This document shows, piece after piece, positions 1 through 64,000 of a stretch of DNA of 64,000 nucleotides. This DNA comes from Thermoanaerobaculia bacterium (GTDB lineage Bacteria > Acidobacteriota > Thermoanaerobaculia > UBA5066 > Gp7-AA6). Within the stretch, counting starts at the first letter, position 1. Each line of letters starts with the position of its first letter. A program made the translations under genes and the position numbers. The notes below the pieces were generated by a model. It searched no databases and had not been told where the DNA came from. It saw nothing but the letters and a program-made list of their open reading frames with translations. The stretch lies in NCBI GenBank assembly GCA_041483715.1, contig JBGPGG010000002.1, positions 7,703-71,702 on the forward strand, written 5' to 3'.

Positions 1-1667
1 CACTGGACCTCGACCTTGAAGCGCTTGTTGGTCAAGCAGAGCGCCGTGGCGCTCGCGACACACGGCTGGATCGCCCCGCCGACGGTCACCTGCTTCGTGG
101 TCCGGCTCCCGCCGTTCAGGCTCCCCGCGATCAGGTCCACCGTGTAGGTCCCTGGCCCGGCGTAGGTGTGAGTCGGGTTCTTGTCTCTCGAAAAGTTGCT
201 CGACGAGGACGGTTCGCCAAAGAACCACAGCCACCCCGTCGGAGAGTTGGTCGTCGTGTCCGTGAAGGTGACCGGAGCCCCGGCCGAGGGTGGCGAAGGA
301 GAGTACGAGAAGCTCGCGACCGGCAGGGGCCCCGGCGCCGCGGTGCCGTAGTAGAACTGCATCGCCTGGATGTCGTCGGTCTGCGGCGTAAGCACCGGCG
401 CGGGGTGCGTCGAGGAGCGCATGACGGCGGCGTCCCACTGGGCCGGCGTCGTCGTCGAGTGGACGCTGCGGTATTGGTCCGGGTGATGAAGGCAGAGGAC
501 GTGTCCGACCTCGTGCAGCAGGACCTGGATGAAGCCCATCGTCGGGTAGTCGCAGGTCCAGCGCCGCATCGAGACCTTGCCGCCGCCAGCGGCGTAGTAG
601 GGAGTGAGGCCCTTGAAGGTCCGGGCCTGCCCCTGGGAGGTGGGTCCGCCGATACCCACGGCGCCACCGTTCATGCAGTCGTACGGCGTTGACCACGCCG
701 CGCCGAGATGCGGGAGATCCTGGTCCATGACGATCTCGACCTTGCCGCCGCTCGCCACCACTCCGTCGATGCGAATGTCCGTGTTGGCGACGCCATGCCA
801 CTGATCGACCACGTACTGGGCCAGGCACTTCTGATCCGATCCGCACGGCGCGTAGTTGGGAACGAGGCGCGACTGCGTGCCGGTGAGGAAGAGGGTCGCG
901 TTGGGCGAGCCGCCGTTCTCGAAGAACCACTTGAACAGGCAGGGCTGGCCCCCGCAGTCGCCGGGCTCCACGCCGCCCACATTCGCCCACTTCGTCCGGA
1001 GACGGACGCGGTGCGACTCGAGGCCTCCGCTCGGGATGGCGTAAGCCACGCTCGAGAGCGCCTCTCCCGATCGGATCCCTCGGAGCCCCGCGAAAAACGA
1101 CTCGGCGTCGCGGGCGGGGACGGCCTCCTCGGAGCCACCCGGGACGGTCGAGGCCGGAAGGAGCGGAGAGTCCCGTTTCGAGAGCGCGAGATCTTCGCGG
1201 GATCCGAAGACCGGACGCACGACGAATCGGCGGCCGGCCTGATCCGTGACCACGTCGAACTTCGAGAGGCCGAACTCCGAGAGGCCGTACTCCCCCGCTC
1301 GACCTGGAAGCGGATGGAGCGCGAGGACGACTTCCTGACCGACATCGAAGCCGGGCGTTCCCGGCACGCCCCAGACGACGCCTTCGGCAATGCCGCCGGG
1401 GAGGAGCACCTGGAACGCTTCATCGAGATCGCCCTTGAAGAGCTCCAGCCGGCGCAGCGTAACGACGGTGTACGGGAGATCTTCGTTCCCGTCCCGCTCC
1501 ATCCGTATCGTCTTGTCGACGACCTCCGCGCGCAAGACCACGTGCGCCAGCCTCACGAGATCGGCGTCCGACATCGGCATGTAGCTCGCTGCGCCGAGAG
1601 GTTGGCAGACGAGGCACAGGGAGAGGGTGAGAAGACCGGAGGCAAGCGCGCGGACAGAAAACCTCAT
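1..1667 (-). CDS. Secreted metzincin-type zinc metalloprotease with PKD-like domain. The 3' end runs off the window, and the gene is absent from the supplied ORF track.
   Basis: Own minus-strand translation from ATG (1667-1665) gives MRFSVRALASGLLTLSLCLV, which looks like a signal peptide. HEVGHVLCLHH (HExxHxxxxxH) lies at rc 483-515. It is followed by SFSYSPSPPSAGAPVTFTDTT...THTYAGPGTYTVDL, which is PKD-like. The frame is open to position 1. Confidence 0.75.
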   Translation of the reverse strand, partial: MRFSVRALASGLLTLSLCLVCQPLGAASYMPMSDADLVRLAHVVLRAEVVDKTIRMERDGNEDLPYTVVTLRRLELFKGDLDEAFQVLLPGGIAEGVVWGVPGTPGFDVGQEVVLALHPLPGRAGEYGLSEFGLSKFDVVTDQAGRRFVVRPVFGSREDLALSKRDSPLLPASTVPGGSEEAVPARDAESFFAGLRGIRSGEALSSVAYAIPSGGLESHRVRLRTKWANVGGVEPGDCGGQPCLFKWFFENGGSPNATLFLTGTQSRLVPNYAPCGSDQKCLAQYVVDQWHGVANTDIRIDGVVASGGKVEIVMDQDLPHLGAAWSTPYDCMNGGAVGIGGPTSQGQARTFKGLTPYYAAGGGKVSMRRWTCDYPTMGFIQVLLHEVGHVLCLHHPDQYRSVHSTTTPAQWDAAVMRSSTHPAPVLTPQTDDIQAMQFYYGTAAPGPLPVASFSYSPSPPSAGAPVTFTDTTTNSPTGWLWFFGEPSSSSNFSRDKNPTHTYAGPGTYTVDLIAGSLNGGSRTTKQVTVGGAIQPCVASATALCLTNKRFKVEVQ

Positions 1668-1757
1668 GGCATCCCCCGCTTAACCCAACGAGCATATCGC
1701 CGCTTTCGGGGCGACCACAAGGGCCCGCCCAGCGTGGATGGGCGCTTCGGGCCGGGC

Positions 1758-1958
1758 CTACGGCTCGGGCTTCCGCGGGTCTTTCTGCGAGAAAAGGCCG
1801 GGCAGATCGTCGATATTCTCGGGCTCGGGCGCGGTCGCCTTGCGCTCCCAACCGCACGAACGGCAGCGAACCACGCCGTCGACGGGTTTCGAGGAAGGAT
1901 TGTGCGGGTCCGTGCAGTACGGGCTCGGGCAATTCCAGGGAAGATCCCGGGCGGCCAT
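1758..1958 (-). CDS. Small hypothetical zinc-ribbon-like protein (66 aa, internal ATG of the track ORF)
   Basis: MAARDLPWNCPSPYCTDPHNPSSKPVDGVVRCRSCGW contains CxxxxC...CxxC. No family was recognised. Confidence 0.3.
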   Translation of the reverse strand: MAARDLPWNCPSPYCTDPHNPSSKPVDGVVRCRSCGWERKATAPEPENIDDLPGLFSQKDPRKPEP

Positions 1959-2095
1959 GGTCGTTCGAGAGCCAAGAGTATTGTACGCCCCGCGAGCGGT
2001 ACCAGAACCGGGATCGAACCGATGCCATCTTTTCGGGCATCCGGTGTCCGCCGTCACAGCGCCCACCGTCCTCATCGCCTTACCGTTTGCGGATC

Positions 2096-2332
2096 ATGTC
2101 CGGCCCTCAGGATTTCAGCCCTTCCGAGCTCGAACGCTGCGGCCTCGCCGTCATCCAACGTCGTCCGCGATCCGGCGAACCCGTCACGCGGGTTTATTGC
2201 CTTCGCTGCGGCAGCCAGGTGTCAGCAGACCGCCGCGACGTCGACCCGGACGGCTGGTGGGCTTGCGCCAGAGGTTGCAACACGAAATTCAACACGGTGG
2301 CATCGAGGCCACAAATGCGCCCCACGCCCTGA
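2096..2332 (+). CDS. Small hypothetical Cys-rich protein
   Basis: The ORF contains YCLRCGS...WWACARGCN (CxxC...CxxxC). Codon third positions are GC-rich. No family was recognised. Confidence 0.3.
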   Translation: MSGPQDFSPSELERCGLAVIQRRPRSGEPVTRVYCLRCGSQVSADRRDVDPDGWWACARGCNTKFNTVASRPQMRPTP

Positions 2333-2392
2333 GCGACTGGCCGCCCGCGGGCTGGAAGGCGGCGGCGACCGAGTGACGGCGAGACGAGTGGT

Positions 2393-2477
2393 TGGTGCGA
2401 AAGGGGGGACTCGAACCCCCACGGTGTTACCCACAGGTTCCTGAAACCTGCGCGTCTACCAGTTCCGCCACTTTCGC
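2393..2477 (-). tRNA. tRNA-Leu (anticodon CAG), class II with long variable arm and encoded CCA
   Basis: The rc reads GCGAAAG-TGGCGGAACTGGTAGACGCG-CAGGT-TTCAGGA-ACCTG-TGGGTAACACCGT-GGGGGTTCGAGTCCCCC-CTTTCGC-ACCA. The acceptor stem GCGAAAG/CTTTCGC pairs, the anticodon loop is TT-CAG-GA, and the T-loop GTTCGAGTC is present. Confidence 0.9.
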
Positions 2478-2590
2478 AGGGACCGGAAGAGTAGCCGCAA
2501 GCCTCTGAGGAATCAAGGCGGCGCGCCAGCTGGAGGATCCGCGAGGTCGAGGAGAAGCTCCGTGGGCGGCAAATGCGCCGCCTCCCGAAC

Positions 2591-3295
2591 TCACACTTTG
2601 AGAGACCTGACCCCATTTTCGCCCGCGACGATGACCTCGGAGGCGATGCCGCAGAAGAGGCCGTGCTCGACGACACCAGCCCGCGCCGCCAGCCGCGCCG
2701 CGAGGCCCGCCGGATCGGCGATCGGCCCGAATGCGCAGTCGAGGATCCAGTTGCCCTGATCAGTCTCGAAGGGTTTCCCGTCGGCCGCCGTTCGGACGAC
2801 GGGTTTGCCCCCGAGTGATTCGAGAAATCGTTGCTGCGATCTCCAGCCGAAGCGGGCGACCTCGACGGGCAGAATGTGCTTCGTCCCGAGCGCCGCCGAG
2901 AGCTTCGACTCGTCCACAACGATGACGACCCGGCGGCTGGCCTGCGCGACGATCTTCTCGCGGAAGAGCGCCCCGCCACCGCCTTTGATCAGGTTCAGGC
3001 CCGGATCCACTTCGTCGGCGCCGTCGATCGTCAGGTCGATCGCGCGCGGCATGTCCTCCGATGTCAGCGGGATCCCGAAGCGCCGCGCCTCTTCGGCCGT
3101 CGCGTGGGAGGTCGGGACTGCGACGACGTCGGAGAGCGCCCCCGAGGCGAGCAGCTCGCCCAGCCGGCGCGTCGCAAAGATGGCCGTGCTGCCCGTGCCG
3201 AGACCGACGACCATGCCGGGAACGATCAGAGCGGCAGCGCGCTCCCCCGCCTGCTTCTTGAAGGCCGCGAAGCGGTCGCCGCCCGGTTCCGTCAT
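2591..3295 (-). CDS. rpiA: Ribose-5-phosphate isomerase A
   Basis: Motifs [15 protein letters not shown] and [14 protein letters not shown]. Confidence 0.9.
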
Positions 3296-3311
3296 GGACT
3301 CCCTCTCAGGC

Positions 3312-3590
3312 TCAGGCGGGCGGCAGCCCCAGCTCGATGTCTTCCTTCGGAATCGCGATCGCCGTTTCCCGGAAGCCCTTATCCACGCAGACGAAGCAGG
3401 CCTTGAAGGCCTTGTCCGTCGCCATCTTCATCTCACGGCCGGTCACGAAGACTTCCCGCCGGGGATAGGGCTCGTCGATGCGCTGGAGCCCGAGCAGGAT
3501 GCCCTCGCGCAGCCGCGAGCGCTGCGCGATGACGAACTGGTGCGGAGGTTCGTTCGTGCACTGGCAAACGGTGGCGACTTCAGTGCTCAC
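3312..3590 (-). CDS. Hypothetical small protein with CxC...CxxC
   Basis: 92-aa ORF overlapping the upstream STAS gene by 11 nt and ending 16 nt before rpiA. Cysteines occur in VCQC and CFVC. No family was recognised. Confidence 0.5.
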
Positions 3591-3951
3591 TGGTCTCCTC
3601 TTCCTGCGACGCGAGGTTCGCCACGGCCAGCGCGGCGTCCACAGTCGGAAAAACGCGGAACACCGAATCGAGGTGCGTGATCCGGAAGACCGAGGCCACG
3701 CGCTCGCGCGGGTTCACGAGGTAGAAGCGGCGGCCCTGCGCCTCGAATTTCTTGAGCCCTCCGACGAAGACGCCGATCGCGGTCGAGTCGAGGTGCTCGA
3801 GATCCGAGAGATCGAGGACGACCGCGCCGGCCCGGTCGTTGCCAACCTTTTCGAAACGCTCCTGGAGCGCCCGGGTCGCCTCGCCGAGCGCGAGGGTGCC
3901 GCCGATCCGGAGGATCGTGTGGGCGCCGCGCTCTTCCTCGGAGAGTTTCAT
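3580..3951 (-). CDS. STAS-domain protein (anti-sigma-factor-antagonist-like, SpoIIAA family)
   Basis: Internal start MKLSEEERGAHTILRIGGTLALGE...VVLDLSDLEHLDSTAIGVFVGGLKKF. The upstream Arg-rich extension of the track ORF was judged spurious. Confidence 0.8.
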   Translation of the reverse strand: MKLSEEERGAHTILRIGGTLALGEATRALQERFEKVGNDRAGAVVLDLSDLEHLDSTAIGVFVGGLKKFEAQGRRFYLVNPRERVASVFRITHLDSVFRVFPTVDAALAVANLASQEEETSEH

Positions 3952-4388
3952 GCCGGTCGTTCTGATGGGACGGGCGCTTCCGACGCCGTCCCCTTGCGCA
4001 CGAGGACGCTGCCGCGCGCCAGGACTTCCTCGCCGGAACGCACTTCGCCGTCGAACCGGAAGATCGCGCCAAAGTGCGTCGCGAGGCGAACGGAAATCTC
4101 GAGCGTTTCGCCCGCAAGCGGGAGCCGCTCGGCCGTAAATCCTTCGATCCCCGCGAGGAATCCCGCGCGCGCGAGACTCGCGTCGCCCCCTTCGAGCAGG
4201 AGCGCCGCCTGGGCGATCGCCTCGGCGTAGAGCAGTGGGCTCTGCCACTTCTCTCCCATCGCGCCGCGCGCGTTAGCTGAGATCCGGGCGCGGACCGTTC
4301 CCCGGGAGAAATCCGCATCGCGTTCTTCGACGACCGCGTCCACGAACCGGAACGGGTATGCGTGCGGAAGCGCCGCTGTCGGCATCAT
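3948..4388 (-). CDS. FabZ/FabA-like hotdog-fold protein (putative 3-hydroxyacyl-ACP dehydratase-like)
   Basis: Starts MMPTAALPHAYPFRFVDAV, matching the LPHRYPFLLVD-type N-terminal motif. I could not find the usual catalytic His context. 4-nt overlaps on both sides. Confidence 0.7.
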   Translation of the reverse strand: MMPTAALPHAYPFRFVDAVVEERDADFSRGTVRARISANARGAMGEKWQSPLLYAEAIAQAALLLEGGDASLARAGFLAGIEGFTAERLPLAGETLEISVRLATHFGAIFRFDGEVRSGEEVLARGSVLVRKGTASEAPVPSERPA

Positions 4389-4645
4389 GCCGTCTTCTTC
4401 TGCTCGATGAAATCGCAGAGCGCGTCGACCGAAGCGAAGGCCTTGACCCCCACCTCTTCGTCTTCGACCTTGATATGGAATTCCTGCTCGAGCCCGAGGA
4501 CGAGCTCCAGCGCGTCGATCGAGTCGAGGCCGAGGCCTTCGCCGAAGAGCGGCGCCCCGTCCTCGATCGTCTTCGGGTCGATGTCGAGCTTCAGGCGCCG
4601 CACGATGAGGTCCTTGACCTGCGACGCGAGTTCTTGCCGGGACAT
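4385..4645 (-). CDS. Acyl carrier protein
   Basis: 86 aa with GLGLDSIDALELV (DSxD phosphopantetheine-attachment motif). Confidence 0.85.
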   Translation of the reverse strand: MSRQELASQVKDLIVRRLKLDIDPKTIEDGAPLFGEGLGLDSIDALELVLGLEQEFHIKVEDEEVGVKAFASVDALCDFIEQKKTA

Positions 4646-4702
4646 GCAGGCTCCCTTCGGTGGCGATTATAGCTGCGAGACTCGGGCCGCCGGGAAGCGG
4701 GG

Positions 4703-4781
4703 GACGGAAGACAGGAGACGGGAGAAGACCCGGCACTACCTTCCTCTCCCGTCTACCGTTTACCGTCTACCGCCCGTCTTC
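4703..4781. repeat. Inverted pair of heptanucleotide tandem arrays (CGG-N4 family)
   Basis: Left array is GACGGAA GACAGGA GACGGGA GAAGACC (4703-4730). Right array is TCCCGTC TACCGTT TACCGTC TACCGCC CGTCTTC (4747-4781). The arms are partly complementary. The element sits in the ACP-fabG spacer and touches the fabG stop. Confidence 0.7.
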
Positions 4782-5508
4782 AGGCCATCCCGCCGTCGGC
4801 CCGCCAGACCTGGCCCGTGACGTACGAGGCATTCTCCGAGGCGAGGAATCCGACGACGGCGGCGATCTCCTCGGGCTTGCCGAACCGTGCCATCGGAATC
4901 CGCCCGAGGAACTCTCGGCGAGCCTCCTCTTTCAGGTGGGCGATGATCTCGGTGTCCACGAGGCCCGGTGCCACGGCGTTGACCGTGATGGCCCGCGGGG
5001 CGAGCTCGAGGGCGAGGGCCTTCGTGAACGCAATGAGCCCTCCTTTGGCCGCCGAATAATTCGCCTGTCCGGCGTGCCCCGAGATGCCGCTGACCGAGAC
5101 GATGTTGACGATCCGGCCGGAGCTCTTGTGCAGCATGCCGCGGATCAACACCTTCGTGACGCGAAAGGCGCCCTTCAGGTCGACGTCGAGGACGTAGTCC
5201 CAGTCCTCTTCTTTCATGAAGGGAAAGAGCGCGTCCTTGATGACGCCCGCGTTGTTGACCAGGATGTCCGCGCCGCCGAAGTCCGTCCCGACCCGGTCCG
5301 CCATCGCCTTGACTTCTTCGGCGTTGAGCACGTCCATCACGAGGGCGGTCGCTTGGCCACCCGCCCGACGGATCTCCTCGGCGGTCGCCTCCGCCCGCGC
5401 GAGATCGCGCTGGCAGGTCAGGACGACGCGGGCGCCCGCCGCGGCGAGCTCGAGCGAGATCGCGCGGCCGATGCCGCGGGAACCCCCGGTGACGACGGCG
5501 GTCTTCAT
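4780..5508 (-). CDS. fabG: 3-oxoacyl-ACP reductase (SDR)
   Basis: Internal start MKTAVVTGGSRGIGRAI, plus NNAG and the YSAAK catalytic motif. The N-terminal 376 aa of the 618-aa track ORF are a spurious extension through the upstream gene. Confidence 0.9.
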   Translation of the reverse strand: MKTAVVTGGSRGIGRAISLELAAAGARVVLTCQRDLARAEATAEEIRRAGGQATALVMDVLNAEEVKAMADRVGTDFGGADILVNNAGVIKDALFPFMKEEDWDYVLDVDLKGAFRVTKVLIRGMLHKSSGRIVNIVSVSGISGHAGQANYSAAKGGLIAFTKALALELAPRAITVNAVAPGLVDTEIIAHLKEEARREFLGRIPMARFGKPEEIAAVVGFLASENASYVTGQVWRADGGMA

Positions 5509-6440
5509 CCGCGACCGACTATATCCACGGCGGCCCGGATCGCGGCGAGCGACCCGGCCGGATGGCATCGCGTCGTTCGCTCGATCCACCGCACCATCTT
5601 CGAGAGCATCTCGCCCGGGCCGGCCTCGATGAAGACCCGGTTGCCATCGGCCACGAGGGCCTCGAACGTCTCCTTCCAGAGCGTCGGGAAGCAAAAGGCG
5701 GTTCCGAGCAGTCGCCGCACTTCGCTGGCGGCGGCGACCGGCCGCCCCTCCGGCCCGTAGTACGGCACGTCCGGCTTGCGGACTGACCCGAGCGCCGCGA
5801 CGAGCGGCGCGATCGCATCCGCGACCGGGCGCATGAGCTCGCTGTGGATCGGCCAGCTCATCGAGAGGGGCAAGACCGAGAGGGCGCGGGGCCCAAGCTC
5901 CTCGAGGGCGGCCTTCACGCCCTCGGAGCTGCCGGTCAGAACGAACTGCGTCGAGGCGTTCACGTTGCCGATCCAGACCGGCAGCCCGCGGGCGCGCAGG
6001 CCTGCGAGCGCATCCTCGACGACGTCGCGCCGCGCCCCGATGACCGCCGCCATCGCTCCCTGGATGTGCAGGCGCTCGGTCTCGCGCCACACCGCGACCA
6101 GCACGTCGAGCGCCTCCTCGTAGCCGATCGCGCCCGCAGCGACCATCGCGGCGTAGTTCCCGAGGCTGTAACCCGCGGTCGCACTCGGTCGCACGCCCTC
6201 GCGCGCTAGCTGCCGCGCGGCGAGCGTCGAAACGAGATAGACGCCGGCCTGGGCGGCCAGGTTTTCGCGTAGCTCCGACTCCGGCCCTTCGAAGACGATA
6301 CGCGCGAGGTCGCGTCCGCACCGCTCGGACGTGAGGGTGAAGAGACGGCGGGCCTCCGGATCGGCATCGAAGAAGTCCCGGCCCATGCCGACCCATTCGG
6401 CAAGCTGCCCCGGAAAGAGAAAGGCAGCCGAAGGGCTCAT
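5505..6440 (-). CDS. FabD-like acyltransferase (malonyl-CoA:ACP transacylase family)
   Basis: Starts MSPSAAFLFPGQLAEWVGMG. GYSLGNYAA occupies the position of GHSLGE. ATGA-type overlaps with its neighbours. Confidence 0.8.
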   Translation of the reverse strand: MSPSAAFLFPGQLAEWVGMGRDFFDADPEARRLFTLTSERCGRDLARIVFEGPESELRENLAAQAGVYLVSTLAARQLAREGVRPSATAGYSLGNYAAMVAAGAIGYEEALDVLVAVWRETERLHIQGAMAAVIGARRDVVEDALAGLRARGLPVWIGNVNASTQFVLTGSSEGVKAALEELGPRALSVLPLSMSWPIHSELMRPVADAIAPLVAALGSVRKPDVPYYGPEGRPVAAASEVRRLLGTAFCFPTLWKETFEALVADGNRVFIEAGPGEMLSKMVRWIERTTRCHPAGSLAAIRAAVDIVGRG

Positions 6441-7312
6441 GCGGGGACGAGGGCGGGCAGAACGTCCGCGATGGCCACGCAACGATCGCGCGCGAGCCAC
6501 CGCGCGAAGCGGTCCGGCAGACGCTTCCGGCCGAGAAAGTGCACGGCCCGCGTGGCAGCCGGCAGTCCGTCCATCGGCGGATGGGCAGGATCGAGCTCCC
6601 ACGGGTGCAGCGTGAAAACCGCCGGAGCGCCGCCATCGCGGAACCGGTTTTCGGCCTCGGAGAGTCGCGATTCCGAAAGAACCCGAAACGGCCAGGCGCC
6701 CCCGAGCGGCAGGCGCCGCCCGAATACGCGGCCCGTCAGCGGCGGCAGCTCCGTCAGCGACCATCCGTTGCGCTCGATACGGTGCGGTCCCTGCGGATTG
6801 CCGGCGCTTCCGAGAGGCGGCACGGGCATCATCGAGGTGTCGCACCGGAAGCCTGCCGCGGCGAGCTCGCCGAGGGCGGGCGACCGGGCGTCGCGGATCG
6901 ACCACTCGGCGGCGCGGTAGGCGTTCGCCGCCACTGCCCCCGCCTCCTCGATGGATTGCCGTGCCCGAAGCAGGTCCTCGCGAAACTCGGCCGCGGTCAT
7001 CTCATCGGCCCGGCCGTGGAGGTCGCCGTGGACGCCGATCTCGTGTCCCCGCCGCCCCGCCTCACGCACCAGCCCCGGATAGCGCCGGGCGATCCAGCCG
7101 AGAAAAAACACCGTCGCTCGGTGCCGGCCACCCGCAAGGGCGTCGAAGACAAGATTGAGCGTCGCTTCGATCCGCGGCGCGAAGGAGTCCCAGCGCCGGG
7201 GGTCCGAGTAGTAGCCGTCTCCGCAAACGTGGAACCAGTCCTCCGCGTCGATCGTGAGGACCCGCGGCGCGCGGCCGGGGACGCGAAGAGGCGTGATGAT
7301 GGGGTCGGGCAC
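6437..7312 (-). CDS. Polysaccharide deacetylase family protein
   Basis: LTIDAEDWFHV, TVFFLGW and HEIGVHGDLH. From memory it resembles the deacetylase subfamily found in exopolysaccharide loci. Confidence 0.8.
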   Translation of the reverse strand: MPDPIITPLRVPGRAPRVLTIDAEDWFHVCGDGYYSDPRRWDSFAPRIEATLNLVFDALAGGRHRATVFFLGWIARRYPGLVREAGRRGHEIGVHGDLHGRADEMTAAEFREDLLRARQSIEEAGAVAANAYRAAEWSIRDARSPALGELAAAGFRCDTSMMPVPPLGSAGNPQGPHRIERNGWSLTELPPLTGRVFGRRLPLGGAWPFRVLSESRLSEAENRFRDGGAPAVFTLHPWELDPAHPPMDGLPAATRAVHFLGRKRLPDRFARWLARDRCVAIADVLPALVPA

Positions 7313-7336
7313 GAGGGGGATTGTAGCTGGGGGCTC

Positions 7337-7421
7337 CCCTCACCCCGTCCCTCTCCCGCCGGGAGAGGGAGCCTGAGAATTTCCCTCGCCCCCAACGGGG
7401 GGAGAGGGTCAGGGTGAGGGG
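7337..7421. repeat. Palindromic intergenic element (CCCCTCACCC-GTCCCTCTCCC family), copy A
   Basis: Left arm cccctcaccccgtccctctccc (7337-7358). The rc of the right arm is cccctcaccctgaccctctccc. There is an inner hairpin tccctctcccgccgggagaggga. A near-identical architecture occurs at 20225-20313. Confidence 0.8.
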
Positions 7422-7436
7422 GGGACGCCTTCGCTC

Positions 7437-8177
7437 TCAGTCCATCTCGAACACTTTGTAGTAAACCGCGCCCCACGAAATGAGCCACGTATCGCGGAAC
7501 GGCCGGTAGTGCGACGGCCCGCCGTAGATCGCGCGAATCGGGACGTGGCGGAAACGCCGGACGTGCACAGCGGCCTTGAGGAGGATCTCGGTCTCTATGA
7601 TGTAGCCGCGCGCGTTCAGAGCGAGCTTGCGCAGAAGATCCGCGGCGATGACGCGGTAGCCCGATTGCGCGTCCTCGATCTCGTGGCCCGTCAAGCGGGA
7701 CAGCACCTGGCTTCCGATCTCGTTCGTGCGGTAGCGATACGCGGGAATCGCCTCGAGCTCGGCCATCCGCGAGCCGATGACGAAGTCGTCGCCGGCGCGC
7801 GCGGCTTCGAGCAGGCGCGGTAGGTCCGCGGGGTCGTGCTGGGCGTCGGCATCCACGAACGCGATGTGGGTGGCGTCGCCCTCGAGAACGCGCGCGAGGC
7901 CGGCCCGCAGCGCCGTGCCCTTCCCGCCGTTCGAGGCCAGTCGCAGGACCTCCGCCCCGGCCCCTTCCGCCTCGGCGCCCGTGCGATCCGTGGATCCGTC
8001 GTCCACGACGACCACCCGGGGGACGCTGGCCGCGAGGCCCCGCACCACGGCGCCGACCGTTTTCTCGGCCTGGAAGGCCGGCACGAGCGCGCACGGGCGG
8101 AAAGGATTCGGCACGGGCGGATCGTAACCTCTCGGGACCCCATCGAAAACACTTACTCCCTTTGGGCTCTTCGACAT
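7437..8177 (-). CDS. Family 2 glycosyltransferase
   Basis: Internal start MSKSPKG. VVVVDDGSTDRT, FVDADAQH and the EDAQSGYR region are present. A longer track start would overlap nuoA. Confidence 0.8.
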   Translation of the reverse strand: MSKSPKGVSVFDGVPRGYDPPVPNPFRPCALVPAFQAEKTVGAVVRGLAASVPRVVVVDDGSTDRTGAEAEGAGAEVLRLASNGGKGTALRAGLARVLEGDATHIAFVDADAQHDPADLPRLLEAARAGDDFVIGSRMAELEAIPAYRYRTNEIGSQVLSRLTGHEIEDAQSGYRVIAADLLRKLALNARGYIIETEILLKAAVHVRRFRHVPIRAIYGGPSHYRPFRDTWLISWGAVYYKVFEMD

Positions 8178-8199
8178 GCGTTGACTCGCATCGGCCCTT

Positions 8200-8574
8200 G
8201 TGAAAAAGTTCGGGCGCCCCATGCCAGAGAGTTTCATTCCGATCCTCGTCGTGCTCGGTCTCGCCGCGGGGATGGCGGCGACCGTCCTCCTTTTGAACGC
8301 GCTGCTGGCGCCGCGGCTGCGCACGAGCCGCAAGCTCGAGGCGTTCGAGAGCGGCGTCCCCATGGTGGACGCCTCGCACAAGCGGATCTCGATCAAGTTC
8401 TTCGTCATCGCGATGGTCTTCATCCTCTTCGACGTGGAAATCGCCTTCCTGTACCCGTGGGCGCTCGTGTTCCGCTCGGTGGGCTGGCCGCTGTTCGTCG
8501 AGATGCTCGCCTTCCTGGCGATCCTCGCGGTCGGCTACGCCTACATCTGGAAGAAGGGAGCCTTCGACTGGTGA
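8200..8574 (+). CDS. nuoA: NADH-quinone oxidoreductase subunit A
   Basis: KFFVIAMVFILFDVEIAFLYPWA is present. The start is GTG 8200 or ATG 8221. Confidence 0.9.
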   Translation: MKKFGRPMPESFIPILVVLGLAAGMAATVLLLNALLAPRLRTSRKLEAFESGVPMVDASHKRISIKFFVIAMVFILFDVEIAFLYPWALVFRSVGWPLFVEMLAFLAILAVGYAYIWKKGAFDW

Positions 8575-9089
8575 GCCACACGCGCTACCACATCGAGGAA
8601 GCGGGGCAACCGCGCAAGTTCCCGCCGGAGGCCCTGTCGCGGATCGATAAGATCCTCACCCGCTACCCCACGAAGCAGGCCGCGCTCCTCCCGGTCCTCT
8701 GGGTCGCGCAGGAGACCTGGGGTTGGATCTCGAAGGAGTCAGCCGAGGAGGTCGCGCGCCTGCTCGAAGTGCCCGTCTCCCACGTGGACGGGGTCCTCAC
8801 CTTCTACACGATGTTCAACCTCCACCCCGTCGGCAAGAACCTGCTGCAGGTGTGCACTTCCATCTCCTGCCATCTCGGCGGAGCGCAGCGCCTGATCGCA
8901 CACTGCGGCAAGAAGCTCGGAATCGGCCTCGAGGAAACGACGAAGGACGGCAAGTTCACGCTCGTCGAGGTCGAGTGCATCGCCGGCTGCGACAAGGCCC
9001 CCTCGATCATGGTCAATGACACGTACTACGAGCCGATGGACGAGGCCAGGCTCGACGAGCTTCTCGGCCGGCTCGCCCGGGAGTCCTGA
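8571..9089 (+). CDS. nuoE: NADH-quinone oxidoreductase subunit E
   Basis: GTG start overlaps the nuoA stop (GTGA). LLPVLWVAQE, CTSISCHLGG and ECIAGCDKAP supply the 2Fe-2S cysteines. Confidence 0.9.
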   Translation: MSHTRYHIEEAGQPRKFPPEALSRIDKILTRYPTKQAALLPVLWVAQETWGWISKESAEEVARLLEVPVSHVDGVLTFYTMFNLHPVGKNLLQVCTSISCHLGGAQRLIAHCGKKLGIGLEETTKDGKFTLVEVECIAGCDKAPSIMVNDTYYEPMDEARLDELLGRLARES

Positions 9090-9090
9090 C

Positions 9091-10398
9091 GTGGAACCCA
9101 TCCTGACAAAGCGCGTCGGCAAGCCCAACTCGCGCTCCATCGAGACCTACCTCGCCGACGGCGGCTATGCGGCCGTCAAGAAGGTCCTGACGGGCGGATG
9201 GACGCCCGACCAGGTGACCGACGAGGTCAAGAAGTCGGGCCTGCGCGGCCGCGGCGGCGCGGGCTTTCCGACGGGCGTCAAGTGGGGCTTCATCCCGAGG
9301 GACACGAAGGGCAAGCCCGTCTACCTGCTCTGCAATGCGGACGAGTCGGAGCCGGGCACGTTCAAGGACCGACTCCTGATGGAGCAGGACCCGCACCAGC
9401 TCATCGAGGCCATGGTCGTCTCCTCCTACGCGATCAAGTGCCGCACGGCGTACATCTACATCCGGGGCGAGTTCTACTTCGGCGCCCGAGTCCTCGACGA
9501 GGCCGTCGCCGAGGCCTATGCGAAGGGCTACCTCGGCGAGAACATCCTCGGCTCGGGCTACTCTCTCGACATCACGGTCCATCGCGGCGCCGGTGCCTAT
9601 ATCTGCGGGGAGGAGACCGGCCTGATCGAAAGCCTCGAGGGCAAGCGCGGCCAGCCGCGCATCAAGCCGCCCTTCCCCGCCCTCTCGGGCGTCTTCGCCG
9701 CGCCGACGATCGTCAACAACGTCGAGACGCTGTGCTGCGTTACGCACATCATCAACAACGGCGCCGAGTGGTTCACGAAGATGGGGCGCAACGAGAAGAA
9801 CACCGGGCCGAAGCTCTACTGCATCTCCGGGCACGTCAATCGGCCCGGCGTGTACGAAGCCGAGATGGGGCTGCAGTTGAAGGACCTCATCTTCGGAGAC
9901 GCGTACGCACGCGGCATGAAGGGCGGCCGCAAGGTCAAGGCCGTCATCCCCGGCGGCGCGTCGGCGAACATGCTGACCGCGGCCGAGATCGAGGACTGCC
10001 CGCTAGACTTCGATGGCGTCACCGCGAAGGGCTCGATGCTGGGGTCGGCGGCCATCATCGTCATGAACGAGGACACCTGCATCGTGGATGCGGCGCAGAA
10101 CCTCTCGAAGTTCTTCTCGCACGAGTCCTGCGGTCAATGCACGCCCTGCCGCGAGGGGACGCCCTGGCTCTACAAGGTCCTCACCCGGATCGAGGAGGGA
10201 GAGGGGCGCACCGAAGACATCGACCTGCTCCAGCGCATCTGCAACCAGATGGCCAACGGCATGACGATCTGCGTCTTCTCCGACGCGGCGATTGCGCCGC
10301 CGTTGTCGTCGGTGACGAAGTTCCGGCAGGAGTACGAGCACCACGTGCTGCACAAGCGCTGCCAGGTGGGAGCCAGGGCTGCCCTGGTGACGGCATGA
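9091..10398 (+). CDS. nuoF: NADH-quinone oxidoreductase subunit F
   Basis: GLRGRGGAGFPTG, YICGEETGLIESLEG and ESCGQCTPCREG. Confidence 0.95.
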   Translation: MEPILTKRVGKPNSRSIETYLADGGYAAVKKVLTGGWTPDQVTDEVKKSGLRGRGGAGFPTGVKWGFIPRDTKGKPVYLLCNADESEPGTFKDRLLMEQDPHQLIEAMVVSSYAIKCRTAYIYIRGEFYFGARVLDEAVAEAYAKGYLGENILGSGYSLDITVHRGAGAYICGEETGLIESLEGKRGQPRIKPPFPALSGVFAAPTIVNNVETLCCVTHIINNGAEWFTKMGRNEKNTGPKLYCISGHVNRPGVYEAEMGLQLKDLIFGDAYARGMKGGRKVKAVIPGGASANMLTAAEIEDCPLDFDGVTAKGSMLGSAAIIVMNEDTCIVDAAQNLSKFFSHESCGQCTPCREGTPWLYKVLTRIEEGEGRTEDIDLLQRICNQMANGMTICVFSDAAIAPPLSSVTKFRQEYEHHVLHKRCQVGARAALVTA

Positions 10399-12068
10399 GC
10401 AGCAGCCCCGCCGCGCCGCCGCCCGCGGCCCCGCCGCCGCCTCCCAAGGACACGTTCACGGTCGTCTTCGACGGCAAGCCCATCGAGGTCCCGAAGGACC
10501 TGAACCTCATCGACGCCGCGAAGCTCGCGGGCCTGGACATCCCCCACTTCTGCTATCACCCGCGGCTCTCGGTCGTCGGACAGTGCCGCATGTGCCTCGT
10601 CGAGATCGAGGGTATGCCGAAAATCCAGGCGGCCTGCACGGTGCCGCTGCGCGAGGGGCTCTCGGTCAAGACGACGACCGACATGGTCAAGAGCTCGCGC
10701 GCGGCCACGATGGAGTTCCTCCTCATCAACCACCCCCTCGACTGCCCCATCTGCGACCAGGCCGGCGAGTGCACCCTCCAGGACCACTCGTTCGGCTACG
10801 GCCAGCAGCTCTCCAACTACGACGAGGCCAAGCGCCAGTTCCCGACCTTCGACCGCACGATGATCGGCCCCCACGTCGTCGCGGACATGACGCGCTGCAT
10901 CCAGTGCACGCGCTGCATCCGTTTCACCCAGGAGATCGCCGGCACGAGCGAGCTGACCTTCCTCGACCGCGGCGGCCGGACGCTCGTGTGGACCCACGAC
11001 GGCCAGCCCCTCGCCAACGATTGGTCGGGCTGCGCCGCGGACGTCTGTCCGGTGGGCGCCCTGACCGTGCGCGATTTCCGCTTCCGCAGCCGCGTCTGGT
11101 ATCTCCACAAGACCAAGTCCGTCTGCCCCGGCTGCAACGTCGGCTGCAACGTCTCGATCGAATCCAAGGACGACGTCGTCTATCGGTTCCTGCCGCGGTT
11201 GAACCCCGCCGTCAACGACTACTGGCTGTGCGACCACGGGCGGTTTCTTTCGGAATCTCTCAACGCCCGCGACGTCCACAAGGCCTCGATCCGAGAGGGC
11301 AACGACGTGCGCGACGCCATCGTCCCGGTCGCGATCGAGCGGGCCGCGCGCGAAATTCGCGCCGTGATCGAGAAGACGGGACCCTCCGGCCTCTTCTTCC
11401 TCGGCTCGGCGCACCTGTCCAACGAAGAGAACTTCCTCCTGCGCAAGCTCGCGGACCACCTCGCCTGCCCCAACCGCGACGTGGTGGTCGACAAGTCGCG
11501 CGTGCGCAAGATGAAGTCGCAGACCGAGTGGGTCGAGGGCGACGACGCCGCCCCGAACTTCCGCGGCGCGCGCGACATGGGAATGTCCCCGGCGAAGAAC
11601 GGCTTCGGCCTCGACGCCGTCCTTTCGGCCAAGGCCTCTCCCGAAGTGATCGTCGTCGCGGACGCGGCTTTCGCCGCGCTCGCGGACGATCCCGAGAAGG
11701 TCGCGCAGCTGCGGCGGGCCCGGTTCCTGGTCGTGGCCGCCCGCAACGGAAACGCCCTGACGCGAAGCGCCGACGTCGTGCTTCCCGCGGCGTCCCTGTC
11801 GGAGAAGGAAGGGACGTTCACGAACGTCCAGGGCCGCGTCCAGAAGTTCGAGCGCGCGTTCCTGCCGAAGCCCCCGGTGCGCGCGCATTGGGAGCATCTG
11901 CTGATGCTCGCGACCGCGCTCGGATACGGCGACCGCAACTGGACACCCTCGGACCTGCTGCGCCAGATCGCCGGCGAGGTCGAGGGCTACGGCGCCGTCA
12001 AGGAGACGGAGCTCGAGGGCGGCACACTCCTGAAGAAGGGCGACTTCGCCTGGGCGGGGACGCTTTGA
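10395..12068 (+). CDS. nuoG: NADH-quinone oxidoreductase subunit G (short form, 557 aa)
   Basis: ATGA overlap with nuoF. CYHPRLSVVGQCRMC, HPLDCPICDQAGEC, CIQCTRCIRF and CPVGAL are present. Confidence 0.9.
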   Translation: MSSSPAAPPPAAPPPPPKDTFTVVFDGKPIEVPKDLNLIDAAKLAGLDIPHFCYHPRLSVVGQCRMCLVEIEGMPKIQAACTVPLREGLSVKTTTDMVKSSRAATMEFLLINHPLDCPICDQAGECTLQDHSFGYGQQLSNYDEAKRQFPTFDRTMIGPHVVADMTRCIQCTRCIRFTQEIAGTSELTFLDRGGRTLVWTHDGQPLANDWSGCAADVCPVGALTVRDFRFRSRVWYLHKTKSVCPGCNVGCNVSIESKDDVVYRFLPRLNPAVNDYWLCDHGRFLSESLNARDVHKASIREGNDVRDAIVPVAIERAAREIRAVIEKTGPSGLFFLGSAHLSNEENFLLRKLADHLACPNRDVVVDKSRVRKMKSQTEWVEGDDAAPNFRGARDMGMSPAKNGFGLDAVLSAKASPEVIVVADAAFAALADDPEKVAQLRRARFLVVAARNGNALTRSADVVLPAASLSEKEGTFTNVQGRVQKFERAFLPKPPVRAHWEHLLMLATALGYGDRNWTPSDLLRQIAGEVEGYGAVKETELEGGTLLKKGDFAWAGTL

Positions 12069-13105
12069 CGTTTCTCGACTGGGCGATCGTCGTCCTGCGC
12101 GTGGCGCTGCCGGTGTTCCTGCTGCCGCTCTTCGTCGTGCCGCTGACGTGGCTCGAGCGGCGCGGGGCCGCCTTCATCCAGGACCGCCCGGGGCCCAACC
12201 GGGTCGGGCCTTTCGGCCTCATCCAGCCCATCGCGGACATGATCAAGATGTTCTTCAAGGAGGCGATCACGCCCACGAGCGCCGACCGATTCCTGTACCT
12301 GCTCGCGCCGGCCATCGCGGTGTTTGCGGCCCTCTCGACCTTCGCGGTCGTGCCCTATGGCGCCACCATCCATGTCGCCGGCCGCGAGATCCCGATGATC
12401 GGGGCGGATCTGTCGATCGGGGTCCTCTACATTTTCGCCATCACGTCGCTCTCGGTCTACGCCATCGTGCTGGCGGGCTGGGCGTCCAACAGCAAGTTCT
12501 CGCTCATGGGCGGGATCCGCTCGGGCGCGCAGATCATCTCGTACGAGCTGGCGATGACGACGGCTGCGGCCGGCGTGATCCTGGCGTCGAGCTCCTTCCG
12601 GCTCTCGGACGTGATCGCCATGCAGCAGGGAACATGGCTCGGCGTCATCCCGCGCTGGAACGTCATTCCGCAGTTCTTCGGCTTCGTCGTCTTCTTCATC
12701 TCGGCCTTCGCCGAGACGAACCGCCTGCCCTTCGATCTTCCGGAGGCGGAAGCCGAGCTCGTGGCCGGGTATCACACCGAGTACTCCGCGATGCGGTTCG
12801 GTGCGTTCCAGATGGCCGAGTACGTCAACGTCATGGTGGTCTCCGCGATCACGACGACGCTGTACTTCGGCGGCTGGTCGCTTCCCGGATTCCACCCGCA
12901 GGGGGTCCTCGGCGCCCTCGCTTCCCTCTCGATCTTCATGGCCAAGTCCTTCTTCTTCGTCTGCGTCTTCATCTGGGTCCGCTGGACCCTCCCCCGCTTC
13001 CGGTACGACCAGCTCATGAAGATCGGCTGGAAGGCGCTCTTGCCGCTCGCGCTCGCGAACCTTCTCTGGATCGGGGCGCTCGAGATGTGGAGGATGCGAG
13101 CGTGA
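12065..13105 (+). CDS. nuoH: NADH-quinone oxidoreductase subunit H
   Basis: Putative TTG start overlapping the nuoG stop (TTGA). ERRGAAFIQDRPGPNRVGPFGLIQPIADMIK and ETNRLPFDLPEAEAELVAGYHTEYS are present. Confidence 0.9.
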   Translation: MTFLDWAIVVLRVALPVFLLPLFVVPLTWLERRGAAFIQDRPGPNRVGPFGLIQPIADMIKMFFKEAITPTSADRFLYLLAPAIAVFAALSTFAVVPYGATIHVAGREIPMIGADLSIGVLYIFAITSLSVYAIVLAGWASNSKFSLMGGIRSGAQIISYELAMTTAAAGVILASSSFRLSDVIAMQQGTWLGVIPRWNVIPQFFGFVVFFISAFAETNRLPFDLPEAEAELVAGYHTEYSAMRFGAFQMAEYVNVMVVSAITTTLYFGGWSLPGFHPQGVLGALASLSIFMAKSFFFVCVFIWVRWTLPRFRYDQLMKIGWKALLPLALANLLWIGALEMWRMRA

Positions 13106-13620
13106 CGGCGGGGCGCGTGATCTTCGACCTCGCCGCGGCGGCCGCCATCGTCTTCTCCGGACTGATGGTCGTCGGCCGCAATCCGGTCCGGAGCGTCCTC
13201 TCGCTCGTCGTCGCGTTCTTCGCCCTGGCGGTCTGCTTCGTGATGCTGCTCGCGCCGTTCATCGCGGCGCTTCAGGTGATCGTCTACGCGGGCGCGATCC
13301 TGGTCCTCTTCCTCTTCGTGCTGATGCTCTTGAACGTCGGCCGGGAGCAGCCGGAGAAGACGGGCCGCCCGATCCAGACCGTTCTCGGCAGCGCGGCCGT
13401 GCTCGTCTTCGCGGGCCTGCTGCTCGGAATGTTTCGCGGCAGCGGCGCCCGTGTCCCGACGCCGGCCGACCCGGTCGCGCCGTCCCTGCTCGGAGACCCC
13501 GCGGCCCTGGCGCGGCTCCTCTACTCCGACTACCTGCTCCACTTCGAGGCGGTCTCGGTCCTGCTGCTGGCCGCGCTCGTCGGGGCCTTCGTCCTGGCCC
13601 GGCGGGAGAACGCGTCGTGA
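13102..13620 (+). CDS. nuoJ: NADH-quinone oxidoreductase subunit J
   Basis: GTGA overlap with nuoH. RNPVRSVLSLVVAFFALA and IVYAGAILVLFLFVLMLL are present. Confidence 0.85.
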   Translation: MTAGRVIFDLAAAAAIVFSGLMVVGRNPVRSVLSLVVAFFALAVCFVMLLAPFIAALQVIVYAGAILVLFLFVLMLLNVGREQPEKTGRPIQTVLGSAAVLVFAGLLLGMFRGSGARVPTPADPVAPSLLGDPAALARLLYSDYLLHFEAVSVLLLAALVGAFVLARRENAS

Positions 13621-13928
13621 TCGGGTCCATTCCGCTCTCCGACGTGCTCCTCGTCTCCGGGGCCCTCTTCTCGATCGGCATCGCCGGGGCGCTGCTGCGC
13701 CGCAACGCGATCCAGATCTTCCTCTCGATCGAGCTCATGATGAACGCCGCAAACCTCGCCTTGATCGGCTACGGCGCCGCGCTCGGCACGCGCGAGGGCC
13801 AGATCATCGTGTTCTTCGTCATCGCCATCGCGGCCGCCGAGGCCGCCGTGGGCCTCGCGATTTTCGTCGCCCTTTTCCGCCACACCGAGACGATCGACGT
13901 GAACAAGATCAACCTGCTCAAGTGGTGA
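13617..13928 (+). CDS. nuoK: NADH-quinone oxidoreductase subunit K
   Basis: RRNAIQIFLSIELMMNAANL and AAAEAAVGLAI. Confidence 0.9.
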   Translation: MIGSIPLSDVLLVSGALFSIGIAGALLRRNAIQIFLSIELMMNAANLALIGYGAALGTREGQIIVFFVIAIAAAEAAVGLAIFVALFRHTETIDVNKINLLKW

Positions 13929-13941
13929 GGCGGACGGGAGG

Positions 13942-15879
<1,938 letters not shown>

Positions 15880-17412
15880 ATGGAACGGCTGCTGTCCGAC
15901 CACCTGCTTTCCGTGCTCGTCTTCCTGCCGTCGGCGGGGGCTTTGCTGTTGCTGTTTTTCCCCCGCTCGGCCGTTAGCGCCGCGCGCGCGTTCGCCATCG
16001 CCGTCTCGGTCCTCGAGCTCGCCCTCTCGCTTCCGCTCTGGACGCGCTTCGACCTGCTCCAGCAGGGCTTCCAGTTCCGCGAGAAGATCGCCTGGATTCC
16101 CCAGCTCGGGATCTCCTACAACGTCGGGCTCGACGGGATCTCGCTGCTCCTCGTCCTGCTGACGACGGTCCTGACGCCGGTTTCGCTACTCTTCTCGTAC
16201 TCCCACGTCGAGAAGGAAGTCCGCGTCTTTTCGCTCACCTTCCTCGTTCTCGAGACCGGAATGCTCGGAAGTCTCGTCGCGCTCGACCTCGCGCTCTTCT
16301 ACGTGTTCTGGGAGGTCATGCTCGTCCCGATGTACTTCATCATCGGCATCTGGGGCGGGCCGCGCAGGATCTACGCCTCCATGAAGTTCTTCCTCTTCAC
16401 GATGGCCGGCAGCCTCCTGATGTTCCTCGCCATCCTCTTCATGGCGATCCGCCACCAGGCCGCGACGGGCGTCTGGTCCTTCGCGCTCGAGGACCTCTAC
16501 CGGCTCGCCTTCACGGGCCGGGTCGAGACGCTGCTCTTCCTCGCGTTCGCGCTCGCCTTCGCGATCAAGGTCCCGGTGTTTCCGCTGCACACCTGGCTGC
16601 CGGACGCGCACACGGAGGCGCCGACGGCCGGCTCCATCATCCTCGCCGGCGTGCTGCTGAAGCTCGGCGTGTACGGTTACCTGCGCTTCGCGCTGCCCCT
16701 CTTTCCCGACGCCGCGACCCGCTTTGCGCCGTGGCTCGGGGTTCTCGGTGTCATCGGGGTCATTTACGGCGCCGCGGTGGCATACGCCCAGCACGACATG
16801 AAGCGGCTGGTCGCCTACTCGTCCGTCTCCCACCTCGGCCTCGTGGTCATCGGGATCGGCGCCTTCACGACGATGTCGCTCTCGGGCTCGATCCTCCAGA
16901 TGATCAACCACGGCCTCTCGACCGGAGCGCTGTTTCTGCTCGTCGGAGTTCTGTACGAGCGCCGCCACACGCGCGAGATCGACGCTTACGGTGGCATCGC
17001 CGGCATCGTCCCCGTCACGACCACGCTCTTCCTGATCGCCACGCTCTCCTCGATCGGACTGCCGGGCTTGAACGGTTTCGTCGGCGAGTTCCTCATCCTG
17101 CTCGGCACCTGGACCTCGCCGCACCGCTGGTGGGCCGCCGCGGGCGCGACCGGCGTCATCTTCTCGGCCGTCTACATGCTGACCCTCGTGCAGCGCGTGT
17201 TCTGGAACCCGTTCGTGCATGAAGAGAACAAGAAGCTGACCGACATCCGGCCGAGCGAGTTCATCGCGGCGGCCGTGCTCGTCGTGTTGATGGTCTGGAT
17301 CGGCGTGCGGCCGAACGACGTCCTCGATCGGATCCACCCCTCCGTCGAGCTCCTGCAGAAGGCCGTCGCCGCCAAGCTCGCCTCCGCGGACACCCGGGGC
17401 GCAAGGCCATGA
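15880..17412 (+). CDS. nuoM: NADH-quinone oxidoreductase subunit M
   Basis: FAIKVPVFPLHTWLPDAHTEAPTAGSIILAGVLLKLG. Confidence 0.95.
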   Translation: MERLLSDHLLSVLVFLPSAGALLLLFFPRSAVSAARAFAIAVSVLELALSLPLWTRFDLLQQGFQFREKIAWIPQLGISYNVGLDGISLLLVLLTTVLTPVSLLFSYSHVEKEVRVFSLTFLVLETGMLGSLVALDLALFYVFWEVMLVPMYFIIGIWGGPRRIYASMKFFLFTMAGSLLMFLAILFMAIRHQAATGVWSFALEDLYRLAFTGRVETLLFLAFALAFAIKVPVFPLHTWLPDAHTEAPTAGSIILAGVLLKLGVYGYLRFALPLFPDAATRFAPWLGVLGVIGVIYGAAVAYAQHDMKRLVAYSSVSHLGLVVIGIGAFTTMSLSGSILQMINHGLSTGALFLLVGVLYERRHTREIDAYGGIAGIVPVTTTLFLIATLSSIGLPGLNGFVGEFLILLGTWTSPHRWWAAAGATGVIFSAVYMLTLVQRVFWNPFVHEENKKLTDIRPSEFIAAAVLVVLMVWIGVRPNDVLDRIHPSVELLQKAVAAKLASADTRGARP

Positions 17413-18866
17413 CGCCGAATCTCGTCCAGTTCACCCACGCCGACCTCTCGGCGATTGCGCCGGAGATGATGCTCGCCCTGACGGGCTGCCTCATCCTGCT
17501 CATCGAGGCCTTCGCGCCCGGCCTGCGCCGCTGGTTCGCGACGCTGGCGCTGGCGGGGGTCGCGGGCTCCCTGTACTTCCTGCTCGAGGCCCCCCGCGGG
17601 ACGACGTTCGGCGGACGTTTCGACACGTCGTCGCTGACCGTTCTCATGGGCCTCTTCCTCGGCGCGGCGGCCGTCCTCGCGATCCTCATGGCGAAGCCCT
17701 ACCTCGAGCGCACCGGCGAGGAGAAGGGCGAGTTCTACGCGCTGCTGCTCTGGGGGCATCTCGGCGTCTCGCTCATGACGCGCGGCCTCGATCTCCTCAT
17801 CATCTTCATCGGACTCGAGACGCTGTCGCTCTCGTTCTACGTCCTCGCGGGCTTCTTCCGGAGCGTCGCGGCCTCGTCCGAGGCCGGGCTCAAGTACTTC
17901 CTGACGGGAGCCTTCGGCTCCGCCTTCACGCTGTACGGCGTGGCCCTGCTCTTCGGGGCGAGCGGCGGAACGAAGATCGAGGGCCTGGCACGGCCCGGCC
18001 TCGCCGAGAGCCCCGCCGTGATCTTCGGCCTCCTTCTGCTCCTCGTCGGCTTCGGATTCAAGATGTCCATCGCGCCCTTCCACGCATGGGCCCCGGACGT
18101 CTATCAGGGCATGCCGACTCCCGCCGTGGCCTACCTGTCCGTCGCCCCCAAGGGCGCGAGCCTGATCGCGCTCTACCGCGTCTTTTCCGCCGCCTTCGAG
18201 GGTGGCATGCCCGACCGCTTCCGCACCGCGATCATCGCGCTCGCCATCCTCTCGATGACGCTCGGCAACGTCGTCGCCCTGGCGCAGCGCGACATCAAGC
18301 GGCTGCTCGCCTACTCCGGCATCGCGCAAATGGGCTACGTGATGATTTCCCTCGCCGTATTCGGGCGCGACGCGCTCGGTGCCGCCATCGTCTTCTTCTT
18401 CGCGTACCTCGCGTCGAACGCGGGCGCCTTCGCCGCCGTCGCGGCCCTCTACCGCGACGAGACGAAACCGCACCCGGTCGCCCTGCTCGCGGGCGCCGGA
18501 CGGCGCTCGCCCTTCGCTGCGGCCGTGCTGGCGCTCTGCCTCTTCTCGCTCGCCGGGATCCCGGCGACCGCCGGCTTCATCGGAAAGTTCTTTCTCTTCA
18601 AGGCCGCGCTCGAGAAGGGCCTCTACGCGCTCGCCCTCGCCGGCATCGCCAACAGCCTCATTTCCATCGGCTACTATCTGAAGGTCGTTTACATCCTCTA
18701 CATGCGCGAGCCCGTCGAACCCGACGCTCCGCCGGCGCTCGCTCCCGCGGACCGGTTCGCGCTCGCGCTGTGCGCCGCGGCAATCCTCGGCTTCGGCATC
18801 TTCCCGTCCACCCTGTGGGAGGTTGCGCGCCGCGCGGCCGCAACGCTTCCATTCGCAGGTCCCTGA
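17409..18866 (+). CDS. nuoN: NADH-quinone oxidoreductase subunit N
   Basis: ATGA overlap with nuoM. FGFKMSIAPFHAWAPDVYQG and LLAYSGIAQMGY are present. Confidence 0.9.
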   Translation: MTPNLVQFTHADLSAIAPEMMLALTGCLILLIEAFAPGLRRWFATLALAGVAGSLYFLLEAPRGTTFGGRFDTSSLTVLMGLFLGAAAVLAILMAKPYLERTGEEKGEFYALLLWGHLGVSLMTRGLDLLIIFIGLETLSLSFYVLAGFFRSVAASSEAGLKYFLTGAFGSAFTLYGVALLFGASGGTKIEGLARPGLAESPAVIFGLLLLLVGFGFKMSIAPFHAWAPDVYQGMPTPAVAYLSVAPKGASLIALYRVFSAAFEGGMPDRFRTAIIALAILSMTLGNVVALAQRDIKRLLAYSGIAQMGYVMISLAVFGRDALGAAIVFFFAYLASNAGAFAAVAALYRDETKPHPVALLAGAGRRSPFAAAVLALCLFSLAGIPATAGFIGKFFLFKAALEKGLYALALAGIANSLISIGYYLKVVYILYMREPVEPDAPPALAPADRFALALCAAAILGFGIFPSTLWEVARRAAATLPFAGP

Positions 18867-18918
18867 AGCACTCTTCCAGGCCCGGCAGTCGATCCCGCCA
18901 ACCGCGAAGGAGAGACGA

Positions 18919-20223
<1,305 letters not shown>

Positions 20224-20224
20224 G

Positions 20225-20313
20225 CCCCCCCTCACCCTGTCCCTCTCCCGCCCGGGAGAGGGAACACTTCAGCTCTTCCTTGCCCCACGCGAGGGGAGAG
20301 GGCGGGGGTGAGG
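20225..20313. repeat. Palindromic intergenic element, copy B (between convergent gdhA and the cyclase gene)
   Basis: cccctcaccctgtccctctcccgcccgggagagggaac...gaggggagagggcgggggtgagg has the same two-level inverted-repeat architecture as 7337-7421. Confidence 0.8.
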
Positions 20314-20321
20314 AAGGCTGC

Positions 20322-20909
20322 CTACTCTTCGATCAGGATCGCGCGCACGGGCGAGGCGTCGAGGTCCTGGAACCGCAGGGGCAGGGCCACGAGCTGGTAC
20401 TCCCCTTCGGGAACTCCTGCGAGGTCCAGGTCCTCGAGGAGGGCGACTCCGCTGCCGAGCAGCGCGCGGTGGGCCGGCAAGTCCTCGGCGTCCTCCGGGT
20501 CGATCGACGCCGCGTCGGTCCCGACGAGCATCGCCCCGTTCTCCGCGAGTCGCAGGGCCGCGAGCGGCGACAGGGACGCCTTGCCTCCGCTGCGAAAGAG
20601 CACGCGCGCCACCCCGAGCGCCTTGCGCGGCAGCGCGTCCGGCCCGACCTCCCCGAGGCCCGGCAGCTCCACGACGCGCGCAGGCCCGACGTAGGCGGCT
20701 ACCGGCGCCTCGGCGATCGTCTTCCCGTCCGCGAACACGTGGCTCGGCGCGTCGGCGTGGGTTCCGCAGTGCGCGCTCATCGAGAAGCTCGTCGAGCCCC
20801 AGGGAGCGCCCCCGCCCGGGCTCTCGGTCTCGCGCCAGCTGAACCCCGTGTCCCCGGGCCACACGGGGGTTTCCTCGGAGATCCGGCGCGAGACGTCGTA
20901 GATCTTCAT
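20322..20909 (-). CDS. Cyclase / kynurenine-formamidase-family protein
   Basis: Internal start MKIYDVS with the HCGTHADAPSH motif (HxGTHxDxPxH). Confidence 0.75.
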   Translation of the reverse strand: MKIYDVSRRISEETPVWPGDTGFSWRETESPGGGAPWGSTSFSMSAHCGTHADAPSHVFADGKTIAEAPVAAYVGPARVVELPGLGEVGPDALPRKALGVARVLFRSGGKASLSPLAALRLAENGAMLVGTDAASIDPEDAEDLPAHRALLGSGVALLEDLDLAGVPEGEYQLVALPLRFQDLDASPVRAILIEE

Positions 20910-21364
20910 CGCATGCGGCGCACGGTCTTCTTCTCCGCGTAGCGCTCCGCAACGTGCGGGTCGTAGCCCTTGTGCCGCGGGTGGACCGGCATGTCGCGGT
21001 ACTCGGCGTCGCAGCGGTAGCAGATCGTGACCGGGCGGATCTTCGCCGCGACGATCCAGTCGATGACGACCGTTGCCAGGAGCACGGGCGTGAACCAGAT
21101 CCACCCGAACTTCCAGCCGACGAAAAGCGCCGCCGCGAGCGACACGCCCATGATCAGGCAGCCGAGGCGCTGGTCGAAGTCCTTCTGCAGGAAGAACGTG
21201 TGGTTGCCGCAGAACGCGCACTGCTCGACGCCCTCGGAGGACAGGACCCCATCGAACCGGGCCGTGTACGCCTTGCCGCACTTGCCGCACGGGAAGTCGC
21301 CGGAATCCGCCTCCGCGTGCTCGCGCGACGTAAAGCAGTCCGCGCAGTAGTACTTCGCCTGCAT
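20906..21364 (-). CDS. Hypothetical zinc-ribbon membrane protein
   Basis: CADC...CGKCG...CAFCG at the N-terminus, two hydrophobic segments, then CYRC. ATGA overlap with the downstream gene. Confidence 0.55.
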   Translation of the reverse strand: MQAKYYCADCFTSREHAEADSGDFPCGKCGKAYTARFDGVLSSEGVEQCAFCGNHTFFLQKDFDQRLGCLIMGVSLAAALFVGWKFGWIWFTPVLLATVVIDWIVAAKIRPVTICYRCDAEYRDMPVHPRHKGYDPHVAERYAEKKTVRRMR

Positions 21365-21380
21365 CGTTCTCGCCCGGCCG

Positions 21381-22139
21381 CTAGGCCGGGAATCCGGTCG
21401 CGACGGTGAGGTAGGACGAAAGCAGCTCGCCGATCAGGACGAACACGAGGGCCACGTAGAGCAGTCCCGTTGCCGCCTGGTTCGACTTCATCTCGGAGGT
21501 GCGCCAGATGAAGTACGAAAGCGCCAGCGGGCCGACGATGCCCCACAGGATCCGGAAGAGAAAGAAGAGCGCGTCCTTCTCGAGCGAAAGCAGGGTGTGG
21601 AGCCCCTCCGAAGAGGGATGTGCCATCACGGAAAGGGCGAGGTAGACCGTGCGGAAGGCCGCGAGCCCCGCGAAGAGCGCCGCGCCGCGGGCGAGCAGCT
21701 GGAACGGAAGGGAGCGCGAGACCAGGTACCAGTGCCCGAGGTTCATGACCAGGACCACGGAGCCGAAAAAGAGCCCCCCGGCGATGGCGCCGACGACCGT
21801 CCACGCACTGCCGGAGTCGAGCGGCGCCATGAGCGCCACACGGCCGAGGCTCCAGCCCGCGCAGGCCGATCCGGCCAGGAGGACGCTGCGTCCAGGCCCC
21901 GTCCATCCCCAGTGCGCCAGGAGCGTGTAGACGGTCAGCAGGCCCGCCGCTGCCGCCGTCACGCCGTGGGGCAGCCCGACCGGCTTCACCAGCAGCGCCA
22001 GGCCCGCGAACAGGACCGCCAGACCCCCGTGGAGCGTGAAGAACCCCCTGCCGAGTACCGTCAACGGGAAAAAGAGCAGGAGGAAAGCCGTGCCCGCGCA
22101 GGCCTCCAGCAGGAAGAGACCGAGACCCGAAAGCGCCAT
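21381..22139 (-). CDS. Hypothetical polytopic membrane protein
   Basis: 252 aa, almost entirely hydrophobic helices. No family was recognised. Confidence 0.6.
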   Translation of the reverse strand: MALSGLGLFLLEACAGTAFLLLFFPLTVLGRGFFTLHGGLAVLFAGLALLVKPVGLPHGVTAAAAGLLTVYTLLAHWGWTGPGRSVLLAGSACAGWSLGRVALMAPLDSGSAWTVVGAIAGGLFFGSVVLVMNLGHWYLVSRSLPFQLLARGAALFAGLAAFRTVYLALSVMAHPSSEGLHTLLSLEKDALFFLFRILWGIVGPLALSYFIWRTSEMKSNQAATGLLYVALVFVLIGELLSSYLTVATGFPA

Positions 22140-22151
22140 GTGGCGCCGATT

Positions 22152-22784
22152 CTATCCGGTCGCGGCGGCCGCCCGGACCTCGGCGGCGATCTGGTCCACG
22201 TACTCGACCAGGCCGTGATCCCCATCCGGGATCGCGATGAAACGCGACCCGGGCTTGAGGGCCCCGCTCGCCTCCCACCGCCGCCACGTCTCGTAAACGC
22301 CGTCGAACGGCACGCTCTCGTCCTTCGCTCCCATCAGGATCGTCACCCGCGCGCGCGGCGCGTCCCGATCGGCGCTCACCCTCGCCATCTCCTCGAAGAA
22401 ACGCCGATGGATCGGGATCTCCCGGTTCTGCCCGTGGTGGAAGAACGGCAGCGGATCCCCGGCGGCAAGCTTCTCCGTCCACCGCCCGCCGAATCCCAGC
22501 GCCGGCGCGATCAGCACCAGAGGCGCCCGGACCCCCTTAAGGCTGGCCTCCAACGCCACCATCGCCCCGAGCGAGCTCCCCACCACCACGGCTGGCGCCT
22601 CGGCCTCCGCCGCCCAGACAGCAGCCGCCACGATTTCCCGAAAGTCCAGCTTCTCGAACGACGGCCGGTTCAGGTCCGGGGCCACAACCCGTAACTCGTC
22701 CGACGGCAGCGCCTCACGCAACAGCGCAATCTTCCGCCCCGCCGGCGACGACGCGAAGCCGTGGAGATAGAGGACCGTGCGCAC
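22152..22784 (-). CDS. Alpha/beta hydrolase (YqiA-like esterase)
   Basis: LYLHGFASSP and the GSSLGA nucleophile elbow. GTG start. Confidence 0.7.
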   Translation of the reverse strand: MRTVLYLHGFASSPAGRKIALLREALPSDELRVVAPDLNRPSFEKLDFREIVAAAVWAAEAEAPAVVVGSSLGAMVALEASLKGVRAPLVLIAPALGFGGRWTEKLAAGDPLPFFHHGQNREIPIHRRFFEEMARVSADRDAPRARVTILMGAKDESVPFDGVYETWRRWEASGALKPGSRFIAIPDGDHGLVEYVDQIAAEVRAAAATG

Positions 22785-22919
22785 CGGAGGAAGATACCCG
22801 ACGGCTCCAGCGAGCGAACTAGAAGAAGGGCAAGACCGACGCTCCGCGAGCGGGAGTTGGCCGTACCGGCCTAAACTGCTCCCGTCGTCTCAGCGCCCTC
22901 TTCAACAGCCGCCAGAGAC

Positions 22920-24311
22920 TCATGGCACGCCTCCCCGTTGCATGCGCTCGAGCTGTTCCCGAAGCTCGCGAAGCGCGCGTGGATCCGTCTTCTTGCGGCG
23001 GACTGACTCCCTCAAGAGAGCCATGGCCGCAATACCTTCTCTGACCAGATGTTCCCCATCGATCACCGGAAGGGCCGCAACGATCTCGGAAATGGCCTCG
23101 TTTTCGCGACCGGCGGCCATGAGTGTTTCCGCAAGGACGACACGTAGGTAGGCCGCATGAGAAGGAAATTCCCCGGCGGAATACACAACGACTGCTGCGC
23201 GGTACGAGTCAACGGCGCGATCAAGCTGCCCCTGATCTCTCAATAGCTCCCCTTCGACTGCGTGAAGATGAGCCACAGCGAGGGGCGTACCCGACTCCTT
23301 CAGCATCTGGATGGCCTTCAGTATGTTGCTATGGGCCGCCTCAAAGAGCCCTAAACGTCCTTCGAGCTCGGCAATTCCTGTGAAGACCATGCCTTGCAGC
23401 GATCTTTCGCCCTGGATAGCAGGATCACGGCTCAGAGCATCAAAAGCGACTCGCGCCTCCGCATCTCTTCCAATCTCCTTCAGAGTAATCGCCTCGAGCA
23501 GGCAGCACTTTGCAAACGACAGGCGCATTCCTAGTCGCGCGAACCTCTCCTTGAGCTCTGCCAGACTAGCAATGACTTCTTGATAGCAGCGCAACTCATG
23601 TAGGACTGCCAATCGCACGTAACCCGCTCGCGCCCGGAGTCTCTCAGCGCCCGCGATCCCGTCGCAGTTGTGCTCTAGGCGGTCCAGCCAAGCCTGAGAT
23701 TCGCGGTAGCGACCGCAATGCTTGTTTCCGACTGCGGCGATCCACGCAAGCTCGGCAAGACGAAGCTCAAACTCTTGACCCGGTTCGAAAACTTGCCGGT
23801 TCGTGTCCAGCCACCCGTAGACGAGGATCGCCTCCTCGACACTCTTGAGCGGAGACGTCTCGACCATGCTTCTTAGCCTCGCGCAGGCGGCAAGAAGCAC
23901 TGCCGGATCGCTGAGGAACCGCCGGTTTAGATCCTCCGATCGGGATCGCGCTGGGATCCCGAGGAAGCCTCGGACCATCTCGTGCCTCAGGGTCTGATCA
24001 ACCGCGATTCGCTCCCAGGTTTCGGCTTCGTCGAAGCTGCTCCAGCGATTCGCATGAAGCCATGCCAAGTACGACAACCGCGCCAGCAGGTCAGCTTGCT
24101 CGCCAACCCTGTCGTCGGGCCAGGACATCTGTTGAACGGACTGGTAGAAGAGCGCAATTGATCGAAGCCTGCCCTCGCAATGACCGTCTTCCCGAGCGAT
24201 GAGTCTGCACATTGCGTGCATCTCGTCGGCGCGATCCGGATCACACACCGCTTTCAGCTCGGCCATTTCGCCCACCTGGATTCGACGCCAGGCGATCTCG
24301 GCTCGCCTCAT
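22920..24311 (-). CDS. Large TPR-like repeat protein, island module 1 (possibly extends to an ATC start at 24404)
   Basis: 463 aa. The C-terminal half is clearly paralogous to 24890-26011, for example AAYLRVVLAETL...ALLRESVRRKKTDPRALRELREQL versus AAYLRVVLAEAL...AILRESVRQRKTDPRALLELREYL. Helical-repeat composition. Confidence 0.7.
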   Translation of the reverse strand: MRRAEIAWRRIQVGEMAELKAVCDPDRADEMHAMCRLIAREDGHCEGRLRSIALFYQSVQQMSWPDDRVGEQADLLARLSYLAWLHANRWSSFDEAETWERIAVDQTLRHEMVRGFLGIPARSRSEDLNRRFLSDPAVLLAACARLRSMVETSPLKSVEEAILVYGWLDTNRQVFEPGQEFELRLAELAWIAAVGNKHCGRYRESQAWLDRLEHNCDGIAGAERLRARAGYVRLAVLHELRCYQEVIASLAELKERFARLGMRLSFAKCCLLEAITLKEIGRDAEARVAFDALSRDPAIQGERSLQGMVFTGIAELEGRLGLFEAAHSNILKAIQMLKESGTPLAVAHLHAVEGELLRDQGQLDRAVDSYRAAVVVYSAGEFPSHAAYLRVVLAETLMAAGRENEAISEIVAALPVIDGEHLVREGIAAMALLRESVRRKKTDPRALRELREQLERMQRGGVP

Positions 24312-24416
24312 GGCCTCCTCGGTACCGAGTCCCGTCGGGATCTCTCGACCCCGGGTGGCTTCCAGCCAGCCAAGGATCGCCGCGGAATCAGGACCGGTGG
24401 TGATGGTCCACCTCCT

Positions 24417-24782
24417 CTAGCATTCGGAGGCCTCCCGATCATCGGGTCGGAGTTCCGTCCTGTCTGCTGCACCCCACCTGGCGGCCAGCTGCGCACGCCG
24501 GGCGGCCTTGCGCTGGTGGTTGATCGAAAGGAGGTCGACAACCTGGATCAACCAGGCCCTAGGGTTCCCGGCAGAATCGATCTTCACTATGGCGAGGAGG
24601 AATGCGTCCTGCACGATGTCCCGGGCATCCTCCTTGGAAAGACCATGCTTCCAAGTAGCCCGACGCACGAGAGGCAGAAAGGTCTGGCGGTAGAAGACAT
24701 CCAGATCCGCCTCCGCCATGGGCACTCGAGCGGTGCTCGCACCGGGCTGTCCAGGGGGCCTCTGTTTCGCCCGTGACGACAT
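24417..24782 (-). CDS. Small sigma-70 region-2-only protein (ECF-like sigma2 domain, no region 4), island module 1
   Basis: ATG 24782 is preceded by GGAGGA. ARDIVQDAFLLAI and NPRAWLIQVVDLLSINHQRK resemble ECF regions 2.1-2.4. The protein ends about 30 aa later with no HTH. Confidence 0.65.
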   Translation of the reverse strand: MSSRAKQRPPGQPGASTARVPMAEADLDVFYRQTFLPLVRRATWKHGLSKEDARDIVQDAFLLAIVKIDSAGNPRAWLIQVVDLLSINHQRKAARRAQLAARWGAADRTELRPDDREASEC

Positions 24783-24834
24783 CAAATCCTCCGGTTTGGG
24801 GTCACCGGGATCCCTTACTTACATATTGTCATGA

Positions 24835-24857
24835 GGGAGGGAGGGAGGGAGGGAGGG
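24835..24857. repeat. (GGGA)n tetranucleotide tract with six G3 runs (G-quadruplex-type motif on +, C-rich on -)
   Basis: GGGAGGGAGGGAGGGAGGGAGGG lies between the module 2 stop (24890) and the module 1 start (24782). Confidence 0.9.
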
Positions 24858-24889
24858 CCCAAGTCGACCACGATGGGGCCTCAGAGGGC

Positions 24890-26011
24890 CTAGTTCTTTG
24901 TCTGCAGGTACTCTCGGAGCTCGAGGAGGGCTCTCGGATCGGTCTTCCGCTGACGGACGGACTCGCGAAGAATTGCAACAGCCGCGAAGCTCTCCGGAAC
25001 CATCTTTTCCTGATCGATCGTCGGCAAAGCGGCGAGGATCTCCCATTCGGCCTCGCGCGGATTCCCTCCCTCAAGAAGAGCTTCTGCTAGCACGACGCGA
25101 AGATAGGCCGCACGCGCCTCCATACCCAGAGCCACGTAGTCGTTTACAGATTCTCTGAACGCCTGCACCGCGGCGCCCAGATGACCCGTGCGCTGCAGTG
25201 TTCCTCCGAGCATCAGCTTCAGGTCTGCCAGCGCAGAGAACCGGTTCGCGCTCTGAAGAAGCGGCGATGCCTGCCTGTATGCTACAAGAGCGCTGTCGAA
25301 GGAGCCCTGCTCCGATCGCAAGTTCCCGAGGTTTACCAGGGCCATTCCGCAAAGCGCCGGCTCGATCCGATACTCCTCTCCCGAAGCCAGCCGTTCGAAA
25401 CTAACAGCCGCCTCCTCGACCCTCCCAAGTTCCTTCAGGCTCATCGCTTCAAGGAATCGGCACTTCGCCAGATCGTTCTCCATCCCGAGCTTCTGAAACG
25501 TGAGAGCGACCGAAGGCACGAGTTCCAGGACTTCTTCGTGGCGCCTCATGTCATATCGGAGGGTCAGCCGAATGTACGAGACGCGGGCAAGATGCGCCGC
25601 GGGGGCTACGGTGTGCCGGAAACTCGCATCCGCCCTGTCCAGCCAGCGCTCGGTCTCGTCCCTCTTGCCAAGGAGGCGGAAACTGCCAGCCGCGAGGAGC
25701 GCGCTCTCTCCAAGGAAGTAATCCCGCTCGTCGAAAAAGAAGTCTCGGGCCCCCTTCGCGGAGAGCCACTTGTAGATGCGAGGCGACTCCTCTGCGACAT
25801 CCGACGGACTGGTATTGATGAGCTCCCAGAGCTCAGAACAGATGGACGTGAGGACGTCCCCGTCTGAATAAGCTTCGTTGACACACTGCTCGGAGCGGTC
25901 AGCCTCCGGAAGGTTGCGAAACGTCCTAGCCCGGGCCGACGCCTCCTCGCGCGAGCAGGACGCGACGCCGACCCTGGCGCGGAACGGAAGAACCTTGGCG
26001 ACTTCAGGCAT
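24890..26011 (-). CDS. TPR-like repeat protein, island module 2
   Basis: Start MPEVAKV at 26011 overlaps the upstream stop (ATGCCTGA). Paralog of 22920-24311. Confidence 0.7.
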   Translation of the reverse strand: MPEVAKVLPFRARVGVASCSREEASARARTFRNLPEADRSEQCVNEAYSDGDVLTSICSELWELINTSPSDVAEESPRIYKWLSAKGARDFFFDERDYFLGESALLAAGSFRLLGKRDETERWLDRADASFRHTVAPAAHLARVSYIRLTLRYDMRRHEEVLELVPSVALTFQKLGMENDLAKCRFLEAMSLKELGRVEEAAVSFERLASGEEYRIEPALCGMALVNLGNLRSEQGSFDSALVAYRQASPLLQSANRFSALADLKLMLGGTLQRTGHLGAAVQAFRESVNDYVALGMEARAAYLRVVLAEALLEGGNPREAEWEILAALPTIDQEKMVPESFAAVAILRESVRQRKTDPRALLELREYLQTKN

Positions 26012-26402
26012 CGGACCGCCGGAAGTCGTAGAGCTGGAGACTGCGTGAGAAGTCGTGAGCCACATCCACGGGCTCGCGATCGAGAAGAGACTTCAACTTC
26101 TCATCGGAAGCGCGAACGCCGGTTCCGACGACGTACTTCTGATACTCGCGGGCGAACTGGCAGCAAGCGACGAGCAGGTAAGGACGGTTTTCTCTGATCG
26201 AAGCGCCGGGGCGATAGCAGAAGCGGCGAAACCAGACGAAGAGATCTTTTTCGAGCTCGGTCGCCTCCTGCTCGGTCAACTGGTAGTGGGAAACCAAGGC
26301 GATGTGGATGAGGCCGAGGGTCTCTTGAAAGACCGACTGAACCTCCGTCTCGAATACGTTCTCCGCCGAGGGAGTCGCTTCGAATTCGTCCGAGATCTCC
26401 AT
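26004..26402 (-). CDS. Small degenerate sigma-70 region-2-like protein, island module 2
   Basis: AGGAGA lies 6 nt upstream of the ATG. ATELEKDLFVWFRRF and RPYLLVACCQFAREYQKY align with the sigma2-like motifs of 24417-24782. The similarity is weak and was aligned by eye. Confidence 0.55.
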   Translation of the reverse strand: MEISDEFEATPSAENVFETEVQSVFQETLGLIHIALVSHYQLTEQEATELEKDLFVWFRRFCYRPGASIRENRPYLLVACCQFAREYQKYVVGTGVRASDEKLKSLLDREPVDVAHDFSRSLQLYDFRRSDA

Positions 26403-26764
26403 ACCCAGTCTCCTGTCTTCGGGAGTAGGTGAAGACTATACCTTCCTGCGAAAAACACAATACCCCAAGTCGCAAACATGCAACTCAGGACAAAGGCTTT
26501 AATATCAGCTATTTAGTTGCGTTCTTATGAAGGAACGCCGCCGGTGAGATCATTCAAAACGAACCCCTTTTCGCCAAAAGCCCCTGGCCCAATGCCCGGG
26601 GCCAAAAAACCTAGTCCTGCGGCCACGGCGGCAATGCAAGAGCAGCCCGAATGGGCAGGCTTCGCCCCGTACGCCGACCGTGACTTCATAGATTCCCACC
26701 TACCAAGCGGGCCGACAGCGCGGCCCAAAAACGAATCAGGGATATTTCATCACAGGCTCAGGCC

Positions 26765-26792
26765 GAGGGTGTCAAGTATTTTTGACACCCTC
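26765..26792. promoter_or_regulatory. Perfect 11-bp inverted repeat GAGGGTGTCAA-N6-TTGACACCCTC (hairpin or operator)
   Basis: Read directly from the sequence. It lies in the 426-bp AT-richer spacer between the island and the dacB stop. A second short hairpin, CCGGGGG-CCT-CCCCCGG, follows at 26808-26824. Confidence 0.5.
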
Positions 26793-26828
26793 ATGTGACC
26801 CGCAGTTCCGGGGGCCTCCCCCGGCCCC

Positions 26829-28328
26829 CTACCCCTTCTGGATCAGGGTGCGGACCAGGCGGTCCTGGTAGGCATGGCCACGGGACTCGCTGACCCCCGG
26901 GCCGTTGAGCAGGATGGCGAACGCGTAGGTCCTGCCGGATTCAGCCTGGGCGTACCCCGCAAGGGCCGAGACGCCGCTCAGGGTGCCCGTCTTGGCCTGG
27001 ACCTGCCCCTTCCCGGTGGAGTCAATGAGGCGGTTCCGGAGCGAACCCTCGCTATCCCCCGAGACAGCCAGGGTGGAGCGCCAGACGGCCCCTTGCGGGT
27101 GGAGGCTCATGGCGCGAAGAAACTTCACCATGTCGCCGGCGGTCACCCGATTTGCGGCAGAAAGGCCCGACCCGTCATGGATGTCGAAGCGGGCCGGGTC
27201 GAGGCCGATCGAGGCGAGAAACTGCTTGGACAGCGCCAGGGCGCCTTCCCACGTGCCCCGCCCGGTCTTCTCGAGCGCCAGCGTCTTGAAGATCTGCTCG
27301 GCGTAGAAGCTCTGGCTGTGCTTGTTCGACACGGACATCGTCGCAATCAGGTCCGACTCGGTCGTCGCGACGAGCATCCAGCCGTTGTCGGGCTTGACGG
27401 CACGCTCGACTACGGCGCCCGTGAGCTCGATTCCCGCAGCGCGCAGGCGGCTTTTCAGCGCGGCGCCGAAGAACTTCGGCGGATCGTCGATCGCGAGCGG
27501 CACGGAGTAGCGAAAGTAGCGGGCCGGGACCGTTCCGTCGACGTAGACCTGGTCGGACCCTCCCGGGCGCGCCACGGCGATGCGGACCTTGCCCGTCTTG
27601 CCGACCGTCCTCGCGCGCGGGACGGTTTGAACGATGTCGGTGGCGGGATCGATGGAGACGATCGCCGGAGCGCCGGGAAGCGCGCCGCGGCCCACGGACA
27701 CGATCACGACGTTGTCGTTGTACGAGAGGGCCGAGATGGGCGCCTGGTACCAGCGCGTGTCGCGGTCCGGCGGCCAGTCGGGGTGGCGGTAGATTCGATC
27801 GAACGCGCTCGCGTTCAGGATCAGGTCGCCCGAAACGCGCATGATCCCGGCCTGCTTGAGGCCCTCCGCCCACCGATCGAACACGGCGAAGGAATCGTTC
27901 TCGTAAAAACGCCCCGAAATGTTGGGGTCTCCCCCGCCGACGACGAGGAGCGACCCCATGAGGTTGCCCTCGCGAACTTCGCCCCGGCGCCAGAAGGTCG
28001 TGCGGAACTTGTAGGTCGGCCCGAGGTAGTGCAGCGCGGCGGCCGAAGAGATCATCTTCGTGACCGAGGCGATCGTCTCGGGCTGATCCGGGTTCCGCGC
28101 GTAGACGATCTCGCCGGTTTCGAGGTCCGAGATCGCGACGGAGACGCCAGGGGACCGTGCCGGGGAGCGGCGACCGATCTGATCGAGCGCCTGCGGTAGC
28201 GTCTGCGGGGCGGCGGGCGGCGACTTGCGCGGCTTTGAAGCCTGCGCCGCCGGCGCGGCGAGCAGGGCGAGGACCGCGACGATCGTCGCAATCCTGTTCG
28301 GTTTCAGCTCCGACCCACTCACCCTCAA
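26829..28328 (-). CDS. dacB: D-alanyl-D-alanine carboxypeptidase/endopeptidase (PBP4 family)
   Basis: Signal peptide, ASVTKM (SxxK) and KTGTLSGVSALAGY (KTG). Confidence 0.85.
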   Translation of the reverse strand: MRVSGSELKPNRIATIVAVLALLAAPAAQASKPRKSPPAAPQTLPQALDQIGRRSPARSPGVSVAISDLETGEIVYARNPDQPETIASVTKMISSAAALHYLGPTYKFRTTFWRRGEVREGNLMGSLLVVGGGDPNISGRFYENDSFAVFDRWAEGLKQAGIMRVSGDLILNASAFDRIYRHPDWPPDRDTRWYQAPISALSYNDNVVIVSVGRGALPGAPAIVSIDPATDIVQTVPRARTVGKTGKVRIAVARPGGSDQVYVDGTVPARYFRYSVPLAIDDPPKFFGAALKSRLRAAGIELTGAVVERAVKPDNGWMLVATTESDLIATMSVSNKHSQSFYAEQIFKTLALEKTGRGTWEGALALSKQFLASIGLDPARFDIHDGSGLSAANRVTAGDMVKFLRAMSLHPQGAVWRSTLAVSGDSEGSLRNRLIDSTGKGQVQAKTGTLSGVSALAGYAQAESGRTYAFAILLNGPGVSESRGHAYQDRLVRTLIQKG

Positions 28329-28346
28329 ATTATAATCGACCCTATC

Positions 28347-30740
28347 TTGCGATTCGACGAAATCAACCGCGTTTTCGAGATCTCCGTGCGCGAGCTAGCA
28401 GAGGACCAGGGCTTTCGCCGGGTGGGTTTCGATCGCGGAGACGGGTGGCGCCGGCTCGGCCTCGGCGCACAGATCCACAGCCGTGTCCTCAACGAGAGAC
28501 GCAACGCACATCCGGCTTACCGGGCCGAGGTGCACCTCGAAGCGCGCCTGCCCGTGGAGGACTGGACGGCCGTGCTGACCGGCCGGCTCGACGGCTGCAT
28601 CGAGCGCTCGCCCGGGCAGTGGCTCATCGAGGAGCTCAAGTCCACGAACCTCTCCGTCGACGGGGTCCGGCCATCCGGATACGCCTTCGAGCGCGACCGC
28701 CGGCAGCTCTACGGATACTGCTACCTGTGGCGCCGCCTCGGCCATGGCAGCGTGAACGGGGCGCTCGTCTACGTGGACATCGAGACTGGCGAGGAGCTCT
28801 CGCTCGACGTGCCCTTCGACGACGACATCGAGCGCGAGGTCGAGCGCCGCCTCGCGCGAGCACTCGCGATCTGGCGGGCCTCGAAGGTCGCGCGCCAGCG
28901 CAAGGCCGCCGCCGCAGAGCGGCTCCCTTTCCCGCACACGGCCCCGCGCCCCATCCAGGAAAAGCTCATCGAGGCGATCCGCAACGCCGTGGCTTCCGGC
29001 CAGAACCTGATCGCGGAGGCCCCGACCGGCTCCGGCAAGACCGCGGCCGCGCTCTATCCCGCCCTCGCGGCGGGGCTCGCGTCCGGACGCCAGATCGTCT
29101 TCCTGACCTCGAAGACGCTGCAGCAGAAGATGGCCGTCTCCTCGCTCGTCGCGATGAACGAGCGGGCGTTCCACACGGTCCAGGTCCGCGCCAAGGAGCG
29201 GATGTGCGCGAACGACAAGATCCTCTGTCACGAGGAGTTCTGCCGGTTCGCCAAGGACTACCCCGAGAAGATGGAACGCTCGAACCTGCTCGGCCGTCTC
29301 CGGGACGGCTACGCCCACCTCGACCCGGACACCGTCTTCGAGGAGGCCCGGCGCGAAGAGGTCTGTCCTTTTGAGGTGCAGCTCGAGCTCGCCTCCCGCG
29401 CCGACGCCATCGTCGCCGACTACAACTACGTCTTCGAGCCGGCCGCCGCGCTGCGGCACCTCACCGGGGAAGACCTGTCGGCAGCGATCCTTCTCATCGA
29501 CGAAGCCCACAACCTTCCCGACCGCGCGCGCCAGATCTTCTCGCCCGAGATCCTCGAAGAGGACCTTGCGGCGCTGCGCAACCGGCTGGCCCTCCAGCCG
29601 GGCGATCTCTTCGCGGACATCGCGATCTCGATCGAGGAGCTCATGGAGATCCTCGCGGCGGCCGCCGGGGACCTCCCGGAGGGAGAAGCGATCGCGGAAA
29701 TCGCGCCGCCCACCGAACGGATCCTCGACCTGCGCGTGGACTGGGAAGCCAAGCTCATGCGCTACCTCGCCTGGAAGCGGGAGACGCGGCTTGCCCTCGT
29801 GGACGATCCCGTCATGGATTTCCACTTCATGCTGCAGCGCTTCACGGCGGTGCTCTCGATGCTCGGGCCCGACTTCACGAGCGTGGTCGAGCGGCGCGCG
29901 AATGGGATCCGGCTCGGCCTCGTCTGCCTCGACCCCGCGCGGGCGCTGGCTCCCGTCTTCCGCTGTGCCCACTCGACGATCCTGCTCTCGGCCACCCTGA
30001 CGCCGCCCGAAGCGATCGAGAGGATCCTCGGCCTCGAGAAGGACCGCACGTCATCGATCTCGCTGCCGCCGCCCTTTCCTCCCGAAAACCGGAAGGTGAT
30101 GATCGTCCCGACCGTGCGGACGACCTTCAAAGCGCGCGAGAGGAACTACGAACGGATCGCGCTCCTGCTCGCCGGCATGTCCGACGCCCACGGCGGCAAC
30201 GATCTGGTTCTCTTTCCCTCCTACCGTTTCCTCACCGCGGTGGCCGACCGCATGCCGCAGACCCGCTCGCGCCTGCTCCTCCAGCGGCCGGACCTCACGG
30301 CCTTCGAGAGGCAGCAGCTGCTCGAGGCTCTCTCGTCACCGCCGCCCGGAGGCACGCTCCTCTTCGCCGTCTCTGGCGGCATGTACGCCGAGGGCGTGGA
30401 CTACCCGGGAGAGCTGCTCTCGGCCGTCTTCGTCGTCTCGCCGGCTCTGCCCCAGATGTCGTTCGAGCGGGAGCTCCTGCGCCGCTACTTCGACGACAAG
30501 GAAGAGGCCGGCTTCGACTACGCCTACCTGCAGCCCGGCATGACGCGCGTCGTGCAGGCGGCCGGAAGGCTCATCCGCAGCGAGACGGACCGCGGTGTGA
30601 TCGCGCTCGTGTGCGCGCGCTTCCTCGAGGAGCCGTACGCGAGCCGCCTGCCGCGCGACTGGTACGACGAGAGCCCGCGCGAGCTCGCGACGCGGCGCCC
30701 GGCCGACGAGATCCGCGAGTTCTTCGAGAGGTATCAGTGA
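28347..30740 (+). CDS. XPD/DinG-family Fe-S DNA helicase with N-terminal PD-(D/E)xK (RecB/Cas4-like) nuclease domain
   Basis: The N-terminus has GRLDG...IEELKS...QLYGYCYLW. The helicase part has AEAPTGSGKT and DEAHNLP, and Cys residues in CANDKILCHEEFC...CPFE. Confidence 0.85.
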   Translation: MRFDEINRVFEISVRELAEDQGFRRVGFDRGDGWRRLGLGAQIHSRVLNERRNAHPAYRAEVHLEARLPVEDWTAVLTGRLDGCIERSPGQWLIEELKSTNLSVDGVRPSGYAFERDRRQLYGYCYLWRRLGHGSVNGALVYVDIETGEELSLDVPFDDDIEREVERRLARALAIWRASKVARQRKAAAAERLPFPHTAPRPIQEKLIEAIRNAVASGQNLIAEAPTGSGKTAAALYPALAAGLASGRQIVFLTSKTLQQKMAVSSLVAMNERAFHTVQVRAKERMCANDKILCHEEFCRFAKDYPEKMERSNLLGRLRDGYAHLDPDTVFEEARREEVCPFEVQLELASRADAIVADYNYVFEPAAALRHLTGEDLSAAILLIDEAHNLPDRARQIFSPEILEEDLAALRNRLALQPGDLFADIAISIEELMEILAAAAGDLPEGEAIAEIAPPTERILDLRVDWEAKLMRYLAWKRETRLALVDDPVMDFHFMLQRFTAVLSMLGPDFTSVVERRANGIRLGLVCLDPARALAPVFRCAHSTILLSATLTPPEAIERILGLEKDRTSSISLPPPFPPENRKVMIVPTVRTTFKARERNYERIALLLAGMSDAHGGNDLVLFPSYRFLTAVADRMPQTRSRLLLQRPDLTAFERQQLLEALSSPPPGGTLLFAVSGGMYAEGVDYPGELLSAVFVVSPALPQMSFERELLRRYFDDKEEAGFDYAYLQPGMTRVVQAAGRLIRSETDRGVIALVCARFLEEPYASRLPRDWYDESPRELATRRPADEIREFFERYQ

Positions 30741-31174
30741 AAAACCCGTACATGAACCCGAGGATGCCGCGGCTGACGGTCGACGCGTGGATCCGCGATC
30801 GGAGCGGGCGCGTCCTGCTCGTGAGCCGCGGGCGCCCGCCCTTTCTCGGACACTGGGGCCTGCCCGGAGGCTTCTGCGAATGGAAGGAGACGACAGAGGA
30901 CTGCTGCGCGCGAGAGACGCTCGAGGAAACGGGCCTGCACGTGCGCGTCGGCGCGCTGCTCGGCGTGTACTCGAAGCCGGACCGCGACCCCCGCGGCCAC
31001 AACATCACCGTGCTCTACGCGGCGAAGCCCCTGCGCGGGCGCGCCGAAGGAGGCGACGACGCGGCCGAGGCCCGCTGGTTCACGCCACGCGAGATCCGCA
31101 AGCTCGACTTCGCGTTCGACCACCGGGAGATCGTCTTGGAGCAGCTGGCGAAGGACCGCTCGCGCCGGCTCTGA
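30737..31174 (+). CDS. NUDIX hydrolase
   Basis: GLPGGFCEWKETTEDCCARETLEETG (Nudix box). The start is GTG 30737 (GTGA overlap), ATG 30752 or ATG 30764. Confidence 0.8.
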   Translation: MKNPYMNPRMPRLTVDAWIRDRSGRVLLVSRGRPPFLGHWGLPGGFCEWKETTEDCCARETLEETGLHVRVGALLGVYSKPDRDPRGHNITVLYAAKPLRGRAEGGDDAAEARWFTPREIRKLDFAFDHREIVLEQLAKDRSRRL

Positions 31175-31271
31175 ACCGCCGATCTGCCGTGATCCCGACG
31201 CCCTATTGAAGACGCGGCTCGGCGACGAAAGCGATCCCTCGCTCCGCTCGGGATGACAGGGCTGCGCCCTG

Positions 31272-32729
31272 TCAATCCGCCGTCTTCAACGTCACAGCGA
31301 AAGCTCTCGCGAGAACGCCTTCGCTCGTGACGGCCCACACGGTGTAGCGGTAGAAGGCCCCGGGCGTCGTGCTCGAGTCCACGAACTCGTACCGGAACGA
31401 CGCCTCGGCGCGCTCGGAGGACGGGATGATCTCCGGCCCCGTGCGCGCGATCCGCCCGTCGGCAAGCACTTCCTCGCGGAAGATCGCCCAGCCCCACAGG
31501 CCCTCGTGGCTCGCCGTCGTCCAAATCAACTGCGGGCCTTCGGCCGCCGCCGCGGCCCGCGCCTCGAGCCTGCGATAGGGAACGTCCGACGAGAGGGCGC
31601 CGTACACGGGCGCGATGACTCCCCACGCTCCATCGGCGCTTCCAGCCACCAGCCAGTCGATGCGCGCAACGCCTGAAAGCGGGATCGCGCGAGCGTCCCC
31701 GGCGGAAAAGAACACCACGTCCGGCGCTAAGCCAGCGTCGCGATAGCGGACGACCGCCGCGCCGACTGCGCCGTCCGGCGGCCAGGCCACGCGCAACGTC
31801 TCGTCCGTCTCCGGCAGAAACGCGCGGTGCCGCACGGTGAGGGCCGCCGGCGCCGCGGCGTCGATCGCTCCGGACTGGACATCGAGCAGGCGCAGGCGCG
31901 ACGGCGAGGCTTCGGGCTCGACCGATGCGTACAGGCGCGCGGCCGCGCGCAGCAGGATCTGCTCCGCGCTCTCGCCCGTGCTCTCGGCGACGTTGCGCAG
32001 GAGCACGTCCATGGGCGGCTCGCCCTGATCCGCCGCGCGCTCCCAGGCTTCCCGCAGGATGCCGTTGCTCCCGGCGGCCCGCGCGACCTCGGCGACCCAG
32101 AGCGACCCGAGAACTTGCGGCCGCGCGCGGAAATCGAGCGACGGCGCGGCCGCCGCGATCCAGACCTCTTCGGCGTTCGCGCTGCCCGCGCGCCCGGACA
32201 GGTACTCCGCGATCGCCGGGCCGAGGAACCCGTCCTCGACGTCGTACCCGGAAAGGGTCGCCAGCGCCACCTGGCGGCCGACCTCCCGGGCGATCTGCGG
32301 CGTCGACAGCCCCGACGCATCGAGCAGAACGGCAGGCGACTCGAGCCGGCCCTTCGCGCCCGGCCGCCCCGCGACCTCCCGCACGCCCCCCGACTCCCGC
32401 CGGGCGACGTAAATGCGGAGCGGCTCGCCGTCGGCGAAGGGGACGCGCCAACCCTGGCGGACGTACAACTCGTCGGAGAGCCAGCGAAGCTCGCTCGCGA
32501 GGGCGGCGGAAAGACTCGGGTCGTCGGCCTCGTCGAACAGCACCGCGCGGGCGGACGCAATCACGCGCGGCGGGAGGAAATGCCTCTCCGGGCTCTGCGC
32601 CCAGGCCAACCGCTGCGCCCGCACGGCGCCGTCCGGGGAGGCAGCGTAGGCCGGCACGGACGCCAGCACCGCTGCAAGGCCGAGTAGGACCCGGCCGGTC
32701 CGAAAGCGGGGCTGCCGGACAGTGATCAT
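31272..32729 (-). CDS. Hypothetical secreted protein
   Basis: N-terminal signal-like GRVLLGLAAVLASVPAYAA. 485 aa. No family was recognised. Confidence 0.6.
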   Translation of the reverse strand: MITVRQPRFRTGRVLLGLAAVLASVPAYAASPDGAVRAQRLAWAQSPERHFLPPRVIASARAVLFDEADDPSLSAALASELRWLSDELYVRQGWRVPFADGEPLRIYVARRESGGVREVAGRPGAKGRLESPAVLLDASGLSTPQIAREVGRQVALATLSGYDVEDGFLGPAIAEYLSGRAGSANAEEVWIAAAAPSLDFRARPQVLGSLWVAEVARAAGSNGILREAWERAADQGEPPMDVLLRNVAESTGESAEQILLRAAARLYASVEPEASPSRLRLLDVQSGAIDAAAPAALTVRHRAFLPETDETLRVAWPPDGAVGAAVVRYRDAGLAPDVVFFSAGDARAIPLSGVARIDWLVAGSADGAWGVIAPVYGALSSDVPYRRLEARAAAAAEGPQLIWTTASHEGLWGWAIFREEVLADGRIARTGPEIIPSSERAEASFRYEFVDSSTTPGAFYRYTVWAVTSEGVLARAFAVTLKTAD

Positions 32730-32805
32730 TTCCTGAGGGTAGTCCTTGGGTCTAGGCGCGTCAATTGGTGTACGGACTTGCCAGGGAGGGCGTTGAGGCG
32801 CGGAG

Positions 32806-33603
32806 CTACTGTTCTTCTTCCGCGGCCGGCCCGAGCTCCTCGACCCTCACCAACACGACCGTGATGTTGTCGACGCCGCCCTTCTCGTTGGCGAGGTCGA
32901 CCAGAACGTGGCAGATGTCCTCGGCGCCCTTCGTGTCGTCGGCCGCGATCATGTCGCGGATTTCTTCGTCCGAGAGCATGGTCGTCAACCCGTCCGAGCA
33001 GAAGAGAAACATGTCGCCGATCTTGAACTCCATCTCGCGCAGGTCCGGCGAAACGGAGGCGCCGCCGCCGAGGGCCCGCGTCACCACGTTCTTCAACGGA
33101 TGCGTCTTGGCCTCGTCCTCGGTCAGGATCCCCGCCGCCACCTGCTCGTGGACCCAGGAATGGTCGTCGGTCAGGCGCGTCAGCTCGCCCGCGCGATAGA
33201 GATATGCCCGGCTGTCTCCGACATGGGCGAGAGACAGGATCTTTTCGTTCAGGAGGCCCGCGACCACGGTCGTCCCCATTCCCTTCAGCCAGGGCTGGGC
33301 CGCGACCGCGGCCATCACCCGCTCGTTCGCTTTCTCGATCGCCACGGCGAGGCGGTTGCTGTTGAACTGAAGCTTGTGGTCGTACTTGAACGGCCAGGTC
33401 GCCTCTTCCTTCTGTCGCGTGGCCGCGATGAACTCCCCGATCGTCTCCACCGTGATCTTCGCCGCGACCTCACCGGCCGCGTGACCGCCCATCCCGTCGG
33501 CGACGACGAAGAACCCCTCGCCTGCCTCGAGCGCGAAGGCGTCCTCGTTGTGCTTGCGCTTCTTGCCGACGTCGGTCAGGCCGAAGACATCGATCTGGGC
33601 CAT
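32806..33603 (-). CDS. PP2C-family Ser/Thr protein phosphatase
   Basis: TDVGKKRKHNEDAF, VADGMGGHAAGE and DNITVVLV. Confidence 0.9.
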   Translation of the reverse strand: MAQIDVFGLTDVGKKRKHNEDAFALEAGEGFFVVADGMGGHAAGEVAAKITVETIGEFIAATRQKEEATWPFKYDHKLQFNSNRLAVAIEKANERVMAAVAAQPWLKGMGTTVVAGLLNEKILSLAHVGDSRAYLYRAGELTRLTDDHSWVHEQVAAGILTEDEAKTHPLKNVVTRALGGGASVSPDLREMEFKIGDMFLFCSDGLTTMLSDEEIRDMIAADDTKGAEDICHVLVDLANEKGGVDNITVVLVRVEELGPAAEEEQ

Positions 33604-33610
33604 CGCGGCG

Positions 33611-34231
33611 TTAGCCTCGCCCCGTCCGCTGCACGCGGATCTCTTCGAGGGCCCTGCGCGCTTCGCCCGCTGCCGGGTCCCAGCGGATCGCTTCCTGGTA
33701 GGCCTTCTCCGCCTTCAGCAGCAATCCGGCCTGCCGGAAAATGGCGCCGGCGTCCTTGAGCAGCGCCCCGTTGTGCGGCTCCAGGACGAGCGCGGATTCG
33801 ATCGCCTTGACCGCGGCGCGCAAGTCGCCCGCGCGGGCCGACGCGAGACCGAGGTAGTGCTGCGCCTTGACGTCCTTGGGATTGCGCCCCACGGCGAGCT
33901 GGAAGTTGCCGGCCGCCTCGGCGAACCTGCGGTCCTTGTAGGCCGCGATGCCCTGGCCGAGGTAGTTCTGCGCCACCGGGTCCACGTCGTCGGACATGCC
34001 GGCGGCCGCGGCCAGATCGAAGTCGTAGGCCTTGCGCCGCTCGGGGCTCGTCAGCACGTTCACGGCTTCGGTCAAGTCCTGGAATTTCGCTTCCGCTCCC
34101 GCCTTCTTCGCGGCGGGAGCGCGGTCCGGGTGGGCTTCGCGCGCCAACGTTCGAAAACGCTCGCGAATCTCGACCTCGCTGGCGTCACGCGCCACGCCCA
34201 GCAACTCGTAGTAGTCAATGTCTCGCGACAT
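33611..34231 (-). CDS. J-domain (DnaJ-like) protein with TPR repeats
   Basis: DYYELLGV...HPDR (HPD motif), followed by TPR-like AxxYLGxA repeats. Confidence 0.8.
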   Translation of the reverse strand: MSRDIDYYELLGVARDASEVEIRERFRTLAREAHPDRAPAAKKAGAEAKFQDLTEAVNVLTSPERRKAYDFDLAAAAGMSDDVDPVAQNYLGQGIAAYKDRRFAEAAGNFQLAVGRNPKDVKAQHYLGLASARAGDLRAAVKAIESALVLEPHNGALLKDAGAIFRQAGLLLKAEKAYQEAIRWDPAAGEARRALEEIRVQRTGRG

Positions 34232-34356
34232 TTGCGATGGAACCTCGACCGCGCTGCGGAAGTTCGACGAAGGTTAACATACGAGAAAGTAACGGCTTCG
34301 GCAAGCGCCCGCGCCCTTGCCGACGCGTCCCGGAAACAGCGTCCCGGCCCGAGCGC

Positions 34357-35469
34357 CTAGCCCTGCTTTTCGAAAATGACCTTCCGGGCCCCCATTCGGA
34401 TGCCCTCAGGAAGGTTCCGGTCGCGCGTGAGCTTGCGCAGGTCGCGCATTCCGAGGAACTTCACGAGCGGCAGCGTGATAGAGATGGGCACGGAGGGATT
34501 GCTGACGAGGGCGAGCTGGATCCGGGGACGCTTGATCCATTCCCGCGACGACGCGATCTCGTAGAAGATCTCGGTGTGCAGGTGCCGCATGCCGCAGAAC
34601 GACTCGACCTCGGCCAGCGTCAACGCCTCGCACCTCAGGACCGCCGTGCTCACGAGCTTGTTGACGTCGCCGATCAGGATCCGGCGCTCCTCCTTGGTCC
34701 CCCTCTGCGCGAGGCTCACCTTATCCTTGACCGTCATCAAGGAGATGCGGCGAAAGAGCGCGGCCAGGGCGCTCGAGTTCGCGTCCTCGTCGGAGAGCGC
34801 TCCGGCGTCGCCGGAATCCGCGCCCTCGCCCTCGGCCGGCCCTCCCGCCGCCTCCTCCTCCGGCTCGTCGAAGACGATGCCGGCCGCTTCCTGCTGAGCG
34901 CGGCGCTCTTCTTCCTCGAGCCGCAGGCGCTCCTGCTCCCGGCGCCGCTGCTCCTTCTCGAAGAATTCTTCGCGCATCTCGAGCAGGCGCCGCTTGCCGT
35001 CGGCGGTCAGACCGGGGTTTTCGAGGAGCGCGTCGATGAGGGCCGGCCGACGGAGCAACCGCACCTGGTTGATGATCAGCGCCTCCTGGGGCGCTCCGCT
35101 GACGATCGAGGCCAGGCGCAGCAGCGTGTCGTCGCCCGCGGCGCGGTTGCGGATGACCCGCTCGAGGACGAAGTGGTCCTCGATGTGTCGGCTGATGACG
35201 TCGAGCTCCGTCTCCGTCGGATCGGTTTCGTCCAGGTACCGCGCGAGGTCGTCGGGAGGGACCTGCGCGAGCGTCTCGGCCGCCGGCGGGCCGATGTCCG
35301 GATCGGGGTCGGAGACCACGGCGAGCAGCGCCCGCAGGCGGTCGTCGCGTTCCAGCGGAAGCAGTCCCCGGGCCGCGAAAACACGCAGGTCGCGCGGGCC
35401 GTCCGGCGATCGGACGATCGCGATCAGGTCCTGGGGATCGAGGGTCCCGGGGCTTTCGGCTTCGGCCAA
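34357..35469 (-). CDS. Hypothetical helical-repeat protein with acidic/coiled-coil middle
   Basis: 370 aa. The C-terminal approximately 130 aa are paralogous to 36290-36946, for example WIKRPRIQLALVSNPSVP versus WGPRPAVRSAVLRNPGLP. Confidence 0.6.
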   Translation of the reverse strand: MAEAESPGTLDPQDLIAIVRSPDGPRDLRVFAARGLLPLERDDRLRALLAVVSDPDPDIGPPAAETLAQVPPDDLARYLDETDPTETELDVISRHIEDHFVLERVIRNRAAGDDTLLRLASIVSGAPQEALIINQVRLLRRPALIDALLENPGLTADGKRRLLEMREEFFEKEQRRREQERLRLEEEERRAQQEAAGIVFDEPEEEAAGGPAEGEGADSGDAGALSDEDANSSALAALFRRISLMTVKDKVSLAQRGTKEERRILIGDVNKLVSTAVLRCEALTLAEVESFCGMRHLHTEIFYEIASSREWIKRPRIQLALVSNPSVPISITLPLVKFLGMRDLRKLTRDRNLPEGIRMGARKVIFEKQG

Positions 35470-35485
35470 GAGACGCGACCGGGAG

Positions 35486-36259
35486 CTAGCTCTGGGTCAC
35501 GCGGGCCGGCACGGGAAGGTCGCGGACGACCTGTCCCGCCCCTCCGAGCGGCTCGAGCGGCCGCCCGTCCACGGTGACCCGCACGCCTCCGGCGTTGCCG
35601 AGCGTGAGGCGGAAACCGTCTCGCGCCTCGAACCGCTGCTTCGTTCCGCGGCGGCTCAGGCCCGAGAAAATCGTCCGACCGTCGGCCGAAACTTCGGTCC
35701 AGGAATCCTGCTCGAACTCGAGGACCATCGAAACACCGGCCGCCGGCTTCGCGGGCTCCGCGACGGGCTCCTCGTGGACCGCCGGAGCCGGACCGGGAGA
35801 GACGGAAACGTTCTTGAAAGAGACGGGCGCGGCCCGGCGCACGGCGATCGGCGTCGCTGCTGTGCCGCGGCGCTCCGGCCGCGCGATCAATCCGAGGAGC
35901 AGAAGGATTCCCGTGACGCTGATGACGATCGTGCTCGCCGCCGCGCGGCGTCCGCGCAGGAATCGCGCGCGCAGCCCGCCACTCTTCGAGCCCGGGTCGC
36001 GCGACTTCTCGGGAGCGAGGTCCGCGAGGTAGGCATTCACCATTTCGTCCGGGGCGAGGCCGAGATGCCGGGAGTAGGAGCGAATGAACCCGCGGGTGAA
36101 TACGGGCGCCGGCAGGCGGGAAAGATCGCTCTTCTCGAGCGCGGTCAGCAGACGCACGGAGATCTTCGTGGCGGAGGAGATTTCCTCCAGCGAGACTTCC
36201 CGGATGAGCCTCTCCCGGCGGAGTTCCTCTCCGAACGTGAGGGCCGGTGTCTCACCCAT
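35486..36259 (-). CDS. rodZ: RodZ-like cytoskeleton protein (HTH + TM + C-terminal DUF4115-like domain)
   Basis: FGEELRRERLIREVSLEEISSATKISVRLLTALE and PAPVFTRGFIRSY are present, followed by one TM segment. The C-terminus has LTLGNAGGVRVTVDG. Confidence 0.75.
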   Translation of the reverse strand: MGETPALTFGEELRRERLIREVSLEEISSATKISVRLLTALEKSDLSRLPAPVFTRGFIRSYSRHLGLAPDEMVNAYLADLAPEKSRDPGSKSGGLRARFLRGRRAAASTIVISVTGILLLLGLIARPERRGTAATPIAVRRAAPVSFKNVSVSPGPAPAVHEEPVAEPAKPAAGVSMVLEFEQDSWTEVSADGRTIFSGLSRRGTKQRFEARDGFRLTLGNAGGVRVTVDGRPLEPLGGAGQVVRDLPVPARVTQS

Positions 36260-36289
36260 ACTCGTCTCCCGCGATGATTACTTTCGATC

Positions 36290-36946
36290 CTAAACCTCGC
36301 CGGCCCTCTCCGCAAGAACTCTTTGCGCACAGGCCTTTAGGAGCTCCGGCGTCCGGGGCGAGTCCCGGAGTCCGCGCAGGTCTTCCAGGCTGGCCCGGGT
36401 CAGGAGCGACAGGGCCAGTGGCGCCGGCAGGCCCGGGTTCCTGAGGACGGCGCTCCGGACGGCCGGGCGCGGGCCCCAGCGGGGGTGCTCGGCGATCAGG
36501 GACAGGACCTCCGGGGAAGCGCCGGGCTGCACGGCCGCCTGGACCACGTCCGCCTCGATCGCGAAGCGGTTTTCCAGGACCGAGGCCAGGACCCGGCGGT
36601 CGGGATCGAGCCGGAGGGAAAGCAGGGTCCCCCTGCCGACGTTGCGGGCCAGATCGATCCTTTCGGCAAGGGCCATCTCGGGGAGCCGCCGTAGAAGGTC
36701 CAGGTCTGCCGCCCGTCGGATCGCCGGGTGCACCCGCGCATCCGCCGACAGGAAGGCCAGGTCCCTCCAGAAGAGGGTCGCGACCAGGCCGAGGGCGTCG
36801 CTGCGCGGCGTGCGCGGGTTGGCGGCGAGCGCTCGCCGCACCGCGTGGAACTTCCGCGCGCTCCGGTCGGACAGGATCTCATGGAGCGTGTCGAGCGGGA
36901 GGTTCGCCCGGCGCAGCAGCTTCAGGCAGTCACCCTCGGTGCGCAT
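36290..36946 (-). CDS. Hypothetical helical-repeat protein (paralog of the C-terminus of 34357-35469)
   Basis: 218 aa. Starts 5 nt downstream of the trpA stop. Confidence 0.55.
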   Translation of the reverse strand: MRTEGDCLKLLRRANLPLDTLHEILSDRSARKFHAVRRALAANPRTPRSDALGLVATLFWRDLAFLSADARVHPAIRRAADLDLLRRLPEMALAERIDLARNVGRGTLLSLRLDPDRRVLASVLENRFAIEADVVQAAVQPGASPEVLSLIAEHPRWGPRPAVRSAVLRNPGLPAPLALSLLTRASLEDLRGLRDSPRTPELLKACAQRVLAERAGEV

Positions 36947-36951
36947 GCCCC

Positions 36952-37755
36952 CTATTGTGGATTGCGACGGCAGGCGAGCGCGAGGGATCGGGCAATGGAT
37001 TCCACCGCCTCCTCGCGGCGGTCCCCGGCCTCCTCCGCGGCACGCACCAGGGCGGACCCGACGACGACCCCGTCGGCAAGCGACGCGGCGAGGCGCGCGG
37101 CTTCTGGCGTGGCAATGCCGAAACCGATCGCGACCGGAAGTCCTCGCGCTTCTCTCCTCGCGCGGCGGACCGTCCGAGGCAGATCGCGCGGGAGCGCCTG
37201 GCGCGCCCCGGTCGTGCCCGACCGCGACACGACGTAAAGAAAGCCGCTCGAGAGCTTCGCGGCCTCTGCCATGCGGGAAGGCGGCGAGGTGGGAGAAACG
37301 AGGAAGACCGTATCGAGGCCCGCGTCGCGAAAGTGCGGCTGCGCCCAGGAAGCCTCTTCCGGCGGAAGGTCGGTGACGAGAGCGCCATCGAAGCCCGCGT
37401 CACGGGCTGACCTCGCGGCAAGGGCCGTTCCCCGGCGCAGGATCGGGTTCAGATACGAGAAGAGGACGAGCGCCATCTCCGTCTCCTCGCGAATGCGCCG
37501 GGCGATTCCAAAGACGGTGTCGAGCGTCGTGCCAGCCGCGAGCGCCCGCGACGCCGAGCGCTGGAGGACCGGCCCATCCGCGATCGGATCGGAAAAGGGC
37601 GCGCCGAGCTCCAGCACATCGGTCCCCGCGCGAGCCAGGGCCTTCGCCAGACCGACCGTGGCGTCCGGCGAAGGGTCGCCCGCGGTGATGTAAGCAATGA
37701 AGGCCGCGCGGCCCTGGCTGCGCGCCCGCCCGAATGCGTCGGCGATCCGGGTCAT
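36952..37755 (-). CDS. trpA: Tryptophan synthase alpha chain
   Basis: FIAYITAGDP, LELGAPFSDPIADGPV and GFGI. Confidence 0.95.
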   Translation of the reverse strand: MTRIADAFGRARSQGRAAFIAYITAGDPSPDATVGLAKALARAGTDVLELGAPFSDPIADGPVLQRSASRALAAGTTLDTVFGIARRIREETEMALVLFSYLNPILRRGTALAARSARDAGFDGALVTDLPPEEASWAQPHFRDAGLDTVFLVSPTSPPSRMAEAAKLSSGFLYVVSRSGTTGARQALPRDLPRTVRRARREARGLPVAIGFGIATPEAARLAASLADGVVVGSALVRAAEEAGDRREEAVESIARSLALACRRNPQ

Positions 37756-37762
37756 CAGTGCG

Positions 37763-37882
37763 CGGGAAACGGGAGCCGGGAAACGGGAAACGTGAAAGCA
37801 AAGAGATCGTGGTGTTCAGACATTCATACCCCTCCGCCTTCCGGCTTCCGTTTTCCGTTTTCCGTTTTCCGTCTTCCGCCTT
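37763..37882. repeat. Inverted pair of heptanucleotide arrays at the trpB-trpA junction
   Basis: Left array is CGGGAAA CGGGAGC CGGGAAA CGGGAAA CGTGAAA (37763-37797). Right array is CCGCCTT CCGGCTT CCGTTTT x3 CCGTCTT CCGCCTT (37834-37882). Confidence 0.85.
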
Positions 37883-39056
37883 CGCGCGCGCGCAGGTACT
37901 CGTCCAGGTCCTTGTCGCCGCGGCCGGAAAGATTGACGAGAATCCAGGCCGAGCGCGGCCACTTCCGGGCCAGCTTCGCCGCGAACGCAACGGCGTGCGC
38001 CGACTCGAGCGCCGGCAGTATCCCCTCCAGCTCGCAAACGAGCGCGAACGCGTCCAGCGCCTCGCTGTCGGACACCTTCGTGTAGGTCACCCGCCCGCGG
38101 TCGTGCAGATCAGCGTGCTCCGGGCCGACGGCCGGATAGTCGAGGCCCGCCGAAACCGAATGCGTGGGCAGAACCTGCCCGGCCTCGTCCTGCAGAAGCA
38201 TCGTGCGCGTTCCGTGGAGGACCCCCGCGGCTCCGCCCGAGAACCGCGCCGCGTGCTCCCCCGGTCCCCCTCCGCGACCGCCGGCCTCGACACCGTAGAG
38301 GGCGACCCGGGAGGCGAGGTACGCCGAGAAGAGACCAATCGCGTTCGAGCCTCCACCAACGCAGGCGACGGCGGCACGCGGATCGCGGCCGGCCAGCTTT
38401 CGAAACTGGGCGCGCGCCTCCCGCCCGATCACCGACTGGAACTCGCGCACCATGGACGGGTACGGGTGCGGGCCCAGGACGGAGCCGAGCACGTAGTGCG
38501 TCGTCGCGACGTTCTCGGTCCAGTCGCGCATCGCCTCGTTGATGGCGTCCTTCAAGGTCTTCGAGCCCGCGTCGACACCGACCACCTCCGCGCCGAGCAG
38601 CCGCATGCGCGACACGTTCGGCGCCTGTCGGGCCATGTCCGTCACGCCCATGTAGACGCGGCATGGGATTCCGATCTTTGCCGCGGCCGCGGCAGTGGCC
38701 ACGCCGTGCTGGCCGGCCCCGGTCTCGGCGACCACGCGGGTCTTGCGCATCTTCTTCGCGAGCAGAACCTGTCCGAGCGCGTTGTTCAGCTTGTGCGCGC
38801 CCGTGTGCAGCAGGTCCTCGCGCTTGAAGGCGATGCGCGCTCCGCCGCAGTGTTCGCTCAACGCCCGAGCGAAGGTCACCGGGGTCGGCCTTCCGGCGTA
38901 GTTGCGAAGTAGTTCCTCGAGCTCGGCGCGAAAACCGCGATCGCGACCCCACTTTGCGAAAGCCCTCTCGAGCTGTGCCAGCGGGCCCATCAGCGTCTCG
39001 GGCGCAAACTGCCCTCCGTACTCGCCGAAGTACCCCTTGCGGCTAGGACGCTTCAG
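37824..39056 (-). CDS. trpB: Tryptophan synthase beta chain (start extended to CTG 39056 beyond the track ATG at 38990)
   Basis: HTGAHKLNN and GGGSNAIG are present. The conserved N-terminal [15 protein letters not shown] is encoded upstream of the first ATG. GGAGG lies 6 nt before the CTG, and an in-frame TGA occurs at 39071-39069. Confidence 0.9.
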
Positions 39057-39660
39057 AGTCGGCCTCCTTCACCGCCGCGAAAAAGCGCTCGAGCTTTTCG
39101 CGATCCTTGATGCCCGGAGCGCTTTCCACGCCCGAAGCGACGTCCACGCCGGCGGGCCTCAATCTTCGAATCACAGCGCCCACACTCTCCGGGTCGAGGC
39201 CTCCCGCCACGAGGACCGGCACGGGCCAACTCGCCTCCTCGAGGCGGGCGGGATCGAGAGTCTTCCCGGTCCCCTCGCTCGGATCGAAGAGCACGGCGTG
39301 GCAACGCACCAGGATCTCGCGGCGCGGTACCGCGAAATCGCCACCGGCCGGTCGCGCCACCGCGATGATCGGGACCGGCGAGCGAGCGACCTCTTCCTCC
39401 GTCAGCCTTCGGTGCAGTTGCACGAGCTGGAGCCGGCCGGCCTCGATCGCCCGGGCGATGGTGTCGGCGTCCTCTCCCGCGAAAACGCCCACCCTCAGCA
39501 CGCCGGGCGCCGCCGCCGCGGCGAGCTCCCGCGCGATCGCGCTCGTCACCCGGCGCGGCGAAGACGCGACGAAGTTGAAGCCCACGTAGGCCGCTCCGAG
39601 CTCGCAGGCCGCCGCGACGTCTTCGGGCCGCGTCAGCCCGCAGATCTTGACGGCCGTCAT
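39043..39660 (-). CDS. trpF: Phosphoribosylanthranilate isomerase
   Basis: Starts [15 protein letters not shown], with GLDPESV later in the protein. Confidence 0.9.
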
Positions 39661-40424
39661 CCGCGCAGTCCCCGCAGCTCCTCTTCGGGGTCCTCCGCAC
39701 GCAGCAGCGTCTCGCCCACGAGGAAGGCTTCGAAACCGGCCGCCGCGAGCCTCTCGATGTCGGCCCGACTCCGGATCCCGCTCTCGGCCAGGCGGACGGG
39801 ACCGGGCGGAATCTCCTTCGCCATCGCCTCGAGCGAGGAAAGGTCGGTCTGGAAACTCGTGAGGTCCCGCGCGTTGACGCCGAGCACTTCCGGTGCGAGC
39901 ACGGCGGCCTGCCGGATTTCCAGGGCTCCGTGCGCCTCGAGGACGACGGCGAGGCCGCGGTCCCGGGCCCCCGCGCGCAGCCGCACGAGGTCCCGCTCCG
40001 GCAGGGCCCGCACGATGAGCAGGATCGAATCGGCCCCGAGGGAAACCGCGAAGTCGAGCTGCCGCTCGTCGATGACGAAATCCTTCATGAGCACGGGCAG
40101 GCCCGACATCGTCTTCATGCGGACCAGCCACTCGGGGTCGCCGCCGAAGTGGTCCTGCTCGGTCACGACCGAGATCGCGGCCGCGTGGCCGCGCCGGTAG
40201 AAGAGCGCGAAGCTCTCGACCTTGCCGTCGGGGTTCGCGAGGATCTCTCCGGCGGACGGCGAGCGCGCCTTGAACTCGGCGATGATCCGCGTGCCCGGCT
40301 CGCGCAGGGCTGCGACGAACCGGGCGCCGTCGGCAGGGCGCGCCGCCGCGCCGCGCCCCGCGTACTCGCCGCGCGCGAGCCGCGTCTCTTTGGCCGCGAG
40401 GATTTCCGTCAGTACGTCGCTCAT
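39657..40424 (-). CDS. trpC: Indole-3-glycerol-phosphate synthase
   Basis: IIAEFKARSPSAG, KDFVIDERQ and LGVNARDL. Confidence 0.9.
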   Translation of the reverse strand: MSDVLTEILAAKETRLARGEYAGRGAAARPADGARFVAALREPGTRIIAEFKARSPSAGEILANPDGKVESFALFYRRGHAAAISVVTEQDHFGGDPEWLVRMKTMSGLPVLMKDFVIDERQLDFAVSLGADSILLIVRALPERDLVRLRAGARDRGLAVVLEAHGALEIRQAAVLAPEVLGVNARDLTSFQTDLSSLEAMAKEIPPGPVRLAESGIRSRADIERLAAAGFEAFLVGETLLRAEDPEEELRGLRG

Positions 40425-41443
40425 GCCGAGCGCGAGGCCTGCTTCAGCCTCTCGAAACACTCCGCCGCCGCCCCGCTCTCGATCGAGACCCGCGCGCGCT
40501 CGCAACCCTCGCCGAGGTCGGCGGCGCGCCCCTCGACGACGAGCGCCATGCCGACGTTGAGCAGCACCGCCTCGCGTCGGGCGCCGGGCTCGCCCTCGAG
40601 CAGCCGCGCCAGCATCGCGGCGTTCTCGGCGGCGTCGCCCCCCGTGAGCTCCTCGACCGAAACCGGCCTCTGCGTCAGCATGCCCGGATCGAAGCTCCAG
40701 GGACGGGTCCACCCGTCCAACACCTCGACGCCCGCCGCGGGCGTGCCCGGCACGAGCTCGTCGAGCCCGTTATCGGAGTGGAACACGACAGCCCGCTCGG
40801 TGCCGAGCGCGGCGAGGGCGTCGCCGAGCAGCCGCACGAGCTCGGGCCGGCCGACCCCGATCAGTTGCCGCGTGGCCCCGGCCGGGTTCGCGAGAGGGCC
40901 GAGGGCGTTGAAGATGGTGCGGATGCCGAGCTCGCGCCGCACGTTGCCGAGCTCCTTCATCGCCGGGTGGAACGCCGGCGCGAAGAGAAAGACGATTCCC
41001 ACCTCGTCGAGCACGCGCCCGGCGCCGGCGGGATCGAGATCGACGCGGACCCCGCTCGCCTCGAGCACGTCGGCCGAGCCCACGCGCGAGGAGATCGAAC
41101 GGTTGCCGTGCTTGGCCACCGCAGCCCCCGCCCCCGCCGCCACGACCGCGGCGGCAGTAGAGACGTTGAAGAGATTCCTTCCGAGCCCGCCCGGGCCGCA
41201 CGTGTCGAGCAGCGGCGACCGCCGGCTCTCGACGCGCCGCATCCGGCGGCGCAGGGCCGTCACCGCTCCTGCAATCTCTTCGGACGTCTCCCCGCGCGTC
41301 GCGATGCCGAGCAGGATCGCACCCTTTTGCGCTTCGGTGGCCCGGCCGTCCATGAGATCGCCGAAGGCCTCCTCGGCGAGCGCGCGCGGCAGCGGCTTTC
41401 TCGCCGCAACGATCCGAAGCGCCTCGGCAATGCTCGGCGTCAT
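40421..41443 (-). CDS. trpD: Anthranilate phosphoribosyltransferase
   Basis: DTCGPGG, KHGNRSISS and GIRTIFNALGPLANP. Confidence 0.95.
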   Translation of the reverse strand: MTPSIAEALRIVAARKPLPRALAEEAFGDLMDGRATEAQKGAILLGIATRGETSEEIAGAVTALRRRMRRVESRRSPLLDTCGPGGLGRNLFNVSTAAAVVAAGAGAAVAKHGNRSISSRVGSADVLEASGVRVDLDPAGAGRVLDEVGIVFLFAPAFHPAMKELGNVRRELGIRTIFNALGPLANPAGATRQLIGVGRPELVRLLGDALAALGTERAVVFHSDNGLDELVPGTPAAGVEVLDGWTRPWSFDPGMLTQRPVSVEELTGGDAAENAAMLARLLEGEPGARREAVLLNVGMALVVEGRAADLGEGCERARVSIESGAAAECFERLKQASRSA

Positions 41444-42012
41444 CCGCGCACCCTGAGAAAGTTCGCCAGAAGCTTCTCTCCTTCCGGAGTCAGCACGGAC
41501 TCCGGATGGAACTGGACTCCGTACACGGGCTTCGAGCGGTGCGCGAGCGCCATGGCGAGGCCATCGTCGCTGTGCGCCGTGATGGTGAGATCGGCGGGCA
41601 ACCCTTCTTCCCGGACCACGAGCGAATGGTACCGCCCGGCCTCGAAGGGGTTGGCGATCCCGTCGAAAAGCCGGGACCCGTCGTGCCGGATTGGCGAGCT
41701 CTTGCCGTGCCTCGGCGCCGGCGCGCGCTCGACCGTCCCGCCATGAAAGGCCGCGATGGCCTGGTGACCGAGGCAGACGCCGAGCAGCGGCAGGCCAGCG
41801 CGTTCGGCCGCGGCGATCATCTCGATCGATCGGCCCGCCTTCTCCGGGCGTCCCGGCCCGGGCGAAATCACGATCGCGCGCGGCCGGCGCTCCAGTACGG
41901 CCTCCGGCTCGAACCGGTCGTTGCGCGCGACCTCGACCCGGTCGTCGAGCTTCCCGAGCGCCTGCACGAGGTTGTAGGTGAAGGAGTCGTAGTTGTCGAC
42001 GACGAAAATCAT
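41440..42012 (-). CDS. trpG: Anthranilate synthase component II (glutamine amidotransferase)
   Basis: VVDNYDSFTYNLV, GVCLGHQ and GVQFHPES. Confidence 0.95.
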   Translation of the reverse strand: MIFVVDNYDSFTYNLVQALGKLDDRVEVARNDRFEPEAVLERRPRAIVISPGPGRPEKAGRSIEMIAAAERAGLPLLGVCLGHQAIAAFHGGTVERAPAPRHGKSSPIRHDGSRLFDGIANPFEAGRYHSLVVREEGLPADLTITAHSDDGLAMALAHRSKPVYGVQFHPESVLTPEGEKLLANFLRVRG

Positions 42013-43529
42013 GAGAATGTCGGATTTCGGATTTCGGATTTCGGATTTGCGGGACCGAACCATTCGCGGGCGAGATCGATGGCTGTGAAGAGGGCACGGG
42101 CTTTCGATTCCGCCTCGGCGTATTCCTTCTCGGGGACGGAATCGGCGACGATGCCGGCGCCCGCCTGGACGCGCCACAGCCCCTTCTCGACCACGGCCGT
42201 CCGGATAGCAATCGCCATGTCGCAGTTCCCGGCGGCGTCGAAGTAACCGACCGCGCCGCCGTACACGCCGCGCCGGGCCGCTTCGAGGGCGTCGATCAAC
42301 TCCATCGCACGGATCTTCGGCGCGCCCGTCAGCGTGCCGGCAGGAAAGCAGGCGGCCAGGGCGTCCGCGGCGCCCCGCCCGGCCGCAAGCCGCCCGCGGA
42401 CCTCGGAGACAAGATGCTGGACGTGGGAGAACTTCTCCACCGCCGCGTACCGGGGAACGGTCACGCTTCCGATCTCGCAGACGCGGCCGAGGTCGTTGCG
42501 GGCGAGGTCCACGAGCATCACGTGCTCGGCGCGTTCCTTCGGATCGGCGAGCAGCGACGCCGCAAGCCGCGCGTCTTCCTCGGGCGTCGCGCCGCGGGGA
42601 ACCGTCCCCGCGATCGGGCGCGTCTCGACCTCCCGACCGCGGCATCGGACGAGCATCTCGGGCGAGGAGCCGAGGATGCACGCCTCGCGCGTCTCGAGGT
42701 AATAGAGATACGGCGACGGATTCAAAGCGCGCAGGGCACGGTACACGTCGAAAGGGTCGAGACCGATGCGAGCGGTCCAGCGCTGTGAAAGAACGCACTG
42801 GTAGACCTCGCCGGCGGCGATGGCTTCCTGGATTGCGCCGACGGCGTCGAGGAAAGCAGGCTTCGGCATCAGCGGCGCGAAGGCCTCGGTGGCCGCGGCT
42901 GCCTCGCGCCGGGGCGGATCCGGCCGTCCGAGGAAGGCCTCCAATCGGTCGAGCCGCGCGACGGCGCGGTCCACTTCGCGCTCCGCGTCGGAGCTCCCGG
43001 TGAGGTCGAGCGTCGTCAGGAGCAGCAGGCGCTGCCGCGGATGGTCGAAGGCGGCGACGGCGTCGTAAAGCAGGAAGAGAGCGTCCGGAATCCCACCCTC
43101 GCGGGAATGCCGGTCGGGGATCTCTTCGAAGAGACGCGCGGCGTCGTAGCAGAGATAACCGACGGCCCCGGCGGCCAGCGGCGGCAGCTCGGGATCGGGC
43201 ACGAAGCGCTCCCGGCGCACGATCCGCTCGAGCGCCCAGAGCGGATCGCCCGCGCAGGGCTCGACGACGCCGTTTCGCTCGAGAAGGGCTTCCCCGTTCT
43301 CCACCATCCAGCGCCCGATGGGTCCCATCCCAAGAAACGTGTAGCGGGCCACCGTCTCGCCGCCCTCGACGCTCTCGAGAAGGAAGCACTCCGACCCGGA
43401 AGCCCGCATGCGCGAGAAGAGCATCACGGGCGTGAGGAGATCCGACGGAAACACGCGCGCGACCGGAACGCACATGCCCGGCCGGGCCCGAGCGAGGAAT
43501 TCGCGCCGCTCTTCACCTCGCTCTCTCAC
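42009..43529 (-). CDS. trpE: Anthranilate synthase component I
   Basis: The GTG start overlaps the aroDE stop (GTGA). LLESVEGG, the GAVGYF region and GAGIVADS are present. Confidence 0.9.
   Translation of the reverse strand: MRERGEERREFLARARPGMCVPVARVFPSDLLTPVMLFSRMRASGSECFLLESVEGGETVARYTFLGMGPIGRWMVENGEALLERNGVVEPCAGDPLWALERIVRRERFVPDPELPPLAAGAVGYLCYDAARLFEEIPDRHSREGGIPDALFLLYDAVAAFDHPRQRLLLLTTLDLTGSSDAEREVDRAVARLDRLEAFLGRPDPPRREAAAATEAFAPLMPKPAFLDAVGAIQEAIAAGEVYQCVLSQRWTARIGLDPFDVYRALRALNPSPYLYYLETREACILGSSPEMLVRCRGREVETRPIAGTVPRGATPEEDARLAASLLADPKERAEHVMLVDLARNDLGRVCEIGSVTVPRYAAVEKFSHVQHLVSEVRGRLAAGRGAADALAACFPAGTLTGAPKIRAMELIDALEAARRGVYGGAVGYFDAAGNCDMAIAIRTAVVEKGLWRVQAGAGIVADSVPEKEYAEAESKARALFTAIDLAREWFGPANPKSEIRNPTFS
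42021..42048. repeat. Heptanucleotide tandem array (CGGATTT)x4
   Basis: Read directly from the sequence. It lies inside the last 13 codons of trpE, 9 nt from the trpG ATG. Confidence 0.9.
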
Positions 43530-45004
43530 GCCGGCATACCCGCGCGAAGGATCTGCATCACTTCTTCGGGCGTGACGCCCTTGGCCCCGAAGAGCTCCGC
43601 CTGGCGCACCGCCTGGACGGTGAACATTCGGAGGCCCTCGACCGTCGGGCATCCCGCCGCGCGCGCCGCGCGAATCGTTGAGGTCTCGCGGCCGTCGCGC
43701 CGGTACACGCAGTCGAACACCAGCGGTCGCTCCTCGAGGAGGCGCTCGGGGATCGCGGGCGGGTCCTCGTCGCGCCAGCCGACCGGCGTGGCGTTGACGT
43801 AGAGGTCCGCCTCGCTCGCGGAAAGGTCGCTCCAGGCCATCGAATCGACGTGGAGAGCCTCCGCCAGCCGGTCGGCCTCAGCGTCGCGCCGGGCCGTCAC
43901 GACGACCTCGTAGCCGAGGCGGCGCGCGGCAACGACGACGGCGCGGGCCGCGCCGCCCGCTCCGACGACCACCGCGCTGCGGCCCTCTCCCGTGCCGTGG
44001 TCCGCCAGCGGATCGAAGACCCCGTCCACGTCCGTGTTCTCCGCGCGCCAGACCCCGCGGGCGCGCACGAGCGTGTTCGAGGCCCCGATGAGGCGGACGT
44101 CCTCGGAGGGCCGGCCCGCGCGCGCCGCCGCGAGCTTCCACGGCTGCGTGACCGCGAATCCGCGGAAGGGCGGATCGAACTCGATCTCGTGCGGCTTCTC
44201 CCGGTCGAAGTCCGCGACCTGCAGCGGCAGGTAGAGAAATGGCAGGTCTCGAGCCCGGAAGAGCGTGTTGTGTAGCAGCGGCGAGAGTGAACGCGCCGTG
44301 CTCCCGGCGATTACGCCGAAAAGCGCCTCGATCGAGCGCGGGCGATCCACCTCGTACACGGCGAGGAGATCCCCGATCGGAATCTGGCCCGCCGCGGTCT
44401 CGCTTTCGACCGGGCCGTAGACGAGCGCCGCGCCGAAGAGCGCCGACAGCACGCGGCCCGGAGCGCTCGCCGGCCCCATCGGAAAGATCGAGACGCCCTC
44501 GCCCTGCCGCTTCTGGAGCTCCGCGATACGCAGGCTCCCCGCAAGGTCCGAGGCGCCCGCGACGAGCTTGACCGCATGCGCGCCGGCTGTGCGCATCGAA
44601 GACAGCCTCGCCTCCCAGTCGCACGCAAGTGCAAAGGGCGAATGCAGCGAAACGACGACCCGCTCCCGTTCCGGAAAAGCGTCCCGGCCCCCGAGCAGAC
44701 CCCGCGCGTGCTCCACATCCACCGTCGCTCCCGAGACGTAGGCCTCGTCGACGAGCCGCCGGTACTCCTCGGCCGAGCCGGAGAAGCTGCCGCCCTCGGC
44801 CATCGAGCGCCAGGTCAGGACTACCGGCCGCGGATCGAGCGAAACCAGCGCCGCGGCCGGGATCGGGTGCTGCGCCAGATCCATCCGGAACTCGATCGCG
44901 TTCGCTCCGGCCGGAACCCGCGCAACGAGACGCTGCGCGTCCGCCGCGTCTTTCGGCGCGAGCGACGCGATGTGCGCGGGCATCGGAAGAATTCTCTTCG
45001 CCAT
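43526..45004 (-). CDS. aroDE: Bifunctional 3-dehydroquinate dehydratase (type I) / shikimate dehydrogenase
   Basis: The N-terminal half is AroD-like (IEFRMDL, VVSLH, AVKLV). The C-terminal half is AroE-like (FAVTQPWK, NTLV, NTDVDG, VVGAGGAARA). ATG 45004 is preferred over TTG 45013. Confidence 0.85.
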   Translation of the reverse strand: MAKRILPMPAHIASLAPKDAADAQRLVARVPAGANAIEFRMDLAQHPIPAAALVSLDPRPVVLTWRSMAEGGSFSGSAEEYRRLVDEAYVSGATVDVEHARGLLGGRDAFPERERVVVSLHSPFALACDWEARLSSMRTAGAHAVKLVAGASDLAGSLRIAELQKRQGEGVSIFPMGPASAPGRVLSALFGAALVYGPVESETAAGQIPIGDLLAVYEVDRPRSIEALFGVIAGSTARSLSPLLHNTLFRARDLPFLYLPLQVADFDREKPHEIEFDPPFRGFAVTQPWKLAAARAGRPSEDVRLIGASNTLVRARGVWRAENTDVDGVFDPLADHGTGEGRSAVVVGAGGAARAVVVAARRLGYEVVVTARRDAEADRLAEALHVDSMAWSDLSASEADLYVNATPVGWRDEDPPAIPERLLEERPLVFDCVYRRDGRETSTIRAARAAGCPTVEGLRMFTVQAVRQAELFGAKGVTPEEVMQILRAGMPA

Positions 45005-45016
45005 GAAAATCAAAAA

Positions 45017-45041
45017 CCCCCGAGCCCTTCCGGGCCGGAGG
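45017..45041 (-). terminator. Intrinsic terminator / attenuator hairpin immediately upstream of aroDE
   Basis: The minus strand reads CCTCCGGCCC-GGAA-GGGCTCGGGGG followed by TTTTTGATTTTC and then the ATG. Confidence 0.6.
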
Positions 45042-45100
45042 TTCGAATTATCGTCGTTCTGGTTCGCCCCGGCCGAAAGTGTCGGCAGGGCAAGATCGCC

Positions 45101-45154
45101 CTACCGGGATTCCTCCCGCCACCACCACTGAGCCGTCGGACGCAAACAACTCAC
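45101..45154 (-). promoter_or_regulatory. Putative trp leader peptide with three consecutive Trp codons
   Basis: The minus strand reads GTG AGT TGT TTG CGT CCG ACG GCT CAG TGG TGG TGG CGG GAG GAA TCC CGG TAG. The start codon is uncertain (GTG 45154 or TTG 45145). Confidence 0.5.
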
Positions 45155-45186
45155 GGCACCGAGCCTACGTCCCAGTCCGGAGGCTG

Positions 45187-46392
45187 TCAAGGCCGCTCCT
45201 CGAGACGGAATGACAGCGGCAACTTTTGCGGAGGCGTATAGGCCCAATCTGCGAACCGACCCTCGAAGGAGACCGTCACGGCCCCGTCCCCGCCTGACGA
45301 CACGTTCCAACTTGAACCCCGGCAGACTCTCGACTCGAGGTCCGGCATGCGCTCTGGCCACGAACCGTCCGACGACCGAAGAGCTCGAAGTTCGAGAAGA
45401 GAGGCCGAGAGCTCCGCTTCGAGCAAGAGTCGGTAGAGCCGAAACAGTGTGCTCAACTGGTTCGGGAGAGCGATCCCGGCGAGCACCAGCTCGGGGCCTC
45501 CGGGAAAGAAGGGCTTCCAAACGTCCTTCGACAGATCTTCCGAGAATCCGCACGGATCCTGGCTCGCCAGCGATTCCGCAAGGCGAGCCCTACCGGAAAG
45601 GTATGCCGCCATCTCCCTGGATCGCGACATTCCGCGAGTGTCGCCGACGAACACACCTACGGCGTCGTCGCGCAGCGAGGCGATCACTGACGAGCGAAGC
45701 CCGTCGAACCGAAGGCGTGCCACCCACGGAGTTGGCGTAAACGCGCCTTTTCTGAGTGCTCCCGCCTGCCATCGACCGACGCTGATCGCCACCATCTTCG
45801 ATATGAGATCCGGACGCTCGATCAACGGCTGATTCAAAATCCAGGACGCTTCCAGCACACGCGATGCCTCTGCGAACTGACCTGTCTGCAGATCGACGAG
45901 CGCCTGGCCCACGAGCAGCTTCTGCAGTCGCACATGTCCCATGAAGTTCGGCCCCGGTGCCCCGGCGCCCAGGCGGACGTCGAGGGCCCAGCGCGGCATC
46001 TCGCCTCCCGCGAGGAGCCCGACGGTTCTTTGCATCGTCTCGGCATTGAGGAGGAGAAACTCCCGAAGCGCCTCCGGCGGCACCTCGATGGCGTCCGTGT
46101 CCGACTCGATCTGTCGGCTCAAATACGCGCCCGCACCGTTCGCGGCGGCTCGCGCGAGGGCGTCCGGTGCCGGGTGGGGGCGATCGACGACGGGAGGCGC
46201 GAGATCTATCCCGAGTTCAGCGGCGAGACTTTCGAGCTCGAGCGCGGCGGGGTTGACCTCGACCGGCGGATACCGGGCTTCGAACTCCGCGATCGCCCGG
46301 GCAATCTCTGGGACCACCGGGGGCGTCGGCGTGGGCGTGGGCTTAGGACGGCCCGCAAGGAAGACGACCAGGAGCCCAACGGGCGCAAGCAT
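45187..46392 (-). CDS. Hypothetical exported/anchored protein
   Basis: Internal start MLAPVGLLVVFLAGRPKPTPTPTP. No family was recognised. Confidence 0.6.
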   Translation of the reverse strand: MLAPVGLLVVFLAGRPKPTPTPTPPVVPEIARAIAEFEARYPPVEVNPAALELESLAAELGIDLAPPVVDRPHPAPDALARAAANGAGAYLSRQIESDTDAIEVPPEALREFLLLNAETMQRTVGLLAGGEMPRWALDVRLGAGAPGPNFMGHVRLQKLLVGQALVDLQTGQFAEASRVLEASWILNQPLIERPDLISKMVAISVGRWQAGALRKGAFTPTPWVARLRFDGLRSSVIASLRDDAVGVFVGDTRGMSRSREMAAYLSGRARLAESLASQDPCGFSEDLSKDVWKPFFPGGPELVLAGIALPNQLSTLFRLYRLLLEAELSASLLELRALRSSDGSWPERMPDLESRVCRGSSWNVSSGGDGAVTVSFEGRFADWAYTPPQKLPLSFRLEERP

Positions 46393-46399
46393 CTGCCGA

Positions 46400-47800
46400 T
46401 TATCCCCTCTTCCACCTCGTGCCCGCAGGCCCGTCCTCGAGCACGATCCCCTTCGCGGCGAGCTCGTTGCGGATCCGGTCGGATTCCGCAAAATCCTTGC
46501 GCTTGCGGGCGGCCAGGCGCGCGGTGATCTGGGCCTCGACCTCGGCAGGAAGGACCTCTGCGCCCGCGGGCAGCAGGCCGAGGACTCCGTCGGCACTGCG
46601 CAGGATGGCTCCGGCGATCGCGGCGCCTTCGGCGTCGAGCGTCCCTTCGTCGATGGCGGCATTCAGCTCCCGCAGGTACGGAAAGAGAGCGCCGAGCGCC
46701 TCCGATGTGTTCAGGTCGTCGTCCATCGCGGCCATGAAATCGAGGGCGAACTTCTCCGCGCGCGCCGCCGCGGGAAACGCACCCGGCTTCTTCGCATCGC
46801 CCGAGGCGACCTCGTCGATGCGCGCCGCCGCCGATCGCACCCGATCGACCGCGGCCGCCGCCCCGGCGAGCGCGTCGAACGTGAAATTGAGCTTGCGCCG
46901 GAAGGGCACCGAGAGGAGCAGGTAGCGCATGGCCATCGGATCGTTGCGGCGGGCGAGCACGTCCTCGAGCGTGAAGAAGTTGCCCTTCGACTTGGCCATC
47001 TTCTCGCCGTCCACGATCAGGTGCTCGGCGTGGAGCCAGACGTCGACGAACCGCTCCCCGGTCGCGGCCTCGCTCTGCGCGATCTCGTTCTCGTGGTGCG
47101 GAAAGATGTTGTCGACCGCGCCCGTGTGGATGTCGAAGTGCGCGCCGAGGTACTTCATGCTCATCGCCGAGCACTCGATGTGCCAGCCGGGACGACCCGG
47201 CCCCCAGGGCGAAGGCCACGACGGTTCCCCGGGCTTCGCCGCTTTCCAGAGGGCGAAGTCCTTGACGTCCTCCTTCTCGTACTCGTCGTCGGCCACGCGG
47301 TCCCCGCGGCGGGCCTGCGTCAGGTCGATGCCGGAGAGCTTCCCGTAGTTCGGAAAGGTCGTGATGCGGAAGTAGACCGAGCCCTCGGTCTCGTAGGCGT
47401 GGCCGCGCTCGAGCAGCTTCGTCGTGATCTCCTGCATCTCGGCGACGTGGTCGGTGGCGCGCGGATACCCCTCTGCCCGCTGGATCCCGAGCCGATCGAT
47501 GTCGCGAAAAAAGAGTTCCGCGTATTTCGACGTGAAATCGCGCAGCGACATCTGCGCCTGCGCTGCGCCGCGGATCGTCTTGTCGTCGACGTCGGTCACG
47601 TTCATGATCTGCGTGACCCGCCAACCCTTCGCCAGGAGATGACGCCGCAGGACGTCCTCCCAGAGGAAGGTGCGGAGGTTCCCGATGTGCACCACGTTGT
47701 AGACCGTGGGGCCGCACGTGTACAACCGCACGTGCCCCGCTTCGCGGGGAGCGAAGTCCTCGAGCCGGCGGCCGAGCGTGTTGAAAACTCTGAGCGTCAC
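46400..47800 (-). CDS. cysS: Cysteinyl-tRNA synthetase
   Basis: The GTG start overlaps the def stop (GTGA). CGPTVYNVVHIGN (HIGH) and KMAKSKGN (KMSKS) are present. Confidence 0.95.
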   Translation of the reverse strand: MTLRVFNTLGRRLEDFAPREAGHVRLYTCGPTVYNVVHIGNLRTFLWEDVLRRHLLAKGWRVTQIMNVTDVDDKTIRGAAQAQMSLRDFTSKYAELFFRDIDRLGIQRAEGYPRATDHVAEMQEITTKLLERGHAYETEGSVYFRITTFPNYGKLSGIDLTQARRGDRVADDEYEKEDVKDFALWKAAKPGEPSWPSPWGPGRPGWHIECSAMSMKYLGAHFDIHTGAVDNIFPHHENEIAQSEAATGERFVDVWLHAEHLIVDGEKMAKSKGNFFTLEDVLARRNDPMAMRYLLLSVPFRRKLNFTFDALAGAAAAVDRVRSAAARIDEVASGDAKKPGAFPAAARAEKFALDFMAAMDDDLNTSEALGALFPYLRELNAAIDEGTLDAEGAAIAGAILRSADGVLGLLPAGAEVLPAEVEAQITARLAARKRKDFAESDRIRNELAAKGIVLEDGPAGTRWKRG

Positions 47801-48306
47801 CAGATCCCCTTTTCCTTCTGACGGCGGACCTTTCGCCAGGTCAGCTCGCGCTTCAAGCCCCGGAGCCGGTCCACGAAGAGCATGCCGTTCAAATGGTCGG
47901 TCTCGTGACACAGCGCCCGGGCGAGCAACCCCGTCCCCTCGATCTCCCGGACCGCGCCGGAAGCGTCGCCCGCCCGGACGCGGACCCGCGCGGGGCGCAC
48001 GACCTTTTCGGCGAGGTCGGGGACCGAAAGGCAACCCTCCTCCTCCTTCTGCTCCCCGGAGGCCTCGAGGAGGATCGGGTTGACGAGGACGATCACGCTG
48101 TTCGGGTCCGCGCCGACGGAGAGGTCGATGATCGCGACGCGCTGGTTGACGCCGATCTGCGGGGCGGCCAGGCCGACTCCCGGCGCGGCGTGACACGTCT
48201 CGACCATGTCCGCCACGAGGCCCGCGAGGTCCTCGCTGGAAAGCTCGACTTCCGCGTTCTCGGCGAGCAGCCGGGGGTCGCCAAACCGCACGATGTCGTG
48301 GATCAA
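47797..48306 (-). CDS. def: Peptide deformylase
   Basis: GVGLAAPQIG, EGCLSVP and HETDHLNG. The putative TTG start gives (M)IHDIVRFGDPRL. Confidence 0.85.
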   Translation of the reverse strand: MIHDIVRFGDPRLLAENAEVELSSEDLAGLVADMVETCHAAPGVGLAAPQIGVNQRVAIIDLSVGADPNSVIVLVNPILLEASGEQKEEEGCLSVPDLAEKVVRPARVRVRAGDASGAVREIEGTGLLARALCHETDHLNGMLFVDRLRGLKRELTWRKVRRQKEKGIW

Positions 48307-48496
48307 GAGCGCTCCGCTCCGCGCTGGAAGCCCGGGCCGGCAACCGGCGGCATGTCCTCGGCACTCCAAGTCCTGTCTCCCGCGCGTGACAGGAGCCGAC
48401 TCGCTCCCCTTCGGGCCTCGACCATAAGTCCTTGATTTAGAGCATATTCTTCCGCGCCGGGCAAGGCGGCGGGGTGGCACGCGGCTCGCTCTCTGC

Positions 48497-50665
48497 ATGA
48501 GCGGGGAGACATCGATGAACGCGAACCGAATCGGCTATCTGGCGGTGCTGGTCGGCCTGGAGGCTTCGGCCGCTCTCGGGCAGACGGAGCGCCGGAGCGC
48601 CTACTCGTACGTGCGCGAGGCCTCCGGCAACGTGACGGTCATCTCCGGGCTCAACGGCTCGGTCGAGGCCCGGCGCAACCTGCCGATCTCCCCCGGAGAC
48701 GAGGTCCGCACGGACGATCCGGGGCGCGCCGAGATCGCGCTGGCCGACGGCAACGTCCTGCATGTGGGCGGCGGCACGGCCGTCCAGTTCGTTTCGCTTT
48801 ACGGGCAGCAGGGATCCGACGACGAGGTCTCGGCCCTCTCGCTCAAGGAGGGCTCGGTCCTGCTCTCGGTAATCGGCTCCGACGAGAAGGCCGTGCCCCG
48901 CATCGACACCCAAGACGTCGCCGTCTACACGAACCCCGGCGCGCGCGTGCGCGTCAACGCGGATCCGCGCCGCGGCACCGCAGTCGTCGTACGCGCCGGC
49001 TCGGTCGAAGTGCGCACGCAGGCCGGCTCCTACACCGTGCGCGCGGGTAACTACCTGCTCGCCCACGGCGAGGAAGAGCCCGAGATAGCGCGCGGCAGTT
49101 TTTCGCGCGACCGCTTCGACAGCTGGGCGGCCGATCGCCTCCAAGCCACCTACGATTCGCCGCGCAACGCGTCGAGCCAGTACGTGGGCGAGGACTACGC
49201 GAGCGATGTGGCGTCGCTCGACGGCCACGGCAACTGGGACTACAACTCGAGCTATTCGACCTACGTCTGGCGCCCGACGGTGGCGGCCGGCTGGACCCCC
49301 TACTCGAACGGCTCCTGGTACTACACGCCCGCCGGCCTGACCTGGTGGTCGTTGGATTCGTGGGGCTGGTACCCGTTCCACTACGGCAACTGGTTCTTCG
49401 ACACCGGCTGGAACAACTGGTGCTGGGCGCCCGGCAACGTCTACTCGCCCGCCTGGGTCTACTGGGGCTACACGCCCTCGTACGTCGGCTGGTGCCCGTT
49501 GGGATGGTACGGCGGATTCTCCCCCTGGTGGAACAACTACTACCGCAACACCTCGTATCCGCGCTCCTCGCTCGCCTTCGCCATCAACGGAAACTTCTCC
49601 ACCCGCCGGGTGGACCTCCGCGGCTGGAACTTCACCGGCGCCTCGGGCTTTGGCGCCACCCGCGGACGTATCGACGTCGTCCCCGGCACACGGGTCGTGG
49701 ATCGCCTCGGGGGACAGCTGGCGATCTCTTCGCGGCCGATCGTCGTCACCGCCCGAACGGGAGTGGGCGTGCGCGACTCGCTGCGCGACTACGTTCGGGA
49801 GGCTCCCCGCGTCATCGAGCGCACCGCCGGACGCGACGCGCAGCGCCTCGAGCCGGTGCTCGCCCGGGACCGGGAATTGCCCCGTGAGACCGTCGAAGCC
49901 CTGCGCGGGCGCACGGTCGTCGCCGAGCGCGGCCGCCTGAGCGGTCCCGGCGCGATGGACCTCGCGCCGCGCGGAGCGACCATGATGACAACAGCAGAGC
50001 GCGGCCGCGGTGCCGTCCAGATCGAAAGCACGAAGAGAATCCAGACGGACCGGACGACCGGCCGCACGGTACTCCGCGATGGAGGCCGCGCCCCGGCGGC
50101 GCCACCGTCCTCCGATCGCACCGCACGCCCCGAGTCGCGCCACATGGACACGCGCAGCGAGCCGACCGAGTCCTGGCGAGGGCGCTCGAACGTCGAGCAA
50201 CCCGGCCGCTCCACGGCAGAGGCGCCCCGTCGAGAGACCGGAGCGCCCGCATCCGAGCCGTGGCGCGGGAATCCGCGCGCGACCCAGCCCCAGGCGGGCG
50301 CGCCGCCGGCCACCCACAGGTTCGAGTCCGATCAGAGGCCGGTCGAGGATTGGCGATCCCGCGGACAGGTTCCCCCGGCGCGCCGCGTCATCGAGGGCGC
50401 GGTGCCCGGCCGCCGGAGCCCCGAGACGGGCAACGCTGCGCCCCCGCGCTCGAACGAGTTCGTTCCCCGCGAGGCTCCCTCGGCGCCGCGCGGCGCCGCG
50501 CCACGCCCGATCGAGCGCGCCCCGGCGCCCGTGCAGCCCGCCCCGCGGCCGCAGCCGCAGGCGGCGCCTCCGCCGTCGCACTCCGCGCCGCCACCCTCCC
50601 ACTCGGCGCCACCTCCCCCGCGCCCCGCGCCGGCGTCCAACCCGGGCCGGCCGGGCCGCCCCTGA
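48497..50665 (+). CDS. Secreted FecR-like / Trp-Tyr-rich repeat protein with Pro-rich tail
   Basis: Signal-like N-terminus, then a FecR-like beta region. A W/Y-rich block (WTPYSNGSWYYTPAGLTWWS...WGWYPFHYGNWFF) follows. The tail is low-complexity PPPSHSAPPPSHSAPPPP. Confidence 0.7.
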   Translation: MSGETSMNANRIGYLAVLVGLEASAALGQTERRSAYSYVREASGNVTVISGLNGSVEARRNLPISPGDEVRTDDPGRAEIALADGNVLHVGGGTAVQFVSLYGQQGSDDEVSALSLKEGSVLLSVIGSDEKAVPRIDTQDVAVYTNPGARVRVNADPRRGTAVVVRAGSVEVRTQAGSYTVRAGNYLLAHGEEEPEIARGSFSRDRFDSWAADRLQATYDSPRNASSQYVGEDYASDVASLDGHGNWDYNSSYSTYVWRPTVAAGWTPYSNGSWYYTPAGLTWWSLDSWGWYPFHYGNWFFDTGWNNWCWAPGNVYSPAWVYWGYTPSYVGWCPLGWYGGFSPWWNNYYRNTSYPRSSLAFAINGNFSTRRVDLRGWNFTGASGFGATRGRIDVVPGTRVVDRLGGQLAISSRPIVVTARTGVGVRDSLRDYVREAPRVIERTAGRDAQRLEPVLARDRELPRETVEALRGRTVVAERGRLSGPGAMDLAPRGATMMTTAERGRGAVQIESTKRIQTDRTTGRTVLRDGGRAPAAPPSSDRTARPESRHMDTRSEPTESWRGRSNVEQPGRSTAEAPRRETGAPASEPWRGNPRATQPQAGAPPATHRFESDQRPVEDWRSRGQVPPARRVIEGAVPGRRSPETGNAAPPRSNEFVPREAPSAPRGAAPRPIERAPAPVQPAPRPQPQAAPPPSHSAPPPSHSAPPPPRPAPASNPGRPGRP

Positions 50666-50699
50666 AACAAGCTCTTCTCTGAGGTTTCCTCCTCTTTTC

Positions 50700-50727
50700 A
50701 CCGCGCCTTCGGGCGCGGTTTTTTTTC
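50700..50727 (+). terminator. Rho-independent terminator
   Basis: ACCGCGCC-TTCG-GGCGCGGT followed by TTTTTTT. Confidence 0.8.
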
Positions 50728-50802
50728 GCCGCCCGAAGGCCCTGGCTGTTTGCCGTCCTCGCGACGAACGCGAGACCGAGTCCGGGCTAGAATCGCCGGC
50801 AG

Positions 50803-51048
50803 GTGCGCCGCGTCTTGTCATTGCTGGCCAGTGCCGTCTTCGTCTTCTACTGCACGGCGGTGGGGGTTTATCTCGTCCTGCGCCCGTGGACGGGCTCCGC
50901 GTCGGTCCCGGGATTTCTCGGCTCGGGGTTCTTCCGAGGCTTCGTGTCGGGTCTCGGCCTCGTCCACCTGGCGGCGGGCATCGCGGACCTTCGCAACCTC
51001 ACGCAGGGCCTCGAGGGCGCCCGGCAGGACAGCGTGAAGAGCGAATGA
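50803..51048 (+). CDS. Hypothetical small membrane protein
   Basis: 81 aa with two hydrophobic segments. Its stop overlaps the thiE ATG (ATGA). Confidence 0.45.
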   Translation: MRRVLSLLASAVFVFYCTAVGVYLVLRPWTGSASVPGFLGSGFFRGFVSGLGLVHLAAGIADLRNLTQGLEGARQDSVKSE

Positions 51049-51656
51049 AGTCGCTCTACGTCACGGACCGCGGCGCGATCGGAGACGAACGTTTCGCGCG
51101 AGTCCTCGAACGGCTCGCCGGGGCGCCGCAGCTCTCCGTCGAGCTTCGCGAGACGTCGGGGACCGACCGCGAGAAGCTCGGCCTGGCCCGCGCAGTGCGC
51201 GAGCAACTGGGCCCGGGCGTCCCGATTTACGTTCACCGCCGTTTCGACGTCGCCCTCGCTGCCGGAGCCGCAGGCGTACATCTGCCCGCGAACGGGCTTC
51301 CGCTCTCTCGCGTGCGCACCCATACGCCGCGCGGCTTTCGCGTCGGGCTCTCGACCCACTCGCCCCGCGAGGCCGGGGAGGCGATTGCGGCCGGCGCCGA
51401 CCTCGTCGTCCTCGGGCCGATCTTCGACACGCCGTCCAAGCGCGCCTTCGGCGCTCCCCTCGGGCCCGCGAGCCTCGCCGCGCTCCCGCCGGCCGAATCG
51501 CACGGCTGCGAGGTCTACGCCATCGGGGGCATCTCGCAAGAGCGGCTCCCGGAGCTCTATCCGTACCGGGACAGGATTTCCGGAGTCGCCGCGATCCGAC
51601 TCTTCCAGGAGTGCGCGGACCCCCGCGCGGTGGCGGAGAGGATCGCCGCCCGATGA
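51045..51656 (+). CDS. thiE: Thiamine-phosphate synthase
   Basis: Starts MKSLYVTD. GVHL, VGLSTHS and IGGI are present. Confidence 0.85.
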   Translation: MKSLYVTDRGAIGDERFARVLERLAGAPQLSVELRETSGTDREKLGLARAVREQLGPGVPIYVHRRFDVALAAGAAGVHLPANGLPLSRVRTHTPRGFRVGLSTHSPREAGEAIAAGADLVVLGPIFDTPSKRAFGAPLGPASLAALPPAESHGCEVYAIGGISQERLPELYPYRDRISGVAAIRLFQECADPRAVAERIAAR

Positions 51657-53086
51657 GCGCTCCCGCATCCCGCGTGCTCGAGGCCGCGCGCCGCCTCCTG
51701 CCCGCGCTGCTCCTCTTCGCCGTCGTCGCAGGCCTCGTCACGATCCTGGCGCGCGCGGGCCTCCCTCTGACCGACTCCCGATCGGCGAGGGACTACGGAA
51801 CATTTGCCGTGGGACTCGCAGCGGCGTTTCTGGCCACGCGCGTACTGGACTTCGTCCTCTTCGACGTCGGATTCCGGCTTCGGCGCGGCGCTCCGGCGCC
51901 GGAGCTCTTGCGGCAGCTCGTCAGCCTCCTCGTCTTCGGCGTCCTGCTCGGCATCCTCTTCAAGCTCGTCCTGTCCGTCAGCCTTCCCGCGCTGCTCACG
52001 ACGTCCGCGATCATCACGGCCGTCATCGGCCTCGCGCTCCAGGAGACCCTCGGCAATCTCTTCTCGGGCATCGCGCTCGCCATGGAGCGCACGGTCCAGG
52101 TCGGCGACATGATCCGCGCGGGCGGGACGATCGGCCTGGTCGAGCAGCTCTCCTGGCGGGCGATCAAGGTGCGCACGATGGAAGGCAACTCGCTCCTGAT
52201 TCCCAACAGCATGGCCAGCCGCGACCGGCTCGATGTCTTCCGCCGCGGCAGGGTCCCGATGGCGCGAACGATGACGGTCGGGCTCGAGTACGATCTGCCC
52301 CCCGCGCGCGCGCGCGCCGCGCTCGAGGCCGCCGCCCGGGACGTCCCGGGCGTCGCGGCCCTGCCCGCGCCGGCGTCCTACCTCCTCCGGTTTCACGACT
52401 TCGCCGTCGAATACGAGCTGCGTTACTGGCTCGAGGACTACGCGCAATACCTCGAGATCGACTCCCGCGTGCGCGAGCGCGCCTGGTACCGGCTGGAGCG
52501 GGAAGGCATTCCGATCGCGTACCCGCTCATCCGGCAGCGGCAATGGATCATGGGGGCTCTTCCGGGCCCGAATGCGGCCGGCACCGTCCTCGCCGCGATC
52601 GAGGCGAGCGCGCTCTTTGCTCCTCTTTCCGCGGGCGAGCGTCTCACGCTGGCCGGCGGCGCTCGGCTCGTGCGCTTCGGCGATGGCGAAACGGTCGTCC
52701 GCGAGGGCGATACGGGTTCGTCCATGTTCCTGATCGCCGCCGGCCGGGCCGGGGTCTCGGTCCGTGGCGACGTCGGGGCGAGCCGGAAGGTTGCCGTTCT
52801 CGACGCCGGGGCCTCGTTCGGCGAGATCAGCCTCTTGACCGGAGAGCCGCGCCTGGCGACCGTGTGCGCGATGACGGAAGCCACTCTCGTGGAGATCGAC
52901 AAGGCCACGCTCGCGCCCGTGCTCGTCGCGAACCCGTCGCTCGTCGAAAAGCTCGACGCGGTGATCCTCGAGCGCCGCCGCGACACGGCCGATCAGCTGG
53001 TCGTCGGGCGCGATGGGCTCGCGGCAGAAGAGCCCGAGTCGCTGCGGGGCAGGATTGCCCGCTTTTTCGGCCTGATGGGCCTCTGA
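51653..53086 (+). CDS. MscS-family mechanosensitive channel with C-terminal cyclic-nucleotide-binding domain
   Basis: GNLFSGIALAMERTVQVGD and NSLLIPNS are present. The C-terminus has REGDTGSSMFLI...FGEISLLTGEPRLATV. Confidence 0.85.
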   Translation: MSAPASRVLEAARRLLPALLLFAVVAGLVTILARAGLPLTDSRSARDYGTFAVGLAAAFLATRVLDFVLFDVGFRLRRGAPAPELLRQLVSLLVFGVLLGILFKLVLSVSLPALLTTSAIITAVIGLALQETLGNLFSGIALAMERTVQVGDMIRAGGTIGLVEQLSWRAIKVRTMEGNSLLIPNSMASRDRLDVFRRGRVPMARTMTVGLEYDLPPARARAALEAAARDVPGVAALPAPASYLLRFHDFAVEYELRYWLEDYAQYLEIDSRVRERAWYRLEREGIPIAYPLIRQRQWIMGALPGPNAAGTVLAAIEASALFAPLSAGERLTLAGGARLVRFGDGETVVREGDTGSSMFLIAAGRAGVSVRGDVGASRKVAVLDAGASFGEISLLTGEPRLATVCAMTEATLVEIDKATLAPVLVANPSLVEKLDAVILERRRDTADQLVVGRDGLAAEEPESLRGRIARFFGLMGL

Positions 53087-53517
53087 TGGCCGAGGCGCCC
53101 GGTGTCGGCCTGCTCCTCGGCCTCGACCTGACCGAAGTCGACCGGGTCGCCGGCGTTCTCGAGCGCCACGGCGAGCGGTTCCTCGCCCGCATCTTCCGGC
53201 CGGGCGAAATTCGCCGTGCCCGCCGCCATCCCCGCGCTTTCGCGGAGCACGTTGCCGGCCGGTTCGCGGCAAAGGAGGCGGCCATGAAGGCGCTCGGCCT
53301 CGGCTGGCGCGGCCTTGCCTTCCGGGACATCGAGGTCGGCCGCGACGCGCACGGAAAGCCGCTGATCGCCTTTCACGGCAGGGCGCTCGAGCGCTCCCGC
53401 GCCCTCGACGTCCTCTCGGCCGAAGTCACGATCACGCACGGGCGCGACATCGCGGCGGCCGTCGTCGCCCTCCTGACGAGGAGGCCGGCAGACCCGGCTC
53501 CGATTTCCATAAGCTAA
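53086..53517 (+). CDS. acpS: Holo-ACP synthase
   Basis: GLDLTEV, the FAAKEAAMKALG region and ITHGRDIAAA. Confidence 0.85.
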   Translation: MAEAPGVGLLLGLDLTEVDRVAGVLERHGERFLARIFRPGEIRRARRHPRAFAEHVAGRFAAKEAAMKALGLGWRGLAFRDIEVGRDAHGKPLIAFHGRALERSRALDVLSAEVTITHGRDIAAAVVALLTRRPADPAPISIS

Positions 53518-53529
53518 ACTGCCCCGCCA

Positions 53530-56415
53530 ATGAGCGACGCTCCGGATTACAAGGCGACGCTGAACCTTCCGCGGACCGACTTCCCGATGAAGGCAGACCT
53601 CGCGCGGCGCGAGCCCCAACAGCTCGAGGCGTGGGAAAAGATCGGCCTCGAGGCCCGGATCCGCGCGCAGGCGGCCGGACGCCCGCGCTTCGTCATGCAC
53701 GACGGGCCGCCCTACGCCAACGGCCACATCCACATCGGGCACGCGCTCAACAAGATCCTGAAGGACGTCGTCGTGCGCAGCCGCGCGATGATGGGCTTCG
53801 ACGCGCCCTACGTGCCGGGCTGGGACTGCCACGGCCTCCCGATCGAGCAGCAGGTGGACAAGAAACTTGGGCTCAAGAAAAAGGACATGAGCACGGTCGA
53901 GATCCGTCGCGCCTGCCGCGCCTACGCCGAGGAGTTCATCGGCATCCAGCGCGAGGAGTTCCAGCGGCTCGGCGTCGGCGGCCGTTGGGACCATCCCTAC
54001 ACGACCATGAGCTTCTCATACGAGGCCGAGATCGCGCGCGCCTTCGGCGGCCTCTACGGGAAGGGCCTCGTGTACCAGGCGCTCAAGTCCGTGCGTTGGT
54101 GCTTCACGGACCGCACCGCGCTCGCCGAAGCGGAGCTCGAGTACGAGGAGCGCGGCGATCCGGCGATCCACGTCGCGTTTCCCGCGGAGCTGCCGCTCCC
54201 GGAGCTGCCCTCCACGCAAGCGCACTTCCTGATCTGGACGACCACGCCGTGGACGATCCCGTCCAACGTCGCCATCTCCGTGCATCCCGACGAGACCTAT
54301 TCGATCGTCGAGGCGGACGGCCGCCACTTCGTGGTCGCGGAAAAGCTCGCCGCCTCGGTGGCGAAGGCCGCCGGCTGGTCGAACTGGAAGGTCGCGGCCA
54401 CGCTGCCGGGCACGCGGTTGAAGGGCCTGCGGTACCGCCATCCCCTTGCCTCCGCATGCCGGGGTGAGCTCACGGCCGAGGAAGCGGCCGCTTCGTTCCG
54501 CGTCGTGCTCGGCGACCACGTCACGATGGACGCCGGCACCGGCCTCGTCCACACGGCGCCCGGCCACGGCGAGGACGACTTCCTGACGGGCCAGCGCGAG
54601 GGTCTGCCGATCCTCTCGCCTGTCGACGAGGCGGGCCGTTACACGACCGTCGAGAAGTACAGGGGCAAGAAGGTCCTCGATGCCAATCCGGAGATCGTCG
54701 AGGACCTGAAGGCCGCCGGAGCGCTCGTTGGGCTCGACCCGAAGTTCCGCCACGAATACCCCCACTGCTGGCGCTGCAAGAACCCCGTGATCTTCCGCGC
54801 GACAGTGCAGTGGTTCGTGCGCCTCGACGACCCCGCGACGGACGTGCGCCGGGGCGCTCTCGAGGCCATCGCGAAAGTGAACTGGACTCCCTCCTGGGGG
54901 CAGCAGCGCATCGCCGGGATGGTCGAGAACCGGCGCGAATGGGTCATCTCGCGGCAGCGCCGCTGGGGCTCGCCGATCACGCTGCTGTACGCGATGCGCG
55001 ACGGAGAGCGCGCGGGCACCTATCCCTGGGGCGACTCGCAGGCCGAGCAGAAGAAGTTCTTCGAGCATGTCGCCGCGATCTTCCGCAAGGAGGGCGCCGA
55101 CGCGTGGTACGCGCGGCCCGCGGCGGACTTCGTGCCGCCCGGCGCGGACCGGCGCGGCTTCGTGCCCGGCGACTTCCAGGCCGAGACCGACATCATGGAC
55201 GTCTGGTTCGATTCGGGCGTCTCCCACATGGCGGTGCTGCGCTCCGGCGAGTGGCCGGAGCTGGCCCGTCCCGCGGGCGGGCGCCCCGCGAACCTCTACA
55301 TCGAAGGCCACGACCAGCACCGCGGCTGGTTCCAGTCGTCGCTGCTGACCTCCATCGCGCTCTATGGCGATGCGCCCTACGACGGGGTCATCACCCACGG
55401 CTTCGTCGTGGACGGCCAGGGCCGCAAGATGTCGAAGTCGCTCGGCAACGTCGTGGCTCCGCAGGACCTCATCAAGAAGTACGGCGCCGACATCGTGCGC
55501 CTGTGGGTCGCGAGCCTCGACTACCGGGACGACGACCCCATCTCCGAGGAAATCCTCGCGCGCTGCGGCGAGGCGTACCGCAAGGTCCGCAACACGGCGC
55601 GCTACCTGATCTCCAACCTCTACGACTTCGATCCCGCGACCGACGGCGTGCCGGCGTCGCAGCTCGAACCGCTCGACGCCTGGGCGCTCGCACAGGCCCG
55701 CTCCGCGGTCGGGCGCATCCGCGAAGCCTACGAGGCCTACGAGTTCCACGTGATCTACCACCAGCTGGTGAACTTCTGTGCGACGACGCTCTCGGCGTTC
55801 TACTGCGACATCCTCAAGGATCGCCTCTACGCCTCGGCGGCGAAGTCGCGCGAACGCCGTTCGGCGCAGACGGCTCTGTACTGGATCGCGCGCGCGCTGG
55901 CGACCGCCGCGGCTCCGATCCTCGCGTTCACCGCCGAGGAGATCTGGGCGGCCCTGCCCGGAAAGAAGGAAGAATCGGTCCACCTCGCGCGTTTCGAGCC
56001 GCTGGACGAGCTCGGCGGAGGTTCCGTTGCCGCCGCCGCGTGGGAGCGCCTGACGAAGTTGCGAGAAGAGGCCGCCGTGATCCTGGAAGAAGCCCGCAGA
56101 GAGAAAGTGATCGGTTCCTCCCTCGAGGGCGCCATCGCCCTGAGCGGCAGCCCCGGGGAGCTCGAGAACGACCGGGCCGCGACGGGAACCCGCGGGACGG
56201 GCCTCGCCGACCTCTTCATCGTGTCGGAAACCGTCGAGGAGGCCGCCCCGACCGGAGACGGCTGGCGCAAGTCCCAGGCCTATCCCGGAATGCATCTCGC
56301 GTTCCGCAAGGCCCGCGGCCGCCGCTGCGACCGCTGTTGGAAGGTGACGCCCGAGGCCGAGGACCAGGGCCTCTGCAGGCGATGCCGGGCCGTCATCGGC
56401 GGAGCGGTCGCGTGA
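53530..56415 (+). CDS. ileS: Isoleucyl-tRNA synthetase
   Basis: [11 protein letters not shown] (HIGH), KMSKSLGN and the C-terminal CDRCW...CRRC zinc motif. Confidence 0.97.
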
Positions 56416-56945
56416 GCGTTTCCCTCCGGGAATCCACGCTCTACCGCGGCGCCTACCTCGCCGTGTCGCTGGCCGTCCTCTTTCTGGACCAGTGGACCAA
56501 GGGGATCATCACGCGCACGCTGGAAGTCCACCAGTCGCGCACCATCCTGAACGACTTCTTCGACCTCACCTACGTCCGCAACACGGGCGCCGCCTTCGGC
56601 TTTTTCGCCTCGGTGGACTCCTCCATGAAGGCCGTGCTCCTGAACAGCGTCGCGGTCGTCGTGTTCCTGATCGTCTCGGCCTACGCCCTGCGCTCCTCGC
56701 ACAAGAGCGTGCGGCTCCAGGTCGGCCTCGCGCTCATCCTGGGCGGCGCCGTCGGCAACCTGCTCGATCGCGTCCGCTTCGGTTACGTCGTCGACTTCCT
56801 CGACTTCGCGGTCTCCGGACATCACTGGCCCGCCTTCAACGTCGCCGACTCGGCGATCTGCATCGGCGTCGGCCTCCTCTTCCTCGACATGCTCCGCAAC
56901 GACGAGCAGTCCGCGCCGCACCCCGACGCGGCCCCAGGGAGATAG
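56412..56945 (+). CDS. lspA: Lipoprotein signal peptidase II
   Basis: GTGA overlap with ile[21 protein letters not shown] and FNVADS are present. Confidence 0.9.
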
Positions 56946-56948
56946 GCC

Positions 56949-57734
56949 ATCTTTCCGAGGCTCATCCACGTCGGCACCTTCTATCTCCCGACCTACGGCG
57001 TCGTCCTCGCGATCGCCTACCTGACCGGGATCTGGCTGCTGCGCCGCAAGGCGCTGGCGGCCGGCCTGCCGGATCAGAAGGTCCTCGACCTGTCGCTCTA
57101 CATCCTCGCCTCCGCGATCCTCGGCGCCAAGTTCCTCCTCATCGCCGTCGAGTGGAAGCGCTACGCCGCCAACCCGCGCGACCTCGTCGAGATCCTGCAC
57201 TCGGGCGGTGTCTTTTACGGGGGCCTGATCGCGGCGACGACGACGGCGATCGTCTACATGCGCCGGCACGATCTGCCCGCCTGGTCGATCGCCGACATGG
57301 GAGCGCCCTCGATCGCGCTCGGCGAAGCGATCGGCCGCTGGGGCTGCTTTGCGGCCGGATGCTGTTACGGCAAGGAGAGTCACGGTCCGTTCGCCGTGAC
57401 CTTCACCGACGAGTTTGCCCACGACGCCGTCGGCACGCCGCTCGGCGTTGCGCTCCACCCGACGCAGCTCTACCTTTCGGCGAGCGCCTTCCTCGTCTTC
57501 CTGATCCTCCAGTGGGCGTATCGCCGCAAGACGTTCGACGGCGAGGTGTTCTGGCTCTACGTCCTGCTCTACGCCATCACCCGCGGGATCGTCGAAAACT
57601 GGCGCGGGGACCTCGTTCGCGGGTTCGTGATTCCCGGCGTCCTCTCGACGTCGCAGTTCATCGGGCTCCTGACAGCGGCGCTGGCCGCCGGGATGCTCGT
57701 CTACCTCTCGCGCCGTCACCGCGCTGGGGCATAG
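56949..57734 (+). CDS. lgt: Prolipoprotein diacylglyceryl transferase (apparent ATC start; the track shows only the last 158 aa)
   Basis: Own translation gives (I)FPRLIHVGTFYLPTYGVVLAIAYLTG...GGVFYGGLI...GRWGCFAAGCCYG...HPTQLY. There is no ATG, GTG or TTG between the in-frame TAG at 56943 and 57258. Confidence 0.85.
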   Translation: MFPRLIHVGTFYLPTYGVVLAIAYLTGIWLLRRKALAAGLPDQKVLDLSLYILASAILGAKFLLIAVEWKRYAANPRDLVEILHSGGVFYGGLIAATTTAIVYMRRHDLPAWSIADMGAPSIALGEAIGRWGCFAAGCCYGKESHGPFAVTFTDEFAHDAVGTPLGVALHPTQLYLSASAFLVFLILQWAYRRKTFDGEVFWLYVLLYAITRGIVENWRGDLVRGFVIPGVLSTSQFIGLLTAALAAGMLVYLSRRHRAGA

Positions 57735-57743
57735 GGCGATAAG

Positions 57744-57771
57744 TCGGAATTCGGATTTCGGAATTCGGATT
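57744..57771. repeat. Heptanucleotide tandem array CGGAATT CGGATTT CGGAATT CGGATTT
   Basis: Read directly from the sequence, in the lgt-rluD spacer. Confidence 0.9.
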
Positions 57772-58769
57772 TGAGTTCGAAATTGCGCCGCTTCCAGGTG
57801 GGGTCGCCGTCCGCCGGGACCCGGCTCGATCTCTTCCTCGTCGCCGCCTGCTCGGACCTTTCGCGCTCTCGCATCCAGAAGCTCATCGCGGAAGGGGCCG
57901 CCCGCGTCGGAGGCGAGCCGGCCAAGCGCTCGCACGTGGTGCGGGCCGGCGAAGAGATTTCGATCGAGGTCCCCGAGCCCCGCGAGACTGCGCTCGAGGC
58001 GGAGGACATCCCCCTCTCGATCCTGTACGAAGACGAGCACCTGCTCGCCATCGACAAGCCGCCCGGCCTCGTGGTCCATCCCGCCCCCGGTCACGCGTCG
58101 GGGACCCTCGTCAACGCGCTGCTCCACCACGTCCGGGACCTCGCTGGCATCGGCGGCGAGCTGCGGCCGGGCATCGTGCACCGGCTCGACCGCGACACCT
58201 CGGGCGTCCTCCTCGTCGCGAAGACCGACCGCGCACACCAGCTGCTTTCGCGCCAGATGCGCCAGCGCTCGCTCCGGAAGGAGTACCTCGCCCTGGTCGC
58301 CGGCATCCCTAAGGTGCGCAAGGGCGAAGTGTGCCTGTCGGTCGGGCGCGATCCGCGGGATCGAAAGAAGATGAAGGCCTTCCGGCCGACCGCGGACGAT
58401 CTGCCCCCAGGAGCCCGGACGGCGCGCACGCTCTACGAGATCGAGCGTGAGTGGTTCGCGCTCGGGCTCACTCTCCTGCGGTGCCGTCTCGTCACGGGAC
58501 GCACGCACCAGATCCGCGTCCACCTGTCGGCGTCGGGCCTGCCGATCGTCGGCGACCCGGTCTACGGCCGGCCGGCGTACCCTCGCGTGAAGGCCGCGAA
58601 TCTCAAGAAACGCCTCGTCGAGTTCCCGCGCCAGGCGCTGCACGCCGAGCGCGTCGCCTTTCGACATCCGGCCACCCAGGAACTCATCGAGATCGTTGCC
58701 CCCATCCCTTCGGACCTCGCCTCGCTCCTCGCGGACATCGGGTCGGAGGCGGTAACCTCCGGCCCATGA
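57771..58769 (+). CDS. rluD: 23S rRNA pseudouridine synthase (RluD/RluA family)
   Basis: S4-like N-terminus, HRLDRDTSGVLLVAKT and GRTHQIRVH. The start codon is uncertain (TTG 57771). Confidence 0.9.
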   Translation: MSSKLRRFQVGSPSAGTRLDLFLVAACSDLSRSRIQKLIAEGAARVGGEPAKRSHVVRAGEEISIEVPEPRETALEAEDIPLSILYEDEHLLAIDKPPGLVVHPAPGHASGTLVNALLHHVRDLAGIGGELRPGIVHRLDRDTSGVLLVAKTDRAHQLLSRQMRQRSLRKEYLALVAGIPKVRKGEVCLSVGRDPRDRKKMKAFRPTADDLPPGARTARTLYEIEREWFALGLTLLRCRLVTGRTHQIRVHLSASGLPIVGDPVYGRPAYPRVKAANLKKRLVEFPRQALHAERVAFRHPATQELIEIVAPIPSDLASLLADIGSEAVTSGP

Positions 58770-59281
58770 GCGGCGATCCGGAGATCCTCTTCGAGGGGCA
58801 ACACATGGTGTTCCTGCGCCGCAAGGGCTGGGAGTATCTCCAGCACCGCACGGCGCCCGAGGCGGCGATGATCGTAGCGATCACCCCCGGAGACGAGATC
58901 GTCCTCGCCGAGGAGTTCCGGCTGCCGATGAACGCGTCGGTCGTGTCGCTGCCCGCCGGGCTGATCGGCGACGAGGGCCCGGAGGACGCGATCGACGCCG
59001 CGCGCCGGGAGCTGCGGGAAGAAACCGGGTACGAAGCGCCCTCGTTCGACCTGCTCGCGAAGGGCCCGGGCTCCGCCGGGCAGAGCTCCGAGATGGTGAC
59101 CTTCTTCCTGGCGTCCGGCGCCGTCCGGTCGGGCGAGCAGGCGGCGCACGACGTCGGCAAGATCCGCGTGCACGTCGTCCCGATCGCCGAGCTGCCCGAC
59201 TGGGCCCGGGCGCGCGAATCCGAGGGCGCCGTCATCGATCCGAAGATCTGGGCCGGCCTCTACCTCGCCGGCCGGCGATGA
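58766..59281 (+). CDS. NUDIX hydrolase (ADP-ribose pyrophosphatase-like)
   Basis: ATGA overlap with rluD. GLIGDEGPEDAIDAARRELREETG (Nudix box) is present. Confidence 0.8.
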   Translation: MSGDPEILFEGQHMVFLRRKGWEYLQHRTAPEAAMIVAITPGDEIVLAEEFRLPMNASVVSLPAGLIGDEGPEDAIDAARRELREETGYEAPSFDLLAKGPGSAGQSSEMVTFFLASGAVRSGEQAAHDVGKIRVHVVPIAELPDWARARESEGAVIDPKIWAGLYLAGRR

Positions 59282-59294
59282 GCTCTCTTGCGCG

Positions 59295-59945
59295 CTACTT
59301 GACGGAGAGATAGATCGTCACGCCATCTTTCTCGAGGACGACGCGGTTCTCCTCGATCTTCGTGAGGCTGAACCCCTCGATGAACGCGCCGACCGCGGCG
59401 ATGCGGTCGTTCAACAGGGCGCGCGGCTGGGTCTGTGACCACACGATGCCTCCGAGCTCGATCTTCGCGCCGCCCGGCAGCGTCACGGCACCCGCATAGG
59501 TTTTTCCGTTCGCGATCGCCTGGGGTGCGTGCGGCGCGGCGGAAGTCGGCGCCACTGCAGCTTCCGAGGCGGCTTCACTCCGAACCTCTCCCGCCGGGAC
59601 AGGAACGCGAGTCGGGCGGGCCTTCGCCGGCAGATGCGTCGGCGCAGCAGGCGCGGTCGGTTCCGCCGTCGGCGCAATGACCGCAGGAAGCGAGCGCCCC
59701 TCACCCCGCGCCTCTCCCGCCGGGAGAGGGAGGGAATCGGAGGATTCCCGGCGGTAGAGCCACACACCGGCCAGGGCGACGAGAGCGAGGGCCGCCGCGA
59801 TGCCAATCCACCGGACCACCGCGCGCCGCCGGGCGAGCCCCGGGTCCGGCAGGGGCGTGGGGATCCAGGGACGGCTCGTTGGTCTTGCGGCCTCCCCCTC
59901 TCCGGCCGCCTGGGCCCGCTTCAGCGCGTCGTCGATCAGGCTCAA
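59295..59945 (-). CDS. GspB/ExeB-like protein (single TM, Pro/Ala-rich linker, C-terminal T2SS-B-like domain)
   Basis: The TTG start overlaps the exeA-like stop (TTGA). There is a TM segment WIGIAAALALVALAGVWL. The C-terminus reads LGGIVWSQTQPRALLNDRIAAVGAFIEGFSLTKIEENRVVL. The family call is from memory. Confidence 0.6.
   Translation of the reverse strand: MSLIDDALKRAQAAGEGEAARPTSRPWIPTPLPDPGLARRRAVVRWIGIAAALALVALAGVWLYRRESSDSLPLPAGEARGEGRSLPAVIAPTAEPTAPAAPTHLPAKARPTRVPVPAGEVRSEAASEAAVAPTSAAPHAPQAIANGKTYAGAVTLPGGAKIELGGIVWSQTQPRALLNDRIAAVGAFIEGFSLTKIEENRVVLEKDGVTIYLSVK
59697..59733. repeat. Half copy of the palindromic element, inside the GspB-like coding region
   Basis: cccctcaccccgcgcctctcccgccgggagagggagg is translated as ...LPLPAGEARGEG... 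in the linker. Confidence 0.7.
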
Positions 59946-60754
59946 GCGACTTCCCCTTCCAGCTCCCGGATCGCCCGCCCCACCGCACGCGACTTGAGCT
60001 CGTACGTCCCGTTGACATAGCCGTACAGGAGCGCCTTGTCGCAGACGGCGTTGATGAGGCGGGGCACGCCCTGCGCGTAGCGGTGGACTCTCCGGATCGC
60101 CCACGGCGAGAAGCTGGGGCGCCCGTCGGCGCCGGCGACCCTCAGGCGGTGATGGATGTACCGCTCGGTCTCGAAGCGGTTGAGCGGCTTCAGGTGGTAC
60201 CGCACCGTGATCCGCTGGCGCAGCTGACGCAGCCCCCTCTGGTCGAGCTTCTCGCGCAGCTCGGGCTGTCCGATGAGGACGATCTGGAGGAGCTTGCACT
60301 GATCGGTCTCGAGGTTCGAGAGCAGGCGCACCTGCTCGAGCAGCTCCGGATCGAGGTCCTGCGCCTCGTCGATCAGAAGCACCACGTCGTTTCCGGCCTC
60401 GGCCTGCTCGAGGAGAAAGCGATTCAGGATCTCGAGGTACGCGGAGCGGTCGAGCCTGCGTGGCTCGAGGCCGAGCTCGAGCAGGATCGTCCGCATCATC
60501 TGCGTGGCCGTGATCAGCGGGTTCAGGATCAGGGCCGTCTTGCAGGACGGCCCGAGCTCCGAGAGGATCGCGCGGCACACGGTCGTCTTCCCCGCTCCGA
60601 CCTCGCCCGTGATCTGGATGAACCCCTTGCGTTCGCGGATGCCGAAGAGGACGTGGTTGAACGCCTCGCGGTGCTTGTCCGAGAAGAAGAGAAAGCGCGG
60701 GTCCGGAGTGATGTTGAAAGGGGCCTCTCGGAATCCGTAAAACTCGTTGTACAT
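59942..60754 (-). CDS. ExeA/GspA (MshM)-like AAA ATPase
   Basis: YGFREAPFNITPDPRFLF, GEVGAGKTT (Walker A) and LLIDEAQ (Walker B). Confidence 0.85.
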   Translation of the reverse strand: MYNEFYGFREAPFNITPDPRFLFFSDKHREAFNHVLFGIRERKGFIQITGEVGAGKTTVCRAILSELGPSCKTALILNPLITATQMMRTILLELGLEPRRLDRSAYLEILNRFLLEQAEAGNDVVLLIDEAQDLDPELLEQVRLLSNLETDQCKLLQIVLIGQPELREKLDQRGLRQLRQRITVRYHLKPLNRFETERYIHHRLRVAGADGRPSFSPWAIRRVHRYAQGVPRLINAVCDKALLYGYVNGTYELKSRAVGRAIRELEGEVA

Positions 60755-60788
60755 GCTGCGCCGGGCTAGCTTAGTCCAGGACTGAACA

Positions 60789-60820
60789 GACCCTCCCCTC
60801 CTTCTACGGAGGAGAGGGTC
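60789..60820. repeat. 13-bp-stem hairpin related to the GGAGAGGGTC element family
   Basis: GACCCTCCCCTCC-TTCTAC-GGAGGAGAGGGTC with one mismatch. It sits between the MGMT-gene stop and the exeA-like start, with no U-tract. Confidence 0.6.
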
Positions 60821-60841
60821 GGAGCGTCTTGTCGGCCGCGG

Positions 60842-61651
60842 TTACGAGGCCAGCGCCACGGGAGGCCGGCAGTCGCCGCACGGGTGGAACCCCGCCGCGA
60901 CCGCTTCCCGCTCCGAGTGGAACCGCACCTTGTTCGAGAGCACCAGCGTCGCGATTCCGCCGCAGGTCGGATAGCAATAGTGCCTCGCCTTGTCGTTGCC
61001 GAGATAGCGGACGCCGGAGGCGGCCAGACGCTCGAGCAGCTCGGGCTGTGCGCCCTCCACCTCCAGGAGCGTGCGCTTGTTGTGCGGCCCGCCGAGCGAG
61101 TAGTTGCCGATGTGCCCGTCGCTGCGCACGACCCGGTGGCACGGGATGAGCAGCGGCACCGGGTTCTTCGCCAGCGCCGACCCCGCGGCGCGCACGGCGC
61201 CCGGGCGGCCGATCTCTTTGGCGATCCAGCTGTACGGCCGCACCTCGCCCGGCGGGATCTCGAGCGCCTTCATCAGCACGGCCCGCTCGAATTCGGAGAG
61301 CCCCCGCAGATCGAAGCGCAGTTCGCGCTGGCCCTTGCCCTTCCCATTGAGGTTCTCCACGAGCGCGCGGACGGCGGCCGGCGGCACGGATTCCTCGACC
61401 CGGATCTCGCGCCCGAAGTGCTTCTGGAAGCCGCGCTCGAACTCGGCCGCGGACTTCGCCCGCCGCACCATCGAGATCCCGGCCTTGCTGTGCGCAATGA
61501 AAACCGGGCCAACCGGCGAATCGAGCCGCCAATAGGTGTCGGCAAGACCCACCCTCCGCATCACCGCCGGCAGCAGCGTCGCGGGCGCCTTCTCGAGCGG
61601 CATTCCCCGCAGGGCCCGGGCGACCGTCAGAGCGTCTCTCATCGTCTTCAC
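60842..61651 (-). CDS. Methylated-DNA-protein-cysteine methyltransferase (MGMT) domain fused to a C-terminal Ada-type Cys4 zinc domain; no HTH
   Basis: LIPCHRVV (PCHR active site) is present. The C-terminus YCYPTCGG...NKVRFHSEREAVAAGFHPCGDCRP matches the Ada N-domain pattern FCRPSC...NVxF...EAxAAGFRPCKRCxP. GTG 61651 overlaps the sigma stop (GTGA), with ATG 61642 as an alternative start. Confidence 0.85.
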   Translation of the reverse strand: MKTMRDALTVARALRGMPLEKAPATLLPAVMRRVGLADTYWRLDSPVGPVFIAHSKAGISMVRRAKSAAEFERGFQKHFGREIRVEESVPPAAVRALVENLNGKGKGQRELRFDLRGLSEFERAVLMKALEIPPGEVRPYSWIAKEIGRPGAVRAAGSALAKNPVPLLIPCHRVVRSDGHIGNYSLGGPHNKRTLLEVEGAQPELLERLAASGVRYLGNDKARHYCYPTCGGIATLVLSNKVRFHSEREAVAAGFHPCGDCRPPVALAS

Positions 61652-62370
61652 TTTCTCACCCCCTCCCGGCGAGACGCCACGAGGGCCTCGCGCAGGGCGT
61701 TGACTCCCCGATGGACATTCGATTTCGCGGTCCCCACCGGCTGCTTCAGCACCTTTGCCACTTCCTCGAGGCGAAGGCCCTCCACGTAACGCAGGATCAG
61801 CGGCGCGCGGTAACGTTCCGGCAGCTGCGCCACGAGCGAGGCGATGTCGGCGCGCTTGCGCGATTGCTCGTAGCGCACGTCCGGCCGAAGCGCCTCGTCG
61901 TCGACCGCCTCCCACGCCGTCTGCCCGCTCTCCGAGAGCGGATGGTCGAGCGAGACGACCTTCACTCTCTTTCCGCGGAACCGGTTCCGCGCGACGTTCA
62001 GGGTGATCTGGTAGAGCCATGCCCGCAGAGCCATCGCGCGGACCCGCTCGGCCGGGTAGCTCCCGAGCGCGCGGTAGGCCCGCACGAAGGCGTCCTGCGC
62101 GACCTCCTCCGCGTCCTCGCGGCTCCCGGTCAGTCGCAGGGCAAAGGAGAAGAGGCGATCCTGGTACGTCGTCACGAGCTGCTCGAAGGACCCGTCGAGG
62201 TCCTCCGCCAGCCGGTTCCGAAGCGCCTCGTCCTGTGCCACGCCCAAGACCGACCCGCCTCTCTTCTGCTCCGGCTGTCCCATCACGAGCCGGAAACCGG
62301 ACGCCCCGCCCGGCGGCCACGGAACCTGCCCCTCGCTCGGGGCGCATCGGCTGATCATCATGCCCTCCAC
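61648..62370 (-). CDS. ECF-type RNA polymerase sigma-70 factor
   Basis: AEEVAQDAFVRAY and LRAWLYQITLNVARNRFR (region 2). LPERYRAPLILRYVEGLRLEEVAKVLKQPVGTAKSNVHRG (region 4). The true start may be an internal ATG, for example 62283. Confidence 0.85.
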   Translation of the reverse strand: MEGMMISRCAPSEGQVPWPPGGASGFRLVMGQPEQKRGGSVLGVAQDEALRNRLAEDLDGSFEQLVTTYQDRLFSFALRLTGSREDAEEVAQDAFVRAYRALGSYPAERVRAMALRAWLYQITLNVARNRFRGKRVKVVSLDHPLSESGQTAWEAVDDEALRPDVRYEQSRKRADIASLVAQLPERYRAPLILRYVEGLRLEEVAKVLKQPVGTAKSNVHRGVNALREALVASRREGVRK

Positions 62371-62423
62371 CTGGCTTCTGAAACACGGTTGGAGGGTGTT
62401 TGGTTGCAGTCTCGGGCCGGCCG

Positions 62424-63410
62424 CTAGACGCTCACTTTCAGGCGGGACCCGATCGAGGACGCAATGCCCTCGGCGTGGTGGCGGCTATTCTCGATGAAGA
62501 TCCGGCCGATCTCCCGGCCGCCGAGAATTGCCCCCGCCAGATAGAGGTTCGGGACGTTCGACTCGAGCGTCTCGAGATCGTGGGCCGGAACACGGGCATC
62601 GCCCTCGAGCCGGATCCCGCAGCGCTCGAAGAGCCCAAAATCGGGTTGATAGCCGATGAGCGGAAAGACCGCGTCCGCGCGAACGAACTCCTCGCCGCCG
62701 GGAGTGGCGACGCGGACGAGCTCGGGAAGGATCTCGGCAACGCGCGACCCAAAGAGCGCCCGGATCGCGCCCGCGGCGATGCGATTCTCGAGGTCGGGCT
62801 TGATCCAGTACTTGACCCGCTCCGAGAGTCCCTCGCCGCGGTGCACGAGCGTGACGCGCGCGCCGTGGCGGTAGAGATCGAGCGCGGCCTCCGCGGCGGA
62901 GTTCTTTCCGCCCACGACGACGACGTCGCGGCCGTGAAACGGGTAGCCGGAAACGTACCGCGCGTGGACATGCGGCAGATCCCCGCCGGCGACACCGAGC
63001 CGCCGCGGATTATGAAAGAAGCCGGTCGCGAGTATCGCCGCCGGGGCCTCGAAACGCATCGGTCCGGCGTGCCCCGCGGCATCGACCGCAAGTCCTCCGC
63101 CCGGAAGCGGCGTCACTCGCTCGATCGCGGTGTGCGCGACGACCTCCACGCCGAAGCGTTCGGCGACACCGCGGTAGTAGGCGAGCGCCTCGAGGCGAGT
63201 GGGGTGCGCCTCGGGCGTCGCGAAAGGGACGCCCGCGATGTCGAGGAGGTCCCGCGTCGAGAACCAGCGCATCTCCTCGGGGAAGTGGTAGATCGAGTCG
63301 AGGATCGAGCCGCGGTCGTAGCAGACCGCCGATATTCCGCGCTTGCCGAGCTCGATCGCGCAGGCGATGCCGGTCGGGCCCGCGCCGACGATGGCGACTG
63401 GATCGGTCAC
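62424..63410 (-). CDS. FAD/NAD(P)-dependent oxidoreductase, YpdA-like (thioredoxin-reductase fold)
   Basis: VAIVGAGPTGIACA and VVVVGGKNSAAEAA, the two dinucleotide-binding motifs. Confidence 0.8.
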   Translation of the reverse strand: MTDPVAIVGAGPTGIACAIELGKRGISAVCYDRGSILDSIYHFPEEMRWFSTRDLLDIAGVPFATPEAHPTRLEALAYYRGVAERFGVEVVAHTAIERVTPLPGGGLAVDAAGHAGPMRFEAPAAILATGFFHNPRRLGVAGGDLPHVHARYVSGYPFHGRDVVVVGGKNSAAEAALDLYRHGARVTLVHRGEGLSERVKYWIKPDLENRIAAGAIRALFGSRVAEILPELVRVATPGGEEFVRADAVFPLIGYQPDFGLFERCGIRLEGDARVPAHDLETLESNVPNLYLAGAILGGREIGRIFIENSRHHAEGIASSIGSRLKVSV

Positions 63411-63430
63411 GCCGGCATTCTATCGGCCTC

Positions 63431-64000
63431 CTAAAGCGCTTGGATCCTCACCGATCCCCCGCTCGTGCGCAGACGCAACGTGTTGCCGCCCTTGCCGAGC
63501 GTGCCCTGAAGGTTGCCGCGGGAGATCTCGCCGCGGACCTGGATCGACAGTTCCGTCTTGACCGAGTTGCCGGAAGCGTCGATCGCCAGATCCGCCGTGG
63601 AGTCGACCGCGACCTCGATGCCGCCGCCCGAGGTCTCGAGCGACCCTCCGTGGGAGTTGCCCTTCGCGAACGAGGCCTCGATCGAGCCGCCCGAGGTGTC
63701 GGCGTGGATCCGGCCGCCAGCGTCCACAATCCGGATTCCGCCGCCCGAGGTCTCGGCGTCGATGTCGCCGGTCACCTTCTGGAGCTCGATCGAACCGCCC
63801 GAGGACTCGGCGTGAACGGGGCCCTCGATCGATACGGCCTCGATGCCGCCGCCCGAAGTCTCCGCGCGCACCCGGCCCTTGATGTCCTTGAGATCGATCG
63901 ATCCTCCCGACGTGTCGGCGTCGAGGTCCCCGACGAGGTCGTTCACGGTGATGCTGCCGCCCGACGTGTCCAGCTTCGCCGGCAGACGCATCCCGGCGAC
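63431..64000 (-). CDS. DUF4097-like beta-repeat protein (frame open to the window edge; possibly 5'-partial)
   Basis: Periodic (D/E)TSGG(S/G)I repeats occur about every 20 aa: DTSGGSITV, DTSGGSIDL, ETSGGGIEA, ESSGGSIEL, ETSGGGIRI, DTSGGSIEA. Confidence 0.65.
   Translation of the reverse strand, partial: VAGMRLPAKLDTSGGSITVNDLVGDLDADTSGGSIDLKDIKGRVRAETSGGGIEAVSIEGPVHAESSGGSIELQKVTGDIDAETSGGGIRIVDAGGRIHADTSGGSIEASFAKGNSHGGSLETSGGGIEVAVDSTADLAIDASGNSVKTELSIQVRGEISRGNLQGTLGKGGNTLRLRTSGGSVRIQAL

Follow-up and report, generated by a model that had tools for sequence, protein, structure and literature searches.

What does a protein that resembles only half of a sigma factor do, and why does an operon carry two such proteins, each followed by a large helical-repeat protein? 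The question is raised by a Thermoanaerobaculia (Acidobacteriota) operon on the minus strand of the 64,000-nucleotide stretch of DNA that we analysed (the window; all features given below lie on its minus strand), which reads leader RNA, S2, L2, S1, L1 and micro-ORF P. An ORF check found the four larger genes where the original prediction had placed them, and its central claim, an uncharacterised and duplicated two-gene module, was borne out: there are two copies of a small plus large (S+L) pair, and neither PADLOC, PHROGs, Pfam, NCBIfam nor the literature names such a system. PADLOC and PHROGs searches of the cluster gave no matches, Pfam and NCBIfam searches of the four proteins gave generic Sigma70_r2 and TPR matches only, and literature searches found no known system for the pair. 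The operon contains two old copies of a pair made up of a small sigma-half protein (or a look-alike) and a Rap-like helical-repeat receptor, and probably serves an undescribed form of transcription control. The basic unit is an S2-like gene that overlaps an L-like gene, an arrangement common in soil metagenomes. In the window S2 and L2 share ATGCCTGA, an 8-nt overlap that bears out their predicted translational coupling, and S1 and L1 are separated by a 12-nt gap containing a strong Shine-Dalgarno sequence.

Judged by its sequence, S1 (24417..24785; 121/122 aa, the probable start being the ATG at 24782) is a genuine ECF-type sigma2 domain. Pfam Sigma70_r2 (PF04542) matches residues 35-97 with 34.3 bits, where the gathering score is 24, the best NCBIfam matches, SigJ and sigma70-ECF, are covered in region 2 alone, and the S1 family profile matches the ECF sigma2 structures SigR (1h3l) and SigJ (5xe7) in the PDB. 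The motifs DIVQDAF (region 2.2) and AWLxQVVDxLxxNxxRK (2.3/2.4) are kept, and the family shares a conserved core and a tail motif, RRxxLxxxW. As predicted, the protein ends before any region 4: Pfam and NCBIfam detected neither PF04545 nor PF08281 in S1 or S2, even at E values up to 10, and no overlooked region 4 came to light. S1 is not a truncation, since the 120 homologs listed (of 458 clusters) are all 96-133 aa long, about 120 aa as a rule, and carry PF04542 alone. Nor is there space for a lost region 4, because L1 begins 12 nt past the S1 stop.

S2 (26004..26402) is a 132-aa five-helix protein (ORF and AF2 model, pLDDT 82.6) from an unannotated family of 645 clusters, the 120 listed members measuring about 132 aa. 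No other gene in the cluster is as well conserved, its ortholog identity being 78-88% as against 56-80% for L2 in the same orthologs. Neither Pfam nor NCBIfam matches S2, Pfam shows no sigma signature in members of its family, and the canonical sigma residues are lost. The original prediction held that the two small proteins align with each other and that both resemble sigma2. The second half of this holds for S1, but BLASTP produced no alignment between S1 and S2 (best E 10), and their relation is weakly detectable by profile-profile comparison: hhalign placed the S2 superfamily profile on the S1 family with a probability of 45.7-49% (E ~2e-4), in the correct register and over all three sigma2 helices, and three other profiles used as controls scored 0.1-0.6%. 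In a Foldseek search of the PDB with the S2 model, sigmaE region 2 ranks top at a non-significant E of at least 1.7, and sigma factors come up repeatedly near the head of the sub-threshold fold matches, in the PDB as well as in BFVD (E at least 0.47 in BFVD). S2 is thus probably a far-diverged sigma2-like domain of statistically insecure ancestry. Two proteins that each come from a single contig, P0372 and P0395, combine an S2-like domain with a LuxR/GerE HTH; both are singletons and possibly gene-call chimeras.

The partners of these small proteins are TPR proteins, as the original prediction had it. L2 (24890..26011; 373 aa) matches TPR_2 and TPR_8 above the Pfam gathering scores and is modelled by AF2 as an all-alpha TPR solenoid (pLDDT 89.9, residues 1-20 at low confidence). 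Its best full-length Foldseek match is peptide-bound RapF-PhrF (4i9c_A; E 1.3e-5, TM 0.62, 384 columns), with RapJ, RapI, RapH, a phage Rap and NprR next in rank, but LGN, APC subunits and designed TPRs, which are generic TPR folds, score nearly as high as Rap. L1 (22920..24404; 494 aa) is a paralog of L2 that carries a further domain of ~90 aa, NX, at its N-terminus. The predicted paralogy is clear (BLASTP: 38% identity over 360 aa, E 2e-62), but its restriction to the C-terminal halves is not, as the likeness spans nearly all of L2. The L1 reading frame, first given as 22920-24311 and 463 aa or more, likewise exists with a different start, a non-canonical ATC at 24404 that lies upstream of the first ATG and follows AGGAGG. 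L1 orthologs have ATG, ATT, ATC or CTG at the matching position with a Shine-Dalgarno sequence ahead, and L1 evolves fast, with an ortholog identity of 25-35%. A homolog of NX forms the N-terminal domain in fusion proteins that also carry an S2-like domain (hhalign 97.6%, E 4e-12), and about 19 representative proteins of this kind therefore provide a Rosetta-stone link of the L part to the S part. The A6 profile, which contains NX, found nothing meaningful in the PDB. The L proteins are soluble and have no transmembrane segment, and Pfam and NCBIfam returned TPR-type families only, with no recognised anti-sigma domain such as zf-HC2 or RskA. At their N-terminus they carry a motif, MPExA[KR][VI]LxF[RP], that persists in the remote pairs too and that the L2 model shows as disordered.

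A motif resembling it recurs at the other end of a much smaller protein. P (22819..22923) is a micro-ORF of 34 aa that begins with an ATG overlapping the stop codon of L1 (ATGA) and has an amphipathic basic N-terminus and a C-terminal motif, [VIT]LP[FP][FLM][FI]-stop, similar to the L-protein N-terminal motif. It is conserved, with an ATGA or GTGA overlap and a length of 34-39 aa, in 11-12 of 13 orthologous loci, a count that includes two loci by way of frameshifts and one with an unclear start, and its ends are conserved around a variable middle. Pfam has no match for P, and neither L2 nor the remote L genes are followed by a P-like ORF. The basic N-terminus holds no hydrophobic signal sequence, and since a signal peptide is missing, P is not an exported Phr-type pheromone. 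The [IV]LPF likeness between the termini of P and of the L proteins concerns a short motif and could be due to chance.

How old is this arrangement, and is it mobile? The duplication is ancient and chromosomal. A neighbourhood survey found the pair conserved, the L-like gene directly following the S2-like gene in 13/13 informative metagenome contigs and the whole cluster occupying the same chromosomal slot in about 20 species-level Thermoanaerobaculia genomes. The slot is bordered by a PBP4-type peptidase (D-Ala-D-Ala carboxypeptidase) and a DinG-like helicase on one side and by a UPF0227 hydrolase on the other. The predicted compositional island exists in that the cluster has a GC of 0.61 and the flanks 0.68-0.69, but it is old and syntenic, neither recent nor mobile. 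Because about 20 genomes have the cluster at this position and each of the eight orthologous loci measured shows the low GC, it cannot be considered mobile, and the suggestion of a mobile or defence-associated module is not supported. The constant context, the negative PADLOC and PHROGs searches and the failure to find a tRNA adjoining the cluster speak against a mobile island or a known defence system.

None of the closest known systems accommodates all of these features. Like ECF sigma/anti-sigma operons, the module has a small sigma-type gene followed by a translationally coupled partner, its S1 contains an ECF-type region 2, and L recalls anti-sigma partners in having a helical N-terminal part and a TPR interaction sensor domain. 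Unlike those operons, it has small proteins without region 4 and, in S2, a lost sigma signature, and its soluble L proteins have no detectable class I/ZAS domain. Anti-sigma factors do include cytoplasmic and TPR-bearing ones, for example Myxococcus DdvA (PMC11506125). Two-subunit sigma factors of the SigO-RsoA type also split sigma domains over polypeptides and have a small protein with region-2-like function, but they belong to another sequence family, and S1 and S2, from Acidobacteriota, adjoin no region-4-bearing gene and are partnered by TPR proteins of 373-494 aa. In the Rap-Phr/RRNPP cassettes of Firmicutes and phages, a receptor of about 370 aa with an N-terminal helical bundle and a TPR superhelix, as in L2, acts on a small regulatory protein, as we propose for L, and phr genes overlap rap stop codons just as the tiny ORF P overlaps that of L1. 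However, L shares 12-16% identity with its structural matches and hits no Rap, NprR or PlcR family in Pfam or NCBIfam, P lacks a signal peptide, no peptide gene lies downstream of L2, and the target would be sigma2-like rather than a response regulator. ECF42 proteins also tie an ECF sigma domain to a TPR, and the S1 profile matches best to SigJ of the neighbouring ECF41 type, but ECF42 unites sigma2, sigma4 and a C-terminal TPR extension that is needed for or regulates activity in one polypeptide (PMC8999054), whereas S1 has no sigma4 and its TPR partner is a larger polypeptide of its own, for which the searches turned up no likeness to the ECF42 extension. Precedents for a sigma2-type domain that does without region 4, or that serves as a mimic, are T4 gp55, a region-2-like late sigma that works with gp33/gp45, and the sigma-like domain of PhyR, a non-transcribing mimic in the PhyR-NepR-EcfG system. 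Their accessory proteins and regulation are unrelated to those found here, and the likeness is one of precedent rather than of demonstrated sequence kinship.

The scenario that we find most appealing, tentatively and with somewhat less than even confidence, is that the operon encodes a sigma/anti-sigma-like module whose sigma4-less, RNA-polymerase-binding proteins are under the control of TPR receptors, and that it became fixed after an ancient duplication. The ancestral unit would have been a widespread S+L module, S being of sigma-70 region-2 ancestry and L a cytoplasmic Rap-like TPR protein. A sigma gene followed by a coupled partner gene is the classic sigma/anti-sigma layout, and each L may be the receptor or anti-sigma-like keeper of its own S, binding and holding it, as the translational coupling and the fusions of NX to S2-like domains indirectly suggest. 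A short peptide of the [RK][IV]LPF type, supplied by the disordered N-terminus of the L-core proteins or by the C-terminus of P, could then occupy the TPR groove and shift the S-L interaction. Once freed, S1 would dock through its canonical region 2.2 core-binding motif on the beta-prime clamp helices of RNA polymerase. Since S1 lacks region 4, it would there act either as a competitor of complete sigma factors or as a minimal specificity subunit that is -10-only or dependent on a partner. S2, the derived member under the strongest constraint, may do a similar job on a conserved target, and the upstream leader would adjust expression together with the weak AUC/AUU start of L1. Perhaps, and here we are more doubtful still, these elements amount to a new class of regulator, a "mini-sigma" without sigma4 that acts on the polymerase clamp and is gated by Rap-like TPR receptors sensing an intracellular peptide motif from a micro-protein and from receptor N-termini, with the leader RNA and the non-AUG start setting expression.

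It is also conceivable that S1, and perhaps S2, provides region 2 of a split sigma factor whose region-4 or HTH protein is encoded elsewhere or whose region 4 is replaced by an activator, L being the assembly factor or co-activator. There are precedents in Bacillus SigO-RsoA and in gp33/gp45, which stand in for region 4 with T4 gp55, and S1 retains the sigma2 motifs for core binding and -10 recognition and is preceded by a conserved promoter-like motif. Moreover, the LuxR/GerE HTH that P0372 and P0395 join to an S2-like domain is a relative of sigma4, although these singletons may be chimeras. Split ECFs are acknowledged to be under-explored (PMC7826278). However, the conserved cluster and its syntenic flanks (S2, L2, S1, L1, P, peptidase, helicase and hydrolase) contain no region-4 or HTH gene, and the SigO and RsoA genes adjoin each other in Bacillus while S1 and S2 have no such neighbour, so that we regard a split sigma as unlikely. 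Partner switching by mimicry, which we would not readily expect either, has the S proteins act as decoys away from RNA polymerase: they would bind an anti-sigma-type protein, be it L or another, and control the availability of a complete ECF sigma encoded elsewhere, the two pairs forming a switching cascade. The retention of the sigma2 fold without region 4, the absence of canonical sigma residues from S2 and the PhyR-NepR-EcfG precedent speak for it, and two paralogous pairs with a common short motif could allow cross-talk. Yet a pure decoy has no need of the core-binding DIVQDAF motif that S1 conserves, no full-length ECF sigma was found linked to the cluster, and L has no recognisable anti-sigma domain.

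A role outside transcription appears quite improbable. A sigma2-derived bundle exapted as an adaptor could form a TPR scaffold or chaperone pair with L, for example in the cell envelope or in proteostasis. Such a role would suit the missing Pfam sigma signature of the S2 family, the functional promiscuity of TPR folds, the carboxypeptidase next door and a large secreted protein, on its N-terminal sequence alone guessed to be an M16-type peptidase, that is encoded divergently upstream in the remote loci L026, L035 and L037. It does not suit S1, an unambiguous and well-conserved ECF sigma2, and there is no conserved non-transcriptional partner, because the Thermoanaerobaculia cluster and the remote pairs have different neighbours. 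The lower regional GC and the missing region 4 might suggest that S1 is an ECF pseudogene, decayed or cut short, within an island gained by horizontal transfer, but the uniform length, core and RRxxLxxxW tail of the 120 listed S1 homologs (of 458), the synteny in about 20 genomes with a GC dip in 8/8 orthologous loci, the position of the L1 start and the negative PADLOC and PHROGs searches already refute this reading and leave it a negligible chance.

The proposed tuning of expression draws on conserved non-coding elements. Upstream of S2 lies a leader element (26551..26792) in which an A-tract and a TTGACA promoter-like block precede a conserved, RNA-like stretch of ~170 nt that has a terminator-like hairpin and U-run at its end. 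It is on average 71% identical across 8 aligned orthologs, with long invariant blocks, and wherever a Thermoanaerobaculia locus includes the sequence upstream of S2, nhmmer finds it there, also in the distant L012 and L017. Rfam has no matching family. One of its hairpins shows covariation, and the predicted folds include two that exclude each other; an attenuator-type leader and a small RNA are both conceivable. A terminator scan and the alignment of orthologous upstream regions revealed a second terminator-like hairpin with a T-run (26461..26492), and 3' of it conserved TTGTGTTTT and TAnAGTCT blocks, a possible proximal promoter ~60 nt ahead of the start of S2. Finally, the spacer between L2 and S1 contains the motif TC(A/G)(T/C)GACAATAT(G/T)TA..T.. 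(24815..24834), nearly invariant in the eight orthologous spacers aligned and set in sequence that is otherwise unalignable among them; the motif might serve S1, L1 and P as an internal promoter or operator.

The module is a real, conserved and unannotated system among the sigma-related regulatory modules, and it comprises five genes. At its core the original prediction stands, with corrections. The four minus-strand open reading frames of the original prediction are all present, as two pairs of a small protein and a large TPR protein: S2 (26004-26402, 132 aa) with L2 (24890-26011, 373 aa), and S1 (24417-24785, 122 aa from a TTG or 121 aa from a better-placed ATG at 24782) with L1 (22920-24311, 463 aa when counted from the first ATG). 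The fifth gene, P, is a 34-aa micro-ORF (22923-22819, minus strand) whose ATG overlaps the L1 stop codon (ATGA). Translational coupling of S2 and L2 also holds, the L2 start overlapping the S2 stop in ATGCCTGA.

The L1 gene model needs correction. The stretch from the S1 stop to the first ATG encodes, in the L1 frame, the first helix of NX, an N-terminal domain of about 90 aa that L2 lacks, and a Shine-Dalgarno sequence stands 5-8 nt ahead of every L1 start codon compared, so that L1 is 494 aa long (24404-22920). It appears to begin at a weak non-AUG codon 12 nt past S1, in the window an ATC (24402-24404, minus strand) behind a strong Shine-Dalgarno sequence (TAG-AGGAGG-TGGACC-ATC). The homologous codon is ATG in four genomes, ATT in four, ATC in two (the window and one other) and CTG in one, and is thus non-ATG in 7 of the 11 (the window and loci L004, L005, L007-L010, L014, L017, L018 and L021). 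Because of this non-canonical start, gene callers miss 30-90 residues of L1, whose weak start codon may also keep it sub-stoichiometric to S1. Fusion of S1 to L1 by stop-codon read-through was considered and rejected, as the reading frames of the two genes agree in the window but differ in the orthologous loci L001 and L004.

That S1 carries sigma region 2 is borne out by Pfam Sigma70_r2 (34.3 bits against a threshold of 24, residues 35-97), by many ECF models of NCBIfam that match region 2 only, and by matches of the S1-family profile to the solved sigma2 domains of the ECF factors SigR (1h3l), SigJ (5xe7), SigH, SigW and CnrH. Region 4, said to be missing from both small proteins, is indeed undetectable in S1 and S2. 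It is not hidden behind a frameshift either, since the spacer between S1 and L1 codes for the beginning of L1 and only short ORFs occur in its remaining frames. The S1 homologs form 458 clusters, the 120 listed being 96-133 aa long with PF04542 alone, and the family shares the core FLPLVRRATW.HGLSKEDARDIVQDAFVLA...NPKAWLIQVVDHL..N..RK..RR..L...W. Judged by these sequences, the sigma2-only state is that of a conserved family and no remnant, and its reading as a decayed pseudogene is excluded.

The original prediction had also aligned S2 with S1, an alignment that BLASTP does not reproduce. S2 finds no match in Pfam or NCBIfam, its homologs (645 clusters) are unannotated and about 132 aa long where listed, and a Pfam scan of 45 diverse family members matched no family consistently. 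An exhaustive profile search yielded 93 representatives at 50% clustering, mostly stand-alone proteins of 115-140 aa. When three S2-family alignments were compared with the S1 family by hhalign, they gave probabilities of 45.7-49% (E about 2e-4) over as many as 75 columns, which take in the three sigma2 helices, matched in the register expected. Three control profiles, built from NX, from the L N-terminus and from the S1 family in reverse, gave 0.1-0.6%. Searches with the S2 sequence against solved structures returned only noise. The AF2 model of S2 has five helices (pLDDT 82.6), and Foldseek found nothing significant for it in the PDB or BFVD; the best sub-threshold PDB entry is region 2 of E. 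coli sigmaE on -10 DNA (4lup_C, TM 0.50 on the target), with two further ECF sigmas among the top seven, and four phage sigma factors stand among the top 33 sub-threshold BFVD entries. That both pairs have a small gene ahead of an L gene, the L genes being paralogous, adds weight to a sigma2 ancestry. We consider it likely, if unproven, that S2 descends from sigma2. The DxVQxxF core-binding signature, kept in S1, is lost from S2. Residues H33, H39, C62 and C80/C81 of S2 are invariant among close orthologs, and on this pattern the lineage may have a metal or redox site of its own; as a feature of the family such a site was rejected, since the wider family keeps only C81.

The paralogy claimed for the L proteins is clear (BLASTP, 38% identity over 360 aa, E 2e-62), but it is not confined to their C-terminal halves, as nearly all of L2 aligns. 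L2 has several hundred homologs of about 373 aa in Thermoanaerobaculia/Acidobacteriota MAGs, annotated only as TPR proteins. Its model is an all-alpha solenoid (pLDDT 89.9, pTM 0.86) whose best full-length Foldseek match is RapF with Phr peptide (E 1.3e-5, TM 0.62), followed by many Rap and NprR structures interspersed with generic TPR proteins (LGN, APC subunits, designed TPRs).

The best indirect evidence, drawn from sequence, for an interaction between L and S proteins is a set of about 19 representatives of 220-285 aa, in which NX at the N-terminus is physically joined to an S2-like domain at the C-terminus. With the domains trimmed, the N-terminal domain of these fusions is homologous to the L1-type extension (hhalign 97.6%, E 4e-12); without trimming, fusions and L proteins compared at full length give an ambiguous 36%. 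Searched against the PDB, the fusion profile of NX matched only designed helical repeats, which are spurious. Two metagenomic singletons, P0372 and P0395, combine an S2-like domain with a LuxR/GerE HTH, P0372 with a receiver domain in addition. They may be chimeric gene calls and are therefore given little weight; if real, they would represent a sigma-like architecture of two domains with the S2 fold as its base.

Of 13 orthologous loci, 11-12 retain P, a count in which two loci are read through apparent frameshifts and L009 shows clearly the C-terminal motif alone. It is 34-39 aa long, overlaps L1 at ATGA or GTGA, and has a basic amphipathic N-terminus, a variable proline/arginine-rich middle and the C-terminus [VIT]LP[FP][FLM][FI]. 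This end resembles the N-terminal motif of the L core, MPExA[KR][VI]LxF[RP] (also A[KR][VI]LPF[RP]; GR[VIL][LI]xFP in remote pairs), with [RKS][IV]LPF in common; in the L2 model the motif is disordered.

The neighbourhoods of L2 homologs, together with species-representative genomes that were scanned, yielded 22 loci, all from Thermoanaerobaculia or unclassified Acidobacteriota. Wherever the contig is long enough, gene order is constant: a DinG-like helicase and a PBP4-type peptidase S13 on one side, then S2, L2, S1 and L1, then a UPF0227 hydrolase, a 252-aa membrane protein and a 152-aa protein. Identity to the window orthologs is 78-88% for S2 (closer genomes), 56-80% for L2, 55-70% for S1 and 25-35% for L1, which makes the unannotated S2 the most constrained and L1 the fastest evolving. 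The cluster was also described as a compositional island. Its GC is indeed depressed (0.61 against 0.68-0.69 in the flanks; GC3 0.65-0.75 against 0.88-0.89, for 22819-26402), but the same depression of about 10 points (0.57-0.60 against about 0.70) recurs in 8 of 8 orthologous loci measured, deep divergence notwithstanding, and is thus a stable property of the genes rather than a sign of recent transfer. On this comparison of loci, the duplication is ancient and chromosomal. Remote S2-like genes of soil metagenomes (about 30-45% identity to S2), retrieved with a three-sequence S2 alignment, overlap a following L-like gene, which matches the full L profile, in all 13 contigs that continue, so that the window holds two tandem copies of a widespread pair. 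In three of these metagenomic loci (L026, L035 and L037) a large secreted protein lies divergently upstream of the pair; from its N-terminal LPNGLKVIVV motif alone we would guess an M16-type peptidase. One Thermoanaerobaculia MAG (L024, 4366-8920) carries S2, L2, S2', a frameshifted L2' and then S1, an apparent additional S2-L2 copy indicating that the module can duplicate again.

How might such a module work? We propose that L binds its S partner, in a manner resembling either sigma and anti-sigma or Rap and target, and that the LPF motif could be a ligand of the TPR groove, in which case P and the L N-termini would modulate the complexes. S1, whose region 2.2 is intact, would use it to dock on the clamp helices of beta-prime and, having no region 4, would then compete with sigma or serve as a minimal or partner-dependent specificity subunit. 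A genuine split sigma is an unlikely alternative: the module shares the split-domain idea with SigO-RsoA and T4 gp55 but, unlike SigO-RsoA, has no adjacent region-4 subunit, and the missing partner would have to be encoded at a distance. We give a similarly low probability to PhyR-like sigma mimicry or partner switching, and consider a function outside transcription quite improbable. Gene order and coupling are those of sigma/anti-sigma pairs, but no anti-sigma domain was detected, which sets the module apart from class I pairs. The original suggestion of a mobile or defence-associated module finds no support: PADLOC and PHROGs gave no hits, no tRNA lies nearby and the context is syntenic with conserved gene order. 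A mobile island is excluded, and a defence or phage origin is rejected.

There is a reasonable chance that the module represents a distinct class of RNA-polymerase regulator. With region 4 tested and absent, it is no strict member of the ECF family, and although it shares a receptor fold and an overlapping micro-ORF with Rap-Phr, it is no RRNPP cassette, having neither sequence membership nor an exported peptide. TPR domains are regulatory parts of ECF systems in the ECF42 extensions (PMC8999054) and in the anti-sigma factor DdvA (PMC11506125). Full-text literature searches found no sigma2-only and TPR pairs, in agreement with the original failure to assign a described system, and no description of Thermoanaerobaculia sigma factors. 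Acidobacteriota are abundant in soil and their genetics is poorly studied; the module is widespread in soil metagenomes, without annotation. Since sigma factors are defined by regions 2 and 4, a large region-2-only family under purifying selection, always beside a dedicated TPR partner, would imply that the polymerase-docking half of sigma is used either as a free-standing bacterial regulator or as a minimal specificity subunit. Such a family would moreover carry the Rap/RRNPP-style logic of a TPR receptor and a small peptide beyond Firmicutes and into an intracellular setting. As a small system of five genes it is directly testable.

The non-coding parts of the cluster are also conserved. The 430 nt upstream of S2 have an unusually high mean nucleotide identity of 71% and include an element (26551-26792, minus strand) with counterparts in loci L004-L025, which nhmmer places ahead of S2 in those Thermoanaerobaculia loci whose sequence covers this region; an Rfam search of it matched no family. 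A promoter-like part (an A-tract, a TTGACA block and a TGTGATnnAAT block) is followed by about 170 nt that are RNA-like and contain a hairpin with covariation and, at their end, a terminator-like one with a U-run. RNAalifold predicts two mutually exclusive pairings, both involving the 5' arm of the terminator-like hairpin, which suggests an attenuator- or riboswitch-like leader, a separate small RNA being equally possible. Immediately ahead of S2 there is another terminator-like hairpin, together with a conserved sequence that may be a promoter. In the otherwise unalignable L2-S1 spacer, a nearly invariant motif of about 17 nt, GACAATATGTA..T.. (24815-24834, minus strand), lies some 35-50 nt ahead of the S1 start and may be an internal promoter or operator. 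Directly upstream of this motif the window carries a perfect (GAGG)6 microsatellite (24833-24857, plus strand; (CCTC)n on the coding strand), absent from the seven aligned orthologous spacers, whose length could vary through slippage.

Follow-up and report, generated by a model that had tools for sequence, protein, structure and literature searches.

An ECF sigma factor gene was encoded directly upstream of a gene for a predicted suicide DNA-methyl-repair protein that carried part of an anti-sigma domain, and this pairing was conserved in 77 of 78 informative loci from about six phyla. From sequence alone, the two genes look like a widespread switch that would turn on alkylation-repair genes without the classical Ada regulator. 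The pair was found in the window, which here means the whole 64 kb stretch of Thermoanaerobaculia DNA that was analyzed (Table 1). The initial annotation had described an ECF sigma gene overlapping by GTGA a gene for an O6-alkylguanine transferase with a C-terminal Ada-type Cys4 zinc domain and without HTH, and this observation was confirmed.

Table 1. Features of the sigma/MGMT locus in the 64 kb window.
Feature	Position	Strand	Details
Predicted ECF-type autoregulated promoter	62382..62407	-	GCAACC-N16-GTGTT; -35 GCAACC at 62402-62407, -10 GTGTT at 62382-62386
ECF sigma factor gene	61648..62361	-	237 aa from ATG 62361; ORF 61648-62370, open from GTG 62370; lineage-specific N-terminal extension of ~40 aa
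MGMT/Ada-Zn gene, proposed anti-sigma factor	60842..61651	-	269 aa; GTG start overlaps the sigma TGA stop (GTGA, 61648-61651)
N-terminal helices, proposed sigma-binding element	61544..61651	-	Residues 1-36; two predicted helices (2-16, 26-33); remnant of a class I anti-sigma domain (end of helix 3 plus helix 4)
Two-lobe O6-alkylguanine-DNA alkyltransferase	61052..61543	-	Residues 37-200; active-site Cys171 codon at 61139-61141
Ada-type Cys4 zinc domain	60863..61021	-	Residues 211-263; codon of Cys226, equivalent to the Ada Cys38 methyl acceptor, at 60974-60976
GC-rich hairpin	60789..60820	-	13 bp, 22 nt after the MGMT stop codon; possible end of the operon; no U-tract

The sigma protein hit Sigma70_r2 and Sigma70_r4_2 with no r3, and it scored 94.2 bits against TIGR02937 (sigma70-ECF; cutoff 42.9), which places it among the ECF (group 4) sigma-70 factors. 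Its likely start was the ATG at 62361 or that at 62358, as a GGAGG Shine-Dalgarno sequence lay 2–5 nt before these codons. The N-terminal extension, with the motif GFRLV(L/M)GQPEQ, was conserved in Thermoanaerobaculia relatives.

In the 269-aa protein, PF01035 covered residues 120–200 (E 7e-28), and residues 40–202 aligned to the M. tuberculosis OGT. The PCHRVV active site was present. Among 40 diverse relatives, Y140, R154, N163, C171, H172, R173, and Y184 were invariant and E199 was at least 90% conserved, and PCHR was present in 143 of 150 representatives. Thus the active-site Cys, Asn hinge, Tyr, Arg finger, and Glu of the catalytic network were all found on the two-lobe fold. PF02805 (Ada_Zn_binding) scored 28.4 bits against a gathering score of 23 (E 1.6e-6). 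Residues 224–265, including the YCYPTC...CGDCRP sequence, aligned to 36–76 of 1adn, and Cys226/230/258/261 aligned to Ada Cys38/42/69/72; these Cys were invariant or at least 90% conserved in the 40 relatives. The AF2 model (pLDDT 93.3) matched C-Ada 1sfe (TM 0.81), and its tail matched methylated N-Ada 1u8b (rmsd 1.9 Å over 51 residues). A spurious Ada_Zn match was therefore rejected. No HTH, HTH_18 or AraC family was hit and the protein ended 6 residues after the zinc domain, so it is not an Ada or AdaA orthologue.

The initial annotation had named the absence of conserved co-occurrence in other genomes as a finding that would count against it. We examined this with a genome scan based on a 10-sequence alignment. 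An orthologous sigma (114–357 bits) lay directly upstream on the same strand in 77 of 78 informative loci, which came from Acidobacteriota, several Chloroflexota classes, Dormiibacterota, Entotheonella, and others, and 62 of the 77 pairs had an NTGA overlap. The pairing also held in Actinomycetota, where the orthologues scored 105–107 bits against the window sigma and shared its partner and promoter. This excluded chance adjacency. The one sigma-less relative (locus L040) had a degenerate N-terminus. Relatives with no Ada_Zn domain kept the orthologous sigma, the 4-nt overlap and the same promoter, which indicated that the zinc domain is accessory.

The protein possessed about 36 extra N-terminal residues before the MGMT fold, which the initial annotation had not noticed. 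In 12 of 143 representatives, the N-terminus was instead a C-x(n)-H-x3-C-x2-C domain (ZAS-type), and zf-HC2 scored above its gathering cutoff in six of these proteins. Their profile hit the solved anti-sigma domains of RsiW (E 1.9e-6), DdvA, RslA, and ChrR, and AF2 gave the four-helix anti-sigma topology at pLDDT 95–98. In an hhalign comparison, residues 8–36 of the short-type N-termini, as in the window, aligned to positions 43–71 of the ZAS-type domain (prob 88%, P 3e-6); an earlier, smaller run gave P 6e-4. The homology was only partial, because the window protein had no His or Cys in residues 1–36, gave no zf-HC2 hit, and lacked the HxxxCxxC zinc site and helices 1–2, so that only about 30 residues would be left to bind the sigma. 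A PDB search with the short N-terminal profile gave only noise, and Foldseek with both models returned MGMT and N-Ada structures but no anti-sigma structures among the top 50. The anti-sigma link therefore rests on sequence profiles.

The predicted promoter, with an AAC-containing -35 element, was the only match in the 64 kb window, where 0.13 were expected, and a scan allowing one mismatch added only two weak hits. In relatives, the motif GCAACC-N14-16-G(T/G)GTT with a variable spacer sequence lay just upstream of the orthologous sigma in 60 of 76 eligible loci, with about one unexplained hit in 1.18 Mb elsewhere. A second, divergent copy headed Oxygenase-NA plus an AlkA-like gene in locus L022, and a second copy headed Oxygenase-NA in the cultured actinomycete Amycolatopsis nigrescens (0 of 200 shuffles gave two hits), where AlkB also lay in the sigma operon. 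A second copy headed an EamA exporter gene in loci L025 and L028. AlkB, an AlkA-like gene or EamA sat in the operon in loci L092, L087, and 40 Chloroflexota loci. No second promoter copy or repair gene was seen within the window itself. Scans for sigma-70 promoters and consensus terminators found nothing relevant and did not call the hairpin, although it folded at -42.7 kcal/mol (z -2.5). Neighboring genes were compared by strict ORF clustering plus Pfam checks. AAA_22 and the gene after it were considered as operon members, but this was judged unlikely because that synteny was confined to Thermoanaerobaculia and the hairpin separated them from the MGMT gene. A search for RNA evidence returned only sediment-metagenome DNA runs for the window and no RNA data for this organism.

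The most likely explanation, which we hold with moderate confidence, is that the two genes form an ECF sigma/anti-sigma module sensing DNA alkylation. In this view, the 269-aa protein is a working suicide methyltransferase in which Cys171 handles O6-alkylguanine and zinc-bound Cys226 probably handles methylphosphotriesters. It would be made in step with the sigma through the overlapping stop and start codons, and would hold the sigma inactive through N-terminal helices derived from a class I anti-sigma domain. Each repair event would irreversibly alkylate one molecule, which would then let go of the sigma through a conformational change, tighter DNA binding or degradation. Free sigma would read the promoter in front of its own operon and, in relatives, the same promoter in front of alkylation-repair genes and an exporter gene, until newly made, unalkylated protein recaptured it and reset the system. 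The analysis established the domains and intact catalytic residues, the conserved pairing, the anti-sigma-domain homology, and the promoter motif with its distribution, whereas binding to the sigma, inhibition, and release on alkylation are inferred, as are alkyl transfer itself and transcription from the predicted promoter. No experiments on sigma binding or inhibition were found in the literature.

The initial annotation had inferred, from gene position, that methyl transfer to this protein controls release or activity of the sigma, as an Ada-like adaptive response rewired through a sigma factor. This interpretation was partly supported: the co-occurrence, the anti-sigma homology and the alkylation-repair genes under the promoter in relatives agree with it. 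However, the Ada zinc domain cannot be the general switch, and the anti-sigma assignment should rest on the N-terminal helices and not only on gene position. Moreover, the neighborhood is not new, as MGMT genes next to ECF122 sigmas are listed in the ECF classification (reviewed in PMC8999054).

Other explanations were considered less likely. The protein might be only a repair effector and regulon member co-transcribed with its sigma, which would be controlled in another way, for example purely at the level of transcription or by an unlinked factor, with the N-terminal helices having some other role. This is unlikely, although it has more in its favor than the alternatives below: the ECF review lists ECF122 among groups without cognate anti-sigma factors, the intact catalytic residues mean that repair alone could explain the conservation, and AlkB and AlkA-like genes sit in the same operons. 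However, the neighboring repair genes vary between lineages, whereas this one is invariant and translationally coupled, and the same protein is fused to full zinc anti-sigma domains in 12 representatives, with part of which the window-type N-termini are homologous.

It appeared more doubtful still that the protein is a positive partner which, once methylated, binds DNA or the sigma and helps the holoenzyme at target promoters. Methylated Ada activates transcription in a comparable way through contacts with sigma70 region 4 and the alpha CTD, the zinc domain matches the DNA-bound, methylated N-Ada structure, and the pair is, in this view, made in fixed stoichiometry. Nevertheless, the N-terminal domain in relatives is a canonical inhibitory anti-sigma domain, relatives without Ada_Zn keep the whole arrangement, and no conserved extra DNA site was seen next to the promoter, whose spacer and flanks vary freely. 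Equally doubtful is a sensor of something other than DNA lesions, such as direct attack by electrophiles or oxidants on the zinc thiolates or Cys171, as in RsrA-type zinc anti-sigma factors, or free alkylated bases or metabolites exported by the EamA transporter. In about 40 Chloroflexota loci, the only conserved operon partner is a YedA-like drug/metabolite exporter, the upstream neighbor in the window is a YpdA-family putative bacillithiol disulfide reductase, and some relatives carry a redox-type ZAS motif. Against this, the full DNA-binding and base-flipping residue set of MGMT (R154, Y140, and N163) is invariant, and genes under the promoter in three lineages are DNA alkylation repair enzymes.

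A more far-reaching possibility, which we consider about as likely as not, is that the MGMT protein is a consumable anti-sigma factor, so that each lesion repaired frees one sigma and sigma activity counts lesions one for one. This would be an Ada-independent adaptive response shared by Actinomycetota, Chloroflexota, Acidobacteriota, and others, and O6-benzylguanine should then trigger the switch without any DNA damage. The adaptive response to alkylation is understood almost entirely through Ada, an AraC-type activator, and the module would show that many soil and sediment phyla solved the same problem with a sigma/anti-sigma pair. The MGMT protein would also be the first anti-sigma factor inactivated by covalent transfer of a group from damaged DNA, an irreversible and stoichiometric event that would add to the known routes of proteolysis, partner switching, and redox.

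Among known systems, the ECF122 group (Casas-Pastor et al. 2021, as summarized in PMC8999054; reference members such as WP_057211282.1) has a conserved 6-O-methylguanine DNA methyltransferase neighbor, a feature also found here. The example given there is actinobacterial, and we found the same module in Actinomycetota. The group is absent from the main text of the classification paper, and the review lists it as lacking an anti-sigma factor and as having an unknown mechanism; in the text examined, it does not mention the anti-sigma homology, the Ada zinc domain, the promoter, or the repair regulon. The module would give such a group a mechanism, a promoter, and a regulon.

As in the class I/ZAS anti-sigma factors (RsiW-SigW 5wuq, RslA-SigL 3hug, ChrR-SigE 2q1z, and RsrA-SigR), the gene lies directly downstream of the ECF sigma and is translationally coupled to it, and relatives have the C...HxxxCxxC four-helix domain that matches these solved structures by sequence. 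RsrA also uses thiolate chemistry as its switch. However, the proposed sensor is a cytoplasmic suicide DNA-repair enzyme and not a membrane, periplasmic or redox module, and the window protein keeps only the last ~30 residues of the anti-sigma domain, without zinc ligands there. With Escherichia coli Ada and the split AdaA/AdaB systems of Bacillus and Mycobacterium, it shares the same two methyl-acceptor modules, the Cys4 zinc domain and a C-terminal-type MGMT with PCHRV, and in relatives the regulon content is the same, with alkA-like and alkB genes plus predicted autoregulation of the sensor gene. It differs from Ada in lacking an AraC-type HTH, in the reversed domain order, with MGMT before the zinc domain, and in an output through a dedicated ECF sigma with its own promoter instead of Ada boxes. 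The zinc domain is dispensable in some sigma-coupled relatives, and the proposed logic is relief of inhibition rather than conversion into an activator.

The sigma gene and the gene that follows it both lie on the minus strand, and the TGA stop of the former overlaps the GTG start of the latter as GTGA. The predicted sigma factor contains sigma-70 regions 2 and 4 only, and it passed the ECF superfamily model at 94.2 bits against a cutoff of 42.9. In the 269-aa product of the downstream gene, PF01035 hit residues 120-200 (E 7e-28) and PF02805 (Ada_Zn_binding) hit residues 211-263 (28.4 bits, gathering score 23), and no HTH family was hit. Against solved structures, the protein aligned over residues 40-202 with M. 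tuberculosis OGT and with C-Ada, and residues 224-265 aligned with residues 36-76 of N-Ada, which placed Cys226/230/258/261 on Ada Cys38/42/69/72. An AF2 model (pLDDT 93.3, pTM 0.86) matched C-Ada 1sfe (TM 0.81), and its tail matched methylated N-Ada 1u8b (rmsd 1.9 A over 51 residues). The initial annotation, which described an ECF sigma factor translationally coupled to an MGMT/Ada-zinc protein without HTH, was therefore correct in what it observed. However, it overlooked a stretch of about 36 residues (helices 2-16 and 26-33) in front of the MGMT fold.

Coordinates of the sigma-MGMT locus, its neighbors in the window and selected features of related loci (L numbers)
Feature	Sequence	Position	Strand	Remark
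Repetitive 186-aa ORF	window	63431-63991	-	
YpdA-family putative reductase gene	window	62424-63410	-	
Predicted promoter motif GCAACC-N16-GTGTT	window	62382-62407		upstream of the sigma gene
ECF sigma ORF	window	61648-62370	-	likely start ATG at 62361 or 62358, just after a GGAGG
N-terminal extension of the sigma	window	first ~40 codons of 61648-62361	-	
MGMT/Ada-Zn gene	window	60842-61651	-	
13-bp hairpin	window	60789-60820	-	22 nt after the MGMT stop codon
AAA_22 ATPase gene	window	59942-60754	-	
Overlapping gene of ~216 aa	window	about 59295-59945	-	
YedA-like EamA exporter gene	L061	4785-5855		example from the Chloroflexota-type loci
Gene of 149-aa protein	L092 (Amycolatopsis nigrescens)	5370-5819		
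Relative without an upstream sigma	L040	3803-5494		

The MGMT/Ada-Zn protein has thousands of relatives. The closest were from Thermoanaerobaculia (Acidobacteriota) metagenome genomes, and all of them were annotated simply as MGMT. A search of 1.84 billion representatives gave 205 hits at E < 1e-30, many of which were full length. A scan of 185,579 species genomes returned 80 loci, which came from Acidobacteriota, several Chloroflexota classes, Dormiibacterota, Entotheonella, and single genomes labeled Verrucomicrobiia and Proteobacteria. In 77 of the 78 loci that had upstream DNA, an orthologue of the window sigma (114-357 bits) was located directly upstream on the same strand. Of these 77 pairs, 62 had an ATGA or GTGA overlap, 5 had other overlaps, and 9 had gaps of 30 nt or less. 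The single exception, locus L040, had a dehydrogenase gene upstream, a degenerate N-terminus, and a MerR-family regulator gene immediately downstream, which may be an alternative regulatory wiring. The same arrangement of sigma and MGMT genes was found in Actinomycetota, in a Pseudonocardiaceae genome, an Acidimicrobiales genome and the cultured Amycolatopsis nigrescens. The Thermoanaerobaculia versions of the sigma displayed a conserved N-terminal extension with a Cys near the start and a 'GFRLV(L/M)GQPEQ' motif, which was lacking in the Chloroflexota and Actinomycetota orthologues.

In an alignment of 40 diverse relatives, nine carried about 45 extra N-terminal residues with the pattern C...H-x3-C-x2-C, and this pattern was present in 12 of the 143 representatives that have PCHR. 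Pfam zf-HC2 scored above its gathering cutoff in six of these proteins, and it hit 11 of 12 isolated N-termini. A profile of these N-termini found solved anti-sigma domains, namely RsiW (5wuq, E 1.9e-6, over the whole length), DdvA, RslA and ChrR. AF2 of one such protein predicted four helices (4-16, 21-33, 35-54, 62-70) at pLDDT 95-98 ahead of the MGMT fold. These ZAS-type proteins were also sigma-coupled. The N-termini of the window type aligned to the last part of that domain: residues 8-36 matched positions 43-71, which cover the end of helix 3 and helix 4, with an hhalign probability of 88% and P 3e-6, and a first, smaller test gave P 6e-4. This indicated that the family descends from, or exchanges with, genuine zinc anti-sigma factors, and that the window protein keeps only a truncated version. 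In class I anti-sigma domains, helix 4 contacts sigma2; in the window protein, a putative sigma-binding element would consist of only about 30 residues.

The residues required for the chemistry were retained. Y140, R154, N163, C171, H172, R173 and Y184 were invariant and E199 was at least 90% conserved, whereas among the zinc Cys, C226, C230 and C258 were invariant and C261 was at least 90% conserved. PCHR was present in 143 of 150 representatives, and the rest were fragments. On this sequence evidence, the protein is predicted to be a live suicide enzyme and not a degenerate sensor. The Cys4 tail, by contrast, was found in only 79 of the 143 representatives. Two relatives (P0157 and P0223) that end right after the MGMT domain but keep the N-terminal helices still had a 4-nt overlap with an orthologous sigma (131-151 bits) and the same promoter motif. 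The invariant unit is therefore the N-terminal helices plus MGMT, and the zinc domain is an accessory second input, which corrects the emphasis that the initial annotation placed on this domain.

Upstream of the sigma gene there was a bipartite motif, GCAACC-N16-GTGTT. It was the only match in the 64 kb window, where 0.13 are expected, and a scan allowing one mismatch added only two weak hits. In relatives the two boxes were kept while the spacer sequence varied freely. With the -10 box written as G(T/G)GTT, the motif was located just upstream of the sigma in 60 of 76 eligible loci, and in four more it lay just outside the interval searched; about one unexplained hit occurred in 1.18 Mb elsewhere. 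In Thermoanaerobaculia the motif sits 20-23 nt before a start codon preceded by GGAGG. In many Chloroflexota and in A. nigrescens it sits 1-12 nt before the start, which suggests leaderless transcripts. A second copy recurred at a fixed position inside the sigma coding sequence, about 295 nt into the ORF, in nine related Chloroflexota-type loci (L036, L039, L043, L046, L049, L051, L059, L066, and L079). It could be an internal promoter that gives anti-sigma-only transcripts, or it could simply reflect coding conservation within one clade.

Extra copies of the motif pointed to putative regulon members. In L022, a locus from the same class as the window, a divergent copy headed a gene for Oxygenase-NA (PF09859) followed by one for an AlkA_N/HhH-GPD glycosylase. 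In A. nigrescens (L092), a second perfect copy headed Oxygenase-NA, and 0 of 200 shuffles gave two hits. In L025 and L028, a divergent copy headed an EamA transporter gene. The genes inside the sigma operon pointed the same way. In A. nigrescens the order was sigma, MGMT/Ada-Zn, a 149-aa protein with no Pfam or NCBIfam match whose gene overlaps both of its neighbors, and then AlkB. Locus L087 carried an AlkA-like glycosylase and locus L084 carried Oxygenase-NA, and a YedA-like EamA drug/metabolite exporter was the standard third gene in 40 Chloroflexota-type loci (within L033-L083). The regulon content inferred in this way mirrors ada-alkB, alkA.

In the window itself, the gene directly upstream of the promoter motif encodes a YpdA-family putative bacillithiol disulfide reductase (TIGR04018, 355 bits against a cutoff of 340), which was syntenic with the sigma in 16 Thermoanaerobaculia loci but not outside that class. 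Downstream of the MGMT gene there was an AAA_22 ATPase gene followed by an overlapping gene whose product had a weak CdsD_C-like C-terminus, and this pair was conserved in close relatives only. The flanking reductase and ATPase genes were syntenic only within Thermoanaerobaculia. The MGMT gene was followed by a strong, perfect hairpin (ACCCUCUCCUCC...GGAGGGGAGGGU), which has no U-tract and a Shine-Dalgarno-like 3' arm. It could be a non-canonical terminator or a translational element for the next gene. The local operon therefore appears to be just sigma plus MGMT. Farther upstream, an ORF built from repeated 'TSGGSI/ETSGGGI' units gave no Pfam match and looks like a repetitive beta-strand protein.

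The best-supported reading is a sigma/anti-sigma switch in which the anti-sigma is consumed by repair. In this view, alkyl transfer to Cys171, and where present to zinc-bound Cys226, would release the sigma. The sigma would then raise expression of itself, of fresh anti-sigma and repair enzyme, and of further repair and export genes, and new unalkylated protein would shut the response off. The domains, the conserved pairing, the partial anti-sigma homology and the distribution of the motif rest on the comparisons made here, whereas alkyl transfer by this protein, transcription from the motif and each step from sigma binding onward are inferred. The proposal in the initial annotation that methyl transfer to this protein controls the sigma was thus only partly supported. 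We consider it very likely that the pair is one functional alkylation-response module and likely that the protein binds and inhibits the sigma, but only somewhat more likely than not that alkylation is the releasing signal. Other explanations remain possible: the protein might be only a co-transcribed effector, which we regard as unlikely, and it is still less likely that it is a positive co-factor in the manner of methylated Ada or a sensor of non-DNA electrophiles or metabolites.

The feature is real, very strongly conserved and only superficially noted in the literature, and it is well suited to experiment. A review of non-canonical ECF sigmas (PMC8999054), citing the 2021 reclassification, lists 6-O-methylguanine DNA methyltransferases as the conserved neighbors of group ECF122, while our literature search found no experimental study. 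The MGMT/Ada-Zn protein is not an Ada or AdaA orthologue, because it has no HTH, and the window version lacks the zinc motif of ZAS anti-sigma factors. In the mechanism inferred here, it would work like a hybrid of the two, and the pair would differ from known ECF sigma/anti-sigma pairs in having a new sensor and a new inactivation chemistry.
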